A DNA stretch of 64,000 nt from Pseudomonadales bacterium (GTDB lineage: Bacteria; Pseudomonadota; Gammaproteobacteria; Pseudomonadales; JAHRWD01), in assembly GCA_016763075.1 (NCBI GenBank), contig JAESUM010000086.1, positions 26 to 64,025 on the forward strand. Direction: 5' to 3'. The position numbers were made by a program, and so were the translations under genes. Below the pieces are notes generated by a model. That model had not been told where the DNA came from, ran no database searches, and worked only from the letters and a program-made list of their open reading frames with translations. Shown here piece after piece: positions 1-64,000 of this stretch (its first letter is position 1; every line of letters starts with the position of its first letter).

Positions 1-68
1 AGAAGGGATTGGTGCGCATCGCGCAGGACTAATTCGGTAATGCCGACAGGGTTAACTGCTTCACTCAT
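1..68 (-). CDS. oadA: Oxaloacetate decarboxylase alpha subunit, 5' part (runs off the window)
   Basis: Manual translation from the ATG at 68 gives MSEAVNPVGITELVLRDAHQSL, containing the LRDAHQSL motif; lies directly downstream of oadG. Confidence 0.9.
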   Translation of the reverse strand, partial: MSEAVNPVGITELVLRDAHQSL

Positions 69-130
69 GGTAAAGACCTTTAATAACAGGCGTATGTTTT
101 ACGCCTTGAAAAATTAAAGCAGTAGGTTCG

Positions 131-385
131 CTACTTGTGGCGCGAACGGAACTGCGAAATAGCAGCTGTTATGACAGCCACAAGTTCTTCATTTTGCGGA
201 TCATTCTTATTGGACTGAGCAACGGGTTGCGGTGCAGGATGAGTAAGCGCTGTATCGACAAAACCTAACTTAGACAGCACTGCTGACATGGTTTTGGTGG
301 TTAATACTAATGTTGTCAGAAAAACCGCGACCGTACCCATGCCAAACAGCATTAGAAACAGACCTTCAGCTAACAATTCAGACAT
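131..385 (-). CDS. oadG: Oxaloacetate decarboxylase gamma subunit (Na+ pump)
   Basis: GMGTVAVFL transmembrane helix, Pro-rich linker and C-terminal VAVITAAISQFR; start moved to the ATG at 385. Confidence 0.9.
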   Translation of the reverse strand: MSELLAEGLFLMLFGMGTVAVFLTTLVLTTKTMSAVLSKLGFVDTALTHPAPQPVAQSNKNDPQNEELVAVITAAISQFRSRHK

Positions 386-463
386 TAGGATACCCTTAAA
401 TTTAGTCGCACAATACTCATACACCGTTATCAGGATACACTCAGACATGATAACAAGGCGCAC

Positions 464-492
464 ACTTTAACCAACCTTTCGCCCGATTTCAA
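464..492 (-). promoter_or_regulatory. Putative sigma70 promoter of oadGA
   Basis: Minus strand TTGAAA-17 bp-TAAAGT, about 80 nt upstream of oadG. Confidence 0.45.
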
Positions 493-771
493 ACCAGCCC
501 TTTGGAAGGTTTGAAATCCATCAACACCATAATCTTTCATACACTATAAACCTTAGATACCACTAACACGCTCAATTGCCCCCTCACAGTAAAGACAAAA
601 CGAACTAAAAAGCGCTACCCCCTTCTAACTGAGCCTTATGCCATAAATCACTTTAAATCTTAAAATGTGAACTCTATATATAGCGACCACTCATTTTTTA
701 GGTATTTGAGACAATTTATGGCGTAGAATTAAATAACTTAACTTTTCTAAGCAAGAGTACATTTCTTCACG

Positions 772-2883
772 ATGAGCAGATTACAACAGGGTGTTATTTT
801 ACTAACACTTGTTCTCACTGGATTCGCAAGCAGCCTTAGCGCTAACACTAAAACCCAGACGATAGAGGTCGGTGACTATTATCAAGCCCTGTCGCCTGAA
901 GTATCGTTTAAAGAAACAACGATCGAGATTTTGGATAAGCTACGCGAACGTCATTACCGACGCGTACCCATTAATGACGATCTATCCGCCAATGTTTTTA
1001 ACAACTACTTAAGATTATTGGATCCAAGCCGTTTGCATTTTTTAGCATCGGATCTGCAACAATTCGATGCTTACCGGCTTACCCTAGACGACGACCTTAA
1101 AAAAGGTCAACTTGCCGCCGCCTTCGAAATATTCAACCTCTATCAAAAACGCCGAATCGAACGCCTTATTTACGCCATTCATTTTCTTGAAAATGACTAC
1201 GATTCTATCGACTTCAAACGCGATGAATCTTTCACAATAGATAGAGAAGAAGCGCAGTGGCCAACCAGCCCGAAAAACCTAGATGACATTTGGCGCAAAC
1301 GCGTAAAAAGCAGCATTCTCAACCAAAAATTATCAGATAGCCCGCCCAAAAACGTACGCCAAACACTGATTAAACGTTACAAAAGCCGGCTCAATCGGTT
1401 ATCGAAAACACGCAGTTTAGACGTATTCCAAAACTTTATGACGGCCTTATCGCAAAGCTATGGCCCGCATACACAGTACTTTTCGCCGCGGCTATCAGAA
1501 AATTTCGATATCAACATGAGTCTTTCGCTTGAAGGCATTGGCGCGGTGCTCACTATCGATAACGAATATACCAAGGTAGTTCGACTGGTCACTGAAGGCC
1601 CAGCCGACAAAGCGGGGCAGCTCAAACCATCGGACTATATTACTGCGGTTGGTCAAGGCAAAAGCGGCGAAATGGTCGATGTTGTCGGCTGGCGTTTGGA
1701 TGATGTCGTTGGACTCATCCGAGGCAAAAAAAACACCACGGTACGCCTAACGATTGCTCCAGGTGGCTCTGAAAGCGAGCAACCCAAAACCATCCACATC
1801 GTCCGTAATCGAGTAAAGCTAGAAGATCAGTCGGCTAAATCTGAAGTACTCGACGTGAAGCACAATGGCCAAAACCGACGGGTCGGTGTTATCAGCCTTC
1901 CAACGTTTTACCTCGACTACAACGCACGCCGCCAAGGCGACCCAAACTACAAAAGTACAACACGAGACGTACGAAACCTCATTCAAGATCTTAAAAAAGA
2001 GAACATTGAAGGGCTTGTTATCGATCTTAGAAACAACGGTGGCGGCTCGGTACAAGAGGTAAACACACTTATCGGCTTGTTTATTAAACAAGGCCCTACC
2101 GTGCAAATCCGTAACACCAACGGCCGTATCGACCTACTGGGAGATTCGGATGCAGAAGTACTGTACGACGGCCCTCTGGTTGTGATGGTCAACCGTTTAA
2201 GTGCCTCCGCATCCGAAATTTTTGCCGGTGCGATACAAGACTATAACCGTGGCCTCATTGTTGGCGGCCAAACCTTTGGTAAAGGCACGGTTCAATCACT
2301 GTTCCCCGTAGGTAAAAGCCAAATAAAGCTCACACTTGCTAAGTTTTATCGTGTGTCCGGCCATAGCACACAGCACCTTGGTGTACTGCCCGATATTTAC
2401 TTCCCTGAAAGCGTAGATATTGAACAGATCGGTGAAAGTTCCCTACCCGAAGCGTTACCTTGGGATCAAATTCGTGCAGCCAACTACAACCCACTTAGCC
2501 CGATCAAACCGCTGATCCCAAAACTGACGCTGGCGCATCAGCAACGCACCAGCCAAGACCCTGAATTTCAATATTTAGTGAGCAGCATCGAACAGCTAGA
2601 AAAACAAAGAAAGATCACCGAGCTTTCTTTAAATGCCTCCGCTCGCAAAGCTGAGATAGAAAAAAATGAGCAATGGGCTCTCGAAACGGAAAACCGCTTG
2701 CGTCGCTCGAAGGGCGAAAAACCATACCCCAGCTATACCGAGTTAAAAACCGCGAACGAGATTAAAACCGCAGAAAAATCTGACCCTGGTCACAATTCAG
2801 AGCCCGATACGCTGCTGCGCGAAGGAGCTGCTGTATTGCTAGACTATATTGAGTACTCAGCCCCAGCACTGGTAACCCACTGA
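772..2883 (+). CDS. prc: Tail-specific (carboxy-terminal processing) protease Prc, S41 family
   Basis: Signal peptide, SLEGIGA PDZ, DLRNNGGG, SASASEIF and TFGKGTVQ catalytic motifs; 703 aa. Confidence 0.95.
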   Translation: MSRLQQGVILLTLVLTGFASSLSANTKTQTIEVGDYYQALSPEVSFKETTIEILDKLRERHYRRVPINDDLSANVFNNYLRLLDPSRLHFLASDLQQFDAYRLTLDDDLKKGQLAAAFEIFNLYQKRRIERLIYAIHFLENDYDSIDFKRDESFTIDREEAQWPTSPKNLDDIWRKRVKSSILNQKLSDSPPKNVRQTLIKRYKSRLNRLSKTRSLDVFQNFMTALSQSYGPHTQYFSPRLSENFDINMSLSLEGIGAVLTIDNEYTKVVRLVTEGPADKAGQLKPSDYITAVGQGKSGEMVDVVGWRLDDVVGLIRGKKNTTVRLTIAPGGSESEQPKTIHIVRNRVKLEDQSAKSEVLDVKHNGQNRRVGVISLPTFYLDYNARRQGDPNYKSTTRDVRNLIQDLKKENIEGLVIDLRNNGGGSVQEVNTLIGLFIKQGPTVQIRNTNGRIDLLGDSDAEVLYDGPLVVMVNRLSASASEIFAGAIQDYNRGLIVGGQTFGKGTVQSLFPVGKSQIKLTLAKFYRVSGHSTQHLGVLPDIYFPESVDIEQIGESSLPEALPWDQIRAANYNPLSPIKPLIPKLTLAHQQRTSQDPEFQYLVSSIEQLEKQRKITELSLNASARKAEIEKNEQWALETENRLRRSKGEKPYPSYTELKTANEIKTAEKSDPGHNSEPDTLLREGAAVLLDYIEYSAPALVTH

Positions 2884-2900
2884 TTCGTTTGCACAGTTAG

Positions 2901-2931
2901 GCTCAATTAGTTAGCTCAATTAGTTAGCTCA
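2901..2931. repeat. Tandem 13-bp repeat (GCTCAATTAGTTA x2 plus a partial copy)
   Basis: Read directly in the prc-dsbD spacer. Confidence 0.8.
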
Positions 2932-2996
2932 GCCGTTAACCAACCGGTTGCTCGCGCCAGATTACTCATACACGTCTACCTGAGAGGACTCAGATT

Positions 2997-4985
2997 TTGC
3001 GGTCTTTATTAAAGCCAGCAGCACGCCTGCTAAATATTCACAGCGGCTATGCTCTGCTACTAGCGTTATGCGCTAGCCTCGTTATTCAAACGCCGCTGGT
3101 TTACGCTGCTGAGCAAAGCCCCGTTTCCTCTCCAGTTTCCTCTATTGTCACTCCTACTGCTCAAGGTAGTATCGATGATTTTTTCAAAAGTGCTGACCAG
3201 GGTTTTTTACCCGTTGCGGAGGCATTTGGCTCACAACTTAGATCGCAACAAACCGACCAACAGCCCAACAAAATAGTAATTGCCTGGCAAGTCACGGATG
3301 GTTATTACCTTTATCGTGATCGATTCAAATTCTCAATTGAATCCAGCAAGCAAGCTTCCATTGAAAGCGTCGAGCTACCCCAAGGTGAACTAAAAAATGA
3401 CGACTATTTCGGCGAAACCGAGGTATATCACCATTCGATCGAATCAACCTTACTGATCAGCAATAAAACCAACTCCGCTTATATTATCAAAGCAGTCTTC
3501 CAAGGCTGCGCAGACGCTGGCCTGTGTTACCCACCCACCACGCGCCGCTTCAGCATTCAACCAGTCGGCGCTTCCGCGGCTAGTAGCGTTACTGACCAAT
3601 CAATAGCTACGCCAAACGCCGCTGAATCAAGTACCACGGTAGAAACCACTAGCAGTGAAAACCAACTGCTCGAACTACTCAATCAAGCAACATTAGCCAA
3701 AATCATGTTGTTGTTTTTTATCGCTGGGATTGGTTTAACTTTTACACCCTGCGTTCTGCCCATGATCCCCATTCTATCGAGCGTAGTGATTGGTCAAAAC
3801 CAAACCCCTAGCCGCTCTCGCGCATTTTTATTGTCAGGTAGTTACGTATTAGGCATGGCGCTTGCGTTTACCCTTGCAGGTGCGCTCATGGGGTATTTTG
3901 GCGCACAGCTCAACTTGCAAGCACGGCTGCAGTCACCACTGTTGCTCAGTATTTTTGCACTGTTCTTTGTTGGCCTTTCGCTTTCAATGTTTGGATATTA
4001 CGAACTACGACTACCCTCCAGCCTACAAAACAAAGTAGATGCATTAAGTCGCAAACAAAAAGGCGGTACTTTGTTTGGCGCCTCTGCGATGGGTGTACTT
4101 TCTGCACTGGTAGTATCGCCCTGCGTATCTGCTCCGCTTGCCGCAGCGCTGGTTTATATCAGCACTACCGGCGACGCTACGCTTGGCGCACTGGCATTAA
4201 TGATGCTGAGCCTCGGCATGGGTGCTCCGCTGGTTGTGATCGCAACGCTTGGTAGCCACTTGTTACCCAAATCTGGCGGCTGGATGGACGATGTCAAAAC
4301 CTTCTTTGGCATCCTATTGCTTGGAGTAGCGATATGGCTACTTGAACGAATATTACCCGGTCAAATCACACTTATTCTGTGGGCTATATTGTTGGCTGGC
4401 ACCGCAAGCTTTTTACAGCTAACCGATGCCACAGGTTCTCGTTTTGCCATGGTACTGCGTAAAACCCTTGCGTTATTAATGACCATTTACTGCGCCACTC
4501 TTATTGTAGGGGCAAGCCTTGGTGGTCAAAACCCGTTAAACCCACTCGCACCGTTGCTCTCTGGTGGCGGCCAAACTAGCACCGCTAATCACTCTGAACT
4601 TACGTTCTACCCTGCCGACAATCCGGCTCAACTTGCTCAGTTGATCGAGCAAGCAAAAGCTCAGGGCAAACCGTTGATGATCGATTTTTATGCAGACTGG
4701 TGTATCTCCTGCAAAGTTATGGAGAACCAAGTGTTTACCCAACCTAAAGTCACTGCAGCGCTAAAACAATTTTTGCTTGTTCGCGCTGATATCACAGAGA
4801 ACAGCCTTATCCATCAGCAACTCCTCAACCGCTTCAAGCTATTTGGCCCGCCCGCACTGGTATTCTTCGATTCAACCGGAAAAGAAATGTCCAATTTCCG
4901 TACGATAGGAGAAGTTGGTGCAAAATCCCTGCTCAATCAGCTGCAAATCGCGCTAAATCATGAAAAAACATTAAAAAACGATTGA
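2997..4985 (+). CDS. dsbD: Thiol:disulfide interchange protein DsbD
   Basis: QGCADAGLCYPP (N-domain), TPCVLPM and SPCV (TM domain), WCISC thioredoxin domain. Confidence 0.95.
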   Translation: MRSLLKPAARLLNIHSGYALLLALCASLVIQTPLVYAAEQSPVSSPVSSIVTPTAQGSIDDFFKSADQGFLPVAEAFGSQLRSQQTDQQPNKIVIAWQVTDGYYLYRDRFKFSIESSKQASIESVELPQGELKNDDYFGETEVYHHSIESTLLISNKTNSAYIIKAVFQGCADAGLCYPPTTRRFSIQPVGASAASSVTDQSIATPNAAESSTTVETTSSENQLLELLNQATLAKIMLLFFIAGIGLTFTPCVLPMIPILSSVVIGQNQTPSRSRAFLLSGSYVLGMALAFTLAGALMGYFGAQLNLQARLQSPLLLSIFALFFVGLSLSMFGYYELRLPSSLQNKVDALSRKQKGGTLFGASAMGVLSALVVSPCVSAPLAAALVYISTTGDATLGALALMMLSLGMGAPLVVIATLGSHLLPKSGGWMDDVKTFFGILLLGVAIWLLERILPGQITLILWAILLAGTASFLQLTDATGSRFAMVLRKTLALLMTIYCATLIVGASLGGQNPLNPLAPLLSGGGQTSTANHSELTFYPADNPAQLAQLIEQAKAQGKPLMIDFYADWCISCKVMENQVFTQPKVTAALKQFLLVRADITENSLIHQQLLNRFKLFGPPALVFFDSTGKEMSNFRTIGEVGAKSLLNQLQIALNHEKTLKND

Positions 4986-5203
4986 AAAAAAACCCAAAAA
5001 TCATAACAATTGCCACCTCAGGACTTCTAAGGTACTTTTTGAAGAAGTTACCGTCAGATTTGCGTTTTTTAGCGGACATTCACTGATTCGTCAGTGGCTG
5101 CAAAAAATACAATAATAAAAATCATTTGAACTGTTGATCGCTAATTTTTGGTGATGTGATCACGCTGCAGTTCAAATCAGGGACAAGGGCAGTTACACGA
5201 ACA

Positions 5204-5650
5204 ATGGCTAAATTTCTAACCCTGCACGGCCCCAACCTAAACCTGCTCGGCGAGCGCGAACCGGGTATCTACGGTAGCGAAAGCCTTGCCTCCATCGATC
5301 ATACGCTCGCCGAACGTTGCAAAGCTGACGGCCATCAAATCGAAAGTTTTCAGTCCAACGCAGAATTCCAGTTAATTGAGCGAATTCACCAAAGCCGAAC
5401 CGAATCGGTCGATTTCATCATTTTTAACCCTGCCGCGTTCACGCACACAAGTGTTGCTTTACGCGATGCGTTGCTCGCCGTTGCCATTCCTTTTATCGAA
5501 GTGCACCTCTCCAATGTGCATACCCGTGAAAGCTTCCGCCACCACTCATACTTTTCAGATATTGCAGTGGGTGTTATTTGCGGCTTTGGCAAAACCAGTT
5601 ATTTACTAGGCCTTGAAGCTGCTATCGAACAACTAAAGCAACCGGCTTAG
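5204..5650 (+). CDS. aroQ: Type II 3-dehydroquinate dehydratase
   Basis: [26 protein letters not shown] and EVHLSN motifs; start set to ATG 5204. Confidence 0.95.
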
Positions 5651-5706
5651 CGTTTAAAATTTGAAGACCCTTTAATTCATTATTTAGTTTACCGAGAGAC
5701 CGATCC

Positions 5707-6150
5707 ATGGATATTCGCAAAATAAAAAAACTGATTGAGTTAGTTGAAGAATCAGGTATTGAAGAATTAGAGATCAACGAAGGTGAAGAATCTGTACGTA
5801 TTGTACGCCGTTCATCGGTAGTCGCGCCGGTATACCAGCAGCCTGCTATGGCCGCTGCAATGGCTCCTGCTCCCGAGCAACCTGGCCCGACACCAAGCAA
5901 GCCAGAGCCTAGCTTTGAGAACGCTGTGAAGTCCCCAATGGTCGGTACGTTCTACCGCTCCCCGGCTCCGGGATCACCCATGTTTGTTGAAGTTGGCCAA
6001 AAAGTGAAGGCCGGCGATGTCATCTGCATCGTTGAAGCGATGAAAATGATGAACCAAATTGAAGCTGACCGTGCCGGTGTTGTTGAGGCAATCCTCGTTG
6101 AAGATGGCTGCCCGGTTGAGTTTGACCAACCACTCATCACCATCGCATAA
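5707..6150 (+). CDS. accB: Biotin carboxyl carrier protein of acetyl-CoA carboxylase
   Basis: [13 protein letters not shown]-terminus and EAMKM biotinylation motif. Confidence 0.97.
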
Positions 6151-6199
6151 GCGGCCACCCAAACAATACCCTTTTTCCCCTGGGGAGATTCAGACCACC

Positions 6200-7543
6200 A
6201 TGCTAGAAAAAGTTGTTATCGCTAACCGTGGCGAAATCGCGCTGCGGATTTTACGAGCGTGCAAAGAACTCGATATACGAACCGTCGCGATTCATTCAAA
6301 AGTAGATGAAAACCTGATGCACGTTAGGCTTGCAGATGAATCCGTTTGCATTGGACCGGACAACCCAACCGAAAGTTATCTAAACGTACCGGCCATTATT
6401 AGCGCTGCAGAAGTCACCGATTCTACCGCCATTCACCCCGGCTACGGGTTTTTGGCAGAAAATGCTGATTTTGCCGAGCGCGTTGAGCAAAGCGGCTTCA
6501 CGTTTATTGGACCATCTGCCGAAGTCATTCGCGCGATGGGCGATAAGGTTAAAGCGATCCAGCTCATGAAAGCTGCAGGCGTACCTACGGTACCCGGTTC
6601 CGATGGGCCAGTAACCGACGATCTTGAAGAAGCCAAAAGAATTGCACTGCGAATTGGCTACCCCATCATCATCAAAGCCGCATCTGGCGGCGGTGGCCGA
6701 GGCATGCGTGTGGTACAAAGTGAAGCGGCATTGCCCAACTCACTGTACGTGACGCGCTCAGAGGCGGGTGCATCCTTTGGCGATGACACCATTTACATGG
6801 AAAAATTTATCGAGCAGCCACGCCACGTTGAGGTTCAAGTACTGGCAGATGGTCAAGGCAATGCTATTCACCTTGGCGACCGCGATTGCTCGCTTCAACG
6901 TCGCCACCAAAAAGTGATTGAAGAAGCGCCTGCTCCGAACATTGAGCCCGAAGCACGCCAGCGAATTGCAGATGCCTGCGTAAAAGCCTGCATTCAAATT
7001 GGCTACAAAGGCGCGGGGACTTTTGAGTTTTTATATGAAAATGGTGAGTTCTATTTCATCGAAATGAATACTCGAATTCAGGTTGAACACCCCGTTACAG
7101 AAATGATTACCGGTGTTGACCAGGTTAAAGAGCAGCTGTTGATCGCAGGTGGCGAGCCACTTCGCTACAAACAAGAAGATATTAAAATCACTGGCCATGC
7201 GTTTGAATGCCGAATCAACGCCGAAGACCCTGTCAATTTTTTACCTAGCCCTGGTGAAGTCACGTACTTTCACGCGCCGGGTGGTAATGGCGTACGGGTT
7301 GATTCTCACTTATATAGCGGCTATCGCATTCCGCCGACCTATGATTCGCTGATTGCAAAGATCATTTGTCATGGCGATGACCGGGATTCTGCCCTAGCGC
7401 GAACCCGAATTGCATTAGACGAGCTACTGATTGAAGGTGTTAAAACCAACATTCCTTTACACAAGGAAGTAGTACGACGCGGTGATTTCAAACAAGCGGA
7501 ACTGTCTATTCAGTACTTAGAAAAGTTACTCGAACGACGCTAG
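6200..7543 (+). CDS. accC: Biotin carboxylase
   Basis: [30 protein letters not shown] and [10 protein letters not shown]; start set to ATG 6200. Confidence 0.97.
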
Positions 7544-7551
7544 GAAGGAAG

Positions 7552-7590
7552 AAGTTAGCAGCGTGCTTGAAGCAAGCACGCTGCTAACTT
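7552..7590. terminator. Perfect 18-bp hairpin between convergent accC and gpsA, probable terminator
   Basis: AAGTTAGCAGCGTGCTTG-aag-CAAGCACGCTGCTAACTT followed by a T-rich stretch. Confidence 0.75.
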
Positions 7591-7648
7591 TATAACTCGG
7601 TTTCTGAATTAAATTCTAATCTAAATATAGGGCTTAAGAAGTTGAGCG

Positions 7649-8668
7649 CTAAGGGTTCAACCCAAAATCTACATCCTGAGCTTTATCACCCAGCATTAAC
7701 CCTCTCGTCACTTCTTGAACATCTGCCTTTTCAAACAAAATTTGATGCAAGCCGGTAACCAGCGGCATATACACATCCAGTTCTTGTGCTTTGAGTTTAA
7801 CTAACTTCAGCGTATTAACGCCTTCTGCAGTTTGGCCAATGTCGGCAACTGCTTGCTCTAAGGTTTTACCCAATCCAACCTGATAACCCACTTGGTAGTT
7901 TCTACTCAGGCTAGACATAGAAGTTACAATCAAATCACCAACCCCAGCTAAACCAATAAACGTCATCGGGTTAGCGCCAAGGCGCACTGCAAGGCGGCTC
8001 ATCTCTGCAAGGCTACGTGTAATAAGCATGCCGTTGGTATTGTGGCCCATGCCTAATGCCGAAGAAAACCCCGTTACGATAGCGTAAATATTTTTAAGCG
8101 CGCCGGCCAGTTCAATGCCAAAAATATCTTCAGCAGAATAAATACGAAATAACTCGTTACCCAAAGTATCTTGCACCAAGTTACATAAAAATGGGTCAAC
8201 ACTGGCCACCACAGAGCCGGCTGGAAACCCCTGAGCAATCTCTTTTGCCAAGTTTGGCCCGCTCAGCGCTCCAATTTTTATGCCTGGTAGTTCTTGCGCT
8301 AATACTTGGTGCATCAGCATAAAGCTTCCGCTTTCAATACCCTTTGCCGTACTCAAAATACAAACATCAGGTTTTAGATGCGATGCAATTTTTTGTGCCA
8401 CCGAGCGTACCGAAGAGCTTGGAACAGAAAATAAAACCAGGTCGCAATCCGATACTGAATCGCACAGATCAGAGCAAATAGTTAGGTTGTCGTGTAGCTT
8501 ATATCCAGGAAGGTATTTGCTATTTTCACGGTTGGTTTGAGTTTCCGCGGCAGACTCTGGGTTACGCATCCAGAGCCTGGTTTGATGGCCATTGGCTGCC
8601 AGCATATTTGCAAGCACGGTGCCAAAACTACCGCCGCCTAATACCGTGACTATTTTTTGTTCAACCAT
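7649..8668 (-). CDS. gpsA: NAD(P)H-dependent glycerol-3-phosphate dehydrogenase
   Basis: GGGSFGT, SGPNLAKE, ALKNIYA and GVGDL...SRN motifs. Confidence 0.95.
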   Translation of the reverse strand: MVEQKIVTVLGGGSFGTVLANMLAANGHQTRLWMRNPESAAETQTNRENSKYLPGYKLHDNLTICSDLCDSVSDCDLVLFSVPSSSVRSVAQKIASHLKPDVCILSTAKGIESGSFMLMHQVLAQELPGIKIGALSGPNLAKEIAQGFPAGSVVASVDPFLCNLVQDTLGNELFRIYSAEDIFGIELAGALKNIYAIVTGFSSALGMGHNTNGMLITRSLAEMSRLAVRLGANPMTFIGLAGVGDLIVTSMSSLSRNYQVGYQVGLGKTLEQAVADIGQTAEGVNTLKLVKLKAQELDVYMPLVTGLHQILFEKADVQEVTRGLMLGDKAQDVDFGLNP

Positions 8669-8928
8669 TTATCAAGTAGCCTTTTTTCTTTGCATTGCCT
8701 AAAACCTTCACGCAAACTTTCGCGCAAACTTTGAGCATGATACTTGGTTTACAGCGCTACTGGTATCTAGCAAAAAACACATAACCCCAACTGCAGCGCT
8801 GGCAAACCTTGCTCTGTTTAGGCTCGTCGCCGCGACTGGTTGACTTTCAGTACCGGACTTAGAAGAATGTTGGCACTATTTTCTAATTCACATGACAATC
8901 TAATTCATATAACAATTAAAGATAACCA

Positions 8929-9807
8929 ATGCCTACTATCCTTACCCGACACCAGTTGGAAACTCCCGACGGTGGTATCTCATACTTACGCGGCCCGCAC
9001 CGGCCAAATGCCCCCTACTTCCATTTACTCCACGCGACAGGCTTTAATGCCCAAACATACCGGCAGCTGCTCGAACCGCTGTCGGAGCATTTGAACGTAT
9101 TCGCTAGCGATATTCGCGGCCAAGGCCATGGCACCATAACGGCAGACCCAGGCGAATTTAATTCATGGGATGTCTACCGCGAAGATTTCTACAAGATGCT
9201 GGAACACATCGGCCAACCAGTCTATTTGATGGGCCACTCGGTGGGTTCAATCATCAGTATTGCCGGCGCGGTTAAACGCCCTGATTTAGTAAAAGGCCTG
9301 ATACTAACTGAACCATTGATACCACCTGCTATTGGCAACATCCCCGAACGGCCCTATAACCCAGTGGATAACCCCCTACCGGAAGCCGCAAGAAAACGCC
9401 GTAGTTTGTTCCCCTCTCGCGAAGCTGCCATTGAAAGTTATATCGGCCGAGGGCTGTTCAAAACATGGGACCGCAGCTGGATTGAAGACTATATTGACGG
9501 AGGCACTCGGCTGCGCAGCGACGGCCAAGTCGAGCTCACATGCGCTCCCGAGTGGGAAGCCCGCTCGTTTGAAACCGCAGAGAACAACCCTTGGCCGCAG
9601 GTCAAACAGCTAAGCTGTCCAACACTTATTATGTACGGCGCTATCCATTCAACCTGCAACCCCAGCGGCGTAGACAAATACCGCGCACTGCAGCCCGATA
9701 CTCAGTCAATTGAGGTAGCGGACACCGGGCACTTTCTGCCAATGGAGCGTTCAGCATTAGTAGCACAAAACATACTCGGAATGATCGAACGCATTGAAGC
9801 TCAATAA
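8929..9807 (+). CDS. Alpha/beta fold hydrolase
   Basis: HATGF oxyanion region, GHSVG nucleophile elbow and C-terminal GHFLP catalytic His. Confidence 0.85.
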   Translation: MPTILTRHQLETPDGGISYLRGPHRPNAPYFHLLHATGFNAQTYRQLLEPLSEHLNVFASDIRGQGHGTITADPGEFNSWDVYREDFYKMLEHIGQPVYLMGHSVGSIISIAGAVKRPDLVKGLILTEPLIPPAIGNIPERPYNPVDNPLPEAARKRRSLFPSREAAIESYIGRGLFKTWDRSWIEDYIDGGTRLRSDGQVELTCAPEWEARSFETAENNPWPQVKQLSCPTLIMYGAIHSTCNPSGVDKYRALQPDTQSIEVADTGHFLPMERSALVAQNILGMIERIEAQ

Positions 9808-9830
9808 AGTGAAACTCTCAAAGGAAAACT

Positions 9831-10646
9831 ATGTCTGATCAACCTTTTTTAGGGAAGACCATCGCAATACCGGAAAGCCGAATGCTCGACATATTGGCCA
9901 ACTTGTTTGAGCAACGCGGTGCCAAAACTATCCGCTGCCCGTTGGTTGCCATCCACGACAGCCCGAATACCGAACAAATTGACCAGTGGATGGAAGCCTT
10001 CATCCAAAACCCACCAGAGCGTTTTATCATTTTCACCGGCGAAGGCATCCGGCGTTTACTAGCGCGGGCCGAAAAACTTGGGCTTACCGAACCCTTCATC
10101 GCAGCGATTGCAGAAACCAATACCCTTGCCCGCGGCCCAAAACCAACCGCGGCGCTGCGCAGCATTTCGTTAAAACCCACCTCCAACGCCGAACACCCCA
10201 GCACCGAAGGTATTATCGCCTCGTTACAAAACAGCGATCTCAACAACCAGCGTGTAACTGTGCAGCTCTACGGCGAAGAGCCCAACCTGAAACTGATGGG
10301 ATTTCTTACCGATAAAGGCGCCATCATCGATACGGTTGCGCCCTATATTTACGCCAGCGACAGCGAACAAAAACAAGTGCATACGCTAATAGATACCCTC
10401 ATAAAACAAGACGTCGACGCGATGGTCTTTACCAGCATGGCTCAGCTGAACCGCTTACTTAAAATCTCGACTAAACTCAATACTGACCAACCGCTCATTC
10501 AGGCACTTAACGCCATTAAAATTGCCGCGGTGGGCCCAGTAATTGGCAGTGCATTAGAAGCCGCCGGTATCCACGTAGACTTCATGCCTGAGAGCAAATT
10601 TTTTATGAAACCCATGGTCGCGGAGATGGCAAAGAGCTGGCTTTAA
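9831..10646 (+). CDS. hemD: Uroporphyrinogen-III synthase (HemD family)
   Basis: FTGEG, ARGPKP, QLYG, FTSMAQ and AAVGPV motifs of the HemD fold. Confidence 0.8.
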   Translation: MSDQPFLGKTIAIPESRMLDILANLFEQRGAKTIRCPLVAIHDSPNTEQIDQWMEAFIQNPPERFIIFTGEGIRRLLARAEKLGLTEPFIAAIAETNTLARGPKPTAALRSISLKPTSNAEHPSTEGIIASLQNSDLNNQRVTVQLYGEEPNLKLMGFLTDKGAIIDTVAPYIYASDSEQKQVHTLIDTLIKQDVDAMVFTSMAQLNRLLKISTKLNTDQPLIQALNAIKIAAVGPVIGSALEAAGIHVDFMPESKFFMKPMVAEMAKSWL

Positions 10647-10862
10647 GTGGCCAGCCATCAAATAGTCGATTTGGAATAACTTAGACCAAATAGTAATAAA
10701 TGAAGTTTTCCAAACAGCCATACTTATCAGCTAATATAGACCCGCCTTTTTATTTACAGCCCTTCCGCAGATCATGTTTACGTAGTATTTGCTAGGTCAA
10801 GGATCGGCGACACTTCACCCTACCGTATAACAAATATGGATTTTTTTATCAGGTAACAAACT

Positions 10863-12128
10863 ATGTCCACGGTTCAACCAGTTAAAGCAGCACCGCTTCT
10901 TAATAGAGACCCCTACAGCATTCCGCTAGATCAGTTTGATCTCACCCAACCGGCACTGTATCAAACCGATACAGTCTGGCCTTTTCTTGATCGACTAAGA
11001 AAAGAAGATCCGGTGAACTACTGCTCTAACTCCCTGTTTGGCCCTTACTGGTCAGTGATGAGCTACAAACACATCATGGAAGTGGAAAACAACCCGGCCA
11101 TTTATTCGTCAGAGCCAACCATCTCGATTCCAGATATTCCTGATGATGTACCGATTGAAATGTTTATCTCAATGGATGAGCCGCGACACGGCGAACAACG
11201 TAAAGTCGTTCAACCTGTAGTTGCTCCCACCAATCTCGCAATAATGGAACCCATCATTCGTGAGCGAATTGGCGAAATTTTAGACGCACTACCACTGAAT
11301 GAAACCTTCGATTGGGTCGATAAAGTTTCGATTGAACTGACCACCCAAATGCTTGCAATCCTGTTCGATTTCCCATTCGAAGATCGCCGCAAGCTCACCT
11401 TCTGGTCAGATGCCGCATCTGCAATCCCCAAGCCCGGCGCCGTGGTTGAAACCCGCAAAGAGCAAATGGATGCCATGATGGACTGCCTCACTACTTTTAC
11501 TGACATCTGGAACGAACGTGCTGCGGCTAAAGAGCCCGGTAACGACCTGATTTCGATGCTGGTAAATGGCGAAGCAACACGCAACATGGCTCCAATGGAG
11601 TACTTAGGTAATTTGTTATTGCTGATTATTGGCGGTAACGATACCACTCGGAATTCACTTACCGGTGGTGTAGTCATGCTGAATGACAACCCCGCTGAAT
11701 ATCAAAAGTTGCGGGAAAATCCAGGCCTTATTCCTAAAATGATTCCTGAAATCATTCGTTACCAAACACCCATTATCAGCATGCGCCGAACCGCGACTCA
11801 AGATACCATTCTTGGTGGCAAACAGATCAAAGCCGGCGAAAAAATTATCATGTGGTACGTTTCAGGCAACCGCGACGAAGCAGCCATTAAACGGCCTTAT
11901 GACTTCATCATTGACCGTGACAAACCACGTCAGCACCTTTCATTTGGTTTTGGAATTCATCGCTGCATGGGCAACCGCCTAGCAGAGATGCAATTACGCG
12001 TAACCTGGGAAGAAATTATGAAGCGTTTCGAGAAAGTCGAAGTCGTCGGCGAACCGGTTCGTGGTTACTCATCACAGATTCGTACTTATACGGAATTACC
12101 TGTGCAGCTTCGGCCTCTGAAAAAGTAA
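10863..12128 (+). CDS. Cytochrome P450, CYP153-like (alkane/omega-hydroxylase family)
   Basis: MFISMDEPRH, LLIIGGNDTTRNS I-helix, EIIR (ExxR) and HLSFGFGIHRCMG heme ligand. Confidence 0.9.
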   Translation: MSTVQPVKAAPLLNRDPYSIPLDQFDLTQPALYQTDTVWPFLDRLRKEDPVNYCSNSLFGPYWSVMSYKHIMEVENNPAIYSSEPTISIPDIPDDVPIEMFISMDEPRHGEQRKVVQPVVAPTNLAIMEPIIRERIGEILDALPLNETFDWVDKVSIELTTQMLAILFDFPFEDRRKLTFWSDAASAIPKPGAVVETRKEQMDAMMDCLTTFTDIWNERAAAKEPGNDLISMLVNGEATRNMAPMEYLGNLLLLIIGGNDTTRNSLTGGVVMLNDNPAEYQKLRENPGLIPKMIPEIIRYQTPIISMRRTATQDTILGGKQIKAGEKIIMWYVSGNRDEAAIKRPYDFIIDRDKPRQHLSFGFGIHRCMGNRLAEMQLRVTWEEIMKRFEKVEVVGEPVRGYSSQIRTYTELPVQLRPLKK

Positions 12129-12156
12129 TGTAACAAACAAAAACCAATTGGTTTTT

Positions 12157-12207
12157 AAAAGCGCCCCGTTGAATCTACCTTTTGTGATTCAACGGGGCGC
12201 TTTTTTT
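12157..12207 (+). terminator. Rho-independent terminator of the P450 gene
   Basis: GCGCCCCGTTGAATC/GATTCAACGGGGCGC stem followed by T7 and preceded by A4. Confidence 0.9.
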
Positions 12208-12604
12208 ATACCTTTAATTTATTGGGCAACCATTAAAGAACAGCCTTATCTGCGCGAAGAAAAAAAACAGAGCGAAAAATAGAACAACGATTAGAGACAC
12301 AAGTAGAAGGACAAACAGAAGAACAAATAAAAACTAAACCAAGCGCTGCATGAATACATTCAAAATACACCTCTTTGCAACACCCCACCCTTCTCATGTT
12401 ATGGTCAGAACCACTCGCCAGTCATCACCTGTCCGGCGATAGTTCAAATAACTAGCTAAAAGCAGTACACAATTATCACAACAAAACTATTCAAAAGGAA
12501 AACAGGCCTGTAGTTCTTACGCTGTTTGCATGACCCAGCAAACATATGAAGGTAGTGCATTTTCTTATCGATCAAATCTAAATCAGATTAATCACGGAGG
12601 ATAC

Positions 12605-13711
12605 ATGGGAACCAAAGCGCGAGTAGTCGTATTAACCAAAGAAGCAGGCCCATTGCGGATAGAAGAACTCACCCTGCCCGACCCTGGGCCACATCAGGTG
12701 CTGATAAAACAGTTCGCCAGTGGCATCTGCCACAGCCAACTGCACCGAATACATGCGCCCGTATCTGAACGAACCAACCACGAAATTATGGGCCACGAGT
12801 CCACCGGCGTGGTATTACAAACCGGCAGCGAGGTTACTCATGTAACGGAAGGCGACTACGTTTTAGTCACCTGGATACCGCGAAACGCACCCCACGCCAG
12901 CCGAGCACCAGAGCCATTTTCAATGACCCACCCGGATGGATCACTACTGGCCACCCGCAACGTATTTACCTGGGCAGACAATACGATTGCCGATGAGCAA
13001 TATGTGGTTAAAGTGCCCAGAGAGATTCGCACCGATGTTACATCCATCATTGGTTGCGCCATCATGACCGGTGCAGGTGCAGTGCAGAACACCGCCAACG
13101 TCCAGCCGGGCGATAGCGTAGCGGTATTTGGCGTTGGCGGTGTTGGGTTATCCGCTATTGCAGGGGCCAAACAAAGCGGTGCCTACCCCATTATTGCGGT
13201 AGATCTATCTGACGATAAACTCGAATTTGCCAAAAAATTTGGTGCCACCCACGGCATCAACGCAGGTAAAGCAGACCCCATTGAAGAGATTCACAAACTC
13301 ACCGCAAAAACTGAAGGCTTTGGCATCGGCGGCGCGCCAATTAGCGGCGTTGATTTTGCCTTCGATTGTATCGGTGTGGGCAAAACTATGGAGCAAATAA
13401 TACCCGCCACCCGAATCGGTCGCTTTGGGGCCCACCCAGGTGGTACCGCCTGCTTTGTTGGAATACCAGCGGGCAATCTAGAAATTGATCCCAATCAGAT
13501 CCTGATGTTTGAACGTAGGTTAATCGGCAGTATCGGCGGTACCTGCTGCCCCGAACGGGATTTCCCCAAATACCTAAAATGGTATGAGGACGGTGATCTG
13601 GATCTCGATGCGTTGGTTACCGCTCGTTACCCCATCGAACACATTAACGAAGCCTGTGATGCCCTAAGTAATGGCGAGATCGCCGGTCGAGCTATTATGG
13701 TGTTTGATTAA
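12605..13711 (+). CDS. Zn-dependent alcohol dehydrogenase (MDR family)
   Basis: ICHS, GHE and IGCA catalytic Zn ligands; GVGGVG nucleotide-binding motif; GGAGG RBS before ATG 12605. Confidence 0.9.
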   Translation: MGTKARVVVLTKEAGPLRIEELTLPDPGPHQVLIKQFASGICHSQLHRIHAPVSERTNHEIMGHESTGVVLQTGSEVTHVTEGDYVLVTWIPRNAPHASRAPEPFSMTHPDGSLLATRNVFTWADNTIADEQYVVKVPREIRTDVTSIIGCAIMTGAGAVQNTANVQPGDSVAVFGVGGVGLSAIAGAKQSGAYPIIAVDLSDDKLEFAKKFGATHGINAGKADPIEEIHKLTAKTEGFGIGGAPISGVDFAFDCIGVGKTMEQIIPATRIGRFGAHPGGTACFVGIPAGNLEIDPNQILMFERRLIGSIGGTCCPERDFPKYLKWYEDGDLDLDALVTARYPIEHINEACDALSNGEIAGRAIMVFD

Positions 13712-13717
13712 GCGGTA

Positions 13718-13748
13718 GTAGATTCGGCTGAGCTCGCAAAGCCCAATC
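13718..13748. repeat. GTAG-type REP-like palindrome
   Basis: GTAGATTCGGCT-gagctcgcaa-AGCCCAATC: GTAG tetranucleotide followed by an imperfect hairpin, right after a stop codon. Confidence 0.5.
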
Positions 13749-13913
13749 GATCAAGTCGAGAAAATTTCGTAGATACCATCCCTCCAAACCACTGTGCAAT
13801 CGGATCGCAGATAAACTCAACAGCAGGCCGAGAAAACGGCATGGTTATAGGATCAAAGGGTGAGGATCAAAGGGGACGCTACCCTTTAATAGTTATACAT
13901 TTCCCATATAAAA

Positions 13914-14903
13914 CTAAAACAACTTCAAATTCGGTTCATTCAACGCAAAAAGCTGCTCTCTAAGCTCCAATATATGCTCTCCCCAATACCTCTCTGTATT
14001 GAACCAGGGGAAGGCTCGTGGAAAAGCTGGATCGTGCCACCGATTCGCTAACCAGGCGGTGTGATGCAAAATACGCAGGGTTCGTAAAGGTTCTATCAAA
14101 CCCAGTTCGCGTGGGTGAAAATCACCAAACTCGTTGTAGCCTTCGATCAGTTCCGATAGCTGGCCGGTTTGCTGAATACGATCCCCCGACATAAACATCC
14201 ACAAATCCTGTATGGCTGGTGCCATTCGCGCATCGTCGAAATCAACAAAATGAGGTGTGTCGTCACGCCACAATATATTGCCTACGTGGCAATCACCGTG
14301 GCAGCGGATGTGGGGTATTTCACCCACTGCGGCGATTTTTTCATCCAGCAGCTGCATTAGATCACGGGTCAAACTAACGTAGGATTCCTTTAGCGATGGG
14401 GGTATATGGTGCTCACTGATTAAAGCAACGGATTGATGCCCGTAACTTTGGCTATCCACTGTAGGGCGGTGTTGAAATGGCTCTACCGCGCCGACCAAAT
14501 GGATACGGCCCATTAGGCGGCCCAAGATCAGTAGGTGGTCTAGGTTATCGAGCTCTGGGGCGTGGCCACCACGGCGCACGAACAGCGCAAATTTGAAGGG
14601 TCCAAACTGGAATAACGATTCGCCGTTTTCATTTTTCATTGGGGCTACAACAGGAATCTCTTGCTCGACCAGCTGGTCACAAAAGCGGTGCTCTTCCATT
14701 ATTTGCTCATTTGTCCAGCGGTTGGGCCGGTAAAATTTGCAGATTAATGGCTCGGCGTCTTCAATGCCGACTTGGTAAACTCTGTTTTCGTAGCTGTTGA
14801 GCGGAAACAGCCGGCCATCACACAGGTAACCTAAGCTTTCTACTGCGTCGAGTAAAAACTCTGGTGTAAGGCTGTCAAAGGGGTGCGGCTGTTGCTGTAT
14901 CAT
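13914..14903 (-). CDS. srkA: Stress response Ser/Thr kinase SrkA (RdoA/YihE)
   Basis: LNSYENRVY, KFYRP, HGDCHVGN, DFDD and FPRAFPWF. Confidence 0.93.
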   Translation of the reverse strand: MIQQQPHPFDSLTPEFLLDAVESLGYLCDGRLFPLNSYENRVYQVGIEDAEPLICKFYRPNRWTNEQIMEEHRFCDQLVEQEIPVVAPMKNENGESLFQFGPFKFALFVRRGGHAPELDNLDHLLILGRLMGRIHLVGAVEPFQHRPTVDSQSYGHQSVALISEHHIPPSLKESYVSLTRDLMQLLDEKIAAVGEIPHIRCHGDCHVGNILWRDDTPHFVDFDDARMAPAIQDLWMFMSGDRIQQTGQLSELIEGYNEFGDFHPRELGLIEPLRTLRILHHTAWLANRWHDPAFPRAFPWFNTERYWGEHILELREQLFALNEPNLKLF

Positions 14904-14978
14904 GAAACTGGGGCTCGTATATGTCAGTGGTACAAAGACGCATCATAGCATTCAATACCTTACCTCTGGTTCACATAA

Positions 14979-16145
14979 GTGACTGACTACTCAATTCGGA
15001 AATCTAGTTTGAAAATACAGATACATCGGCAGATCAAAGAAATCCCGGCTCCACAGTGGAATATCCTTGTAAAAGGCAACAATCCGTTCTTGAAGCACGA
15101 ATTTTTGAACGCGCTAGAGCTTCACGAATGCGTTGGCCAAGAGTCCGGCTGGGTACCCTGCCATATTGCGATATTCGAAGACGATGTTCTCAAGGCCGCT
15201 ATGCCGATGTATCAAAAATACAATTCACAGGGCGAATTTGTGTTTGACCACGGTTGGGCCGAGGCCTACCACCGTAATGGCGTTCACTATTACCCAAAGC
15301 TGGTGTCCGCCGTACCGTATACCCCAACACTGGGGCAGCGTCTTTTATGTAAGCCCGAAGATGAAGAGCAGATGTTCCCTATTTTGCTGCAAGCTGCTAT
15401 TTCGGTTGCTAAAGAGGTTAATGCTGGCAGCATTCATTTGCTGTTTTCTACCGAGCCACAGCACTCTTTTTTAGAAGACACCGGCCTGCTTATTCGCCAC
15501 GACTGCCAATACCACTGGCACAATGACCACTACACCGATTTTGACGATTTTCTGTCTCGGCTTAGCTCACGCAAACGTAAAAACATTAAGCAAGAACGGC
15601 GTAAAGTAAACAATGCTGGCATTACATTCAGGCTTTTAGATGGCTACACCGCAACCGAGCAAGACTGGCAAGTGTTCAACGACTTTTACAGCAGAACCTT
15701 CCACGAAAAATGGAACACACCAAAATTTAATTTAGAATTTTTCGTTGATGTTGCAAAGCAATTACCCGATCAAACCTTTTTGGTTTTGGCCGACCACGAA
15801 GACCAATGCGTAGCCGGCGCATTAATGTACCGTAGCGATACACACTTGTATGGCAGGCATTGGGGCTGCTCACATAATTTTGATAGCCTACATTTTGAAG
15901 CCTGTTACTACCAAGGCATTGAATATTGTATACGTGAAAAACTCGCAATTTTTGAACCCGGCGCGCAGGGCCAACACAAAATTTCACGGGGGTTTATTCC
16001 AACCAGAACCTTATCCGCACATTGGATAGAAGACCCACGTTTTGAACAAGCCATTGACCAATTTTGTAAAGAAGAACGGCAAGCCATGAAGCACCACATT
16101 GCTGAGCTTGAAAAAACTGTACCCTACCGGAAAGATTTACCATGA
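14979..16145 (+). CDS. GNAT/FemAB-like protein (DUF482 family)
   Basis: GEFVFDHGWA, YYPKL, LYGRHWG, LHFEACYYQ and GAQGQHK motifs. Confidence 0.85.
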   Translation: MTDYSIRKSSLKIQIHRQIKEIPAPQWNILVKGNNPFLKHEFLNALELHECVGQESGWVPCHIAIFEDDVLKAAMPMYQKYNSQGEFVFDHGWAEAYHRNGVHYYPKLVSAVPYTPTLGQRLLCKPEDEEQMFPILLQAAISVAKEVNAGSIHLLFSTEPQHSFLEDTGLLIRHDCQYHWHNDHYTDFDDFLSRLSSRKRKNIKQERRKVNNAGITFRLLDGYTATEQDWQVFNDFYSRTFHEKWNTPKFNLEFFVDVAKQLPDQTFLVLADHEDQCVAGALMYRSDTHLYGRHWGCSHNFDSLHFEACYYQGIEYCIREKLAIFEPGAQGQHKISRGFIPTRTLSAHWIEDPRFEQAIDQFCKEERQAMKHHIAELEKTVPYRKDLP

Positions 16146-16765
16146 CTTCAACGCATTCGAACATGCCATTTTCACAAGCCTGTGAAAATAACAAAAAACC
16201 TATTTTGGCCGTTATTCAGCCATTATTCGAAAACACCAAACAGATATTAGAAGTAGGCAGCGGAACCGGCCAACACGGACTATATTTTGCACAGAACATG
16301 CCCCATTTAACCTGGCAATGCAGCGACCGCCCAATGAATTTACCCGGTATTAACATGCGTTTGGCTAGCACTGAGAAAAACGTAGAACAACCAAACAACA
16401 CCCCGACACCCATTGCATTAGATCTGTTTGAAGACCAGTGGCCCAAACTCAATATTGACGCCATTTTTAGCGCCAACGCGGTACATATCATGCCCTGGGC
16501 TGGAGTAGAAATTTTGTTTAAGGCCGCAGGTTATGCACTTGCTGCGCAGGGCCAATTGGTTTTATACGGCCCTTTTAATTACGAAGGGCAATACAGCAGC
16601 GCTAGCAATGCACGGTTCGACCAATGGCTAAAGAGCCAGCACCCCGAGTCGGCTATTCGTGATTTTGAAGCGATTAACCAACTAGCGTTGAATGCTGGCA
16701 TGAGCCTGCGTGGTGATTATGAAATGCCCGCAAACAACCGAGTTCTTCACTGGGTAAAAGACTGA
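16142..16765 (+). CDS. DUF938 family SAM-dependent methyltransferase
   Basis: ACENNK, LEVGSGTGQH, YGPF and MPANN; 4-nt overlap with the upstream gene. Confidence 0.88.
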   Translation: MTSTHSNMPFSQACENNKKPILAVIQPLFENTKQILEVGSGTGQHGLYFAQNMPHLTWQCSDRPMNLPGINMRLASTEKNVEQPNNTPTPIALDLFEDQWPKLNIDAIFSANAVHIMPWAGVEILFKAAGYALAAQGQLVLYGPFNYEGQYSSASNARFDQWLKSQHPESAIRDFEAINQLALNAGMSLRGDYEMPANNRVLHWVKD

Positions 16766-16833
16766 GTTTTCTGAGTATTGTTATTTCTAGGCTTCGCCGA
16801 ATAAAACCAAATTTAGCTGTTATTTTTAACCAT

Positions 16834-17600
16834 CTATTTTGCGTATTCGCGTGGTGTGCAACCCATTTATTGCGGAACATAGTAATAAAGGCTGAGCTTG
16901 ATGCGTAACCAAGCTCGGCGGCAATGGTAGTCACCGAGTCATCGCCGCCGGCTAAACGCTGCAGTGCAATTTGCAGCCGCAGTTGCTGACGCCATGGGTT
17001 AAACCTTAACCCCGTCTCTTTTAAAAAAAGCCGTTGAAGTGTACGGCTTGATGCACCTGCATAACTACCCCATTGCTCAAGGCTGCGGTTGCTGTGTGGC
17101 TTGCGTTGTAGCTCTGCACAGACTTTAAGCAAGCGTGAATCATTGGGTAACGGCAGGTGCAGTGGCGCAGCTTTTGCTACGATAATTTGGTCGCGTAGGG
17201 TTCTAAACATCCGGCCGGTTTGGCCTGCCCATTGGTAATTTACCGGCTGTGTTAGCGCCTCAATAATTAGCTCGTGCAGCAGGTTTGATACCTCTAACAC
17301 ATAGCAACTGGCATTAAGTTGCGTGGCTTCGTCAGCTGCAATATAAACGCTGGAGAGCTGTGCACCACAAGAGCTAGCAACCTCGTGGGGTATCTTGGGC
17401 GGCACCCACACAGCTCGGTTTGGCGAAACCAAGTAGCGCCCCGCCGGTGTGCTTACTCTAATACCCCCCTGTAGGCGTAAATCAGCTGACCCCAATCATG
17501 ACTGTGGGCCTTTACTCCGGTTCGCGCCGCCATGGTTCTGCTAAGCATACTAATGGGCCGTGAAAGCTTGCCGCCCGGGGGGTTGATAAGCGCAACTGCC
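16834..17600 (-). pseudogene. AraC-family (cupin plus HTH) regulator with two frameshifts
   Basis: One frame gives ...HSHDWGQLIYAYRGVLE*, the next frame continues VSTPAGRY...SAFITMFR, and a third gives MGCTPREYAK*; frameshifts near 17458 and 16868; 5' end approximate. Confidence 0.8.
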
Positions 17601-17929
17601 GTCCAGTTTTGTCGTATATCCTGCCTAGAGCAACAGTTTATTGAATATACGCCACGACTACGAATACTAACTGATGATCACTCGGTATCCTCGCGCACAT
17701 ACCTGCTGCTAATACAGTCTTTATGGTTAGTACGGGTTGCGGGGGACGAAGGTCGAAGGGTGATGCAGTTGATACAGAACGTGCAGAATGTACGAAAGGC
17801 GATTCAAGCAGGAGATTTTGGCAAGCGCGTGACAAAGAACAGCAAAAAACATTCAGCTGTTAAGTGTTCAGCTATCAATAGCCCAACTACCAATAGTTGA
17901 ATTACAAGCACTTTTTATAAAACCATCTT

Positions 17930-19552
17930 TTAAATCTTAAATTGTCCCACCAGCACTTTTAACTCGCGGGCTAGGTTCATTAGCTCTTCGCTGGTACCGG
18001 AGCATACCGTAGCATTAATATTGGTAGTGCCGGCGGTTGCGTTAATGTTGGTAACGGAGTCATGAATACTGTGGGTAATCTCTTTTTGCTCATCGGACAG
18101 CGCAGCCACAGATGAGTTTTTTGTGTGAATATCTTCAATAGCTGCAGCAATACTTTTAATGGTAAGGCTGCTTTTCTCGACCTGCTCTACACCCGAAATA
18201 GCGGTTTCGCGGCTCAGTTTCATTTCGCTCACCGATCTTAATACACCGCCTTGTAATGCTTCAATAACCCCTTGTATCTGAGTGGTTGCGTCTTGAGTTC
18301 TTGCGGCAAGCGCGCGTACTTCGTCGGCAACTACTGCAAAGCCTCTGCCGTTGTCACCGGCCCGGGCTGCCTCAATTGCCGCGTTTAGCGCTAACAGGTT
18401 GGTTTGGTTGGCGATCTCACGTATGAGGTCAATCGCCACACCGATGTTATCGCTTTGATTTTTAACTTCAGTGATAACGCCTGTACTGGTCTCTATTCGT
18501 TTGGCTAATTCATCAATTGCCAAAACGGTTTCACGGTTAGTTTCTTGCGCACTGTGGGATTGCAGCAATGCTTCGCCGGCGGTGTCAGTCGTCTGTTGAA
18601 TATTTTCAACAATGTGATCGATTAAAACTACAAACCGGGCAATAGCCACTGCTAAATCTGCAGTATCCATCTGCTGGCCTTGCGCTCCAGCGGAGGTGAT
18701 TTTAGTTAGCCCAGCTAGCCTTTTAGTACCATTAAGTATGTGATCAGAAGAAGACAATACCTGCTCAACGATATCGGCGACATTACTCACAAACTCGTTA
18801 AACGCGCGGATAACATCACCAATTTCATCGTTGCTTGAATCATCCAAAAGCTGCGTGAGGTCGCCGCCGCCGGCAGCCAGCTCGTTTAGCGATGCGGTCA
18901 CTTTACCCAAATCACGAGTGATCAGGTTGGAGATCAGAAAGATGGTCAGCAATAGCAACACGACCATCACCAATGCCGCATAAACTCCGGTAATGATGAC
19001 ATCTTGAGCGGAGTCTCCCGCTTCGGTAAGCGCGCTGCTGAACAGCGTATATCGACCTTTTCTGTATTCTATTAGCGCGACTGAATAAAACTCCAGGCGG
19101 CGATTCATCTCTTTAAACTTTTCGATGCCGCCGCCCTGAAGCGCGACCTCGCCATCCAATATACTTTGAATCACACCGTAAGCATGTTCGGAATAGTTTA
19201 CAAACAGTACATTAAGTTCTTCGATTTCGGCTAATGCCGTGTTGTCTAATTGCTGCATTTTCTGCTGGCTATCCAGGATGGACAATCCTGTTTCCCTAGC
19301 TTCTTCGAGTATATCTTCATCATCTAAAATGAGCGCATCAGAGAGCTGCACCTTTAATCGGTCTAGGCGCACAATATCTGCATCAGCATGTTCCAGCACA
19401 GGGAAATAGACCAACCTCACCGAGTTTAGTCGTTGCTGGTTAACCTCCACAACTTGCTGATTAAGCGCGAGAAACATCACAAAACCCAGCACGCCGACCA
19501 CCGCTATGATCGATAGCTTTTGCCGAATCTTCAAATTTCTAACGAAATTCAT
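17930..19552 (-). CDS. Methyl-accepting chemotaxis protein
   Basis: Two TM helices, HAMP (DEIG) and [17 protein letters not shown]...[12 protein letters not shown] signalling domain. Confidence 0.95.
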
Positions 19553-20124
19553 CCTTTACCCATTTGGCCCATCTCCTGTATTGGGGAATCTACACCCACA
19601 TGGCTACTTCTTATAGTAGACGGGAAATGTAGCTTTGAAGGGAATCGCAACGCTGTATCAGAAATTCAGTGCGTTTTGCTGTGAAGTGTACGAGCATTCA
19701 CTGATTAACCATGTCATCGCTAATGTGAATAGCCATCTGGTCGAAGCCTTTCAACCCAAGCGTTCTGCGGTTACAAGTATCGAGAGAGCCCTCTTTATTG
19801 CGCAAACCCAGACCAATTAGCCTAACGCCAAATAAAATATCCTCCATTCGAACACACCTACCGTTCAAGGTTTGTCGAGTATCCATGATTACCTGTCGGT
19901 TTAGCGAATATTCCTGCGCTCATAGAGCGTTACTTTATTACTCCACCCGCTTTAATCCACCAACAACCAACATAGCAAACTATCAGATTTTCGGTAAACC
20001 CATGATGATAGTCTCAAATTTAATGCCGAGGCGTAAATGCAGTTTTTATTGTTGTCCGGTAGTTTTCATAACAACAGCCGAAGTTTGGCCGTTCTTTGAC
20101 AACCGCCTTACGGAGGTTCCCGCA

Positions 20125-20574
20125 CTTAACAAACTGCCTATTTATTGTGAAGACATTGATAAACACAAACCAAAAATTGTGCAAGATTTTTTGCTGCAAG
20201 TAGAATCGGCAAATGGAATTTTGTTTTGCACACCCGAATACAATCACAGTATTCCCGCCGTACTTAAAAATGCGATTGACTGGGCATCCAGGCCTGCTTT
20301 TAACTCACCGCTTAAATTCATGCCGGTTTCATTTATCACACAGGCTGTAAGCCCAGTAGGCGGAGCACGTGCACAGGCGCACCTAAAGTTGGTGCTTGAC
20401 TAGACCCTTTCTCATATTTACCCAAGCCATGAAATGATGATTAGTGGTATTGATAAAGCGCTGGATCAAGATATGAACTTATCTGATGGGGGGATAAAAA
20501 ATAGCCTTAAAAGACATGTGGAAGGGTTTGTAAACTACGCACAATTTATTGCGGAAGAAATTGGGAGGCCATAA
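20125..20574 (+). pseudogene. NADPH-dependent FMN reductase (ChrR-like), 5'-truncated with an internal TAG
   Basis: TPEYNHSIPAVLKNAIDWASRP and GGARAQ are present; the N-terminal GSxR loop is absent; TAG at 20401, then the frame stays open to TAA at 20574. Confidence 0.8.
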
Positions 20575-20709
20575 AAAAGGGCTACCAAGGTCTTAATCTA
20601 ACAACCTTAATCTCCCTTCACTTTTTTACTACGCTGTTTGCTGCATTGCTCATTGCATTAATTACTGCACTAATTAGTACGTTGCTTAAAGGCCAATTTA
20701 CAGCGTTAT

Positions 20710-21939
20710 TTATAAACCCATCGCGTATCGAATAACTTGTTTTTTTAAGGGGCCAGCACGCTCTGCAATACCTAACCCTAGGGTTCTTATCAGCGCAGCG
20801 GGGGCACTATCGTTACTAAATGTTCGGTAGAAAAACTCCATTGCACAGATCATTTTTCGGTTTTCCTGAATTCGTTTTTTCTCATAAATCTTCAATACAT
20901 TTATCGAACCCAGCGGTTCATTGGCATCTTGTGCTTTGAGCAGTTGTTCCGCCAACATTGCAACATCTTGCATACCAATATTGACCCCTTGCCCCGCTAA
21001 TGGGTGAATGGTATGTGCGGCATCGCCAACTAAAGCGAAACCCGGTTTCACATAATTATGAGCATGACGGCGCGTGAGCGGAAAACTGCCTTTGGCCATT
21101 ACTTTTTGAACGCCTTCAAGGCGCTCTGGAAAGGTATCGAGCAGTTGATCTTGAAATTCATCCAGCGGCATTTTTTGCAGTTTTTGAATTTGATCTGGTG
21201 TGTGATACCAGACCGCTGCGCCATAACTTTGGCCGTTAACATCCGGTAATGGCAAAAAGGATTGTGGCCCGGTTGGGGTAAAATGTTGCCAGGTTACATC
21301 TTGCTGGGGGCCATCCATTTGCATCAGTGCCATTAATGCATGCTGCGGGTAATCTAGCGAACGAACGCCAATATTAATGGCTTTGCGCACCTGCGATATC
21401 GCACCATCTGCACCCACTACTAGGCTTGCCGTAAGCTGCTTACCGCTTTTTAAATACAGCTGAACTTCATCGCCCTGTCGTTCTAGGTTTTGTAGTTCTT
21501 CTGGCATCAGCAGGTCAACGTTAGAAGACTGTTCAAGCACTTGCTGCAGGGCTAACTGCAGTATTCTGTTTTCAACAATATAGCCCAGCGCGCTTTGGCC
21601 TACTTCTTCAGCTTTAAAATGGGTTTCGTTGCCGTGGCCGGATAACAGTTTTTTAACCAGCAAGTTTTCTGGTTCTTCCCACACACGCATATGTGCGTAC
21701 GGGCAGTGCCGCATGGCTTCAATGTTTGACCATGCACCCACTTGCTCAAACATTTTTTTAGAAGCTGGGCTGAAGGCAGAAACGCGTAAATCAGGTAGTG
21801 AATCTGGGTCAAAGGCTTTGGGCGTTACAGATTCAATCACTGCAATACGAATGCTGGATTGGACCATCAATGCTGCAAGCATTGAACCCACCATGCCGCC
21901 GCCTACAATCACGATGTCGTAACGTTCTGAAGCTGTCAT
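20710..21939 (-). CDS. UbiH/UbiF/VisC family FAD-dependent hydroxylase (most like UbiF)
   Basis: GGGMVG, DLRVSA, GADG and GDAAHTIHPLAGQGVN; start set to ATG 21939. Confidence 0.88.
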   Translation of the reverse strand: MTASERYDIVIVGGGMVGSMLAALMVQSSIRIAVIESVTPKAFDPDSLPDLRVSAFSPASKKMFEQVGAWSNIEAMRHCPYAHMRVWEEPENLLVKKLLSGHGNETHFKAEEVGQSALGYIVENRILQLALQQVLEQSSNVDLLMPEELQNLERQGDEVQLYLKSGKQLTASLVVGADGAISQVRKAINIGVRSLDYPQHALMALMQMDGPQQDVTWQHFTPTGPQSFLPLPDVNGQSYGAAVWYHTPDQIQKLQKMPLDEFQDQLLDTFPERLEGVQKVMAKGSFPLTRRHAHNYVKPGFALVGDAAHTIHPLAGQGVNIGMQDVAMLAEQLLKAQDANEPLGSINVLKIYEKKRIQENRKMICAMEFFYRTFSNDSAPAALIRTLGLGIAERAGPLKKQVIRYAMGL

Positions 21940-22062
21940 TTTTTCTCCGATATCACACAAATACAGGCGCTAGAATAACATGCCACAGCGGTGTTGAGCT
22001 AACGCACAGGAATACCTAATGGGGTAATACAGCGCTAAAGCCATGCTATTTGCGCTGCGCAA

Positions 22063-22572
22063 TTAATCACTCATACCGGGTTTACCGCGCATCTTTTTAG
22101 TGCTGGAGCGGGCCTTTTTGTTTTGCAGGCGCTGCATCTTTACTCGGTAAGGTTGGCGGGTGGGTTTGCGGATTTTGGGCTCAGGTTCGGCTTGTTGAAT
22201 GAGGGTAATTAAGCGCTGCTCGGCGTCGCGGCGGTTTTTTATTTGGTCTCGGTAGCGGTGTGCTTCAATCAAGATATGACCACTGCGGGTATAACGCTGA
22301 CCCGCCAGCTTTTTTAAACGCTCTTTTACTGGCTCCGGTAGCGTGTAGCAATTGGCAAGGTCGAAGCGTAACTGAACACTACTGGAAACTTTATTTACAT
22401 TTTGCCCACCTGGCCCCGATGCCCGGACAAATTGAACCTTCAAATTACGCGCTGGAATTTGAATTTTAGGGCTTACCCACAAGCCTTTGGTCTCGTTGGT
22501 TGCGCTATTTACATTGGTTGCGCTATTTACACGAGTCGCGCTATTTACGTTCGTTTCGTTTGGTTCGTTCAT
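22063..22572 (-). CDS. arfB: Alternative ribosome rescue factor ArfB (YaeJ)
   Basis: RASGPGGQNVNKVS GGQ motif and basic C-terminal tail. Confidence 0.93.
   Translation of the reverse strand: MNEPNETNVNSATRVNSATNVNSATNETKGLWVSPKIQIPARNLKVQFVRASGPGGQNVNKVSSSVQLRFDLANCYTLPEPVKERLKKLAGQRYTRSGHILIEAHRYRDQIKNRRDAEQRLITLIQQAEPEPKIRKPTRQPYRVKMQRLQNKKARSSTKKMRGKPGMSD
22495..22548. repeat. Three 18-bp tandem units (core GCGCTATTTAC) in the arfB 5' end
   Basis: Cores at 22502, 22520 and 22538; they encode (VNSAT-x)3. Confidence 0.9.
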
Positions 22573-22614
22573 TGCTTATTGATCTCTTACATTCGCCACC
22601 TGCATGAGCGTGGC

Positions 22615-23505
22615 TTACCAACTGTAGCCCAGGTTAACACTACCAAACGCCAGTTCGGAGCCGTTGTCCGGTGATTGCATACCCAAGTCAACGCCCACAT
22701 CTGCATGATCGCCAACCCCTACCGAGCCATAAACAACCAATGCGTTGCTACTGTTGCCCGTCACTAAAGAGCGGCTTCTGCTCCATTGAAGGCCCAATAA
22801 ACCTATCGAGTGGTACAGGCTCAGGTCTAAACCATAACTATGATCTTCAAGGCCTTGGGATAAGCTCAGGGTTACCGGCGAAAATATCTGAAATAACCGA
22901 GGTCGGGTACTTAAATCCAAATTGGTAACGTCCCAGTCGTACCGATCCTTTGAATAAAACGCTGAAGCGCCCATCCAATCTAAGCCGTCATAATTTATAC
23001 GGCCATACAAACCCGTACTGGAAATACCATTTTCAAGTGTTCGCAAAACCGGCAAAGACCGGCCGGTGATCACTTTAATTTCGCGTAGGCGCGGCTCGAT
23101 AGAAAGGCTCCACTGGGAGGCTTGCACAGTGAACTGAAGATTAACGGTTTCGATGGTGAAATCGCCGCTGTTGCCCCAGCGCTCTACGCTTAGCCCAAGA
23201 TCCACGAATTCATTCACAGCGGTAGAAAAACCACCGCCAATGGTTGAGCTACTTAAATCAGAGGTTAGAACCGCGTCATCGTTTTGGCTACCATAAACGG
23301 TAAAGGCTGTTCGGGATTCTGTGCGGTATTGATACGCGAAAGATTGGCTCTTCGCGTTTTGTTCATCAGCCCCTATCGATAAGCTAATGTATGACTGGCC
23401 TGTGGCACTTACGCTTATTAGCAACCAACAAAAGCCACACAAAACCCGCAACGTACTGGCTTGAACACAAGATACAGAAAACTTAAACAGGCTTAATGAT
23501 GGCAT
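22615..23505 (-). CDS. Putative outer-membrane beta-barrel protein
   Basis: Signal-peptide-like N-terminus ending VSATG, alternating amphipathic strands and C-terminal LGYSW beta-signal; start uncertain (23505 or 23544). Confidence 0.65.
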   Translation of the reverse strand: MPSLSLFKFSVSCVQASTLRVLCGFCWLLISVSATGQSYISLSIGADEQNAKSQSFAYQYRTESRTAFTVYGSQNDDAVLTSDLSSSTIGGGFSTAVNEFVDLGLSVERWGNSGDFTIETVNLQFTVQASQWSLSIEPRLREIKVITGRSLPVLRTLENGISSTGLYGRINYDGLDWMGASAFYSKDRYDWDVTNLDLSTRPRLFQIFSPVTLSLSQGLEDHSYGLDLSLYHSIGLLGLQWSRSRSLVTGNSSNALVVYGSVGVGDHADVGVDLGMQSPDNGSELAFGSVNLGYSW

Positions 23506-23518
23506 TAGTTTTGGATAT

Positions 23519-24322
23519 TTATTGGTCTTGGTATTTACGTGCAAGGCCTAGTTTGTATCCGCCTGCCACATCAATATTAATGCCAGAAATATAGGTACCT
23601 TTGGTCAGTAAAAACAAAATAGTGTCGGCAATTTCTTGCGGCATACCCGGGCGCTCTAGTGGGATAATTTGTTCAATGTTATCGGGTAAATCTACCGAGT
23701 TATCTAATTGGCCAGGGCTTACCATGTTGGCCCGAATACCGGATTTACCAAATTCTTGCGCTAAATTTTTGGTTAGCAGCAGTAAAGCGGTCTTGGTGAT
23801 TTGATAGGTCGAGGCATAACTATTAGCGGCCAACAGCTCGGTGCCGGCATAGCCAATGTTAATGATATTAGCGTTCTGGCTTTTAAGCAGCAGCGGTAAA
23901 CAGCTACGAATAAGCGCGTAGGGCGATGTAAGGTTGGCGCACAGCGTGTGTTGAAACTGCTCTAGCGATAACTCAAGGGTTCCCGAAACCGGGTACACCC
24001 CAACATTGTTGACGATGATATCGAGCTTACCGATTTGCTCGATGACTCGTTCGCCTAAGGCTTGAGCGGCTCCCGGATCGCTAAAATCAGCGCTCATGCA
24101 GGTTGCTTGAACCCCCAATGACTTTATTTCAGTGGCTAGTTCCTGTGCGGCTGTTTCGTTTTGGTTGTAATGAATCACCAAATCAGCGCCAGATTGCGCC
24201 AGCGATAACGCAATACACCGACCTGTACGCAACGCTGCACCTGTGACCAATGCGGTTTGCCCGGTTAAAGGTTTGTCTGTGTTTGGCCCGTCATTGGTTG
24301 GCATATTGGGTTGATCAGTCAT
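23519..24322 (-). CDS. SDR oxidoreductase, pteridine reductase/FolM-like
   Basis: TGAALRTG (TGAAxRxG pteridine-reductase-type cofactor motif), IHY and YQITK; sits immediately after folB. Confidence 0.75.
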   Translation of the reverse strand: MTDQPNMPTNDGPNTDKPLTGQTALVTGAALRTGRCIALSLAQSGADLVIHYNQNETAAQELATEIKSLGVQATCMSADFSDPGAAQALGERVIEQIGKLDIIVNNVGVYPVSGTLELSLEQFQHTLCANLTSPYALIRSCLPLLLKSQNANIINIGYAGTELLAANSYASTYQITKTALLLLTKNLAQEFGKSGIRANMVSPGQLDNSVDLPDNIEQIIPLERPGMPQEIADTILFLLTKGTYISGINIDVAGGYKLGLARKYQDQ

Positions 24323-24376
24323 TAATTTTCCTGGCGCTTATCTGAACTGGCATCTGTTGTGGCATATGTGGCCGCA

Positions 24377-24739
24377 TTAGCGTTGTCGGTGTTTTTCCAT
24401 TCTTGCGCCCACTGCATCTGCGTTATCTACCGCGTTGGGTTTACGCGTGGTTACCACTACGCGCTGAACCCGTGGTTCGGTTTCTAAAATAAGATCGCAG
24501 GCTTGTGCCACTAAAGTTTCAACCAATTGATAGGCTTTTTTATGAACCAGTTCTTCCAACAAGGTGGCAATTTCTGCGTAATTTACGGTGTCAGATACAT
24601 GTTCGCTGGCCGCTGCTGCGGTAAAGTCGCAATCCATTTCAACGTCTATAAATAACGGCTGCGGGGTAATTCTTTCTGCCGGCAAAATACCAATAATGCA
24701 TTCAAGTTCGAGCCGGTCTATGAGCACGGTGCCAATCAT
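24377..24739 (-). CDS. folB: Dihydroneopterin aldolase
   Basis: IIGILPAER...Q, DTVNY, LVETL and RKP catalytic residues; 120 aa. Confidence 0.92.
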   Translation of the reverse strand: MIGTVLIDRLELECIIGILPAERITPQPLFIDVEMDCDFTAAAASEHVSDTVNYAEIATLLEELVHKKAYQLVETLVAQACDLILETEPRVQRVVVTTRKPNAVDNADAVGARMEKHRQR

Positions 24740-24826
24740 AATGATTCCTATTGTTTCAAATTCGTTTTAATCAATTTATACATACACTTACAAAATGACT
24801 TTAAGTTTTTTTCTGATCAATTAAAG

Positions 24827-25876
24827 TTACAAATAACCCTTATTACGAGACATATTGACTGCTTCTCGGGTAGGCACATTGAGGTTTAGTTCAATGCATG
24901 CTTCATAACTGTGCCAACCAATGCTACGAGATTCATAATTTTTTTGAAGCTTAACGGGGCCTTTAATACGTGAAAAATAATTTATCAAAATAAAGTGCCT
25001 AGGTTTGTGAAACTCGTCACTTTCTATGCTGTCTTGTGCAATCAACCAAGTAGCGTTATCAAGCTCGATACCGGTCTCTTCTTTAATCTCCCGATAATAG
25101 GCCTGCTCCATGGTTTCGCCGTAGTCAATTTTACCACCGGGCAAACCGTATTTATCCGACCATTTGCGGGTTTTGACCAGCAACAGTTGGTTATCATCGT
25201 TAACAATCAAACCACCCACAGTGGCAATCACTTTCTTTTCTGTGGCTATTAGGTGGTCTCGGTCAAGATAGGTAACGATATCTGAAATATTATGAAATGC
25301 CGCATCGGGCCGGCCCGGCATCATTTTGGCTTCGCTTGAATAACCGTACAATGCTGCGCCTGCTCGGCAGCCAGCAAAATGTGCGGCTTCTAAATCGTGT
25401 GGGGTATCGCCTATATACAGTGTTTCGTCGGCATTCCAACCTTGAGTTTCAATCAGTTTTTTTAGCACCGGGAGTTTATCTGCGGCGTTACCCACCACTA
25501 CTTCAAGTAGCTCATCGAGCTTATGATGTTGCACCAAAGGTTCTAGCACGCCATGGTCCATGGTTGACAAAATTGCTGCATTTAAACCCCGAAATTTTAG
25601 TAGCTCCAGTAAAAACTTGGCGTCTTTAAATAGTTCGGTTTCAAACTGCCGTATTTTAAAACGGCTAAAGAATAGCTCGTCTAATTCATTACGTGGAACT
25701 GGGCCGGTATGCCGGTGGTAAAATTTCTCTACCGGTATGGCAAATTCACGCTTGTAGGTTTCAAGGTCAATAGACTTTGCACCATAATGATTAAGCACGT
25801 CGTTGGTCACCTCTAAGGTGAGGTGTTCGTCGTTGCCGAGCGTGCCAGACCAATCAAAAATTACATTGCGAATCAT
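24827..25876 (-). CDS. HAD-family phosphatase / Nudix hydrolase fusion
   Basis: N-terminal FDWSGTL...IGDTPHD (HAD); C-terminal GKIDYGETMEQAYYREIKEETGI is an intact Nudix box. Confidence 0.88.
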   Translation of the reverse strand: MIRNVIFDWSGTLGNDEHLTLEVTNDVLNHYGAKSIDLETYKREFAIPVEKFYHRHTGPVPRNELDELFFSRFKIRQFETELFKDAKFLLELLKFRGLNAAILSTMDHGVLEPLVQHHKLDELLEVVVGNAADKLPVLKKLIETQGWNADETLYIGDTPHDLEAAHFAGCRAGAALYGYSSEAKMMPGRPDAAFHNISDIVTYLDRDHLIATEKKVIATVGGLIVNDDNQLLLVKTRKWSDKYGLPGGKIDYGETMEQAYYREIKEETGIELDNATWLIAQDSIESDEFHKPRHFILINYFSRIKGPVKLQKNYESRSIGWHSYEACIELNLNVPTREAVNMSRNKGYL

Positions 25877-26628
25877 TCGGCATTACTGCCTTTCTCGGCA
25901 TCCGTTTGTTTGACGCTCATTCGGGCAATGAAATTACGTGTACTCCAAATACCCAGGTAGCAAAGGGGTGTATCTGCTGCAGCTATCGCAATTTTGAATA
26001 GATAAATCACCGCCATAACTTCAAGGCCTTGCACAAAACCCCAACCAAATGCGCCGTAAAACAAGAAGGAGTTTACGATGAAGGTATCCAATAATTGCGA
26101 CACCATGGTAGAGCCATTGTTACGCAGCCAAAGGTGTTTGCCGTTGGTAAGGCGGCGGAAAAAATGGAACAGGTAGTTGTCGCACAGCTGCGCTACCAAA
26201 TACGCACACATGGAGCCCGTCACTAACCACCAACCCACACCAAAGCTGCCTAACCAAGCGTTTTGCATGGCTGCACCGTCTTTAAGATCAGTGGCTATAG
26301 CTGAGCCCCAAATTGGCGAAGCGGGTAACGCAATGGATATTTGCACGATTACCAGCATCAGCAAGGTCATGCCAAAGCCCATGACTACCATGCGGTCGGC
26401 TCGTCGTTTACCGTAAATTTCTGACACGATGTCTGTAACTAAAAACGTTAGCGGATAAGTGATAAGGCCTGCGGTTAGGGTGAAACCAAACCAAACAAAT
26501 AGCTTTTGGCCGATGATATTGGTCAATACCAACAGGGTTACAAATACCATGGCCAACACCACATAAACGCGGTCTGACCAATTAAGTGATGGGTGATTAA
26601 CCGGCCCGCCGGTTTGTAGAATAGACAT
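25873..26628 (-). CDS. yhhQ: YhhQ/DUF165 (VUT) family transporter, queuosine-precursor-transporter-like
   Basis: YPLTFLVTDIVSEIYG, AYLVAQLCD, LWLRNNGSTMVSQLLDT and DTP; ATGA overlap with the HAD-Nudix gene. Confidence 0.88.
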   Translation of the reverse strand: MSILQTGGPVNHPSLNWSDRVYVVLAMVFVTLLVLTNIIGQKLFVWFGFTLTAGLITYPLTFLVTDIVSEIYGKRRADRMVVMGFGMTLLMLVIVQISIALPASPIWGSAIATDLKDGAAMQNAWLGSFGVGWWLVTGSMCAYLVAQLCDNYLFHFFRRLTNGKHLWLRNNGSTMVSQLLDTFIVNSFLFYGAFGWGFVQGLEVMAVIYLFKIAIAAADTPLCYLGIWSTRNFIARMSVKQTDAEKGSNAE

Positions 26629-26681
26629 AAACCAAAATTCTCACGCAGTGAACAAATGAAGCACAGCAAACAATGCTGCCA

Positions 26682-26709
26682 ATTCTACTGGATGATGGTG
26701 GCGAGACAA
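26682..26709 (-). promoter_or_regulatory. Putative sigma70 promoter of the yhhQ-folB cluster
   Basis: Minus strand TTGTCT-16 bp-TAGAAT. Confidence 0.45.
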
Positions 26710-26933
26710 AGCACAAGCATCGCTACACCTGAATCAAACCCAACGAGCGTGATGCCATACGATAACAATGGCGGCGATTTAGCTTAGAAATTGACGCATG
26801 ATGTTTCTATCCGAACAGTTGTAATTAACATCAATGGTAATATGGCAACACCGCTGTAGTACCATTTGCTTAAGCCACCCCCTGTAACATGACCACCTCC
26901 CATGTAATCACCCAGCGCAACAGAACCAAATAA

Positions 26934-28463
26934 ATGAATCTTTACCTTATGACCAATTATCCCCGGCAGATGTTTAACCGCGTATTATGCGTGTATTTAT
27001 ACGCGTTGTTCTGCATATCAATAAGTACCAGCGCTCTGGCACAACGAGACCCAAACAAGGTATTAACCTATGAACACTTTCTTGGGCAAACTCCTAACAC
27101 CGGCGCGGTTAAATCTTTCGAGCTAAACGCCAGCGTATCTAAACTTACTATTGCTGGGGCCAAACCCACCACTCTTTGGTCATACAATAAAAAAGTACCC
27201 GGCCCAGTTTTGCGGGTTCAACAAGGCGACCAAGTAAAAATCACCTTTCGCAATAATTTGCCGGAGCCAACCACCACTCATTGGCACGGTATGCGCGTAC
27301 CCAACGCAATGGACGGCGTACCCGGTGTCACCCAAGCACCGGTAGCCCCCGGTGGTACTTTTGTGTACCAATTCCAAGCATTAGATGCTGGTACCTATTG
27401 GTTCCACCCACATATGAGATCCCACGAGCAAGTTGAACGAGGGCTTTACGGCGTGCTCATCGTCGAATCAATAGATGACCCAGTGTACGACCAAGAATGG
27501 GTTTGGGTACTCGATGATTGGTTGCTCACAAGCCAAGGCGCAGTTGAAGATAGTTTTGGTGTTAGAGATTTAGATACCGGCGGAAGGCTTGGAAACGTAC
27601 TGACCATCAACGGAAAAAACAAACCAGCCTTCGAAGCTAAAGCCGGTGAACGCATTCGAATTCGCATCATCAATGCATCTAATGCGCGTAATTATAAATT
27701 GGACTTCGGTGCTGCGGTAAGCAATAAAGAAGGGGTTATTTTTGCAGTAGATGGTAATTTAACGGCGCTACCTTTGCAGATAAACGGTTTTGAAATAGCT
27801 CCGGGGAACCGTATTGATATAGACCTTACGGTTCCCACTGGAAATATAAAACGTATACCTATTGTAAATACGTTCTTTCACCGCGAAGCCCGCGGCAATG
27901 TATCTACCGGGCTTGAAACACTCGCAACGATCAACATTGTTGGGCAAACACAAACCCCAAAGAGTTTTGATATACCCAAACACGAGCGGATGCCTAATTG
28001 GTCTTCTGCCCACCAACTCCCCATTGATTACAGCTATGACTTCAGCACCAAAATAAATTTTGGTTTCCTTTGGAATGGCGGCCCTACGGTTCATTTTGTT
28101 ATTAATGAAAAACGATACGGCGAACATGAAGTTACGCAGTTAAAGCACCGTAAGTTTTACCATTTACGTTTTACCAACGGCACCGGGTTGTATCATCCAA
28201 TCCATCTTCATGGCATGTTTTTCAAAGTACTTAGCCGCAACGGTGTACAGGTGAACGAGCCATTTTTCAGAGACACCGCGCTGCTAGATTACGATGGCTC
28301 GATAGAAATTGGTGTAGTGCCGGTGGACCTAGGGAAATGGATGCTGCATTGCCACCTTCTTGAACATTCGGCACTGGGCATGATGACACTGGTTGAAGTT
28401 ACTGAGAAATCCAAGAAACCCAAAAACCAATCTAGTAGTGGAGCTTTGGAATGCCAAAATTAA
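26934..28463 (+). CDS. Three-domain multicopper oxidase
   Basis: HWHG, WFHPH, HPIHLHG and HCHLLEHSALGM copper ligands; signal peptide. Confidence 0.93.
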   Translation: MNLYLMTNYPRQMFNRVLCVYLYALFCISISTSALAQRDPNKVLTYEHFLGQTPNTGAVKSFELNASVSKLTIAGAKPTTLWSYNKKVPGPVLRVQQGDQVKITFRNNLPEPTTTHWHGMRVPNAMDGVPGVTQAPVAPGGTFVYQFQALDAGTYWFHPHMRSHEQVERGLYGVLIVESIDDPVYDQEWVWVLDDWLLTSQGAVEDSFGVRDLDTGGRLGNVLTINGKNKPAFEAKAGERIRIRIINASNARNYKLDFGAAVSNKEGVIFAVDGNLTALPLQINGFEIAPGNRIDIDLTVPTGNIKRIPIVNTFFHREARGNVSTGLETLATINIVGQTQTPKSFDIPKHERMPNWSSAHQLPIDYSYDFSTKINFGFLWNGGPTVHFVINEKRYGEHEVTQLKHRKFYHLRFTNGTGLYHPIHLHGMFFKVLSRNGVQVNEPFFRDTALLDYDGSIEIGVVPVDLGKWMLHCHLLEHSALGMMTLVEVTEKSKKPKNQSSSGALECQN

Positions 28464-28476
28464 TTGCAGGTTTTTG

Positions 28477-28902
28477 ATGAGCGCTGCAATTCAGCCTAAT
28501 GTACAAACAGTATTTGATGCTCAACCCGAACCGATCCGCATTAGGTTGCTGTACCTGCGTCAGTTAATTTTAGAAACCGCATTTGAAAACGAGATTGGTA
28601 CGATTGAAGAAACACTCAAGTGGCGTGAGCCCAACTACCTGGCTAGAAAAGGCAGTACAATCCGAATTAACCGGGTTAAATCCAACCCTGATCAAGTAGC
28701 AATTTATTTCAATTGTAAAACCAAGTTCGGCGGCACCTTCCGCGAACTTTATTGTGAAGAATTTAATTTTGAGAGCAACCGTGCAATTATTTTTTATGAT
28801 AAAAACCCAATCCCTGTTGAAGCGCTTAAACACTGTATTCTTCTTTCTCTTACCTATCGCAACCGAAAAAACCTACCTTTGTTAAGGGGCTTAAGAACCT
28901 AA
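28477..28902 (+). CDS. DUF1801 (YdhG-like) domain protein
   Basis: LRQLI, IEETLKWxEPxY, GSTIR and YFNC pattern; start set to ATG 28477. Confidence 0.8.
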   Translation: MSAAIQPNVQTVFDAQPEPIRIRLLYLRQLILETAFENEIGTIEETLKWREPNYLARKGSTIRINRVKSNPDQVAIYFNCKTKFGGTFRELYCEEFNFESNRAIIFYDKNPIPVEALKHCILLSLTYRNRKNLPLLRGLRT

Positions 28903-28948
28903 CCAACAATCCCTTATACAAACCGTTATTGGTTAGATTACCCGGCAT

Positions 28949-28989
28949 AAAAAAAGCGGTAATCTCGATTCATAAACCGAAATTACCGC
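28949..28989 (-). terminator. Rho-independent terminator of the BVMO gene
   Basis: Minus strand GCGGTAATTTCG-loop-CGAGATTACCGC followed by T7. Confidence 0.8.
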
Positions 28990-29042
28990 CTACTAGTTGC
29001 AGCGTTAGTTGTAGCGCTAATTAACTAAAAACTTTTGCTGCA

Positions 29043-30668
29043 CTAGCTCACCTCTGAAAATTTGAAACCATCGTAGCCATCTGCAGCGACTTGATTACAT
29101 TTTTGAGCATAAGCACCTACGCCGCCAATGTACGGCATAAAGACTCGTGGTTTACCGGGAATATTTGCGCCGATATACCAAGAGTTCGCCTGCGGGAACA
29201 GCGTCAGATCTGCAAGTTGATTAACGTGTGCAACCCAATCGCTTTCAGCTTGGGTATCCGCTTCAATGCTATCAATATTGTTTTCGCGCATATGTTTAAG
29301 GCAATCAACAATCCATTCCACATGCTGCTCGATCGATACAATCATATTCGACAATACAGATGGGCTGCCCGGGCCTGTAACAGTAAACAGGTTTGGAAAG
29401 CCCGCCATAGATAAACCCAAGTAGGTGCGTGCGCCCTCTTCCCATTTTTGGTTCAAGGTATAGCCATCACGGCCACGAATATCCATTTTAAGCAGCGCGC
29501 CGGTCATGGCATCAAAGCCGGTTGCAAAAACAATGTTATCGACCGTATATTCGTTGCCGGCGGTTTTAATCCCTGTCGCAGTGATTGATTCAATAGCATC
29601 GTCATTGATATCTATCAAAGAAACATTGTCACGGTTGTAAACGTCAAAATAGCCGGTGTCCACACAGGGCCGTTTGGTGCCTAATGGGTAGCTTTTAGGG
29701 GCAAGTTTTTCTGCTATAACTGGGTCATCGACCATACCGCGAATTTTATCTCGGATAAATTCTGCCGCTACATCGTTTGATTCGTTGCTTAGTACCATGT
29801 CGCTAAATGCACTGAGCACTCCAAGGCCACCTACTTTCCACACCTCTTCAAGGTGCGATGCCGCCTCTTCTTTGTTGTACTGAGCAGCGGGTTTTGCTTC
29901 TGCTGCGTTGCCAAAGCCAACACCCACTTCACGGGCTTCACGGCGCAGGGCCATAAACTTGTCTTTGTGCGCTTCGGCAGCACCTGCTTCTAGCGGTTTG
30001 TTGTACGCTGGCAAACTAAAGTTTGGGGTACGCTGAAACACCGTTACGTGGTCTGCTTGCGAAGCAAAAATAGGGATCGACTGAATACCCGATGAACCGG
30101 TACCAATTACGGCGACAGTTTGGCCGCTGAAATCGACCTCTTCATGGGGCCATTGAGCCGTGAAGTAAACATTGCCTTTGAAGCTATCAAGCCCGTCAAA
30201 ATCTGGTGCTCTTGGCATCGACAAGCAGCCGGTTGCCATCACGCAGTACTTTCCGGTATAGGTTTCGCCGGTATCCGTTTCTATCGACCAATTGTTTTTT
30301 TGCTCATTAAAATTGGTTTGAATCACACGGGTTTTGAATTGGATATCTTTTAGCAGGTCGAGTTTTTCTGAAACCCATTGGGCATATCGAAGAATTTCGG
30401 GCTGCGCAGAAAAGCGTTCGGTCCAGCTCCAGCCACGCTGGATTTCATCTGAAAACCCAAATTGATAATCTAAGCTCTCGATATCGCAGCGAGCGCCCGG
30501 GTAACGGTTCCAATACCATGTACCGCCGACACCATCTCCAGCTTCAATGACCTTGGCTGAAAAACCTTGTTCACGCAGTTTATGCAGCATGTACATGCCG
30601 CCAAAGCCCGCCCCAACAACAATGACATCGAAATCGTTATTGCTGTTTTTTGATTGCTGTTCGCCCAT
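29043..30668 (-). CDS. Type I Baeyer-Villiger monooxygenase (CHMO/PAMO-like)
   Basis: GAGFGG, GGTWYWNRYPGARCD, GTGSSG, KRP and ATGFDA; fingerprint reads FKGNVYFTAQWP. Confidence 0.93.
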   Translation of the reverse strand: MGEQQSKNSNNDFDVIVVGAGFGGMYMLHKLREQGFSAKVIEAGDGVGGTWYWNRYPGARCDIESLDYQFGFSDEIQRGWSWTERFSAQPEILRYAQWVSEKLDLLKDIQFKTRVIQTNFNEQKNNWSIETDTGETYTGKYCVMATGCLSMPRAPDFDGLDSFKGNVYFTAQWPHEEVDFSGQTVAVIGTGSSGIQSIPIFASQADHVTVFQRTPNFSLPAYNKPLEAGAAEAHKDKFMALRREAREVGVGFGNAAEAKPAAQYNKEEAASHLEEVWKVGGLGVLSAFSDMVLSNESNDVAAEFIRDKIRGMVDDPVIAEKLAPKSYPLGTKRPCVDTGYFDVYNRDNVSLIDINDDAIESITATGIKTAGNEYTVDNIVFATGFDAMTGALLKMDIRGRDGYTLNQKWEEGARTYLGLSMAGFPNLFTVTGPGSPSVLSNMIVSIEQHVEWIVDCLKHMRENNIDSIEADTQAESDWVAHVNQLADLTLFPQANSWYIGANIPGKPRVFMPYIGGVGAYAQKCNQVAADGYDGFKFSEVS

Positions 30669-31076
30669 GAAATTCTCCTTTTCATTATTTTGCTGTTAAT
30701 ACTTGGCAACTATTTTGGCTGCTATGATGCCCCGCAACTCATCCCACATCAATGCACCTGCATTATTTGCATGGTTTCATCCACCTCATCCGTACTCAAC
30801 CCTCGCCGCCGGAACGTGTCCAAATCCAGGATATTACTTATGCATCGTTAAATTGACGGCTCTTACAGCGAGTTAAAGCTGCAGCTGCTTTGCTCGTTCG
30901 GTCTAACGCTGCAAGTTTATTAGCCAACATGAGCGGTTCGTCACATAGCTAGCTAACCCGAAAGTCGACTTCATTCACGGCTTCTACAATTAAACTGATA
31001 AAAATAATTAGTGACCAACCGTCTAATTTACGTTTGGCCTCCAAATTGATGCAAAGCCCTTTGATACCGATTCGAT

Positions 31077-31832
31077 ATGAAAAAATATATTAGTGCTGCA
31101 TTGCTTGTACTGAGCTGTTCTAACGCAAATGCCACCATTATTGACACCACGAACCGTTCGTTTATCGACCAGGCTGAGCATTTGGAATGGATGGATTTTG
31201 GCGTGAACAATCGCTACACCTACAATCAAGTGGTCAGTATGACTGAGGTCGGCGGGTTATATGAGCAGTGGAGTCTAGCCACCCAAAGCCAAGTATTAAC
31301 CATGTGGGATCACGTTTTTGGTGGCAGGGGTTCAGATATAGACAGCCAGCATGCCACTGGCAATAGCTACGCACGTTATAACGACAAAGGCCGCCGCGGA
31401 AAATCCGTACATGAGCCCATGCTCGACATCATTGGCTACAACACTAGTCATAGTTCCCTAATTTACAGATCAACTTATTCAATTGGGTTGTTTGAAGACA
31501 CCAGAGGAAGGTTGTCTTATGCCTACGCGCGTGATGTCGACTATTCTCGTTTCAGCAGCCCCTACCATTGGTGGCGCGGTGATATCGCCAAAGTAGCGGG
31601 GCGTACCCGTAGCTTTAATAAATACAGAGATTCAAAATCTCGGCGTTTTTCCACTCTTCTGGTGCGCAACACAGCTCCAGCAAACCGCTCAGAAAAAATA
31701 CCCGAGCCCTTTACCCTGTCATTATTCGCCATAGGGCTTATAGGCCTGCTGGCGATCCACAAAAAAGTAATTCCGCGTGACCAAGACGCAGAAAGCCCAT
31801 CAGCACAATCTAAAAGACCTAATGAGGTCTAA
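31077..31832 (+). CDS. PEP-CTERM sorting domain protein
   Basis: Signal peptide ending NANA|TII; IPEPFTLSLFAIGLIGLLAIHKK = PEP motif, TM helix and basic residues. Confidence 0.85.
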   Translation: MKKYISAALLVLSCSNANATIIDTTNRSFIDQAEHLEWMDFGVNNRYTYNQVVSMTEVGGLYEQWSLATQSQVLTMWDHVFGGRGSDIDSQHATGNSYARYNDKGRRGKSVHEPMLDIIGYNTSHSSLIYRSTYSIGLFEDTRGRLSYAYARDVDYSRFSSPYHWWRGDIAKVAGRTRSFNKYRDSKSRRFSTLLVRNTAPANRSEKIPEPFTLSLFAIGLIGLLAIHKKVIPRDQDAESPSAQSKRPNEV

Positions 31833-31879
31833 CTAGCCTCAATCGCTCGAACAGCGTAAGCGACTTATAAATGAGTGGG

Positions 31880-31926
31880 TTAACCGTGGCTTCACGCAGG
31901 CCTGCGTGAAGAAATGGCACGGTTAA
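31880..31926. repeat. Nested inverted repeat
   Basis: Perfect 22-bp palindrome CTTCACGCAGGCCTGCGTGAAG (31890-31911) inside TTAACCGTG/CACGGTTAA arms. Confidence 0.85.
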
Positions 31927-32089
31927 ATAACAGCGAAGTCTCGCAGTTCAGTAATCCAAAAAATATAATAATTTAGAGACGGATCTAGGCTCAAATTTAT
32001 AAGCACGGATTAAGACAAAGTCTTAAAAAGGTCGAACTGAAGGATTGTATTACGAGGGTTTAAAACAAGAAGTATTGCTGGAACTAAAG

Positions 32090-32143
32090 CCGTCCAAATC
32101 CCGTCCAAAATGGACGGAATGTGACGTAACCTAGTGATGTAGT
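32090..32143. mobile_element. Probable att-junction remnant of an integrative element at the tRNA-Asp 3' end
   Basis: Direct repeats CCGTCCAAA (32090, 32101), inverted TGGACGG (32111) and an IHF-like TAACCTAGTGATG just before the tRNA CCA end. Confidence 0.45.
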
Positions 32144-32220
32144 TGGCGGAGCGGACGGGACTCGAACCCGCGACCCCCGGCGTGACAGGCCGGTATTCTA
32201 ACCAACTGAACTACCGCTCC
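32144..32220 (-). tRNA. tRNA-Asp (GTC)
   Basis: GGAGCGGTAGTTCAGTTGGTTAGAATACCGGCCTGTCACGCCGG...GGTTCGAGTCCCGTCCGCTCCGCCA, 77 nt. Confidence 0.98.
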
Positions 32221-32248
32221 GTTGTACTACAAACATCACTTGACAGCA

Positions 32249-32324
32249 TGGTGGGTGAAGAGGGGATCGAACCCCCGACCCTCGCCTTGTAAGGGCGATG
32301 CTCTCCCAGCTGAGCTATTCACCC
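32249..32324 (-). tRNA. tRNA-Val (TAC)
   Basis: GGGTGAATAGCTCAGCTGGGAGAGCATCGCCCTTACAAGGCGA...GTTCGATCCCCTCTTCACCCACCA, 76 nt. Confidence 0.98.
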
Positions 32325-32341
32325 CGTGCCAAGAGCGACGC

Positions 32342-32369
32342 ATTTTACAGAACTCAATTGATATGTCAA
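32342..32369 (-). promoter_or_regulatory. Stable-RNA-type sigma70 promoter of the tRNA-Val/Asp operon
   Basis: TTGACA-16 bp-TAAAAT followed by the GC-rich discriminator GCGTCGC. Confidence 0.8.
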
Positions 32370-32525
32370 CGATCTGTTTAAAGGAATTATTATCCTGAAG
32401 AAAATCGACATTCAATCTGAAAAAACCACCGGATATTACTCTTTACAATTTTGTTAGTCGCAGCCCAAATACTTCACGACCACAACTAACGGCTACCTAA
32501 ACAAATTCTTATTCTCGCAAAAGGA

Positions 32526-33017
32526 TTAGTGCTCGGTTGGCGATGCTGGAGCAGGTGCTGCATCGGGCGTGTCACCGGCTTCTGCTTCTTGCTGAGCCTG
32601 CACAAACAACGCATCAAAGTTAACGGGCGCTAACATCAGCGGTGGGAAGCCACCACGCGTGACCAAGCTATCTATGGCTTCACGTGCATAAGGAAACAGA
32701 ATGTTTGGGCAAAAACTACCCATCGCCCGTTTCATTTCTTCATCTGAATCGCTTTGAATTTCAAATATACCGGCTTGCTGAATCTCCACTAGGAAAGCGG
32801 TTTCTTCTTCTATCTTTGCGGTAATGGTAATGGTTAACACAATTTCAAACAGATGCTCGTCAACTTTGGCGTTGGCGGCGTTCATTTCCATTTGGATATC
32901 TGGCTTCCATTGCTGCCGGAAAATTTCTGGCGAACCTGGAGATTCAAACGAGACATCTTTCACATATAGTTTTTGAATACCAAATCGATTCTGGACAGCG
33001 TCCGCTTGTGTAGCCAT
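32526..33017 (-). CDS. secB: Protein-export chaperone SecB
   Basis: IQKLYVKDVSFE, QAGIF, CPNILFPYARE and GGFPPL. Confidence 0.96.
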   Translation of the reverse strand: MATQADAVQNRFGIQKLYVKDVSFESPGSPEIFRQQWKPDIQMEMNAANAKVDEHLFEIVLTITITAKIEEETAFLVEIQQAGIFEIQSDSDEEMKRAMGSFCPNILFPYAREAIDSLVTRGGFPPLMLAPVNFDALFVQAQQEAEAGDTPDAAPAPASPTEH

Positions 33018-33104
33018 ACCACATTCCTTACATTAATTCGTGAATTTACAAAGACCATTTAGCGCGTCGCGCCAGGCCAGTTAGATCAGAAGTTCAAATC
33101 AAGT

Positions 33105-33377
33105 TTAGTTGGCAAACAGAAGCTGATCCAATTCGCCTGCTGAATTCAAACTATATAATTCGTCGCAACCGCCAACGTGATGATCGCCAATCCATATTTG
33201 AGGCACGCTCGTCGCGCCACTTTTCTTGGTCATTTTGGCTCTGAGGTCAGGCCGGTTATCAACTGCTATCTCTTTGAAAGTAGCGCCTTTGTCGTCGAGC
33301 AAACGTTTTGCCATCACGCAGAATGGGCAAAAACGCGTGGTATATATTTGAACCCGTGCGGCGTTAACTGCACTCAT
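33105..33377 (-). CDS. grxC: Glutaredoxin 3
   Basis: CPFC, SVPQI and GGCDEL. Confidence 0.95.
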   Translation of the reverse strand: MSAVNAARVQIYTTRFCPFCVMAKRLLDDKGATFKEIAVDNRPDLRAKMTKKSGATSVPQIWIGDHHVGGCDELYSLNSAGELDQLLFAN

Positions 33378-33794
33378 CTATTTCACCAATGGCAGGTTTT
33401 CGCCACGCCATGTACCAATACCGCCAGCAAGCCTCAATACCTGAGTAAACCCAGCTTTTAGCAGTACGCCGCCTGCAGTACCGGAGAGCTGCCCCATGGG
33501 GCAAACCAAAATTATCGGTTTATCTTTATGTGACTCAAGTTCGCTCAGCCGTTCTGTAAGTTTGGCATTTGGGATGTTTTTTGAGTCAACGATGTGGCCT
33601 TTACGAAATTCGCCAGAATCGCGTAAATCTATGACTATCGCGTCTTCTTTATTCACCAACCGCGATAATTCCGCAGTATTGATACTTTGGCCTTTTTTTC
33701 TTTGTTCGCTATAGATAAACATTGCCAGCACCATCAAAAACGCGCCCACTAAGGACCAATGGTTACCGACGAATTCATACATTTGATACAACAT
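33378..33794 (-). CDS. Rhodanese-like protein (YibN-like)
   Basis: N-terminal TM helix, IDLR...GHI and LAGGIGTW...LP; conserved position before grxC-secB. Confidence 0.9.
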   Translation of the reverse strand: MLYQMYEFVGNHWSLVGAFLMVLAMFIYSEQRKKGQSINTAELSRLVNKEDAIVIDLRDSGEFRKGHIVDSKNIPNAKLTERLSELESHKDKPIILVCPMGQLSGTAGGVLLKAGFTQVLRLAGGIGTWRGENLPLVK

Positions 33795-34124
33795 GATTTT
33801 TGATTTCCAGCCTGGGCGCATACCTTTTAGCTAGCCAGCCCCCTGAAAGAGTGACTTGATTAAGAAGCGCCCGATTAAAACGAAGGCCGATTATACACAT
33901 CATCTGATTGCCCAGCATAGCCACGAATCGAATTGCGATATAGCCATAACAAGCAGCATAGCGAAACGCGCCGGATCAGGCTAAAATCACCGCTTTAACG
34001 GAATGTTTAAGCCGCTCGTTCAAGCGCCTCAAACCCCACTGATTGCCACAAGCCCGCGGTGTACCGAAGGTTACTGTTTAGTAATTTCGACGCCCCTCAC
34101 CCAAATGTACCCAGGTTGTTATTC

Positions 34125-35705
34125 ATGCCCCATGCTCGCAAACCCCTTAGCTTGATTATTCTCGATGGTTGGGGCCACAGTGAAACCTCTTCTTCAAATG
34201 CCATTGAGCTGGCTAACACCCCAGTTTGGGACCGGCTTATCGCCCAATCCCCCAATACCTTGATCTCGACATCAGGCATGGCGGTCGGCTTGCCCGACGG
34301 CCAAATGGGCAACTCAGAAGTTGGCCACATGAACCTAGGCGCAGGGCGTATTGTTTATCAAGATTTCACCCGCATCAGCAAGGCTATCGAAGACGGCGAT
34401 TTTTATACCAACCCCGCACTGGTAAAAGCACTGAAAGCCGCGGCTGACTCTGGCAGCACAGCGCACATAATGGGCCTGCTTTCTCCTGGCGGCGTACACA
34501 GCCACGAAGAACATATATTCGCAATCATTAAGATGGCACACCAATTAGGTGTTAAAAAACTAAATATCCACGCATTTATGGACGGCCGCGATACTCCACC
34601 GCGTAGCGCCCTGGCCTCTATCGAAAAGCTTGAAGCGGTTCTGAGCCAATACCCGGGGTACCAAATTGCTAGCCTCTGCGGGCGTTATTACGCCATGGAC
34701 CGCGACAACCGCTGGGATCGTGTCGAACGCGCATACAATCTCATAGTTGCTGGCGACAGTGAGTTTCAGTATGCCTGCGCCACAGACGCATTAAACGCTG
34801 CATACGCACGGGATGAAAACGACGAATTCGTACAGCCCAGCGTTATTTTAAACGCCGCATCAGTCCCATCCATTGATGACGGAGACCACCTGATTTTCAT
34901 GAATTTTCGCGCTGACCGCGCCCGCGAAATCACCCGTGCTATTAGCAACCCTGAGTTTCAAGACTTCACCCGCAAGGTCACGCCAACCCTCGGCGGCTTT
35001 GTGATGCTAACCCAATATGCCGCAGATATTGACCTGCCCAGTGCTTTCCCACCAGTAGAGCTGCAGCAAATTTTGGGCGAGTATTTAGCCGAGTCAGGCA
35101 AAACCCAATTGCGTATTTCTGAAACAGAAAAATATGCCCACGTGACCTTCTTTTTTAATGGTGGACGAGAGCAACCATTCAATGGGGAGGAACGTATTTT
35201 GATCCCCTCACCAGATGTTGCAACCTATGACCTGCAACCTGAAATGAGCGCACCGGAACTCACCGACCGGCTGGTCGAAGCCATTACCGGCGGGCAATTT
35301 GATGTGATTATTTGCAACTATCCCAACGGCGATATGGTTGGCCACACGGGCAATATGGATGCTGCAAAAATTGCAGTTGAAACCATCGACCAATGCCTTG
35401 CACGAATAGAGCAAGCAACCATAGAAGCCGGCGGAGAATCACTGATTACCGCAGATCACGGTAACGTCGAGCAGATGTTTGACCCAAACACGGGGCAGCC
35501 ACACACGGCGCACACCACCGGGCCGGTGCCACTGCTTTATATTGGTGGGATTGGCGAAAACGAGCAAGCAACCACCGCCAAAGCACGAACATTCAGTAAA
35601 ACCGCCGGGCAACTTTCTGACATAGCGCCCACCATGTTAGCGATGCTGGGCTTAGCTCAACCCGCTGAAATGACCGGCCGCTCACTGTTTAGCGACGACA
35701 AATAA
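34125..35705 (+). CDS. gpmI: 2,3-BPG-independent phosphoglycerate mutase
   Basis: [30 protein letters not shown] and DMVGH; start set to ATG 34125. Confidence 0.97.
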
Positions 35706-35785
35706 CCAGTGGAAGCTTAGGTATCGCTGCGCCCAACCTCAAACCCAGCGCCCGTCCCCCTTATGGCCGCTGGCGCTGTGTTGCA

Positions 35786-36943
35786 ATGCTGGTCCTCCTT
35801 GCTTGCGGTGTGCATGCCAGCCCTGCGAGCTTTGCGGCAAACTCTAGCTCAGCCGATACAAACAACACCCAAAGCGATCAGCGCAAACTGAAGGCATTAA
35901 AAGCCGAAATACGACAGGTCAAAAAACGTCTTAACCAATTTAAGGGGAAACGTGCAGGGCTGGTTGCATCGCTGCAACAAGTTGAAGTAGCGATGGGCAC
36001 GCTTGAAACTGCCATCGCTAAAAACCGCAAACAAGTCCGCACAAGCCAATCCAAACTACGAAAATTCGAAGTCCAAAAAACACAATTAGTATTCAATCAA
36101 ACCCTGCAAAAAAAACTCATCGAAAAACAGCTCGCGCAGCATTACAAAATGGGCCAAGAGCCGTATATCAAACAGCTATTTAGCGAGCAAGAGCCTCAAA
36201 AAATGTCGCGCTTAAGCCGCTACTACGGCTATTTTAACCGCGCGCGGCTGCAGCAAATTGAGAAATATCAAGCCAGTATTGTTGCGCTCAAAGAGCTGCA
36301 GCAGCACATACAAACCGAAGCAGGCTTGCTAGCCAACAAACAGCGCAGCCTTACTCAGCAACATCAAAGCCTTGCTGAAAAGTCAGCTCATCGTAAAACC
36401 CTTGTAGCAAAGCTCAACCAAGAAATTCGTTCAGGGAATCAGCGCCTTGGAACCTTAGATGCTGACCAGAAACGCCTTCAAAGCCTGCTAACCACGCTTG
36501 CCAAAACTACCGCCGACTTGGCCGCAGCAGGGTTCTCGCAATCATTCCCTACCGCTAAAGGAACGCTTGCGTGGCCCACTAACGGCACCATTACTCGACG
36601 CTATGGAAGCAAGCAAAAACCCAGTAATTTGCGCTGGAAAGGCGTAACGCTAAACGCCAAGCAAGGCGCTGATGTACGCTCTATTCACCACGGCCAGGTT
36701 ATTTTTTCGGGCTGGTTACGCGGCCACGGGCTACTCATTGTGGTTGAGCACAACCAACATTACATGAGCATTTACGCACACAACCAAACACTGCTGCGCG
36801 AAGAAGGCGACTGGGTGACCGCGGGTGAGCTCATCGCAACGGTTGGCATGACCGGCGGGCAGGAATTATCGGCGCTCTATTTTGAAATCAGAAAAGATGG
36901 TAATCCGTTGAACCCTGAATTATGGTGTTCTTCGGGTCGTTGA
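35786..36943 (+). CDS. envC: Murein hydrolase activator EnvC
   Basis: Long coiled coil plus degenerate M23 domain (WKG, YAHNQ, LYFEIR); lies between gpmI and ctpA. Confidence 0.9.
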   Translation: MLVLLACGVHASPASFAANSSSADTNNTQSDQRKLKALKAEIRQVKKRLNQFKGKRAGLVASLQQVEVAMGTLETAIAKNRKQVRTSQSKLRKFEVQKTQLVFNQTLQKKLIEKQLAQHYKMGQEPYIKQLFSEQEPQKMSRLSRYYGYFNRARLQQIEKYQASIVALKELQQHIQTEAGLLANKQRSLTQQHQSLAEKSAHRKTLVAKLNQEIRSGNQRLGTLDADQKRLQSLLTTLAKTTADLAAAGFSQSFPTAKGTLAWPTNGTITRRYGSKQKPSNLRWKGVTLNAKQGADVRSIHHGQVIFSGWLRGHGLLIVVEHNQHYMSIYAHNQTLLREEGDWVTAGELIATVGMTGGQELSALYFEIRKDGNPLNPELWCSSGR

Positions 36944-37068
36944 ACAAAAAACGATGGATCATTTTGGATCAACAGCTGTCCAAGTTGCCTCATCAGAACT
37001 GTGTTAATTCAGCACCCTGTTAACTCTGTCAGCATAGCGCTGTCGGCACCCAATAAGAGCACATCTCT

Positions 37069-38556
37069 ATGCTAGGACTGATCATCGGTAAAAAACCAGC
37101 AGCTTATATTTTCGGCTCGTTATTGATTACGTGTTCTTTAGTTTCGCCGTTCGCGCTTGCCGAACAGGCCCAAACTAAACACTCCGACGATGAAAAAACG
37201 CTTAAAACACAGGCTCAACTTACCTCCCTGCCACTGGAAGAATTACGCACGTTTGTAGAGGTGTTCGACCACATTAGAAAGGCCTACGTAAACCCAATTT
37301 CGGACAGCGAGTTATTGGAAAATGCCATCATCGGCATGCTGCATGAACTAGACCCACACTCCTCTTATTTAGACCCAGAGTCCCTTGAAGACCTAAAAGT
37401 AGGCACCCAGGGTGAGTTTGGTGGGCTCGGCATCGAGATAGACCTGGAAGACAGTTATATCCGCGTGATCACCCCAATTGACGATACACCCGCTGCCAAA
37501 GCGGGTATCGAAGCCGGCGATTTGATTGTAAAAATCAATGGAAAACCCGTAAAAGGTATGAAGCTAAACGAAGGTATCGACATGATGCGCGGTGAGATTG
37601 GTACCGATATCATCCTGACCATTATTCGCAACGAAACCGAAAATATCGATATCACCGTTACCCGTGGCATTATTGAAATACAAAGCGTAAAAGGTGAGCT
37701 ACTCGACCCTGGCTTTGCTTATATTCGTATTGCTCAGTTTCAAACCCGCACCACCAAAGACTTGCTTGCGGTGCTTGCCAAACTCAGCCCGCCCGAAGCG
37801 CCCCTTAAAGGTATCGTGTTGGATTTAAGAAACAACCCTGGGGGCCTACTCAGCGCAGCGGTTGGTGTTGTGGATGCATTTATTTCAGAAGGCATGATTG
37901 TCTACACTGCTGGTCGTGATCCTTCATCAAAGAAGGTTTATTCAGCAACTAAAACCACACCGGCGCAATATACACCGGTTGCGATATTGATTAACGGTGG
38001 CTCTGCCTCGGCATCAGAAATTGTAGCGGGGTCGCTACAAGACCATAAACGCGCAGTCATTATGGGCACTGCCAGCTTTGGTAAAGGCTCGGTTCAGACC
38101 ATTTTCCCGCTGGGGCTCGACAAAGCGGTCAAGCTCACTACGGCGCTGTATTACACCCCAAAAGGGCGCTCTATTCAGGCCCAAGGCATCGAACCAGACA
38201 TCATTGTTGCACCGGCAGATGTGAAAACCATCGACAGTAAATTCACCCCTTATCGGGAATCTGACTTAACTAGACATTTGGCCAACTCTAATCCAGCCGC
38301 TGATGCTAATACCAGTACGAGTACTGAGAGCGACTCAGATTCCGACACCAGTAACGCTCCCACAACACTTACCAAAAACGCCAAAGAAAAATCAGCCAAG
38401 CCCGTGAAAATAAGCCTGGTCGAGCGAGACTTCCAGCTTTATGAAGCGCTCAATTTACTAAAAGGCATGCATATTTTGTCGGGCCTTAAAAAGCTAGAAC
38501 CTGCAAATGATCCCAAACCAAAACTAAAAGATGTAGTGACTAAATCAGTGAACTAA
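37069..38556 (+). CDS. ctpA: Carboxy-terminal processing protease CtpA (S41)
   Basis: LDPHS, GEFGGLGIE, DLRNNPGG, SASASE and SFGKGSVQ. Confidence 0.93.
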   Translation: MLGLIIGKKPAAYIFGSLLITCSLVSPFALAEQAQTKHSDDEKTLKTQAQLTSLPLEELRTFVEVFDHIRKAYVNPISDSELLENAIIGMLHELDPHSSYLDPESLEDLKVGTQGEFGGLGIEIDLEDSYIRVITPIDDTPAAKAGIEAGDLIVKINGKPVKGMKLNEGIDMMRGEIGTDIILTIIRNETENIDITVTRGIIEIQSVKGELLDPGFAYIRIAQFQTRTTKDLLAVLAKLSPPEAPLKGIVLDLRNNPGGLLSAAVGVVDAFISEGMIVYTAGRDPSSKKVYSATKTTPAQYTPVAILINGGSASASEIVAGSLQDHKRAVIMGTASFGKGSVQTIFPLGLDKAVKLTTALYYTPKGRSIQAQGIEPDIIVAPADVKTIDSKFTPYRESDLTRHLANSNPAADANTSTSTESDSDSDTSNAPTTLTKNAKEKSAKPVKISLVERDFQLYEALNLLKGMHILSGLKKLEPANDPKPKLKDVVTKSVN

Positions 38557-38730
38557 GTTAGTCACTAGCCTGCTTTTCATCCCTGCGTATTATTGTAGGC
38601 ATTTGATACCTCTGTGGTTCGGCCACGCCTTTCGCCTGGCCTTTTAGCCTACGCCACCGTGATTCTTAACCTGTAAAGTCCTTTCCAACCTGCTGCACTG
38701 CTGATTAGTTGCGGTGATAAATTCCAGTGA

Positions 38731-38759
38731 TTGTGGTTTCGCAAACGCTCCGGTAAAAT
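38731..38759 (+). promoter_or_regulatory. Putative sigma70 promoter upstream of the sulP leader
   Basis: TTGTGG-17 bp-TAAAAT followed by GC-rich CGCGCGG. Confidence 0.5.
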
Positions 38760-38763
38760 TCGC

Positions 38764-38930
38764 GCGGCTTTGCTGTCTCATTTATGAGCGAACAAATCCC
38801 GCAAACCATCCAGATTGATGGCAACCATGCCTGATGTTGGCAACGCTATCATCTGCCAAAACCCCTTTGATGAACTACGCTTGGTTCGTAAAAGTAAACT
38901 TTTTGCGTGGCTTCAACGTAGCATCAAATA
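38764..38930 (+). ncRNA. Candidate structured cis-regulatory leader of sulP
   Basis: Four consecutive stem-loops (38764-38802, 38806-38821, 38837-38859, 38866-38928) between the promoter and the ATG at 39007. Confidence 0.4.
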
Positions 38931-39006
38931 CTATTTCACGAGTGAATGAGCCCTTGCGCGCAGCGCCTAAAGGCACACCTCCTCTTTACTAACTGTGTAA
39001 AACAAT

Positions 39007-40500
39007 ATGTTGTTATCTTCTACCAAAAACGATTGGCTCGGTAATATTAGAGGCGATACCCTAGCCGGGTTAGTCGTCGCACTGGCACTCATTCCAGAGG
39101 CGATTGCCTTCTCCATTATCGCTGGAGTAGACCCAAAAGTAGGGCTTTACGCATCGTTTTGTATTGCGGTTGTCATCGCATTCACCGGTGGCCGTCCCGG
39201 AATGATTTCTGCTGCCACTGGAGCCATGGCACTACTAATGGTAACGCTGGTAAAAGAGCATGGCCTTGAATACCTGTTGGCGGCAACGCTGCTCACCGGT
39301 GTGTTCCAAATTTGCGCTGGGTATTTACGCCTTGGCAGCCTAATGCGCTTCGTATCGCGCTCGGTGGTCACAGGGTTTGTAAATGCTCTCGCGATACTTA
39401 TTTTTATGGCGCAGCTGCCTGAACTCACCAATGTAACTTGGCATGTCTATGCCATGACCGCTGCCGGATTGGGCGTTATTTACCTATTTCCATTGTTGCC
39501 TGTAGTAGGCAAAGCACTGCCTTCGCCGCTGATATGCATTCTTTCAATGACGGCTATCGCGATATTCTTTGGGGTTGATATTCGCACCGTTGGCGACATG
39601 GGTGAGCTACCGGACACGCTGCCTATTTTCCTATGGCCTGATGTACCTCTTACGCTAGAAACACTGTTCATCGTATTGCCCTACGCGCTAGCCTTGGCGA
39701 TAGTTGGTTTACTTGAATCTATGATGACCGCCAGTATTGTCGATGATTTAACCGACACCACAAGCGACAAAAACCGCGAGTGCAAAGGCCAAGGCATTGC
39801 TAACATCGGTGCTGGTTTAATGGGTGGCATGGCCGGTTGCGCGATGATTGGCCAATCTGTGATTAACGTTAAATCCGGTGGTCGCGGGCGTCTATCTACG
39901 CTCATTGCCGGGTTATTTTTAATTATCATGGTGGTGTTTCTCGACGACTGGATCAGCCAAATACCCATGGCGGCACTGGTGGCCGTTATGATCATGGTTT
40001 CGATCGGAACCTTCTCGTGGACATCCATTATCGACCTGAATAAAAGCCCGCTTTCCAGCAACATTGTGATGATATCTACGGTAGTTGTAGTAGTCTTCAC
40101 CCATAACTTAGCCCTGGGTGTGCTGGTTGGCGTATTGCTAGCCGCACTGTTTTTTGCCAATAAAATTGGCCGCTACATGGCCGTTAAAAGCATTCAAGGT
40201 GAAAAAGACTGCACCCGTACTTACCGCGTAGTGGGCCAAGTATTTTTTGCATCGTCGGAGCAGTTCATTGATTCCTTCGACTTTTTAGAAGTATTAGAAG
40301 AGGTCACTATTGATGTCAGCCATGCTCATTTTTGGGACATCACCGCAGTTGCTGCGCTAGACAAAGTAGTGCTTAAATTTCGCCGTGAAGGCGCAGTAGT
40401 CGATGTCATTGGCATGAACGAAGCCACGGCTACTATTGTTGATGGCTTTGGAGTGCACGACAAACCTGATCACGTTGAACAACTGCTCGAATCACACTAA
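39007..40500 (+). CDS. SulP/SLC26 family anion transporter with STAS domain
   Basis: [29 protein letters not shown] and C-terminal VFFAS...WDITA STAS domain. Confidence 0.93.
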
Positions 40501-40510
40501 GGAGAAATAC

Positions 40511-41362
40511 GTGGCTAATATCGTAACTTGCATTGATGGATCAAACCTTGCGGATGCTGTATCGGATGCGGGCATATGGGTAAGTCAGCGTCTAAGCGCT
40601 CCGCTGCAAATGCTCCACGTATTAGATAAAGGCGAACCGCACTCCAGCGCAAACCTGTCTGGCAATATTGTGCCTGAAGGTCGCCGAAAGCTACTTAAAG
40701 AGCTGGTTAACTTGGAAGAAAAACATGCAAAACTGGCCCTAGAAGCAGGCAAACACATGCTTGAAGATGCGCGCCAGCGCGCTGCGGACCAAGGCATAGA
40801 GCATGTCGCTATTACGCAGCGTCACGGGACGTTGTCGGAATCATTAATCGACATTAGCGACGATATGACCATGGTTGTCATCGGGCAACGTGGCGAGTCC
40901 CAGCGCAGCAAAAAATTAGCTATTGGCAGCCAAATTGAAAGCGTGATTCGTACTTCACGCAAACCTATTTTGATCGTGCCAGAAAACTTCACCAAACCTA
41001 CGCGCTTTCTGATTGCCTATGACGGCCGTGAAGTTACCGAAAAAGCAATTGACGAACTGATTAGTAGCGCGCTGTTAAAGAGCCTTGACTGCCACATTAT
41101 TTCGGTTAAAAACAACAACAAAGAGCGACAGCCAGCCTTAGATAAAGCCGCCGAAAAACTTACCAATGCCGGCTTTGACGTGCGCGCCGAGGTGGTTGAA
41201 GGTAATATTCAAACCGCTCTAAACACCTATATACAAGAACATTCGATAGAGCTGCTGGTGATGGGGGCCTACGGTCACTCACGCCTGCACCAGCTTTTTG
41301 TTGGAAGTCACACAACCAATATGGTTCGCCAAAGTGACATACCTGTGTTGATTGCCAAGTAA
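40511..41362 (+). CDS. Tandem-domain universal stress protein
   Basis: CIDGS, GSQIESVIR, AYDG and MGAYGHSR...GS; AAGGAG RBS with GTG start at 40511. Confidence 0.9.
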   Translation: MANIVTCIDGSNLADAVSDAGIWVSQRLSAPLQMLHVLDKGEPHSSANLSGNIVPEGRRKLLKELVNLEEKHAKLALEAGKHMLEDARQRAADQGIEHVAITQRHGTLSESLIDISDDMTMVVIGQRGESQRSKKLAIGSQIESVIRTSRKPILIVPENFTKPTRFLIAYDGREVTEKAIDELISSALLKSLDCHIISVKNNNKERQPALDKAAEKLTNAGFDVRAEVVEGNIQTALNTYIQEHSIELLVMGAYGHSRLHQLFVGSHTTNMVRQSDIPVLIAK

Positions 41363-41948
41363 CACCTTTGGGGCGTTAGCACGACACACCGTATTCAATT
41401 TTTTGCTGGGCAATGTTCATTGAAAAATTGCAGTCATAACGACTGGCGGTTTTAAAATACAAGCAATGCATCGCCCCTACTGACTTGGCCAACGCACCGC
41501 TGCAGTCATCTGGTTACCGGCGTAACCTTCATCGCCTCGTACACGCTTTTAGCGCTGTTGCCGCTTAGCTGAATTCTATAATGCGAATCTTGTGCTTTGC
41601 TCACCATGCCAGCTCTGGTTAGCGCAAAAACCCCTTCAATATCTTGCCATTTTATCGCAATAAACATTGGCCGAAAAACCCAGTGCTAGCACTAATATAC
41701 CTACTCTCATACCACCTCCGTGGTGCGCACACGCTCTGAAATGGCTCAATTTCTTATTCGCCCTTTCTATGCAAAAGTGCGGTTTATGTTGCTCATGGTA
41801 CATGCTTAGCTTTACCAACCCGCGTTACCAACCATCATGCAATTTATTACAACATACGTTGGCTGAGTGTGCGTACGTTGGGGTATCGTTCTGGTGAAGG
41901 CTATGTATGAAACGTATAATCATCAAACTTGATTAGCCTCTTTTTTAG

Positions 41949-42713
41949 TTGCATCACCTAACAGATCAAAAGGACCGTTCAGTGGGATTTGAAAGCATGG
42001 CTGCACCAGTACTGGCACTGTTCATTGGATTAATTTCTTTAATGATGGGCCACGATGCCAAATATCAAAGGCTGCTCAGCGGCACGTTGGTGCTAGCACT
42101 TGTTGCGGTATGTTACCTGGGCATTAGCTCCAACATGGCTGCAACTGACGAAACCAAAGCGCAAAAAACCATCAGTTCAACGCTGCGCGGGCAAAATACA
42201 AATTTATTGGAGTTATTGGCTAAGTTTAAACAAGACACCGGACTGAGTCTTGAAGCCATCATTAGCAAGCTCGATAACTGGCTGATAAACCCCTCATCGG
42301 TGAGTACCGTATCTTTAAAACAGGCTGTCTTAGCCAATGAATCGATGGAAATTTACGCCGCCGATATTCCCACCAATACCACCACGCAAATCAAATATTA
42401 CGTAAAAGAGATCGATAACCAAACGGTACTGGCTAGCCTTACGGCAAAGGGCCTAACGGTAGCCCAAGGCAAAGCCACTCTTGATAAGGATAAAACCAAT
42501 GCCATCTGGTTTGGCGAGCAGGTCAGCCTTCAAGAGGTGAAGTACGTGGCCATGGCACTGATCAGAGCCGGGGTTCAGATCACCACCATCAAACCGTTTT
42601 CAGGATCAGGCAGAAAACCTCGACTGATAGAAATTGGCAGCGACAGAGCGTTCATCAGTGGCTCAGCCATCACCGTGAAGCAAGTAAACGCTGCCGCCAA
42701 GTATAGTCGCTAA
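41949..42713 (+). CDS. Hypothetical membrane protein with a soluble C-terminal domain
   Basis: 254-aa ORF with two hydrophobic helices, then TNAIWFG...ALIRAGV domain; start uncertain. Confidence 0.6.
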   Translation: MHHLTDQKDRSVGFESMAAPVLALFIGLISLMMGHDAKYQRLLSGTLVLALVAVCYLGISSNMAATDETKAQKTISSTLRGQNTNLLELLAKFKQDTGLSLEAIISKLDNWLINPSSVSTVSLKQAVLANESMEIYAADIPTNTTTQIKYYVKEIDNQTVLASLTAKGLTVAQGKATLDKDKTNAIWFGEQVSLQEVKYVAMALIRAGVQITTIKPFSGSGRKPRLIEIGSDRAFISGSAITVKQVNAAAKYSR

Positions 42714-42716
42714 AAC

Positions 42717-42938
42717 TTACTGCAAACTGTCTTCAATAAACTGAAATCGTTTAAAGCGCTTACCTTCACGCTCGATGGTTTCTACAAACATATCCAATGG
42801 CCTAATCCACAAACCACCTTCGCCATACAGCGCTTTATAAAGCACGTGGTCTTCTTGGGTTTCGCTGTGCTTAACCACGCCAAGCACCTCGTAGCGGTTC
42901 CCTTTAAAGTGTTGGTACAGTCCGGTTTGAATAGTCAT
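42717..42938 (-). CDS. DUF1653 domain protein
   Basis: YQHFKG.RY, HSET, YKALYG and WIRPLDMF. Confidence 0.9.
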   Translation of the reverse strand: MTIQTGLYQHFKGNRYEVLGVVKHSETQEDHVLYKALYGEGGLWIRPLDMFVETIEREGKRFKRFQFIEDSLQ

Positions 42939-43081
42939 CGTAAACCCTTAATGAGTGGATGCTGCAGGTAGGCAGTACATCTTGCTTGATAGGCACGCGG
43001 CAGATACTTCTTTGATACCAAAGATTCAGGAATCTGTACAAGTTGCTGAGAAACTCCCCGTGCTGACCCTAAAGCGCAGTC

Positions 43082-43120
43082 AAAAAAAAACCGGCCAGAG
43101 CATAAGCTCTAACCGGTTTT
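43082..43120 (-). terminator. Rho-independent terminator after tRNA-Arg
   Basis: Minus strand CCGGTTAGAGC-ttat-GCTCTGGCCGG followed by T9. Confidence 0.88.
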
Positions 43121-43134
43121 CTAATACTCTTATT

Positions 43135-43211
43135 TGGTGCGCCCGGCACGATTCGAACGTGCGACCCCCTGGTTCGTAGCCAGGTACTCTATCCAGCTGA
43201 GCTACGGGCGC
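43135..43211 (-). tRNA. tRNA-Arg (ACG)
   Basis: GCGCCCGTAGCTCAGCTGGATAGAGTACCTGGCTACGAACCAGG...GTTCGAATCGTGCCGGGCGCACCA, 77 nt. Confidence 0.98.
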
Positions 43212-43222
43212 TAAGGGGGCGT

Positions 43223-43251
43223 ACTATATTGAAAGAGCCTGTTTGCGTCAA
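43223..43251 (-). promoter_or_regulatory. sigma70 promoter of tRNA-Arg
   Basis: TTGACG-17 bp-TATAGT followed by GC-rich ACGCCCCC. Confidence 0.75.
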
Positions 43252-43288
43252 GGTGAACAGCCTTTATCTTTCAATAATATACGCGGTT

Positions 43289-44002
43289 TTAGTCAAGCTT
43301 AACGCCGATCCTACGAGCGACTGCTTCGTAAGACTCAACCACGTCACCAAGACCTTGACGAAAACGATCTTTATCGAGTTTTTCGCGGGTTTCTACATCC
43401 CACAACCGGCATCCGTCTGGCGTGAATTCATCACCGAACATCACTTCGCCGTCGTACAAACCAAACTCGAGTTTGTAATCTACCAGCAAGATTCCGGCAT
43501 CAAGAAACAACTTCTGTAGAATGCCGTTAACCTTAAATGTCAGCTCCTTCATTCGTTCAACGTGGGACGCTTCAGCCCAGCCAAATGACTCAATGTGGTA
43601 TTCATTGATCATAGGGTCGCCGAGGTCATCGTTTTTAAGGAAAAACTCAAAAGTAGGTGGATTCAAATCCAGCCCGTCTTCAACTCCAAGGCGACGGCAG
43701 AGGCTACCGGTCGAGATGTTTCGCACAACACATTCGATCGGAAACATATCCAATTTTTTGACCAAAGACTCTTCATCAGACAACAGTTTAATAAAGTGAG
43801 TGGCGATGCCTGCCTCTTCTAATTTCTCAGATATAAAGGCGTTAAACAGGTTATTAACCTTTCCTTTACGATCTAGCTTCTCAATTTTTTTGCCATCAAA
43901 AGCCGAGGTGTCGTTCCGAAAATGCAGAATTAACGCTTTTTCGTCATCGGTTTTGAATACAGATTTTGCTTTTCCTGCGTAGAGTTCATCCCGTTTTTGC
44001 AT
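43289..44002 (-). CDS. purC: SAICAR synthetase
   Basis: LYAGKAK, ECVVRN, DYKLEFG, DGCRLWD and DKDRFR. Confidence 0.97.
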
Positions 44003-44035
44003 GGGGTTCTCCGTAATTTAAATAGTTAAAAATGA

Positions 44036-44797
44036 TTATTGAATGTGACGCCAGCCCAGACCTTCTTCCTGATCTGCGACATCGATGTATTCTGGTGGGC
44101 AGTGCAGCACTGAAATCAGTGCATCCTTTGCCTTGTCTAAACAGTTGTTCTTTTCGCTCACATGCGCGATGGCAATGTGCTGTAGCCAACTGTGATCAAT
44201 CGCGGCCAGAAACTCCGCCGATTGCTGGTTATTTAAGTGTCCGTATCCGCCGGATATCCGCCGAATTAACGAGGCCGGGTAGTTACCCGAATGCAGCATA
44301 TCAACGTCATGATTACACTCCAGTAACAGTGCATCACAACGTGCAAAATGGTTTACCACCGGCTGGGTAATTTTGCCCAGATCAGTCAATAATCCAAAAT
44401 TGATATCGCCGTCGCTGAGTAAAAACTGGCAAGGTTCAACGGCATCATGCGGAACGGCAACCGGCCGAACTTGTAAATCGTTTATCTCGAAGGGTTGGTC
44501 CGCGTCAATAAAATGCGGCGAATAGCCTTCAAAATGGCGGTAACTGCGAAACGTGCCTTCTGTCATCCACAATGCCGTACCGTGTTTTTTAGCAAACATT
44601 GGAGCGCCACGTACGTGGTCTCCATGTTCATGGGTGATCAGTATCGCGTCGATATCGCCAGGTGTTTTGCCTAACCGCTCTAAACGACGGCTGGTCTCTT
44701 TCAAGCTAAAGCCGCAGTCTATTAGCACGCTGGTATTGCCGTGCTCCACGATCGTAGCATTACCCCGGCTGCCGCTACCTAGTGAGGCAAACCTCAT
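44036..44797 (-). CDS. MBL-fold metallohydrolase (YycJ/WalJ-like)
   Basis: LGSGSRGN, THEHGDH, HDA, ECNHD and GHL.N. Confidence 0.9.
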   Translation of the reverse strand: MRFASLGSGSRGNATIVEHGNTSVLIDCGFSLKETSRRLERLGKTPGDIDAILITHEHGDHVRGAPMFAKKHGTALWMTEGTFRSYRHFEGYSPHFIDADQPFEINDLQVRPVAVPHDAVEPCQFLLSDGDINFGLLTDLGKITQPVVNHFARCDALLLECNHDVDMLHSGNYPASLIRRISGGYGHLNNQQSAEFLAAIDHSWLQHIAIAHVSEKNNCLDKAKDALISVLHCPPEYIDVADQEEGLGWRHIQ

Positions 44798-44830
44798 TGA
44801 CGACCGACATAGCCTTTATATAGCATCAAA

Positions 44831-45910
44831 TCAGCCTAATCGAGACTCAAGGTCTTTAAGGAATGTTTCCGCTTGTTCGTTAAATTCTTCTTTATTTTCA
44901 ACGTTTTCTATTTCTAAGAGAACCTGAACACCGCCTTCTACAGGCTTAACTTGCAGCCATATACTAGGGGGTTTTTGCGTATTGGCACTTGAGAACATGC
45001 TCGCAAAAAATCCAGGCTTCTCCAAAGGAATGACGTTCAGGGCATTCAAATAATAACGGCCGGCACTCCTATCTTTGTCCTCGATTTTCACTTCTAAATC
45101 ATTCAATGCTGGCGCTAATAGTGACCAGGCCCTCGGGAAATCGGTCCCTATAAATAGTAGAGGCACCCGTTCTTTTGTTTGTTTTACATGGGTACGATTG
45201 CCAGAAGAAAGGTTTCTGGCAAGAAAGGAAACCGCGGTATCTGCAGGATCAATACTTGCAGCTAAAACTTCGTGAATGCTATCGAGTTTAAACTTCCAAA
45301 CGCCCTTAGGTCCTTCTACATTGCCGACAACCTGAACCCAATCTGTTTGGCTTTTGGTTTGGCGGAACAATCTAATTTCTGTAATACCGGCACGAATCCC
45401 TTCTTGTACCGTAGCCTTTACCCTAACAGGCTCACCGACATGGGTATTGCTTACCCAATCGGAAATTACGATGCCATTTTTAGGCTGGATATCAACCAAG
45501 TGAACCTGTTCACCTTCAAAATAGGCGAGTAGTTTGATCCACACCTCTTCTGGTGGCAGCAATACCAACACCCATTGATCCGTTTCACTTTCGCGAAGCA
45601 AAACAGTTTCTTTGCTTTTTACCGTCATCAATGGCTGAGTGCGGGGCATTTTATATTCGCTACCCTCAAATATTGCGGTATCGCGGGATACTTCGGGAAT
45701 GATCAGAAGCTCGTCAACGACTCTGAGTTCGAAGTGATCCGGCAGCTCTAATGGCTTTGTTCGCGGCTGTTCGACTTGGTAGTCGTGCATATGGTCGCGC
45801 ACGCCGGGGATAATTCCACAGCCGCTTTGAATGCTTATAAGCGCCGCTACAACAAGGGAGAACATCCATTTACCCATCAATCGATTCGATCTAATCACAT
45901 CATATCTCAT
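44831..45910 (-). CDS. bamC: Outer membrane assembly lipoprotein BamC (NlpB/DapX)
   Basis: Lipobox QSGC, F.RAW and DKDRS.G.YY; canonical position after dapA. Confidence 0.8.
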   Translation of the reverse strand: MRYDVIRSNRLMGKWMFSLVVAALISIQSGCGIIPGVRDHMHDYQVEQPRTKPLELPDHFELRVVDELLIIPEVSRDTAIFEGSEYKMPRTQPLMTVKSKETVLLRESETDQWVLVLLPPEEVWIKLLAYFEGEQVHLVDIQPKNGIVISDWVSNTHVGEPVRVKATVQEGIRAGITEIRLFRQTKSQTDWVQVVGNVEGPKGVWKFKLDSIHEVLAASIDPADTAVSFLARNLSSGNRTHVKQTKERVPLLFIGTDFPRAWSLLAPALNDLEVKIEDKDRSAGRYYLNALNVIPLEKPGFFASMFSSANTQKPPSIWLQVKPVEGGVQVLLEIENVENKEEFNEQAETFLKDLESRLG

Positions 45911-45937
45911 AGGTTATTCGTAATTACTGGCTCGCGT

Positions 45938-46822
45938 TTACAACAAGCTTGCGTCGGCCAATGTTGTGCTCAGAGGGCCACGGCATGGCTCTGATAACGG
46001 TGTTAAGGGCAACCGAATGCCGGCGGAGATCATACCCATTTGGTGCAGCGCCCATTTCACTGGGATGGGGTTTGATTCTACGAATAAGGCTGAATGTAGC
46101 GGTTTAATTTGGCCATCTAACAACCGTGCTTTGTCTGCATCACCGGCCAATGCAGCGGCGCAGGCTTTGCTCATGGTAGCCGGTGCAACATTGGCGGTAA
46201 CCGATATATTGCCTTTTGCGCCGCGTAGAATTAGCTCAATAGCGGTGGGGTCGTCGCCGGAATACACCATAAAATTGGGGTTTACCGCCTCACATCTTTT
46301 CATCACTTCAACACCACGCTCTACATCGCCGGTCGCTTCTTTTATACCAATAATGTTGGTAAGCATCGCAAGGCGTTCAACGGTTTGCGGTAACATGTCA
46401 CAAGCGGTTCGGCCCGACACGTTGTATAAAATTTGCGGTACGTCCACGGCTTCAGCAATCAGTTTGAAATGCTGATACAACCCTTCTTGTGTCTGTTTGT
46501 TGTAGTACGGCGTGACCAATAAGCAGGCATCTACCCCTAGGTATTTGGCTGCACTTGTGAGATCAATGGCTTCTTTTGTGCTGTTCGCACCGGTACCTGC
46601 AATCACTGGGATTCGCCCAGCGCTAACCGCAACAATGCGTTGCACTATTTCGCAATGTTCATCAAATTCCAGGGTGGCTGATTCCCCAGTGGTGCCAACC
46701 GCGACAATCGCGTCAGTACCTTGCGCAATGTGAAACTCGACCAGTTGATCAAGCTCTTCCCACAACACGTCGCCCGAAGAATCCATCGGTGTTACCAACG
46801 CAACAATACTACCGGTAATCAT
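45938..46822 (-). CDS. dapA: 4-hydroxy-tetrahydrodipicolinate synthase
   Basis: GTTGES, PYYNK, LYNV, GIKEA, SGDD and NPIPVK. Confidence 0.97.
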   Translation of the reverse strand: MITGSIVALVTPMDSSGDVLWEELDQLVEFHIAQGTDAIVAVGTTGESATLEFDEHCEIVQRIVAVSAGRIPVIAGTGANSTKEAIDLTSAAKYLGVDACLLVTPYYNKQTQEGLYQHFKLIAEAVDVPQILYNVSGRTACDMLPQTVERLAMLTNIIGIKEATGDVERGVEVMKRCEAVNPNFMVYSGDDPTAIELILRGAKGNISVTANVAPATMSKACAAALAGDADKARLLDGQIKPLHSALFVESNPIPVKWALHQMGMISAGIRLPLTPLSEPCRGPLSTTLADASLL

Positions 46823-47018
46823 AGGATTCTCCGCTCAAAAACCCGCTATGGTACTGATACCCGAAGGCAAGTACAAGACTAGAAAATACTGGTTTGCGTG
46901 AGTGCAAACCCCCTCCTCTTTGTTGACGCTTATTCAGCACAAATAAGGCCCCAAAGTAATACCTGTTGTGAGCCCATACACTGAGTTTATAGGCTGTGCA
47001 TCAACCTGCAAAACCAAC

Positions 47019-47825
47019 CTATACATAGCTCGAAGCCACCCAAAATAACAAACCGCCAAATACCACGCGATAAGCAACAAACGGCATAAAACCGATCCTA
47101 TCAAGCAGCTTTAAAAACCAGTGAATACAAATGTATGCACTCACGGCCGCAAAGCCTGCTCCAATCAACAAGTCTTGCCACAATCCGACTTGTTTAGTTT
47201 CTACTAGTTCCAGCGACATCAGTAGCCCTGCACCTAATATCGTTGGGATAGAAAGCAAGAACGAAAACCGCGCCGCGGATTCACGCGTAAAGCCCAATAA
47301 CAGCGCACAGGTAATGGTAATGCCTGAACGCGAAGTGCCAGGAATAAGCGCCACCGCTTGGGCCAGGCCAATCATCAGCGCGATCTTCCAGCTCATTTGT
47401 TCGATACCGAGCCTTTTATTGCCTTTAATATCGGCAAACAGCAGCAACAAACCAAACACAATACTGGTCGCTGCAATGACTTCAATAGTACGTAAATGGG
47501 TACCGATGATATCGCTCATCAGCAAACCCGCCACAACCGCAGGAAGCGTACCTAGGATCACTGCCCAACCTAATTGGGCCTCGGGGCTCGGTATGCGCTT
47601 AAAAACCTGGGCAAACCAACCTCGTAGAATCGCGTTTACATCTTTACGAAAATAAACCAATACCGCCAATAACGTACCAACGTGAACCGCAACGTCAAAT
47701 GCTAAACCCTGATCAGGCCAGCCAAATATCACTGCCGGCACTATCAAATGTCCGGAGCTTGAAACCGGTAAAAACTCCGTTAACCCTTGAACGACAGCGA
47801 GAAAAATCGCCTGAAATAAATCCAA
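47019..47825 (-). CDS. uppP: Undecaprenyl-diphosphatase
   Basis: QGLTEFLPVSSSGH, PGTSRSG and ARFSFLL. Confidence 0.96.
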   Translation of the reverse strand: MDLFQAIFLAVVQGLTEFLPVSSSGHLIVPAVIFGWPDQGLAFDVAVHVGTLLAVLVYFRKDVNAILRGWFAQVFKRIPSPEAQLGWAVILGTLPAVVAGLLMSDIIGTHLRTIEVIAATSIVFGLLLLFADIKGNKRLGIEQMSWKIALMIGLAQAVALIPGTSRSGITITCALLLGFTRESAARFSFLLSIPTILGAGLLMSLELVETKQVGLWQDLLIGAGFAAVSAYICIHWFLKLLDRIGFMPFVAYRVVFGGLLFWVASSYV

Positions 47826-47891
47826 TTTCTTAGTTTCCTAGCCTGTACATAACATGAAACACATGTGCATTATTTAATAAGCATCACGGTA

Positions 47892-48347
47892 TTATTCAGC
47901 AATACTGGGGCCGTTATAGGCGTAAAAAAACCAATTGCTTTTTGCTGTATTCATAGATTGGTACAGCTTATTGGCCGGCTCGTTATCTGGAGCGGTGACC
48001 CACTGCAACCGCGCAGCACCCTGGCGCATTACGTAGGTATAACAATGCTCGACCAACAACCGCCCTACTCCTTTACCGCGGCTAGCTTCCACGCAGTACA
48101 GGTCATTCAATATGCCCACTTTAGCGGGCAAGGTAGAATTATGACTAAAATACACCGTAGCGAAACCCAGCACGACGCCGTTATCTCGATACAAAAACTG
48201 GCAGCCCGCTGGGCTTGAATCACCAAACTGCGAAAAGAACGCTCGGTTACGTGAATCACAAATATCAGCTACTTTATAAAATTCTTGGTACTGCCTAATC
48301 ATCGGCAATATTTCTTCAATGTTGTCTGGCGATACCGCTTCAATCAC
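47892..48347 (-). CDS. GNAT family N-acetyltransferase
   Basis: LNDLY...RGKGVG acetyl-CoA motif A and TAPDN..A..LY. Confidence 0.88.
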   Translation of the reverse strand: MIEAVSPDNIEEILPMIRQYQEFYKVADICDSRNRAFFSQFGDSSPAGCQFLYRDNGVVLGFATVYFSHNSTLPAKVGILNDLYCVEASRGKGVGRLLVEHCYTYVMRQGAARLQWVTAPDNEPANKLYQSMNTAKSNWFFYAYNGPSIAE

Positions 48348-48448
48348 TGCTCATTCCTTTCGCAAACCTAATTATTTAATCTCGGCTATTCAATCTCGAT
48401 TAGTCCAACACTTATTGTAAGAGCGCTCATCCACACGACATATTTATG

Positions 48449-49201
48449 CTAACCAACGGGTGTTTTTTTGGCTGGCGTTTGCACCACTTTGTCGCGCAAA
48501 TACACCGGTTGAGCCTGCTCGGCGCTAACGGCTTTGCCTGCTTCATATTCGGGTAAAGCCAGTACTGCAATATCTTGTGCATCAGGGAACCACTGCTCTT
48601 CAACACCAGTGATTCGAGACTCAGGCAAAGCAATGCCTTCAAGTATTCTTTCTTGGTAACTCCAGCCGGTGCCCACCGCTGCCCAGTCTGAGGTAACCGA
48701 CTGACAAGAGGCTGGAAATACCGCTGCCTCAGGTGGGCACACTATTTCATCAACCAGTGGCTGCATATGATTTTGTTGATCTAATCCAAATACGCCCCAG
48801 TAAATCTCTTTCATTCTGGCGTCAATTACAGCCATGACTGCGGTTGCGCCAAGCTTACGGTGCGCACCTTGAGCCATAGCTCGCAGAGTTGAAACAGCCA
48901 CCACCGGGCAGTCAATCCCAAAGGCCAAACCCTGGGCTACGCCACAACCCACGCGCACACCCACAAACGAACCGGGGCCTCGGCCAAAGGCGATTAAATC
49001 GACCTGGCCTAATGTATTACCCGCTTCGGCCAGCACTTTTTCTACCATCGGTAAAATCACGTTATTGTGCTGCCGTACCGCGATTTGGCTATCGCTAACT
49101 ATTTCGGTTTTAGTTTCGGTTTCGGTTTTGCTTTTGGTTTGACGCAACAACGCAACTGAGCACGCTTCAGTTGAGCTATCGATGGCTAGAATGACGGTCA
49201 T
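48449..49201 (-). CDS. tsaB: tRNA t6A modification protein TsaB
   Basis: LAIDSS, GPGSFVGVR, DARMKE and PVYLR. Confidence 0.95.
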   Translation of the reverse strand: MTVILAIDSSTEACSVALLRQTKSKTETETKTEIVSDSQIAVRQHNNVILPMVEKVLAEAGNTLGQVDLIAFGRGPGSFVGVRVGCGVAQGLAFGIDCPVVAVSTLRAMAQGAHRKLGATAVMAVIDARMKEIYWGVFGLDQQNHMQPLVDEIVCPPEAAVFPASCQSVTSDWAAVGTGWSYQERILEGIALPESRITGVEEQWFPDAQDIAVLALPEYEAGKAVSAEQAQPVYLRDKVVQTPAKKTPVG

Positions 49202-49209
49202 GTAAGGTG

Positions 49210-51204
49210 TTACCTATTTAGAGCTTTCTTCGCGGATGTTTTGGCTGCTGATGTTTTGGCTGCGCTAGATTTTACCGATTGACGCTTAAAAAACTGAACC
49301 ACGTCAGAGACATCGGAGCTGTAGCGCGCAGGCGGCAAGCTTTTAATGAAGGTTTTACCGTACCCTTTGGTCGTCAAACGCGGGTCGCCAATCATCAACA
49401 CACCACGATCTTGCGCACCACGAATCAGTCGCCCAACACCCTGCTTTAAGCTAATCACCGCCTGCGGGATTTGATACGTCGCAAAGGGATTCATACCTTG
49501 GTTTTTTAACTCGTTAAGACGTGACTGCACCACCGGATCACCGGGGGAAACAAAAGGCAATTTGTCGATCAAAACACAAGACAATGCGTCGCCTTGAATA
49601 TCAACCCCTTGCCAAAAACTGCTAGTACCCAGCAGCAGTGCTTGATCGTCCGCAACGAAGCCTTCTATCAAAGCTCGTTTCGATGCATCGCCCTGAACAT
49701 ACAGCGCGTAGTCGGTCCACTGCTCTAAAAGCTTGGCGGCTTCGCGTAATGCCCGATGGCTTGTGAACAGCAGAAATGCCCGGCCACCGCTCGCTTCAAG
49801 CACGGGCAAAGCTCTTTCGATAAAGGTTTTGGTGAAATCTTGGTTCGATGGCTCTGGCATCCCAGCTGGCAAATAACAGAGCATTTTGTTGGGGTAGTCG
49901 TATGAGCTACCCAGCAATAAGTCCCGCACTGGGCGTCCGCAATTCTCGGGAAACAGACCTAACTGGCCGTTGAAATATGAAAAATCTTCACTCACCGCTA
50001 GCGTCGCCGAGGTAAATACCCATGCACAATCGTATTCGATGATCGCCGCGCTAAAGGGCTCGGCAATAGACAGTGGCGTGAGGTGAATAGATACCGACTT
50101 ATTATGGGTTTCAAGCCAATGAATTTGCCCATCAACTGATTCAACCGTGAGTTTTTTAAAAGCCGCGTTAAGCTGCTGCGCACGCTCGTAACAGTGCTCC
50201 AAATCCTCCGATCGAACGCTGGCACTTTTTAAACGCTGCAACAGCTCGTTGAGATTATGGCGGGTGTTATCAATCACTTGCTGCACTTCTGGCAGCGGAT
50301 AAAACTTTTCCCACTGGTCGCGCTGACCGGTATGACCAAAAGCCAGCCTAAAAGACGCCAGGCCTGTGCTCAGCACTTCTGCAGCATCCAAGAGCCCACT
50401 GTCATCCGATGCATCTTGCAAGGCAACACTAAGGCTATCTGCCGCTAAATTTTGCAACTGACGGCTTGAAATAGACTCACCAAAAAAGCGGCTCGCGACA
50501 TCTGGGATTTGATGCGCTTCATCCATAATCACAGCGTCTGCTGCGGGCAGCAACTCGCCGAAACCTTGATCTTTTAACACCAAATCTGCCATAAACAGAT
50601 GATGATTCACCACCACCAAGTCAGCTTTTTGGGCTTTTTGACGTGCTTTAAGCAGCGGGCATTTTGCAATATCGGGGCATTTTTGCCCAAGGCAGTTGTC
50701 GTTGGTGCTGGTGACCTTCGATAAAATTGGTGCATCTTCGGCAATGGAAGACAGTTCTGAAAAATCCCCAGTGTCGGTATATTCGGCCCAATCGGCAATT
50801 TGTAACAGTTCCTCTCGGTCCGTTACAAAGGAAACTTCTTCCATCCAGATTCGTAATCTATGTGGGCATAAGTAGTTGGCGCGGCCTTTCAATAACGCAA
50901 TATCTAGCGTCACGCCAAGAATTTCTTGAACCCGAGGCAAGTCCCGCAAAAACAGTTGGTCTTGCAGATTTTTAGTGCCAGTAGAAATAATAGTCCGCAA
51001 ACCAGAAAGCAGTGCAGGCACCAAATAAGCGATGGTTTTACCGGTGCCGGTACCAGCTTCGGCCACCAAAATAGACTGGTCTTGCAGAGCTTGCTCAACC
51101 GATGCAGCCAGCGTTTTCTGCTCTGTACGGGCTTCGAAGCCATCGAGTTGTTGATCAAATACGCCGCCACTAGCAAGCACTGCAGCGCTGTTACTGTCAC
51201 GCAT
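49210..51204 (-). CDS. yoaA: DinG-family Fe-S DNA helicase YoaA
   Basis: EAGTGTGKT, NYLC...CLGQKCPDIAKC Fe-S cysteines, DEAH and QGVGRLIR; adjacent to tsaB. Confidence 0.92.
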   Translation of the reverse strand: MRDSNSAAVLASGGVFDQQLDGFEARTEQKTLAASVEQALQDQSILVAEAGTGTGKTIAYLVPALLSGLRTIISTGTKNLQDQLFLRDLPRVQEILGVTLDIALLKGRANYLCPHRLRIWMEEVSFVTDREELLQIADWAEYTDTGDFSELSSIAEDAPILSKVTSTNDNCLGQKCPDIAKCPLLKARQKAQKADLVVVNHHLFMADLVLKDQGFGELLPAADAVIMDEAHQIPDVASRFFGESISSRQLQNLAADSLSVALQDASDDSGLLDAAEVLSTGLASFRLAFGHTGQRDQWEKFYPLPEVQQVIDNTRHNLNELLQRLKSASVRSEDLEHCYERAQQLNAAFKKLTVESVDGQIHWLETHNKSVSIHLTPLSIAEPFSAAIIEYDCAWVFTSATLAVSEDFSYFNGQLGLFPENCGRPVRDLLLGSSYDYPNKMLCYLPAGMPEPSNQDFTKTFIERALPVLEASGGRAFLLFTSHRALREAAKLLEQWTDYALYVQGDASKRALIEGFVADDQALLLGTSSFWQGVDIQGDALSCVLIDKLPFVSPGDPVVQSRLNELKNQGMNPFATYQIPQAVISLKQGVGRLIRGAQDRGVLMIGDPRLTTKGYGKTFIKSLPPARYSSDVSDVVQFFKRQSVKSSAAKTSAAKTSAKKALNR

Positions 51205-51667
51205 TTAGTCGGCCCTGATCGATGCTCCAGGCTAACGTACCTAGGGCTTTAAATTTTGCTACAGACATAGGGCCACGTTTTTTACGAGTATCATTTTTGA
51301 GTTCATTCACTGCGCTGACCGCGGTTTTACGGTCCATTTGAAAGATTTCAACCGTGCGATATTCTTCATCAAGCAATACCAATAACAGCACATTCCAGTC
51401 GCCATCAAAATTGAGTTGGCCAATTCGGTAACCAGTTTTTCTGTCATCAAATACCACGCGGTTCTTAATTTGATAACGCTGTCGTTCACCAAAAATGGCA
51501 TCAACCCCAGACAAACCTTCCGGTGGCGCCTTTAAGTCGAGCAACTGAATGGCATCAAAACGCGCAAGCTCAGGCCCCACCGGCAAGGTTTGCCCGGTAG
51601 TCTTTCGGAATTGCGCCGCAACTCTTCGGGTTTCCTCCATCAATTTTTCAACCTGATAAACTGACAT
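51197..51667 (-). CDS. Conserved hypothetical protein, possible PD-(D/E)xK nuclease fold
   Basis: 156-aa ORF overlapping the yoaA start; E...GVDA...YQIK pattern. Confidence 0.7.
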   Translation of the reverse strand: MSVYQVEKLMEETRRVAAQFRKTTGQTLPVGPELARFDAIQLLDLKAPPEGLSGVDAIFGERQRYQIKNRVVFDDRKTGYRIGQLNFDGDWNVLLLVLLDEEYRTVEIFQMDRKTAVSAVNELKNDTRKKRGPMSVAKFKALGTLAWSIDQGRLNA

Positions 51668-51678
51668 CAACGTTCCAA

Positions 51679-52395
51679 TTGTTCAAGATTTGCAATCAAT
51701 CCGACATTATATGGCATGCTCGCCCCGTAATCAGTAGTCTAGCTCGACTCAAACCATACCTACTTCAAAACCATGAAAAAAACAGATCACTTAGCGCGCT
51801 AATTCTGGCCGGCGGCCGCTCAACCCGAATGAACAAACAGGACAAAGGACTGCTGTTATTCAAGCAAAAACCGCTGGTTAGTCACTTGATCGACCGGTTT
51901 GGCTCCCAGCTTGAATCTGTATCGATCAGCTGTAACCGTAATTTTGAGCAATATCAGCAGTTTGGCTGCCCATTGATTCGTGATCAAGAAGCTGATTTTG
52001 CCGGGCCATTGGCGGGAATTGAAGCGGGGCTAGCGGCCTGCACCACACCGTACTTGTTGGTGATTCCCTGCGATATGCCGCTCTTACCTAAATCTTTGAT
52101 TGAGAAATTATGGCAACCGATTGTAGATCAGACCCATTCAAACCAAATCAATAGCGAAGAAAACAACCTGATAACCGTCGCCCGCGGTGGCCAGCAGCTT
52201 CAGGTTCTGGTGATGATTTTGCCTGTAAGCTGTCAGTCATCCATTAAGCAATACCTTTCTGACGACAGGCATTCTGTTCACGGGTGGCTAAAAAAACAGA
52301 CCGTACAGGAAGTGGTGTTCCCGAACGAAGAATCGCGCTTTATTAATATCAACTCTCAGATTGAGCTCGATTCTCAAAACGCAACAAAAGATTAG
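51679..52395 (+). CDS. mobA: Molybdenum cofactor guanylyltransferase (start ambiguous)
   Basis: ILAGGRSTRM...DKGL, GPLAGI, PCDMP and NIN. Confidence 0.88.
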   Translation: MFKICNQSDIIWHARPVISSLARLKPYLLQNHEKNRSLSALILAGGRSTRMNKQDKGLLLFKQKPLVSHLIDRFGSQLESVSISCNRNFEQYQQFGCPLIRDQEADFAGPLAGIEAGLAACTTPYLLVIPCDMPLLPKSLIEKLWQPIVDQTHSNQINSEENNLITVARGGQQLQVLVMILPVSCQSSIKQYLSDDRHSVHGWLKKQTVQEVVFPNEESRFININSQIELDSQNATKD

Positions 52396-52494
52396 GAAGA
52401 GACACGAAAACCTGCTGAACAATATTCACACCATCGAATATTATCTGGCTTCAGTGGCTTAGCCCAACCTAGGCATTGCTATCATCCCAACGAG

Positions 52495-53433
52495 TTATAC
52501 AGCTAACAACCCCTCGAAGTATTTGATTGTTTTTTCGAGCCCTTCATCTAGTTGAATATCCGGTTCCCATTGCAATAATTCTCTTGCTAACGAGATATCG
52601 GGCTGGCGTTGGCGCGGATCATCTTCCGGCAGCGGTTTGAAAATAAGTTGTGATGAGGAACCCGTCAACTGCACCGTGCGTTCAGCCAATTGCCTAATTG
52701 TAAATTCGTGGGGGTTACCTAAATTTACCGGGCCAGTCACGTCATCCTGCGTTGCCATCAAACGAACGAAACCTTCGATAAGGTCATCCACATAACAAAA
52801 ACTGCGTGTTTGCTCACCTTCGCCGTAGATCGTAATATCTTCACCTTTTAGTGCCTGCACGATAAAATTGCTAACGACACGACCATCATCCGGATGCATA
52901 TTTGGTCCATACGTATTAAAAATACGCGCGACCTTTATCTTTATTTTGTGCTGGCGATTGTAATCAAAAAATAAAGTTTCAGCGCATCGCTTTCCTTCAT
53001 CGTAACAAGACCGAATACCTATTGGGTTTACTCGTCCCCAATAACTCTCGGGTTGAGGGTGAACTTCAGGGTCACCGTATACTTCACTAGTTGACGCCTG
53101 GAATATTTTTGCATTAGTTCGTTTTGCCAACCCCAGCATATTAATCGCACCGTGCACGCTTGTTTTAGTTGTTTGTACCGGATCATATTGGTAATGAACC
53201 GGAGATGCGGGGCAAGCCAAATTATATATTTCGTCAACTTCAACGTAGAGAGGAAAGGTCACATCGTGGCGCATTAATTCAAAGTATGGATTCGAAAGCA
53301 TATGCGCAATATTCGCCTTAGAACCTGTAAAATAATTATCTACACAGAGAACTTCATTCCCCATTTGCAGCAAACGCTGGCACAAATGCGAGCCCACAAA
53401 GCCCGCTCCCCCAGTAACTAATATGCGCTTCAT
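52495..53433 (-). CDS. UDP-glucuronate decarboxylase (UDP-xylose synthase)
   Basis: [40 protein letters not shown] and DDPRQR. Confidence 0.92.
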
Positions 53434-54065
53434 CCTTTTTATTCCTTAATTCGAGCAGGTTATATAACGATTTACTTATTCAGTTTAGCTTGCTATGCCT
53501 CATATAAAAACGCTCTATTTCAAAAATAGTCAGCCAATAGTAATTGCATGCGTATCCACGAGGATTGAACTTGCTTTTACGCATCTATCACATGCATAGA
53601 AAACAGCCAACAACTCGGCTAGATTCGTTCTTAAAACTGGCATCTCGAAAAGTAATATGAGCAAGCCTGCTAGCCCGCGGCTCATATGTAAATGAGGATA
53701 CTACCCGTAAGCTGCCACGCAGCTATTCAGAAATATTGAGGAAGTAACAAGCCTTCGGTTTACAACGAGCTTAACAACAAAAACTTAGAATACGTGATGC
53801 TCTTCGATGATGGAGCAAGTTTCATCCACATGCAGGTAGAGCTAGCGAATTAAGCTAGGCTTCAAAGCAATGCCGCTAAGCTTCATTAGCCAGCATTAGA
53901 ATTTCTGATGAAAATTAGACCCTGGAACTGCACCGCGTAGCAATATGAACGTAACGACGCTATAAAAACCATCCGATAGCTTCAATTGCCCCCGAACATA
54001 GTACCAATAGCTTCATACGAAAAAGCACCATTTAAAGCTTCTTTGGCCAGCGGTTGCTTGCTAAG

Positions 54066-55292
54066 TCAATGATAACGTTTCATCTTAACTGGGTCTGGAA
54101 AATTCAGGTCACTGCCAATATTAGAACTAATCTCGTTAACCACTGCCTTCGTGATTTTAAATATTGCAGACGTGACTAATTCTTCGTTACTCAATAAATA
54201 CCTTCGCCGATTCAGTAAGTCGACCAACTCTTGAAAAAGTTCAAGGTTATTTCTTTGGCTAATCATATCTGCATACCGGATGCTATCGCTTGTTGTGCTA
54301 CGAACATTAAAAAGCACTACATTTTCTCTACTGGCTACATGCGTAACTTTAATAGAGCCCGATAATGTTAACGATATATCATCCCAGTACTCATCGTATC
54401 GCACATAGGTTTCTTTACTACAAATGTCGGAGTATCGGTTTCCTTGGCGGTCTTCACGTTCACAGTTATAGTTATAGTTATAGTTATAAAGGTAATAAGC
54501 CATAACTTCTCTCATCCTTTTCTCTTTTAACCCTTGATGCGATAGGTTCACCTGTGTCAGTTTTCCCGAAATAATATAATCAACATCACGATTGTTTTCG
54601 TTAGCCTCTACTACCTGCAAGAAGCGACTACCGTTTTTATTTAAAGCCGATATTATTTCGTCATAAATGAAGTCGCCTACCGACATACCTGCAATGTTTC
54701 GTCTGGTGGGGTTATAAAACTGTTTAAATGCAATCCTAACCATCGCACAAGAGTTGCCCTAACTTAGCCGCCGGGTTAAATCTCGATAATCTGGCATTAA
54801 ACGAGCTGCGCGCTCAAAGTCATACAGTGACTCTCTGCAATAATTATTTTCTAGAAAATATCGCCCTAGAGAGTAGTAAATAGAAGCTGCCTTCAAGATA
54901 GGCTCTTTGTGCCCTCTCCCTGTTTGACTAGACTGTAAATAGTACCCCGCAGCAGTGCGATACTGATTATTCGATTCCAACAATTCAGCATTTTTATAAT
55001 AGGATTCAGCAATTTTTATTGAACTGTCTTTATAATCACCTTCTTGTTTAGATTTCTCATGCTGAGCAACTGCTTCAAGGTATTTGTGGTTAGCGAATAA
55101 TTTCTGGGCTTTTTGGTAATGCACTTCAGCGGCCTTCGTTCGCATCTGGGTTATTTTCGATTCCGCGTCTATTACAGGAAAATTAAGACACCTTCCTTTT
55201 TCTATATGCCGAACACTAATGTGGGTACACCCGGCAGTGAACATAAAAAATAAAACCAGAATTAGTCCAATATTTCTTGCAGCGTTATGCAT
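54066..55292 (-). pseudogene. TPR-containing lipoprotein split by one in-frame TAG
   Basis: ORFs 54759-55292 (lipobox TAGC, TPR-like helices) and 54066-54743 share a frame: ...LTRRLS*GNSCAMVRIAF... Confidence 0.7.
54464..54487. repeat. (AGTTAT)4 microsatellite encoding YNYNYNYN
   Basis: Read directly from the sequence. Confidence 0.9.
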
Positions 55293-55301
55293 ACAGCTAT
55301 C

Positions 55302-55341
55302 CTCAGTAGCTCAGTAGCTCAGTAGCTCAATAGCTCAATAG
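55302..55341. repeat. Five tandem 8-bp units CTCARTAG
   Basis: CTCAGTAG x3 plus CTCAATAG x2, about 10 nt upstream of the ATG at 55292. Confidence 0.92.
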
Positions 55342-55403
55342 TATTAATGAGAAGTATGGGAAGTTATTTTATAAACACATGCGTTCATACCTAGGGTAGG
55401 CCT

Positions 55404-56492
55404 TTATGTCACGCCTTCTTGATGCACCTGTTTAATGGCCCGTGGCCATGAGGTCATAATCGCTTTTACAAAGGTTGCGAGAGGTATGGCGAAAAACACA
55501 CCCCAAAAACCCCAAAAGCTGCCAAACACCAATACCGCCAAAATGATGCCCACTGGGTGTAAATTAACCGCTTCAGAAAACAATAACGGCACCAGCACGT
55601 AGCCATCGGGTATTTGTAAAATTAGATGGCCAATCATCAAGTAGGCGAACAGGTCTGTTGCGCCCCACTGAAAATACCCGATAAGTGCTACCGGTACAGT
55701 CACTATGGCTACGCCAATGTACGGCACCACTACCGATAGACCCACCAGTAATGCCAACAAGGCTGCGTAGTTTAAATCTAAAGAAACAAACAGCACGAAA
55801 CTGGCTGCTCCGGTAATCACAATTTCAATCACTTTCCCGCGAACATAGTTTGAAAGCTGTTGGTCCATTTCGGCCCAAATGCTGTTTAGTAGTGGCCGGC
55901 GTTTGGGTAAGCGCGCTGCAAGCCAGCCCACCAAATACACTTTGTCTTTAAGCAGAAAAAACACCAACACTGGAACAAGCACCAGATACACCAAAATACT
56001 GACTACGTTGGGCAATAATGTGAATGAAAAAGACAATAATTTTTGCCCAAATGCACCCACTTCGCTTTTTCCAAGCTCAACCCAGTCATGCAGCTGTTGG
56101 GCGGATAAAAGGTCGGGGTGATCCACAGGGAACTGTAAAAGGATTGCCTGGCCTTTATGAAACATGTTGGGCAAGGCATTAAACAGATGCGTAAGTTGGT
56201 TCCAAACCAGCGGCAATACTAGAAAAATCAATACCGTTAGAACACCTAAAAACAGTACGTAGCAGGTGCTGAATGCGATCCAATAGGGTACTTTGCGTTT
56301 TTCTAAGCTGCCAATCACGCCTTGCAGTAAATACGCCACCACTACGCTTGCGAAAAAAGGCACCAACACTTGCCCCAAAGCCGCTACAACAACCATGAAA
56401 CCAACGATAAGCGCTACCAGCAGTACTGCTTCTTCATCTTGAAAGTAGTGGTTTGCCCACTTACGAATTGTGCCGAACATAGGTTGTATCAC
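55404..56492 (-). CDS. perM: AI-2E family transporter (PerM-like)
   Basis: FFLLKD, NYVRGK, VPYIG, LVPLLFSEAVNLHP and FAIPLA. Confidence 0.88.
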   Translation of the reverse strand: MIQPMFGTIRKWANHYFQDEEAVLLVALIVGFMVVVAALGQVLVPFFASVVVAYLLQGVIGSLEKRKVPYWIAFSTCYVLFLGVLTVLIFLVLPLVWNQLTHLFNALPNMFHKGQAILLQFPVDHPDLLSAQQLHDWVELGKSEVGAFGQKLLSFSFTLLPNVVSILVYLVLVPVLVFFLLKDKVYLVGWLAARLPKRRPLLNSIWAEMDQQLSNYVRGKVIEIVITGAASFVLFVSLDLNYAALLALLVGLSVVVPYIGVAIVTVPVALIGYFQWGATDLFAYLMIGHLILQIPDGYVLVPLLFSEAVNLHPVGIILAVLVFGSFWGFWGVFFAIPLATFVKAIMTSWPRAIKQVHQEGVT

Positions 56493-56519
56493 CTGATCTA
56501 CGTTTAAATGCTGTTTAAA

Positions 56520-56759
56520 TTAAGGTTTCAATAATTGGTAATAGTAGTGCTCGCCTTCTTGCCACCAGCGCTCTAGTTGGTATTGGCTTTGCTCTGCAAA
56601 CACTTGAAAATCACGCACTGAGCCTGGGTCGGTTGCTTTAATTTCAATGCGGCCACCGGAAGGTAATTTGTTAAGTGCTAGCTTGGTTTTGAGCAAAGGT
56701 AACGGGCAAGTCAAACCTGAGAAATCAAGCTGCGGTACTGCCCTTTGGTCTTGCGGCAT
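56520..56759 (-). CDS. TusA/SirA-family sulfurtransferase
   Basis: LDFSGLTCPLPLLK and TDPGSVRDF. Confidence 0.9.
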   Translation of the reverse strand: MPQDQRAVPQLDFSGLTCPLPLLKTKLALNKLPSGGRIEIKATDPGSVRDFQVFAEQSQYQLERWWQEGEHYYYQLLKP

Positions 56760-56989
56760 CGTATCTACTCTAAATGCAAAAAAACCAGTATATCGAAGCT
56801 ACCGAAAAGTTGTGGCAGAGTTTTAAAACCCCATAATGCCTTGCAATCACATTATCAATAACTGCTCTGCACAACTCTGGAATTAATTGAGCCTTGTGCT
56901 GTCGTATTTTGCTACGTTGGCCTCATGCTATGGTAGTTAAGCACTCACCTATTTTAATAATCGATCTTTTCAAAAACATGCGTATTTTC

Positions 56990-58486
56990 ATGACTAGTAA
57001 AATCACTGAGTTCATCCAGCGCTGCGCAATGCTAGCAATGTTTTCTCTGTTGTTGGCTGTACCTCAGAGCGCAATGGCCGCCCCGCTAAAAGACCCAAAT
57101 TTACCCTACCTTGGTGATGCCAGTTCAGCGATTGTTTCGCCACTGCAGGAATACTGGCTGGGCCGTGGTTGGCTTAGGCAGTTTCGCCGCCAAGTTGGCA
57201 CCCTTGATGACCCATTGGTTAATCACTACCTTGAAAACCTAGTCTTTCAATTGGTACCAGGAAGCGGCCTTGGCAACTGGCCCATCGAACTGATAGTGGT
57301 AGATAACCCCGCGTTGAATGCCTTTGCCGTTCCTGGTGGAGTGTTAGGCATCAATTCTGGCACGCTCAAATATGCGCAAACTGAAGCGGAACTCGCGGCT
57401 ATTGTGGCGCACGAATTGGCCCACATGAGCCAACGGCATTTTGCCCGTGGCATTGAAGAATCTAAACGAAACCAAACGCCGGCATTGGCCGCAATGCTTG
57501 CCAGTATTTTACTCATAGCGACTGTAGGCGGCGACGCAGGTTTTGCTGCACTGGCAGGTACTCAAGCGGCTATTCAGCAACAGTACCTGCGCTTTAGCCG
57601 CAAGAATGAAGCCGAGGCTGACCGGCTGGGTTTAGTCACCCTAACCAATGCCAATTATGACCCCCTTGCCATGCCTATGATGTTTGAACGAATGTTACGG
57701 GCCAAACGTTATTCTGGGCAAAACCCGCCGGAGTTTTTACTGACTCACCCATTAACTGAGTCACGAGTAGCCGACACCCGTAACCGCGCCGAGCAGTATA
57801 CAAAGAGCCCATCGTTAAAACGCGATAGCCTGCAATACCACCTTATTCGCACCCGAATTCAAGCGCTTGCCGAGCGCTCGCCGGGCAAACTCATTAAATA
57901 CTTCAAAGCCAAAATTGAAGAAGGTATCTCCCCCTACCCGCAAGCAGATAAATACGGATTAGCAATTGCCTACATCAACACCGAGCAATTCTCCAAAGCG
58001 GCCGAAACCCTCAGCGCGCTGTTAAAGGCCAACCCTTCACAGGTTGAATACATCATTGCCAGTTCAGAGATTGCACTGCAAAACCAGCGCACGGCCCAAG
58101 CCGTAGCTATGCTTAAAAAACAAACTGAATTGCAGCCAGGGCATTACCCATTAGAGGTGCAATTGGCCAAGGCGTATAGGCTAAACAGCGCGCACAAAGC
58201 ATCTGCCAAAATATTAGAAAATATTTCCAAAACCCGTAAGGACGACCCCTACGTTTGGTTTGAGCTTGCCGAAGCGCGTGGCTTAGCTGGCGATACACTG
58301 GGCGTACATCGCGCCAGAGGCGAGTTCTTTCAACTCGTTGGTAACTTCAGCCAAGCTAAAAAACAGCTTAAATATGCGCTACGAATGACCCAACACCAAT
58401 TTGCCGTTTCATCATTAATAGAACAGCGCATTGAAGAGATTACCAAAATTCAATATTCCTCTAAGGATGCGATGAAATCTCTGTAG
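56990..58486 (+). CDS. bepA: Beta-barrel assembly-enhancing protease BepA (M48 plus TPR)
   Basis: NAFAVPGG, HELAH, EAEADR, LLTHP and C-terminal TPRs; start set to ATG 56990. Confidence 0.9.
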   Translation: MTSKITEFIQRCAMLAMFSLLLAVPQSAMAAPLKDPNLPYLGDASSAIVSPLQEYWLGRGWLRQFRRQVGTLDDPLVNHYLENLVFQLVPGSGLGNWPIELIVVDNPALNAFAVPGGVLGINSGTLKYAQTEAELAAIVAHELAHMSQRHFARGIEESKRNQTPALAAMLASILLIATVGGDAGFAALAGTQAAIQQQYLRFSRKNEAEADRLGLVTLTNANYDPLAMPMMFERMLRAKRYSGQNPPEFLLTHPLTESRVADTRNRAEQYTKSPSLKRDSLQYHLIRTRIQALAERSPGKLIKYFKAKIEEGISPYPQADKYGLAIAYINTEQFSKAAETLSALLKANPSQVEYIIASSEIALQNQRTAQAVAMLKKQTELQPGHYPLEVQLAKAYRLNSAHKASAKILENISKTRKDDPYVWFELAEARGLAGDTLGVHRARGEFFQLVGNFSQAKKQLKYALRMTQHQFAVSSLIEQRIEEITKIQYSSKDAMKSL

Positions 58487-58684
58487 ACATCCGCAGTTGA
58501 AGCGCAAAACGCCGTGCCAACTTACATACTGTCCATAGCACCGTTTTGAATTACCCGAAGCCAGCTCAGAATAAAATCTAACTACCAACAGCCCAGCCGC
58601 CTTATCTGTTCAAATAACAACCATTACGTATTAGAATCAGTGCATATTTCGCTAATTCTACGTCTTTGAATAGGAGACGAAATC

Positions 58685-60244
58685 ATGACCTCTATCGTAA
58701 ATCCACGGTTTAAAACCGCTGTTGTACTCGCGCTTGCCACCTCATTGTTTTCATTCACAGGCTTAACACAGGCCCAAGGCAATGCCATCAGTGCTGCAAA
58801 AGCACGCGTGATTGATCATTGGACACCGGAACGAATAAGCCATGCGACGCCTCGCGATTTGCTGATCGATAACCGCGGCCTGGGTTATTTACGCAAAGCA
58901 GACGGATCGCTACAAGCGTACGGCCACAATACCCGTCCACAAATCATTTCATCCACTCAAAAAAACCCAAATGCCAAACCTGATGGTAAAGGTGGCGGTA
59001 GTGGTGGCGGGGGGAAAGGCGGCAATGATGGTGGCGGCGGAAGCACCAGTAGCGACAGCACGGCTCCAACCATCACAAGTACGAATCCATCAGATGGCGC
59101 TACTATCGGCTCGGCTCATACCTTTTCTGCCGTTATTACTGATGCCAGCGGTATCAAATCCGTATCGTTTGTAGTGACGTACCCCAACGGTACAACCACC
59201 CAGTCATTCACCCCCGCGAACATTGGAAATGACACATGGTCTACGGATTTATCCGGCTTCTCCGATGGAAACTGGAGCTGGCATGTCGTCGCAAAAGACA
59301 AAGGCAGTAAAGGTGGCAACACCGCAACTTCCACCTCAACGAACTTTACAGTAAGTAGCAGCAGTGGTTCTGGTGGTACCGGCGATTACGTGGTTACCAA
59401 CGCTGGTTGGTCACAGGGCGATGCAGTTCAAAACGCCGCTGGGCGCATCTATTTTGAAATGCCCGACACCGCAAACCGCACGGGTTCTTGGGGTGGTTAT
59501 GTGTGCTCTGGAACCGTCACAACCGATGAAACCAGCGGTCGCTCCATTATCATTACCGCATCACATTGTGTTTACGATGATGCCAACAAAGCCTTTGCAC
59601 GAAATGTTTTGTTTATTCCCAATCAAGCTGGCACCACCGGCTCCGGTACCGATTTAAACTGCAGTAACGACCCCATCGGCTGCTGGGCCACCTCATTCGG
59701 CGTGGTAGATAACAACTGGGCAACCAAAACATTCCCCAACAATATTGCATGGGATTACGCCTATTATGTGGTGAACGACAGCGGTGCTCATTCTGGCGCA
59801 ACCGCATCATCCGATAGCCTGGATATTGCAGCGGGTTCATTGCCAGTCAACTTCACCTCGGCATACACATACGACGGCGACCCATCCGCAACCAGCATAG
59901 ATTTCACCCACAGCTTAGGGTACTCCTACAGCGAAGACCCAAACTTTATGTATTTCGCTGAAGATATGAAAACCGAAGGTTCGGTGAACTGGTGGCTGGC
60001 GAATTGCGGGCTATCGGGCGGGTCATCCGGCGGGCCATGGGTACAACCAATGGATGAAGCAACTGGCATTGGGCCAATTATCTCGGTTAACTCTTGGGGC
60101 TATACAACCGCGCCTGGAATGGCAGGGCCTAAGTTGGTAGGTACATCTGCTGAATGTATTTATGCTGAGGCAAAATCGATTAGCTTTACGTCGGTATCAA
60201 GTACCGATGGTGATGAAGGCGTGGTGATTGATTACTGCCCTTAA
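58685..60244 (+). CDS. Secreted trypsin-like (PA clan) serine protease with an Ig-like domain
   Basis: Signal peptide, HWTPERI propeptide, Gly-rich linker, Ig-like domain (DSTAPT...W.VVA.D..GN), CSG, TASHC, DYA and GGSSGGPW. Confidence 0.85.
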   Translation: MTSIVNPRFKTAVVLALATSLFSFTGLTQAQGNAISAAKARVIDHWTPERISHATPRDLLIDNRGLGYLRKADGSLQAYGHNTRPQIISSTQKNPNAKPDGKGGGSGGGGKGGNDGGGGSTSSDSTAPTITSTNPSDGATIGSAHTFSAVITDASGIKSVSFVVTYPNGTTTQSFTPANIGNDTWSTDLSGFSDGNWSWHVVAKDKGSKGGNTATSTSTNFTVSSSSGSGGTGDYVVTNAGWSQGDAVQNAAGRIYFEMPDTANRTGSWGGYVCSGTVTTDETSGRSIIITASHCVYDDANKAFARNVLFIPNQAGTTGSGTDLNCSNDPIGCWATSFGVVDNNWATKTFPNNIAWDYAYYVVNDSGAHSGATASSDSLDIAAGSLPVNFTSAYTYDGDPSATSIDFTHSLGYSYSEDPNFMYFAEDMKTEGSVNWWLANCGLSGGSSGGPWVQPMDEATGIGPIISVNSWGYTTAPGMAGPKLVGTSAECIYAEAKSISFTSVSSTDGDEGVVIDYCP

Positions 60245-60279
60245 TTCATCTGCCTTTTTATAACTAAGCTACAAAGCAA

Positions 60280-60321
60280 AACCCCTTAATGAATATAAAT
60301 AATTTTATTCGGCAAGGGGTT
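60280..60321. terminator. Hairpin between the convergent protease and pseudogene
   Basis: AACCCCTT...AAGGGGTT outer stem with GAATA/TATTC inner stem. Confidence 0.5.
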
Positions 60322-60340
60322 ACTAATTTCTTACCTAAAA

Positions 60341-60928
60341 TCAGGTCTGGGGTATCGGCGCACTAAACGCCCATTCCGCCAATGAATCGCAAAGTTCCTC
60401 ATATGTAGGTACAGGCTCGTCAACCCCGGCTAGATCAATCTACTCACATAGAATCATTAGCGAAAGAAAACCTACTATTTTCATCAAGGTTAAAATGTCA
60501 TCTTCGCTGATATTAGGCGTTATAACCTCATCTACACCTATATGCCTCACGGCATTTTGAATACCTCCGTGAGTATAGCGGTGCATATTTGATCGAAGTC
60601 CGCTCCACAACCAAGACAATACAGGCGCACGATCTGTCGAAGATTCTATTTCTAGACTCAAAACCCAAGGGCTCTTCCAGTCATCTGTTTCAATACACCT
60701 GGTTACTTGATCTTCACTAGCGCACCGGCACAGCCATATTGATCGAATAGTTGTTTCAAACAATGGCCGTAAAAGAGCATTGGTAGACGCGAGGTTTCCC
60801 TGTTCAAGTAATAATTGAATAACATCACAATGAGAAAGCGATACATACAACATCGGGCACGCCAAATCGCTTTGAACAGTACAGTTGTCGATTGTACAAG
60901 ACTCAACTAACTCCCAAACCCTATCCAA
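60341..60928 (-). pseudogene. Helical HEPN-like hypothetical protein with an in-frame TAG
   Basis: ALLRPLFE..IRSIW and MHRYTHGG; after the TAG at 60440-60442 the frame continues IDLAGVDEPVPTYEELCDSLAEWAFSAPIPQT*. Confidence 0.55.
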
Positions 60929-60990
60929 TTGTCCCCTAACCTTAAATATGCAGTCGATGCAAATTACCTGTAAGAGGGAACGAGAACAGC

Positions 60991-62055
60991 CTAGCTATTC
61001 AACGAAGCAGAAAAATCCAACATACGCTGCAATGGAATCATCGCTTGTCTGGCTAGTTCAGGGTCAACCAATACTTCATCGCCATCTGTTTCCAGTGCGT
61101 GCAGCAAGGTTTCAAGTGAGTTCACGCCCATCCAAGGGCAATGTGCGCAGCTGCGGCAAGTTGCGCCGCTACCGGCGGTGGGGGCCTCAATAAAAGTTTT
61201 TCCCGGGGCCATTTGGTGCAGTTTATGGAAAATTGCACGGTCGGTTGCGACGATAAATTCCGGGTTATCCATGCTTTGTGCGGCTTGAATAATTTGGGTG
61301 GTTGAGCCCACCATATCGGCAATTTTTAATATCTCTTTGGGTGATTCTGGGTGCGCTAGTAGTGCCGCATTGGGGTACACGTGCTTGAGCTCTTGCAAAC
61401 CTTTGAGCTTAAATTCTTCGTGCACGATACAAGCGCTGTTCCACAACAACATGTCTGCGCCGGTTTTCTCTTGTAAATAATTACCCAAGTGTTTATCCGG
61501 TGCCCAGAGGATTTTCTCACCGTTATCCATGAGGTGTTCGATCAGCTCGACCGCAATACTTGAAGTCACTACCCAGTCTGCACGGGCTTTAACCGCTGCG
61601 GATGTATTGGCATACACCACTACAGTGCGATCAGGGTGTTGGTCACAAAAAGCTGAAAAGGTATCAATAGGGCAACCCAAATCTAGCGAGCAAGTTGCCT
61701 CTAGGGTTGGCATGATCACGCGTTTTTCTGGAGATAAAATCTTTGCGGTTTCGCCCATAAAACGCACCCCCGCAACCACCAAGTTTTGTGCCGAGTCATC
61801 ACGGCCAAAACGTGCCATTTCTAACGAGTCAGAAACGCAGCCGCCGGTTTCATCTGCCAATTCTTGTATGAGGCTATCGGTGTAGTAGTGGGCAATGAGA
61901 CGGGTATTTTTCTGCTCTAACAGCTCTTTTATTCGGTCTTGTACACCGGCCAAGTCGTTGGGCTGTAGGGTACAGCTCTGCTTTGAAAATTCGAATAGAG
62001 TTTCCTCTACGACTTGGTTTTTCAGTAGCTGTTCGGTAATCATAGTGCTGGGCAT
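60991..62055 (-). CDS. nadA: Quinolinate synthase
   Basis: [18 protein letters not shown] and CPWM Fe-S cysteines. Confidence 0.96.
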
Positions 62056-62240
62056 AATTCGCGGTTTATTCAGTAAAAGGCCGCAGATTATAACATAAGC
62101 ACAACTGTGGGTTTTGAAGCCGGTGCTGCAGCTAGCTTAGTGGTTGGTTTAGTGGCGCGGAGCTTGCTGTTAGTCCTGCAACGCGAAGCGTTAATGAAGC
62201 CATTTACCACTCCCGCTCTTCCGGCTCTACTCCCGCTCTA

Positions 62241-62891
62241 CTATGACGGCGGGTCAACGCGCCCTGTATCCGAGGAGTTAATTCTGAACCAACCGGCAAT
62301 CGAATACCTGTCGTGATGCGCCACACGTACTTCGTGGGGAAATTGCTCGCTCAGAAAAACAACCAGTGTTCCAAAGTTTGGGATGACCACCGTGCCTGTC
62401 ATATCGCGTTCGTCGGCATATAACACCAGCTCACCGCCATCTTGGGGTTGCCAGCTTTCATTGAGGTACACCACTAACGACAACACCCGATTCGCTTGCC
62501 CTTTAAACGCATCGAGGTGACGTTTGTAGAAGTCACCCACGCGGTAATGTGCAAAATGGCTTTCAAAAGAAAACAGCCCTAAATATAGCTCGCGGTTGAG
62601 TTGGCGTTGCATGATGGCTGCCCATTGCAGCCACTCGCGGCCAACCTCAGACTCACCGTCAATCCAGCATATTTGGTCGCACCGTATGGCCTCATTGTGA
62701 TTATTTGTTAGGTCTCGGCCAATGCCTGCTGCGCCAAAACGTTGGTCGTCCATTACCTTTACATGTTGGCGCAGCCTGTGGGCCAAACCCGCAGGCACCG
62801 CTGCAGGTTGAATGCTAAAGCCTTTATTGCTGATATCTTCAGCAATATCTGAAAACAGCGCGCTTGATTCTTGGTGGGCGGAATCAAGCAT
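62241..62891 (-). CDS. 2OG-Fe(II) oxygenase, EGLN/PHD (SM-20)-like
   Basis: IRCDQICW, YKRHLD (HxD), YLN..W...GGEL, PHEV and RYSIAGW. Confidence 0.88.
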   Translation of the reverse strand: MLDSAHQESSALFSDIAEDISNKGFSIQPAAVPAGLAHRLRQHVKVMDDQRFGAAGIGRDLTNNHNEAIRCDQICWIDGESEVGREWLQWAAIMQRQLNRELYLGLFSFESHFAHYRVGDFYKRHLDAFKGQANRVLSLVVYLNESWQPQDGGELVLYADERDMTGTVVIPNFGTLVVFLSEQFPHEVRVAHHDRYSIAGWFRINSSDTGRVDPPS

Positions 62892-62921
62892 TCAAAGACC
62901 CAAATATTCTGGAACAATGGC

Positions 62922-64000
62922 TCATCGGTGCTTTGCCAGAATCTCAGCAATTTCGTCCAGCGAAGTGGGGTCATCGATGGTGCCGGGGGCTGTGTAAGGC
63001 TCGCCATTGGCAATGCTCTTCATGGTTTTACGCAACATTTTCCCTGAACGGGTTTTGGGTAACCGCTTAACCACCATCAACAATTTGAAGCACGCAATGG
63101 GGCCAATGTCGTTACGAACCTTGGCAACTATCTCAGCTTGTAGCTGCTCTGGCAGCAAATCTACGCCATCTTTTAACACAGCAAAGCCAATAGGCAGCTG
63201 GCCTTTTAGTGCATCGTTTTGAGAAATGACCGCGCATTCTGCCACGGCATCGTGCCCGGCAATCACCTCTTCAATTTCGCCGGTTGAAAGCCTATGGCCG
63301 GCAACGTTAATCACATCATCTGTGCGGCCCATAATAAACAGGTAGCCTTCTTCATCGAAATAACCGCCGTCACCTGTGAGGTAAAAACCGGGGAATTCCG
63401 ACATGTAAGATTCGATAAAACGCCCGTGGTCACCCCACAAAGTGGGTAAGCACGAAGGCGGAAGCGGCTTTTTGATGACTACCTCACCCTGCTTGCCCGC
63501 TGGCAACTGGACGCCGGCTTCATCGACAATCTGAACATTAAAACCTGGCGACGGCAGCGTGGCAGAACATGCTTTGGTTTCACGCGGGCCAAGGCCCATT
63601 GGGTTGCCAGCTATTGCCCAGCCGGTTTCGGTTTGCCACCAATGGTCAATCACCGGTACTTGACATAAATCTTTTAACCAATGGTAGGTCGGTGGGTCTA
63701 GGCGCTCCCCCGCTAGAAACAAATTATCCATGCATGACACGTCATAATGGTGTTTGAGCTTACCCTCAGGGTCTTCTTTTTTAATAGCTCTAAAGGCGGT
63801 TGGCGCAGCAAAACAGGCTTTCACTTTGTGCTGTTCAATGACGCGCCAAAAAGCGCCGGCGTCCGGGGTTCGAACCGGTTTTCCTTCGTACATTAATGTC
63901 GTGCAGCCTGCCAGCAATGGTGCGTAAACAATGTATGAATGGCCCACCACCCAGCCAATATCTGAGGCGGCCCAAAACACTTCACCGGGGTTAATATCGT
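62922..64000 (-). CDS. prpE: Propionyl-CoA synthetase, 3' part
   Basis: SDIGWVVGHSY, DHWWQTETGW, GRTDDVINVAGHRLSTG and PKTRSGK; the frame runs off the window end. Confidence 0.88.
   Translation of the reverse strand, partial: DINPGEVFWAASDIGWVVGHSYIVYAPLLAGCTTLMYEGKPVRTPDAGAFWRVIEQHKVKACFAAPTAFRAIKKEDPEGKLKHHYDVSCMDNLFLAGERLDPPTYHWLKDLCQVPVIDHWWQTETGWAIAGNPMGLGPRETKACSATLPSPGFNVQIVDEAGVQLPAGKQGEVVIKKPLPPSCLPTLWGDHGRFIESYMSEFPGFYLTGDGGYFDEEGYLFIMGRTDDVINVAGHRLSTGEIEEVIAGHDAVAECAVISQNDALKGQLPIGFAVLKDGVDLLPEQLQAEIVAKVRNDIGPIACFKLLMVVKRLPKTRSGKMLRKTMKSIANGEPYTAPGTIDDPTSLDEIAEILAKHR

What the first reader, a model, noticed from the sequence alone, without database searches (positions are those of the whole stretch)
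22615..26628. Candidate pterin/7-deazapurine salvage operon: YhhQ transporter, HAD-Nudix, FolB, pteridine-reductase-like SDR, beta-barrel
Seen: five co-oriented genes behind one predicted promoter, with an ATGA overlap (yhhQ/HAD-Nudix) and gaps of 87, 54 and about 13 nt. There is no folE, folK, folP, que or tgt in the cluster and no preQ1 riboswitch. Established: YhhQ/DUF165 imports preQ0/preQ1; dihydroneopterin triphosphate is the branch point of the folate and queuosine pathways; Nudix (FolQ/NudB), a phosphatase and FolB act in sequence on it; FolM/PTR1-type SDRs reduce pterins. Inference: this YhhQ homologue may import pterins, which resemble deazaguanines, for the SDR to reduce and FolB to cleave, making an uptake-and-recycling module. 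Alternatively it couples Q-precursor uptake to diverting H2NTP into folate. I do not recognise this combination as described.
Basis: partly seen in the sequence, partly recalled or inferred. Interest (0 to 1): 0.8.

Follow-up and report, generated by a model that had tools for sequence, protein, structure and literature searches.

The report
Pterin operon with YhhQ-type transporter
A conserved operon joins a transporter of the queuosine-precursor family to three pterin enzymes, in bacteria that have lost the usual enzyme (QueD) for the pterin step of queuosine synthesis, so it may hold an unknown transporter function or an unknown route into that pathway.

Summary
Five co-oriented minus-strand genes show an ATGA overlap and gaps of 87, 54 and 13 nt. 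The promoter-like site is conserved in two congeners.

The core is a pterin module found in several phyla:
- a HAD-Nudix fusion;
- the genome's only FolB, with its catalytic residues intact;
- a FolM/PTR1-type reductase carrying the TGX3RXG motif.

FolB follows the fusion in 62 of 75 loci with enough flank, and the reductase follows in 27 of 71. So these are mainly de novo enzymes acting on dihydroneopterin triphosphate, not a salvage set.

The YhhQ gene belongs to one well-supported subclade. Only in that subclade does it sit beside FolB and the reductase: 15 of 32 rows, against 0 of 57 outside it. Its substrate stays open, because it is the only family member in each genome examined and TGT was found in 11 of 12 genomes.

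New here: QueD (PF01242) was found in none of the three genomes of this genus, and in 1 of 12 related gammaproteobacterial genomes carrying the closest fusions. It was found in 65 of 68 other genomes. QueE and QueC persist in six QueD-less genomes; QueF and TGT were each checked in five. An unknown source of 6-carboxytetrahydropterin is therefore needed, and this operon is the leading candidate.

The barrel gene is a variable add-on. Nothing is shown biochemically.

The parts
26682..26709 (-). Promoter-like site TTGTCT-16 nt-TAGAAT upstream of yhhQ
   Evidence: Found. Both hexamers are invariant in the two congeners, while the leader downstream of them is poorly conserved.
25873..26628 (-). 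YhhQ/QPTR-family (Vut_1, COG1738) membrane transporter, 251 aa
   Evidence: PF02592 scores 166 bits. TIGR00697 scores 162 bits against a cut-off of 51, but the E. coli-type model NF008406 scores only 47.5 against 252. It is the only Vut_1 gene in the genome. It sits in the 32-row clade that holds every FolB/SDR-linked member.
24827..25876 (-). HAD-Nudix two-domain phosphohydrolase, 349 aa; its start overlaps the yhhQ stop (ATGA)
   Evidence: HAD_2 covers residues 5-173 and NUDIX covers 218-327. The Nudix box is intact. HAD motif I reads DW[S/A]GT across 17 aligned relatives. FolB lies within 1 kb downstream in 62 of 75 loci with enough flank, and shares the open frame in 2.
24377..24739 (-). 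FolB, dihydroneopterin aldolase, 120 aa; the only FolB-family gene in the genome
   Evidence: TIGR00525 scores 78.2 against a cut-off of 72.15; the FolX model scores 48.6 against 152. Sole copy in the genome. E22, Y54, E74 and K100 align with E. coli FolB. E22, Y54 and E74 are kept in 69 of 69 linked FolBs and K100 in 68 of 69.
23519..24322 (-). FolM/PTR1-type short-chain reductase, 267 aa
   Evidence: The best NCBIfam model is NF012208 (TmpR dihydropteridine/dihydrofolate reductase) at 206.7 bits, below its 325 cut-off; the next best model scores 148. The motif TGAALRTG fits TGX3RXG and YQITK fits YxxxK (read from the translation). It is the only one of 18 SDR homologues in the genome with that Arg.
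22615..23505 (-). Predicted outer-membrane beta-barrel protein, 296 aa; a lineage-variable member
   Evidence: No Pfam or NCBIfam match. Only 4 homologues were found. It occupies the same position in metagenome contig L231 at 52% identity, but is absent from both congeners. The AlphaFold2 model has pLDDT 63, with an N-terminal helix and 14 strands. Foldseek hits are outer-membrane barrels with TM 0.4-0.53.
22063..22572 (-). arfB, a ribosome-rescue peptidyl-tRNA hydrolase; a co-oriented neighbour, probably not part of the module
   Evidence: NF006718 scores 161 bits against a cut-off of 100. It follows the SDR in the two congeners and in L231, but phmmer found it in none of the other 80 fusion loci.

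Best explanation
This is a conserved operon for unconjugated pterins at the dihydroneopterin triphosphate (H2NTP) branch point.

Inferred steps:
1. The Nudix domain removes pyrophosphate from H2NTP. The HAD domain removes the remaining phosphate, or handles the released phosphate product.
2. FolB, the only aldolase in the genome, cleaves dihydroneopterin to 6-hydroxymethyl-dihydropterin for folate. As in known FolBs, it can also epimerise it to dihydromonapterin.
3. The FolM/PTR1-type reductase turns a dihydropterin into a tetrahydropterin.

The translationally coupled YhhQ-family transporter carries a related 2-amino-4-oxo bicyclic base across the inner membrane. That base is either a queuosine precursor, as in known family members, or a pterin. 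The barrel protein, where present, would give outer-membrane passage.

Shown: the gene identities, motifs, gene order, conservation and copy numbers. Inferred: every substrate and every direction of transport.
For: Domains and motifs:
- The Nudix box is intact, and the HAD nucleophile Asp, motif II Ser, Lys and GDxxxD are kept in 17 aligned fusions.

Linkage of the fusion to FolB:
- 368 stretches in genome contigs encode a relative of the fusion.
- In the 81 loci examined, FolB lies within 1 kb downstream in 62 of 75 with enough flank.
- Two loci carry the fusion and FolB in one ORF. Protein P0099 carries HAD, NUDIX and FolB domains.
- FolB is the sole family member in 20 of 20 fusion genomes and in this genome.
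- The genome also has FolK, FolP and FolA.
- The FolB catalytic residues are conserved.

The reductase:
- It follows FolB in 27 of 71 loci, spread across Pseudomonadota, Planctomycetota, Fibrobacterota and Nitrospirota.
- TGX3RXG occurs in 34 of 35 module reductases and in 0 of 5 non-module SDRs. PMC1971073 names this motif as the PTR1/FolM signature (passages read).

The transporter:
- It lies directly upstream of the fusion in 8 of 77 loci, in two phyla.
- It lies beside FolB and the reductase, without the fusion, in 5 further loci.
- All 15 linked rows fall in one 32-row clade with SH-aLRT 98. None of the 57 rows outside it is linked.

The promoter hexamers are conserved in the two congeners.
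Against: - No biochemical or expression data exist.
- The HAD domain has Ser or Ala where phosphatases have the general-acid Asp two residues after the nucleophile (the rule itself is recalled). A plain phosphomonoesterase role is therefore uncertain.
- The Nudix domain is not an orthologue of NudB: NF006961 scores 20.7 bits against a cut-off of 103.
- The reductase is below the cut-off of its best model (206.7 against 325).
- No phenylalanine hydroxylase was found in the three genomes of the genus, and FolA is present. So no consumer of a tetrahydropterin is known here.
- The transporter is the only Vut_1 gene in every genome where one was found (16 of 21), and TGT is present in 11 of 12. It could therefore be an ordinary queuosine-precursor importer placed here for regulatory reasons.
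- 17 of the 32 clade members have no pterin neighbours. The neighbours I scanned in 7 of those loci are unrelated genes.
- The loci are related to one another and are mostly from metagenome-assembled genomes.
Confidence: 0.6

Rival explanations
1. The operon, or part of it, supplies 6-carboxy-tetrahydropterin (CPH4) to QueE in lineages that have lost QueD. There are two possible routes:
(a) Salvage. The YhhQ-type transporter imports an oxidised 6-substituted pterin such as 6-carboxypterin, and the PTR1-type reductase reduces it to CPH4.
(b) Bypass. HAD-Nudix, FolB and the reductase together convert H2NTP to CPH4.
For: QueD is missing where the closest fusions occur:
- PF01242 (QueD, QueD2 and all PTPS classes, per passages of PMC9894224) has no match in G000, G001 (99% complete) or G002 (97% complete).
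- Across the gammaproteobacterial group with the closest fusions it was found in 1 of 12 genomes: G051 has it, while G000-G002, G031-G033, G049, G050 and G060-G062 do not.
- It was found in 28 of 28 other genera of the order and in 37 of 40 further genomes.
- tblastn with ORFs from 6 PTPS loci finds nothing credible in G000.

The rest of the pathway persists:
- G000 keeps cpoB-queE-queC, with QueE at 333 bits (cut-off 300) and QueC at 200 bits (cut-off 150).
- QueE and QueC are also kept in G001, G002, G031, G033 and G050.
- QueF was found in 13 of 13 genomes. TGT and FolE are present in the genus.

QueE needs CPH4, so a source must exist. The same paper reports slow oxidation of CPH4 to 6-carboxypterin. 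Known YhhQ homologues usually sit with queuosine genes (PMC5372724).
Against: - The module coexists with QueD in most other genomes: 12 of 13 fusion genomes without an adjacent YhhQ, and 7 of 9 linked-YhhQ genomes outside the gammaproteobacterial group. QueD replacement is therefore not its general role.
- Three QueD-less genomes (L043, L047, L069) have the fusion with no FolB, reductase or YhhQ within the 7-kb flanks searched. FolB, where traced, lies about 38 kb away.
- Neither route has a precedent. Route (b) needs chemistry not known for FolB or for SDRs.
- The completeness of most of these assembled genomes is unknown.
- The QueD-less genomes may represent only two to four independent losses.
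- An unrelated QueD analogue elsewhere in the genome is not excluded.
Confidence: 0.3
2. The transporter is an ordinary preQ0/preQ1 importer, like E. coli YhhQ. It compensates for the lost QueD by salvage. It is only co-regulated with the folate and pterin enzymes because both draw on H2NTP.
For: - It passes the family's equivalog model TIGR00697, at 162 bits against a cut-off of 51.
- It is the only family member in the genome.
- TGT is present in 11 of 12 genomes with a YhhQ of the linked clade, 10 of them cluster genomes.
- Of the 14 QueD-less genomes, all 9 checked for Vut_1 hold one. All 5 genomes without Vut_1 have QueD.
- Every transport substrate shown so far for this family is a queuosine precursor (PMC5372724, PMC11570991; passages read).
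Against: - It does not explain why QueE and QueC stay intact in at least six QueD-less genomes. Imported preQ0 or preQ1 enters the pathway after both.
- It does not explain the repeated, translationally coupled placement beside FolB and the reductase in three phyla.
- No preQ1 riboswitch is present.
- It scores far below the E. coli-type model, at 47.5 against 252.
Confidence: 0.35
3. The transporter imports environmental pterins, the reductase reduces them and FolB cleaves them, giving a folate-sparing salvage route. A mirror-image version has the operon making a tetrahydropterin, such as tetrahydromonapterin, and exporting it.
For: - Transporter, reductase and FolB occur together without HAD-Nudix in 5 loci (L124, L138, L139, L152, L156). 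That is the minimal set for neopterin salvage.
- A 2026 review states that how pterins cross the membrane is unknown, that no pterin efflux system has been identified, and that the phosphatase of the monapterin pathway is unidentified (PMC13259868, passages read).
- A barrel protein is added in two lineages.
Against: - FolE is present in most carriers: 12 of 15, plus both congeners.
- FolB is the housekeeping copy.
- E. coli FolM and a Xylella FolM-like enzyme do not reduce oxidised pterins (PMC1971073).
- No pterin-dependent hydroxylase is present. I did not search for a periplasmic pterin sensor.
- Nothing indicates the direction of transport.
Confidence: 0.2

Closest known systems
FolQ (Lactococcus YlgG) / NudB (E. 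coli): Nudix dihydroneopterin triphosphate pyrophosphatases
   Same: Both have a Nudix domain with an intact Nudix box, encoded next to a pterin-branch folate gene. FolQ was itself found through such clustering (PMC1971073).
   Different: This one is fused to a HAD domain. It is not an orthologue of NudB: 20.7 bits against a cut-off of 103. The NudB model passes its cut-off in none of 31 genomes of the order. The partner here is FolB, not folKE-folP-folC.
FolX-FolM tetrahydromonapterin pathway (E. coli, Pseudomonas aeruginosa) and PruA of Agrobacterium
   Same: Both pair a FolB-family T-fold enzyme with a TGX3RXG reductase acting downstream of H2NTP. A dephosphorylation step is needed in both, and its enzyme is still unidentified in those systems.
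   Different: The T-fold enzyme here scores as FolB, not FolX (78.2 against 48.6 bits), and it is the only copy. A candidate phosphatase and a transporter are encoded in the operon. No phenylalanine hydroxylase is present.
YhhQ/QPTR queuosine-precursor transporters (COG1738)
   Same: It belongs to the same family by Pfam and by the TIGR00697 equivalog model. It is a single copy, in a genome whose genus has TGT.
   Different: It forms a distinct subclade. It neighbours FolB, a pterin reductase and HAD-Nudix rather than que genes or a preQ1 riboswitch. The terms folB, nudix, pterin and folate do not occur in the main text of either family survey I searched.
Leishmania PTR1 with its biopterin/folate transporters (pterin salvage)
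   Same: Both combine a pteridine reductase bearing the same motif with a dedicated transporter.
   Different: The transporter family is different. Whether this reductase accepts oxidised pterins is untested. The organism can make pterins itself.
QueD/QueD2 (PTPS-I) 6-carboxytetrahydropterin synthases
   Same: They act on the same substrate pool (H2NTP), and FolB shares the T-fold architecture. These are the enzymes missing from this lineage.
   Different: No gene in the operon, or anywhere in the genome, matches PF01242.

Membership tests
Nudix hydrolase (active) | Nudix box GX5EX7REUXEEXGU | tested here: met
   G248, E254, R262, E263, E266 and E267 are invariant in 17 aligned fusions. PF00293 scores 67 bits. 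The consensus itself is recalled.
NudB-type dihydroneopterin triphosphate diphosphatase | Passes the NCBIfam equivalog NF006961 | tested here: not met
   20.7 bits against a cut-off of 103.
HAD phosphatase | Motif I DxDx(T/V), with the second Asp as general acid, plus motifs II-IV | tested here: inconclusive
   The nucleophile D8, S104, K134, D157 and D161 are conserved. The +2 position is Ser or Ala in all 17 aligned sequences. The rule that phosphatases need Asp there is recalled.
FolB dihydroneopterin aldolase | Passes the equivalog model and keeps the catalytic Glu, Tyr, Glu and Lys | tested here: met
   TIGR00525 scores 78.2 against 72.15. E22, Y54, E74 and K100 align to E. coli FolB. E22, Y54 and E74 are kept in 69 of 69, and K100 in 68 of 69. 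The residue roles are recalled.
FolX epimerase | Passes the NF008418 equivalog | tested here: not met
   48.6 bits against a cut-off of 152. Solved FolX structures score 23-26 bits, against 30-46 for most solved FolB-type aldolases.
FolM/PTR1-type pteridine reductase | TGX3RXG in place of TGX3GXG, plus YxxxK | tested here: met
   TGAALRTG and YQITK are present (read from the translation). The Arg motif occurs in 34 of 35 module reductases. The motif definition comes from PMC1971073.
FolM/PTR1-type pteridine reductase | Passes a curated family model | tested here: not met
   NF012208 scores 206.7 against 325, and NF006598 scores 130.7 against 288. NF012208 is still the best model, by 58 bits.
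FolM/PTR1-type pteridine reductase | NADPH-dependent reduction of a pterin | not testable with these tools
   Needs an enzyme assay.
QPTR/YhhQ queuosine-precursor transporter | Passes the family models | tested here: met
   PF02592 scores 166 bits. TIGR00697 scores 162 against 51. The E. coli-type model NF008406 is not met, at 47.5 against 252.
QPTR/YhhQ queuosine-precursor transporter | Genomic link to queuosine genes or a preQ1 riboswitch | tested here: not met
   No Rfam match was found. The neighbours are pterin enzymes. No preQ1 riboswitch was found in 14 sister loci either.
QPTR/YhhQ queuosine-precursor transporter | Transport of preQ0, preQ1 or queuine | not testable with these tools
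   Needs a complementation or uptake assay.
Outer-membrane beta-barrel | Signal peptide, an even number of antiparallel strands, and an aromatic C-terminal residue | tested here: inconclusive
   The model has an N-terminal helix at 5-30 and 14 strands, and the protein ends in ...GYSW. Mean pLDDT is only 63, from 4 sequences. Foldseek returns nearly only barrel proteins, with TM at most 0.53.

The most novel reading that the evidence does not exclude
In bacteria that have lost QueD, this operon provides a previously unknown entry into queuosine synthesis. A YhhQ-family transporter that carries a pterin, for example 6-carboxypterin, would work with a PTR1-type reductase to regenerate 6-carboxytetrahydropterin for QueE. 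Alternatively, HAD-Nudix, FolB and the reductase would make it from H2NTP. Either route would give the first bacterial pterin transporter, or a QueD-independent route. The HAD-Nudix fusion would also fill the unassigned dephosphorylation steps of folate and monapterin synthesis.
Probability: 0.3. Interest if true: 0.85.

Novelty: new variant of a known kind. Interest (0 to 1): 0.7.

Why it matters
The operon bears on three open problems.

1. The last dephosphorylation step of the folate pterin branch is still attributed to a non-specific phosphatase (PMC1971073). The phosphatase of the monapterin pathway is also unidentified (PMC13259868). A HAD-Nudix fusion tied to FolB in hundreds of genomes is a concrete candidate for both.

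2. How pterins cross bacterial membranes is unknown, and no pterin efflux system has been identified. A YhhQ subclade tied to pterin enzymes can be tested directly.

3. A lineage that keeps FolE, QueE, QueC, QueF and TGT but has no QueD-family gene implies an undescribed source of 6-carboxytetrahydropterin. The operon gives a short list of genes to test.

It also warns against naming every COG1738 member a preQ0/preQ1 transporter.

Tried and rejected
- **Pterin auxotrophy.** G000 lacks folE type I, folE2 and tgt. Both congeners have folE and tgt. The gene flanking folE in G001 has only 38-41% paralogues in G000. I therefore read these absences as assembly gaps in a 95% complete genome, not as evidence of salvage.
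- **Reductase as a replacement for dihydrofolate reductase.** Rejected, because folA is present in all three genomes of the genus.
- **Cofactor supply for phenylalanine hydroxylase.** No Biopterin_H match in the three genomes.
- **Complementary distribution with NudB.** Uninformative: the model passes its cut-off in 0 of 31 genomes of the order.
- **Riboswitch or conserved leader.** No Rfam match, and the leader is not conserved among congeners. No preQ1 riboswitch in 14 sister loci either.
- **Other conserved neighbours of the fusion.** Only lineage-specific, unrelated genes were found: a Lon substrate-binding domain, STAS, NifU, LOG, YkuD and an ECF sigma factor.
- **Neighbours of unlinked members of the transporter clade.** Unrelated genes.
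- **A second transporter type in front of the fusion.** Only one locus, L043, has one (Mem_trans). The ORFs at the same place in L047 and L069 are not homologous to it and look like wrong frames.
- **Solved structure for the transporter.** None at E<=0.1.
- **RNA evidence.** No RNA holder was listed.
- **Pribat et al. 2010 (PMC2805310).** Not held, so not read.
- **Supplementary tables.** I did not consult those of the family surveys. They may list this subclade.
- **Incomplete sampling.** Several close relatives came only from the fusion-side scan.

Full report
**1. What is in the window**

Six co-oriented minus-strand genes lie between 26628 and 22063:
- a Vut_1/YhhQ-family transporter, 251 aa;
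- a HAD-Nudix fusion, 349 aa, whose ATG overlaps the transporter's stop as ATGA;
- FolB, 120 aa, after 87 nt;
- a short-chain reductase, 267 aa, after 54 nt;
- a 296-aa protein with no family match, after 13 nt if it starts at the ATG at 23505;
- arfB, after 42 nt.

A ubiquinone hydroxylase gene follows on the same strand. Family assignments come from Pfam and NCBIfam.

One sigma-70-like site lies upstream. The scan as a whole is not above chance, but both hexamers are invariant in the two congeners while the leader between them and the start codon is not. No Rfam family matches at E<=1.

**2. The enzymes form a conserved module**

The HAD-Nudix fusion has many full-length relatives. A protein search gave 654 proteins at E<=0.001. 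One of them, P0099, also carries a FolB domain.

A scan of one genome per species found 368 stretches encoding a relative. I examined 81 loci: 78 of the best 80 from that scan, plus L008 and L009, which also ranks among the 80. The scan's other locus was dropped because it is the same contig as L065. The loci come from Pseudomonadota (including Immundisolibacter), Planctomycetota, Fibrobacterota, Nitrospirota and Verrucomicrobiota.
- FolB lies within 1 kb downstream in 62 of the 75 loci with enough flank, and within the same open frame in two.
- The 13 loci without FolB include three Immundisolibacter-like loci and several from Verrucomicrobia subdivision 6.
- In 20 of 20 fusion-bearing genomes searched there is exactly one FolB-family match. 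The same holds for the window's genome, which also has FolK, FolP and FolA.

This FolB is therefore the housekeeping aldolase. It passes the FolB equivalog model and not the FolX model. The four residues that align with the catalytic Glu, Tyr, Glu and Lys of E. coli FolB (roles recalled) are kept in 69 of 69 linked FolBs, with the Lys in 68 of 69.

Three earlier notes of this scan, on other genomes, had already flagged the HAD-Nudix/FolB pair. My counts agree with them, but those notes are not independent evidence.

**3. The reductase**

It follows FolB in 27 of 71 loci with enough flank, in four phyla but not in Verrucomicrobiota.
- Its best NCBIfam model is the FolM-like dihydropteridine/dihydrofolate reductase TmpR. 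The score is 206.7 bits, below the 325 cut-off but 58 bits above any generic model.
- It carries TGAALRTG, which fits the TGX3RXG motif that PMC1971073 gives as the signature of PTR1 and FolM (passages read).
- The Arg form is present in 34 of 35 reductase ORFs beside the module or the transporter, and in none of 5 other SDRs in the same loci.
- In the window's genome it is the only one of 18 SDR homologues with that motif.

**4. The transporter**

From the fusion side, a YhhQ homologue lies directly upstream in 8 of 77 loci. Six are from Pseudomonadota. Two are from Planctomycetota, where HAD, Nudix and FolB form one ORF.

Beyond the two congener loci carrying the full cluster, five have the transporter beside FolB and the reductase without the fusion: L124, L138, L139, L152 and L156, mostly Myxococcota.

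I built a tree of 89 transporter sequences with a quick search, using SH-aLRT support only. I dropped L122, which duplicates L008, and L149, which is split.
- All 15 linked rows fall in one 32-row clade with support of 98.
- None of the other 57 rows is linked.
- Outside that clade I saw a PTPS gene and FolE flanking the transporter in 5 Marinimicrobia-type loci. About 22 Flavobacteriaceae loci have a divergent HPPK-deoxynucleoside kinase gene.

The transporter is the only Vut_1 gene in each genome where one was found (16 of 21). TGT is present in 11 of 12 genomes with a YhhQ of the linked clade. The family's known role is therefore not excluded.

Neither family survey I searched mentions folB, nudix, pterin or folate in its main text (PMC5372724 and PMC11130926). 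Their supplements were not seen. Searches for pterin transporters of this family found nothing.

**5. An unexpected gap: QueD**

PF01242 covers QueD, QueD2 and the other PTPS classes (PMC9894224, passages read).
- It has no match in any of the three genomes of the genus, which are 95, 99 and 97% complete.
- tblastn with ORFs from six PTPS loci finds nothing credible in the window's genome.
- All 28 other genera sampled in the order have a match over the cut-off.
- Among the gammaproteobacterial genomes with the closest fusions it was found in 1 of 12. Among all other genomes searched it was found in 65 of 68.

Yet the window's genome keeps cpoB-queE-queC with scores above the curated cut-offs.
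- The same arrangement, with QueE, is present in G001, G002, G031, G033, G050 and G051.
- QueC passes its cut-off in 10 of 13 genomes.
- QueF was found in 13 of 13.
- TGT and FolE are present in the genus.

QueE uses 6-carboxytetrahydropterin, so these organisms need a source of it. Imported preQ0 or preQ1 would not explain the retention of QueE and QueC.

The operon holds a pterin-binding T-fold enzyme, a pterin reductase, an H2NTP phosphohydrolase and a member of the queuosine-precursor transporter family. That makes it the leading candidate, either by salvage or by a bypass:
- Salvage would reduce an oxidised 6-carboxypterin. The QueD2 paper reports slow oxidation of CPH4 to that compound.
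- A bypass would start from H2NTP.

Against a general role, the module coexists with QueD in most other phyla. Three QueD-less genomes have the fusion with no FolB, reductase or YhhQ in the flanks searched. The losses may be few events. I found no paper on a QueD-independent route.

**6. The barrel gene**

It has only four homologues in the large protein collection. One is on metagenome contig L231, which reads HAD-Nudix, FolB, reductase, barrel (52% identity), arfB, hydroxylase. The two congeners lack it at that position.

The AlphaFold2 model is of modest confidence, at pLDDT 63 from four sequences. It shows an N-terminal helix and 14 strands. Foldseek returns outer-membrane barrels such as OpdK and OmpG, with TM 0.4-0.53. 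I read it as a fast-evolving, optional outer-membrane channel. Its substrate is unknown.

**7. Weak points**

Every substrate is inferred.
- The HAD domain has Ser or Ala at the position two residues after the nucleophile. By the rule I recall, this is not typical of phosphomonoesterases. It could instead act on pyrophosphate or on another phosphorylated product.
- The Nudix domain is not a NudB orthologue.
- Most genomes are metagenome assemblies of unknown completeness.
- The loci are phylogenetically related, so the counts overstate independence.
- No RNA data could be listed.

**8. Verdict**

The cluster is real and conserved. Its enzymes are best read as the H2NTP-to-dihydroneopterin, aldolase and dihydropterin-reductase steps.

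The transporter's repeated coupling to these enzymes, together with the loss of QueD in this lineage, is new. It is not explained by what is in print as far as my searches reach, and it can be tested with standard complementation and enzyme assays.

Noticed in passing
whole genome G000 and congeners G001, G002: No PF01242 (QueD/PTPS) gene was found in any of the three genomes. QueE, QueC and QueF are present in all three. TGT and FolE are present in the two congeners and are missing only from the G000 assembly. All 28 other genera sampled in the order have a PF01242 match.
   Followed up: yes
whole genome G000: folE (types I and II) and tgt are not found in this 95%-complete assembly, but both congeners have folE type I and tgt. 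The region that flanks folE in G001 is not represented in G000, so these look like assembly gaps.
   Followed up: partly
L164, L175, L205, L206, L207 (Marinimicrobia-type genomes): A YhhQ homologue sits between a PTPS/QueD-family gene and GTP cyclohydrolase I.
   Followed up: partly
about 22 Flavobacteriaceae loci, e.g. L182:3319-4485: A YhhQ homologue lies divergently next to a fused HPPK (FolK)-deoxynucleoside kinase gene.
   Followed up: no
L043:5647-6801: A Mem_trans (PF03547) membrane protein gene lies directly upstream of the HAD-Nudix fusion in one QueD-less gammaproteobacterial genome, at the place where YhhQ sits elsewhere.
   Followed up: partly
L064:6572-8383, L068:6926-8392, protein P0099: HAD, Nudix and FolB are encoded as a single open frame, a triple fusion, in Planctomycetota and in one metagenomic protein.
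   Followed up: partly
window 26934-28463 (+): A multicopper oxidase gene (three cupredoxin domains, 509 aa) is transcribed divergently from the operon's promoter region.
   Followed up: no
window 22063-22572 (-): The arfB product has an N-terminal stretch of near-repeats (NVNSAT, three times) ahead of the RF-1 domain.
   Followed up: no
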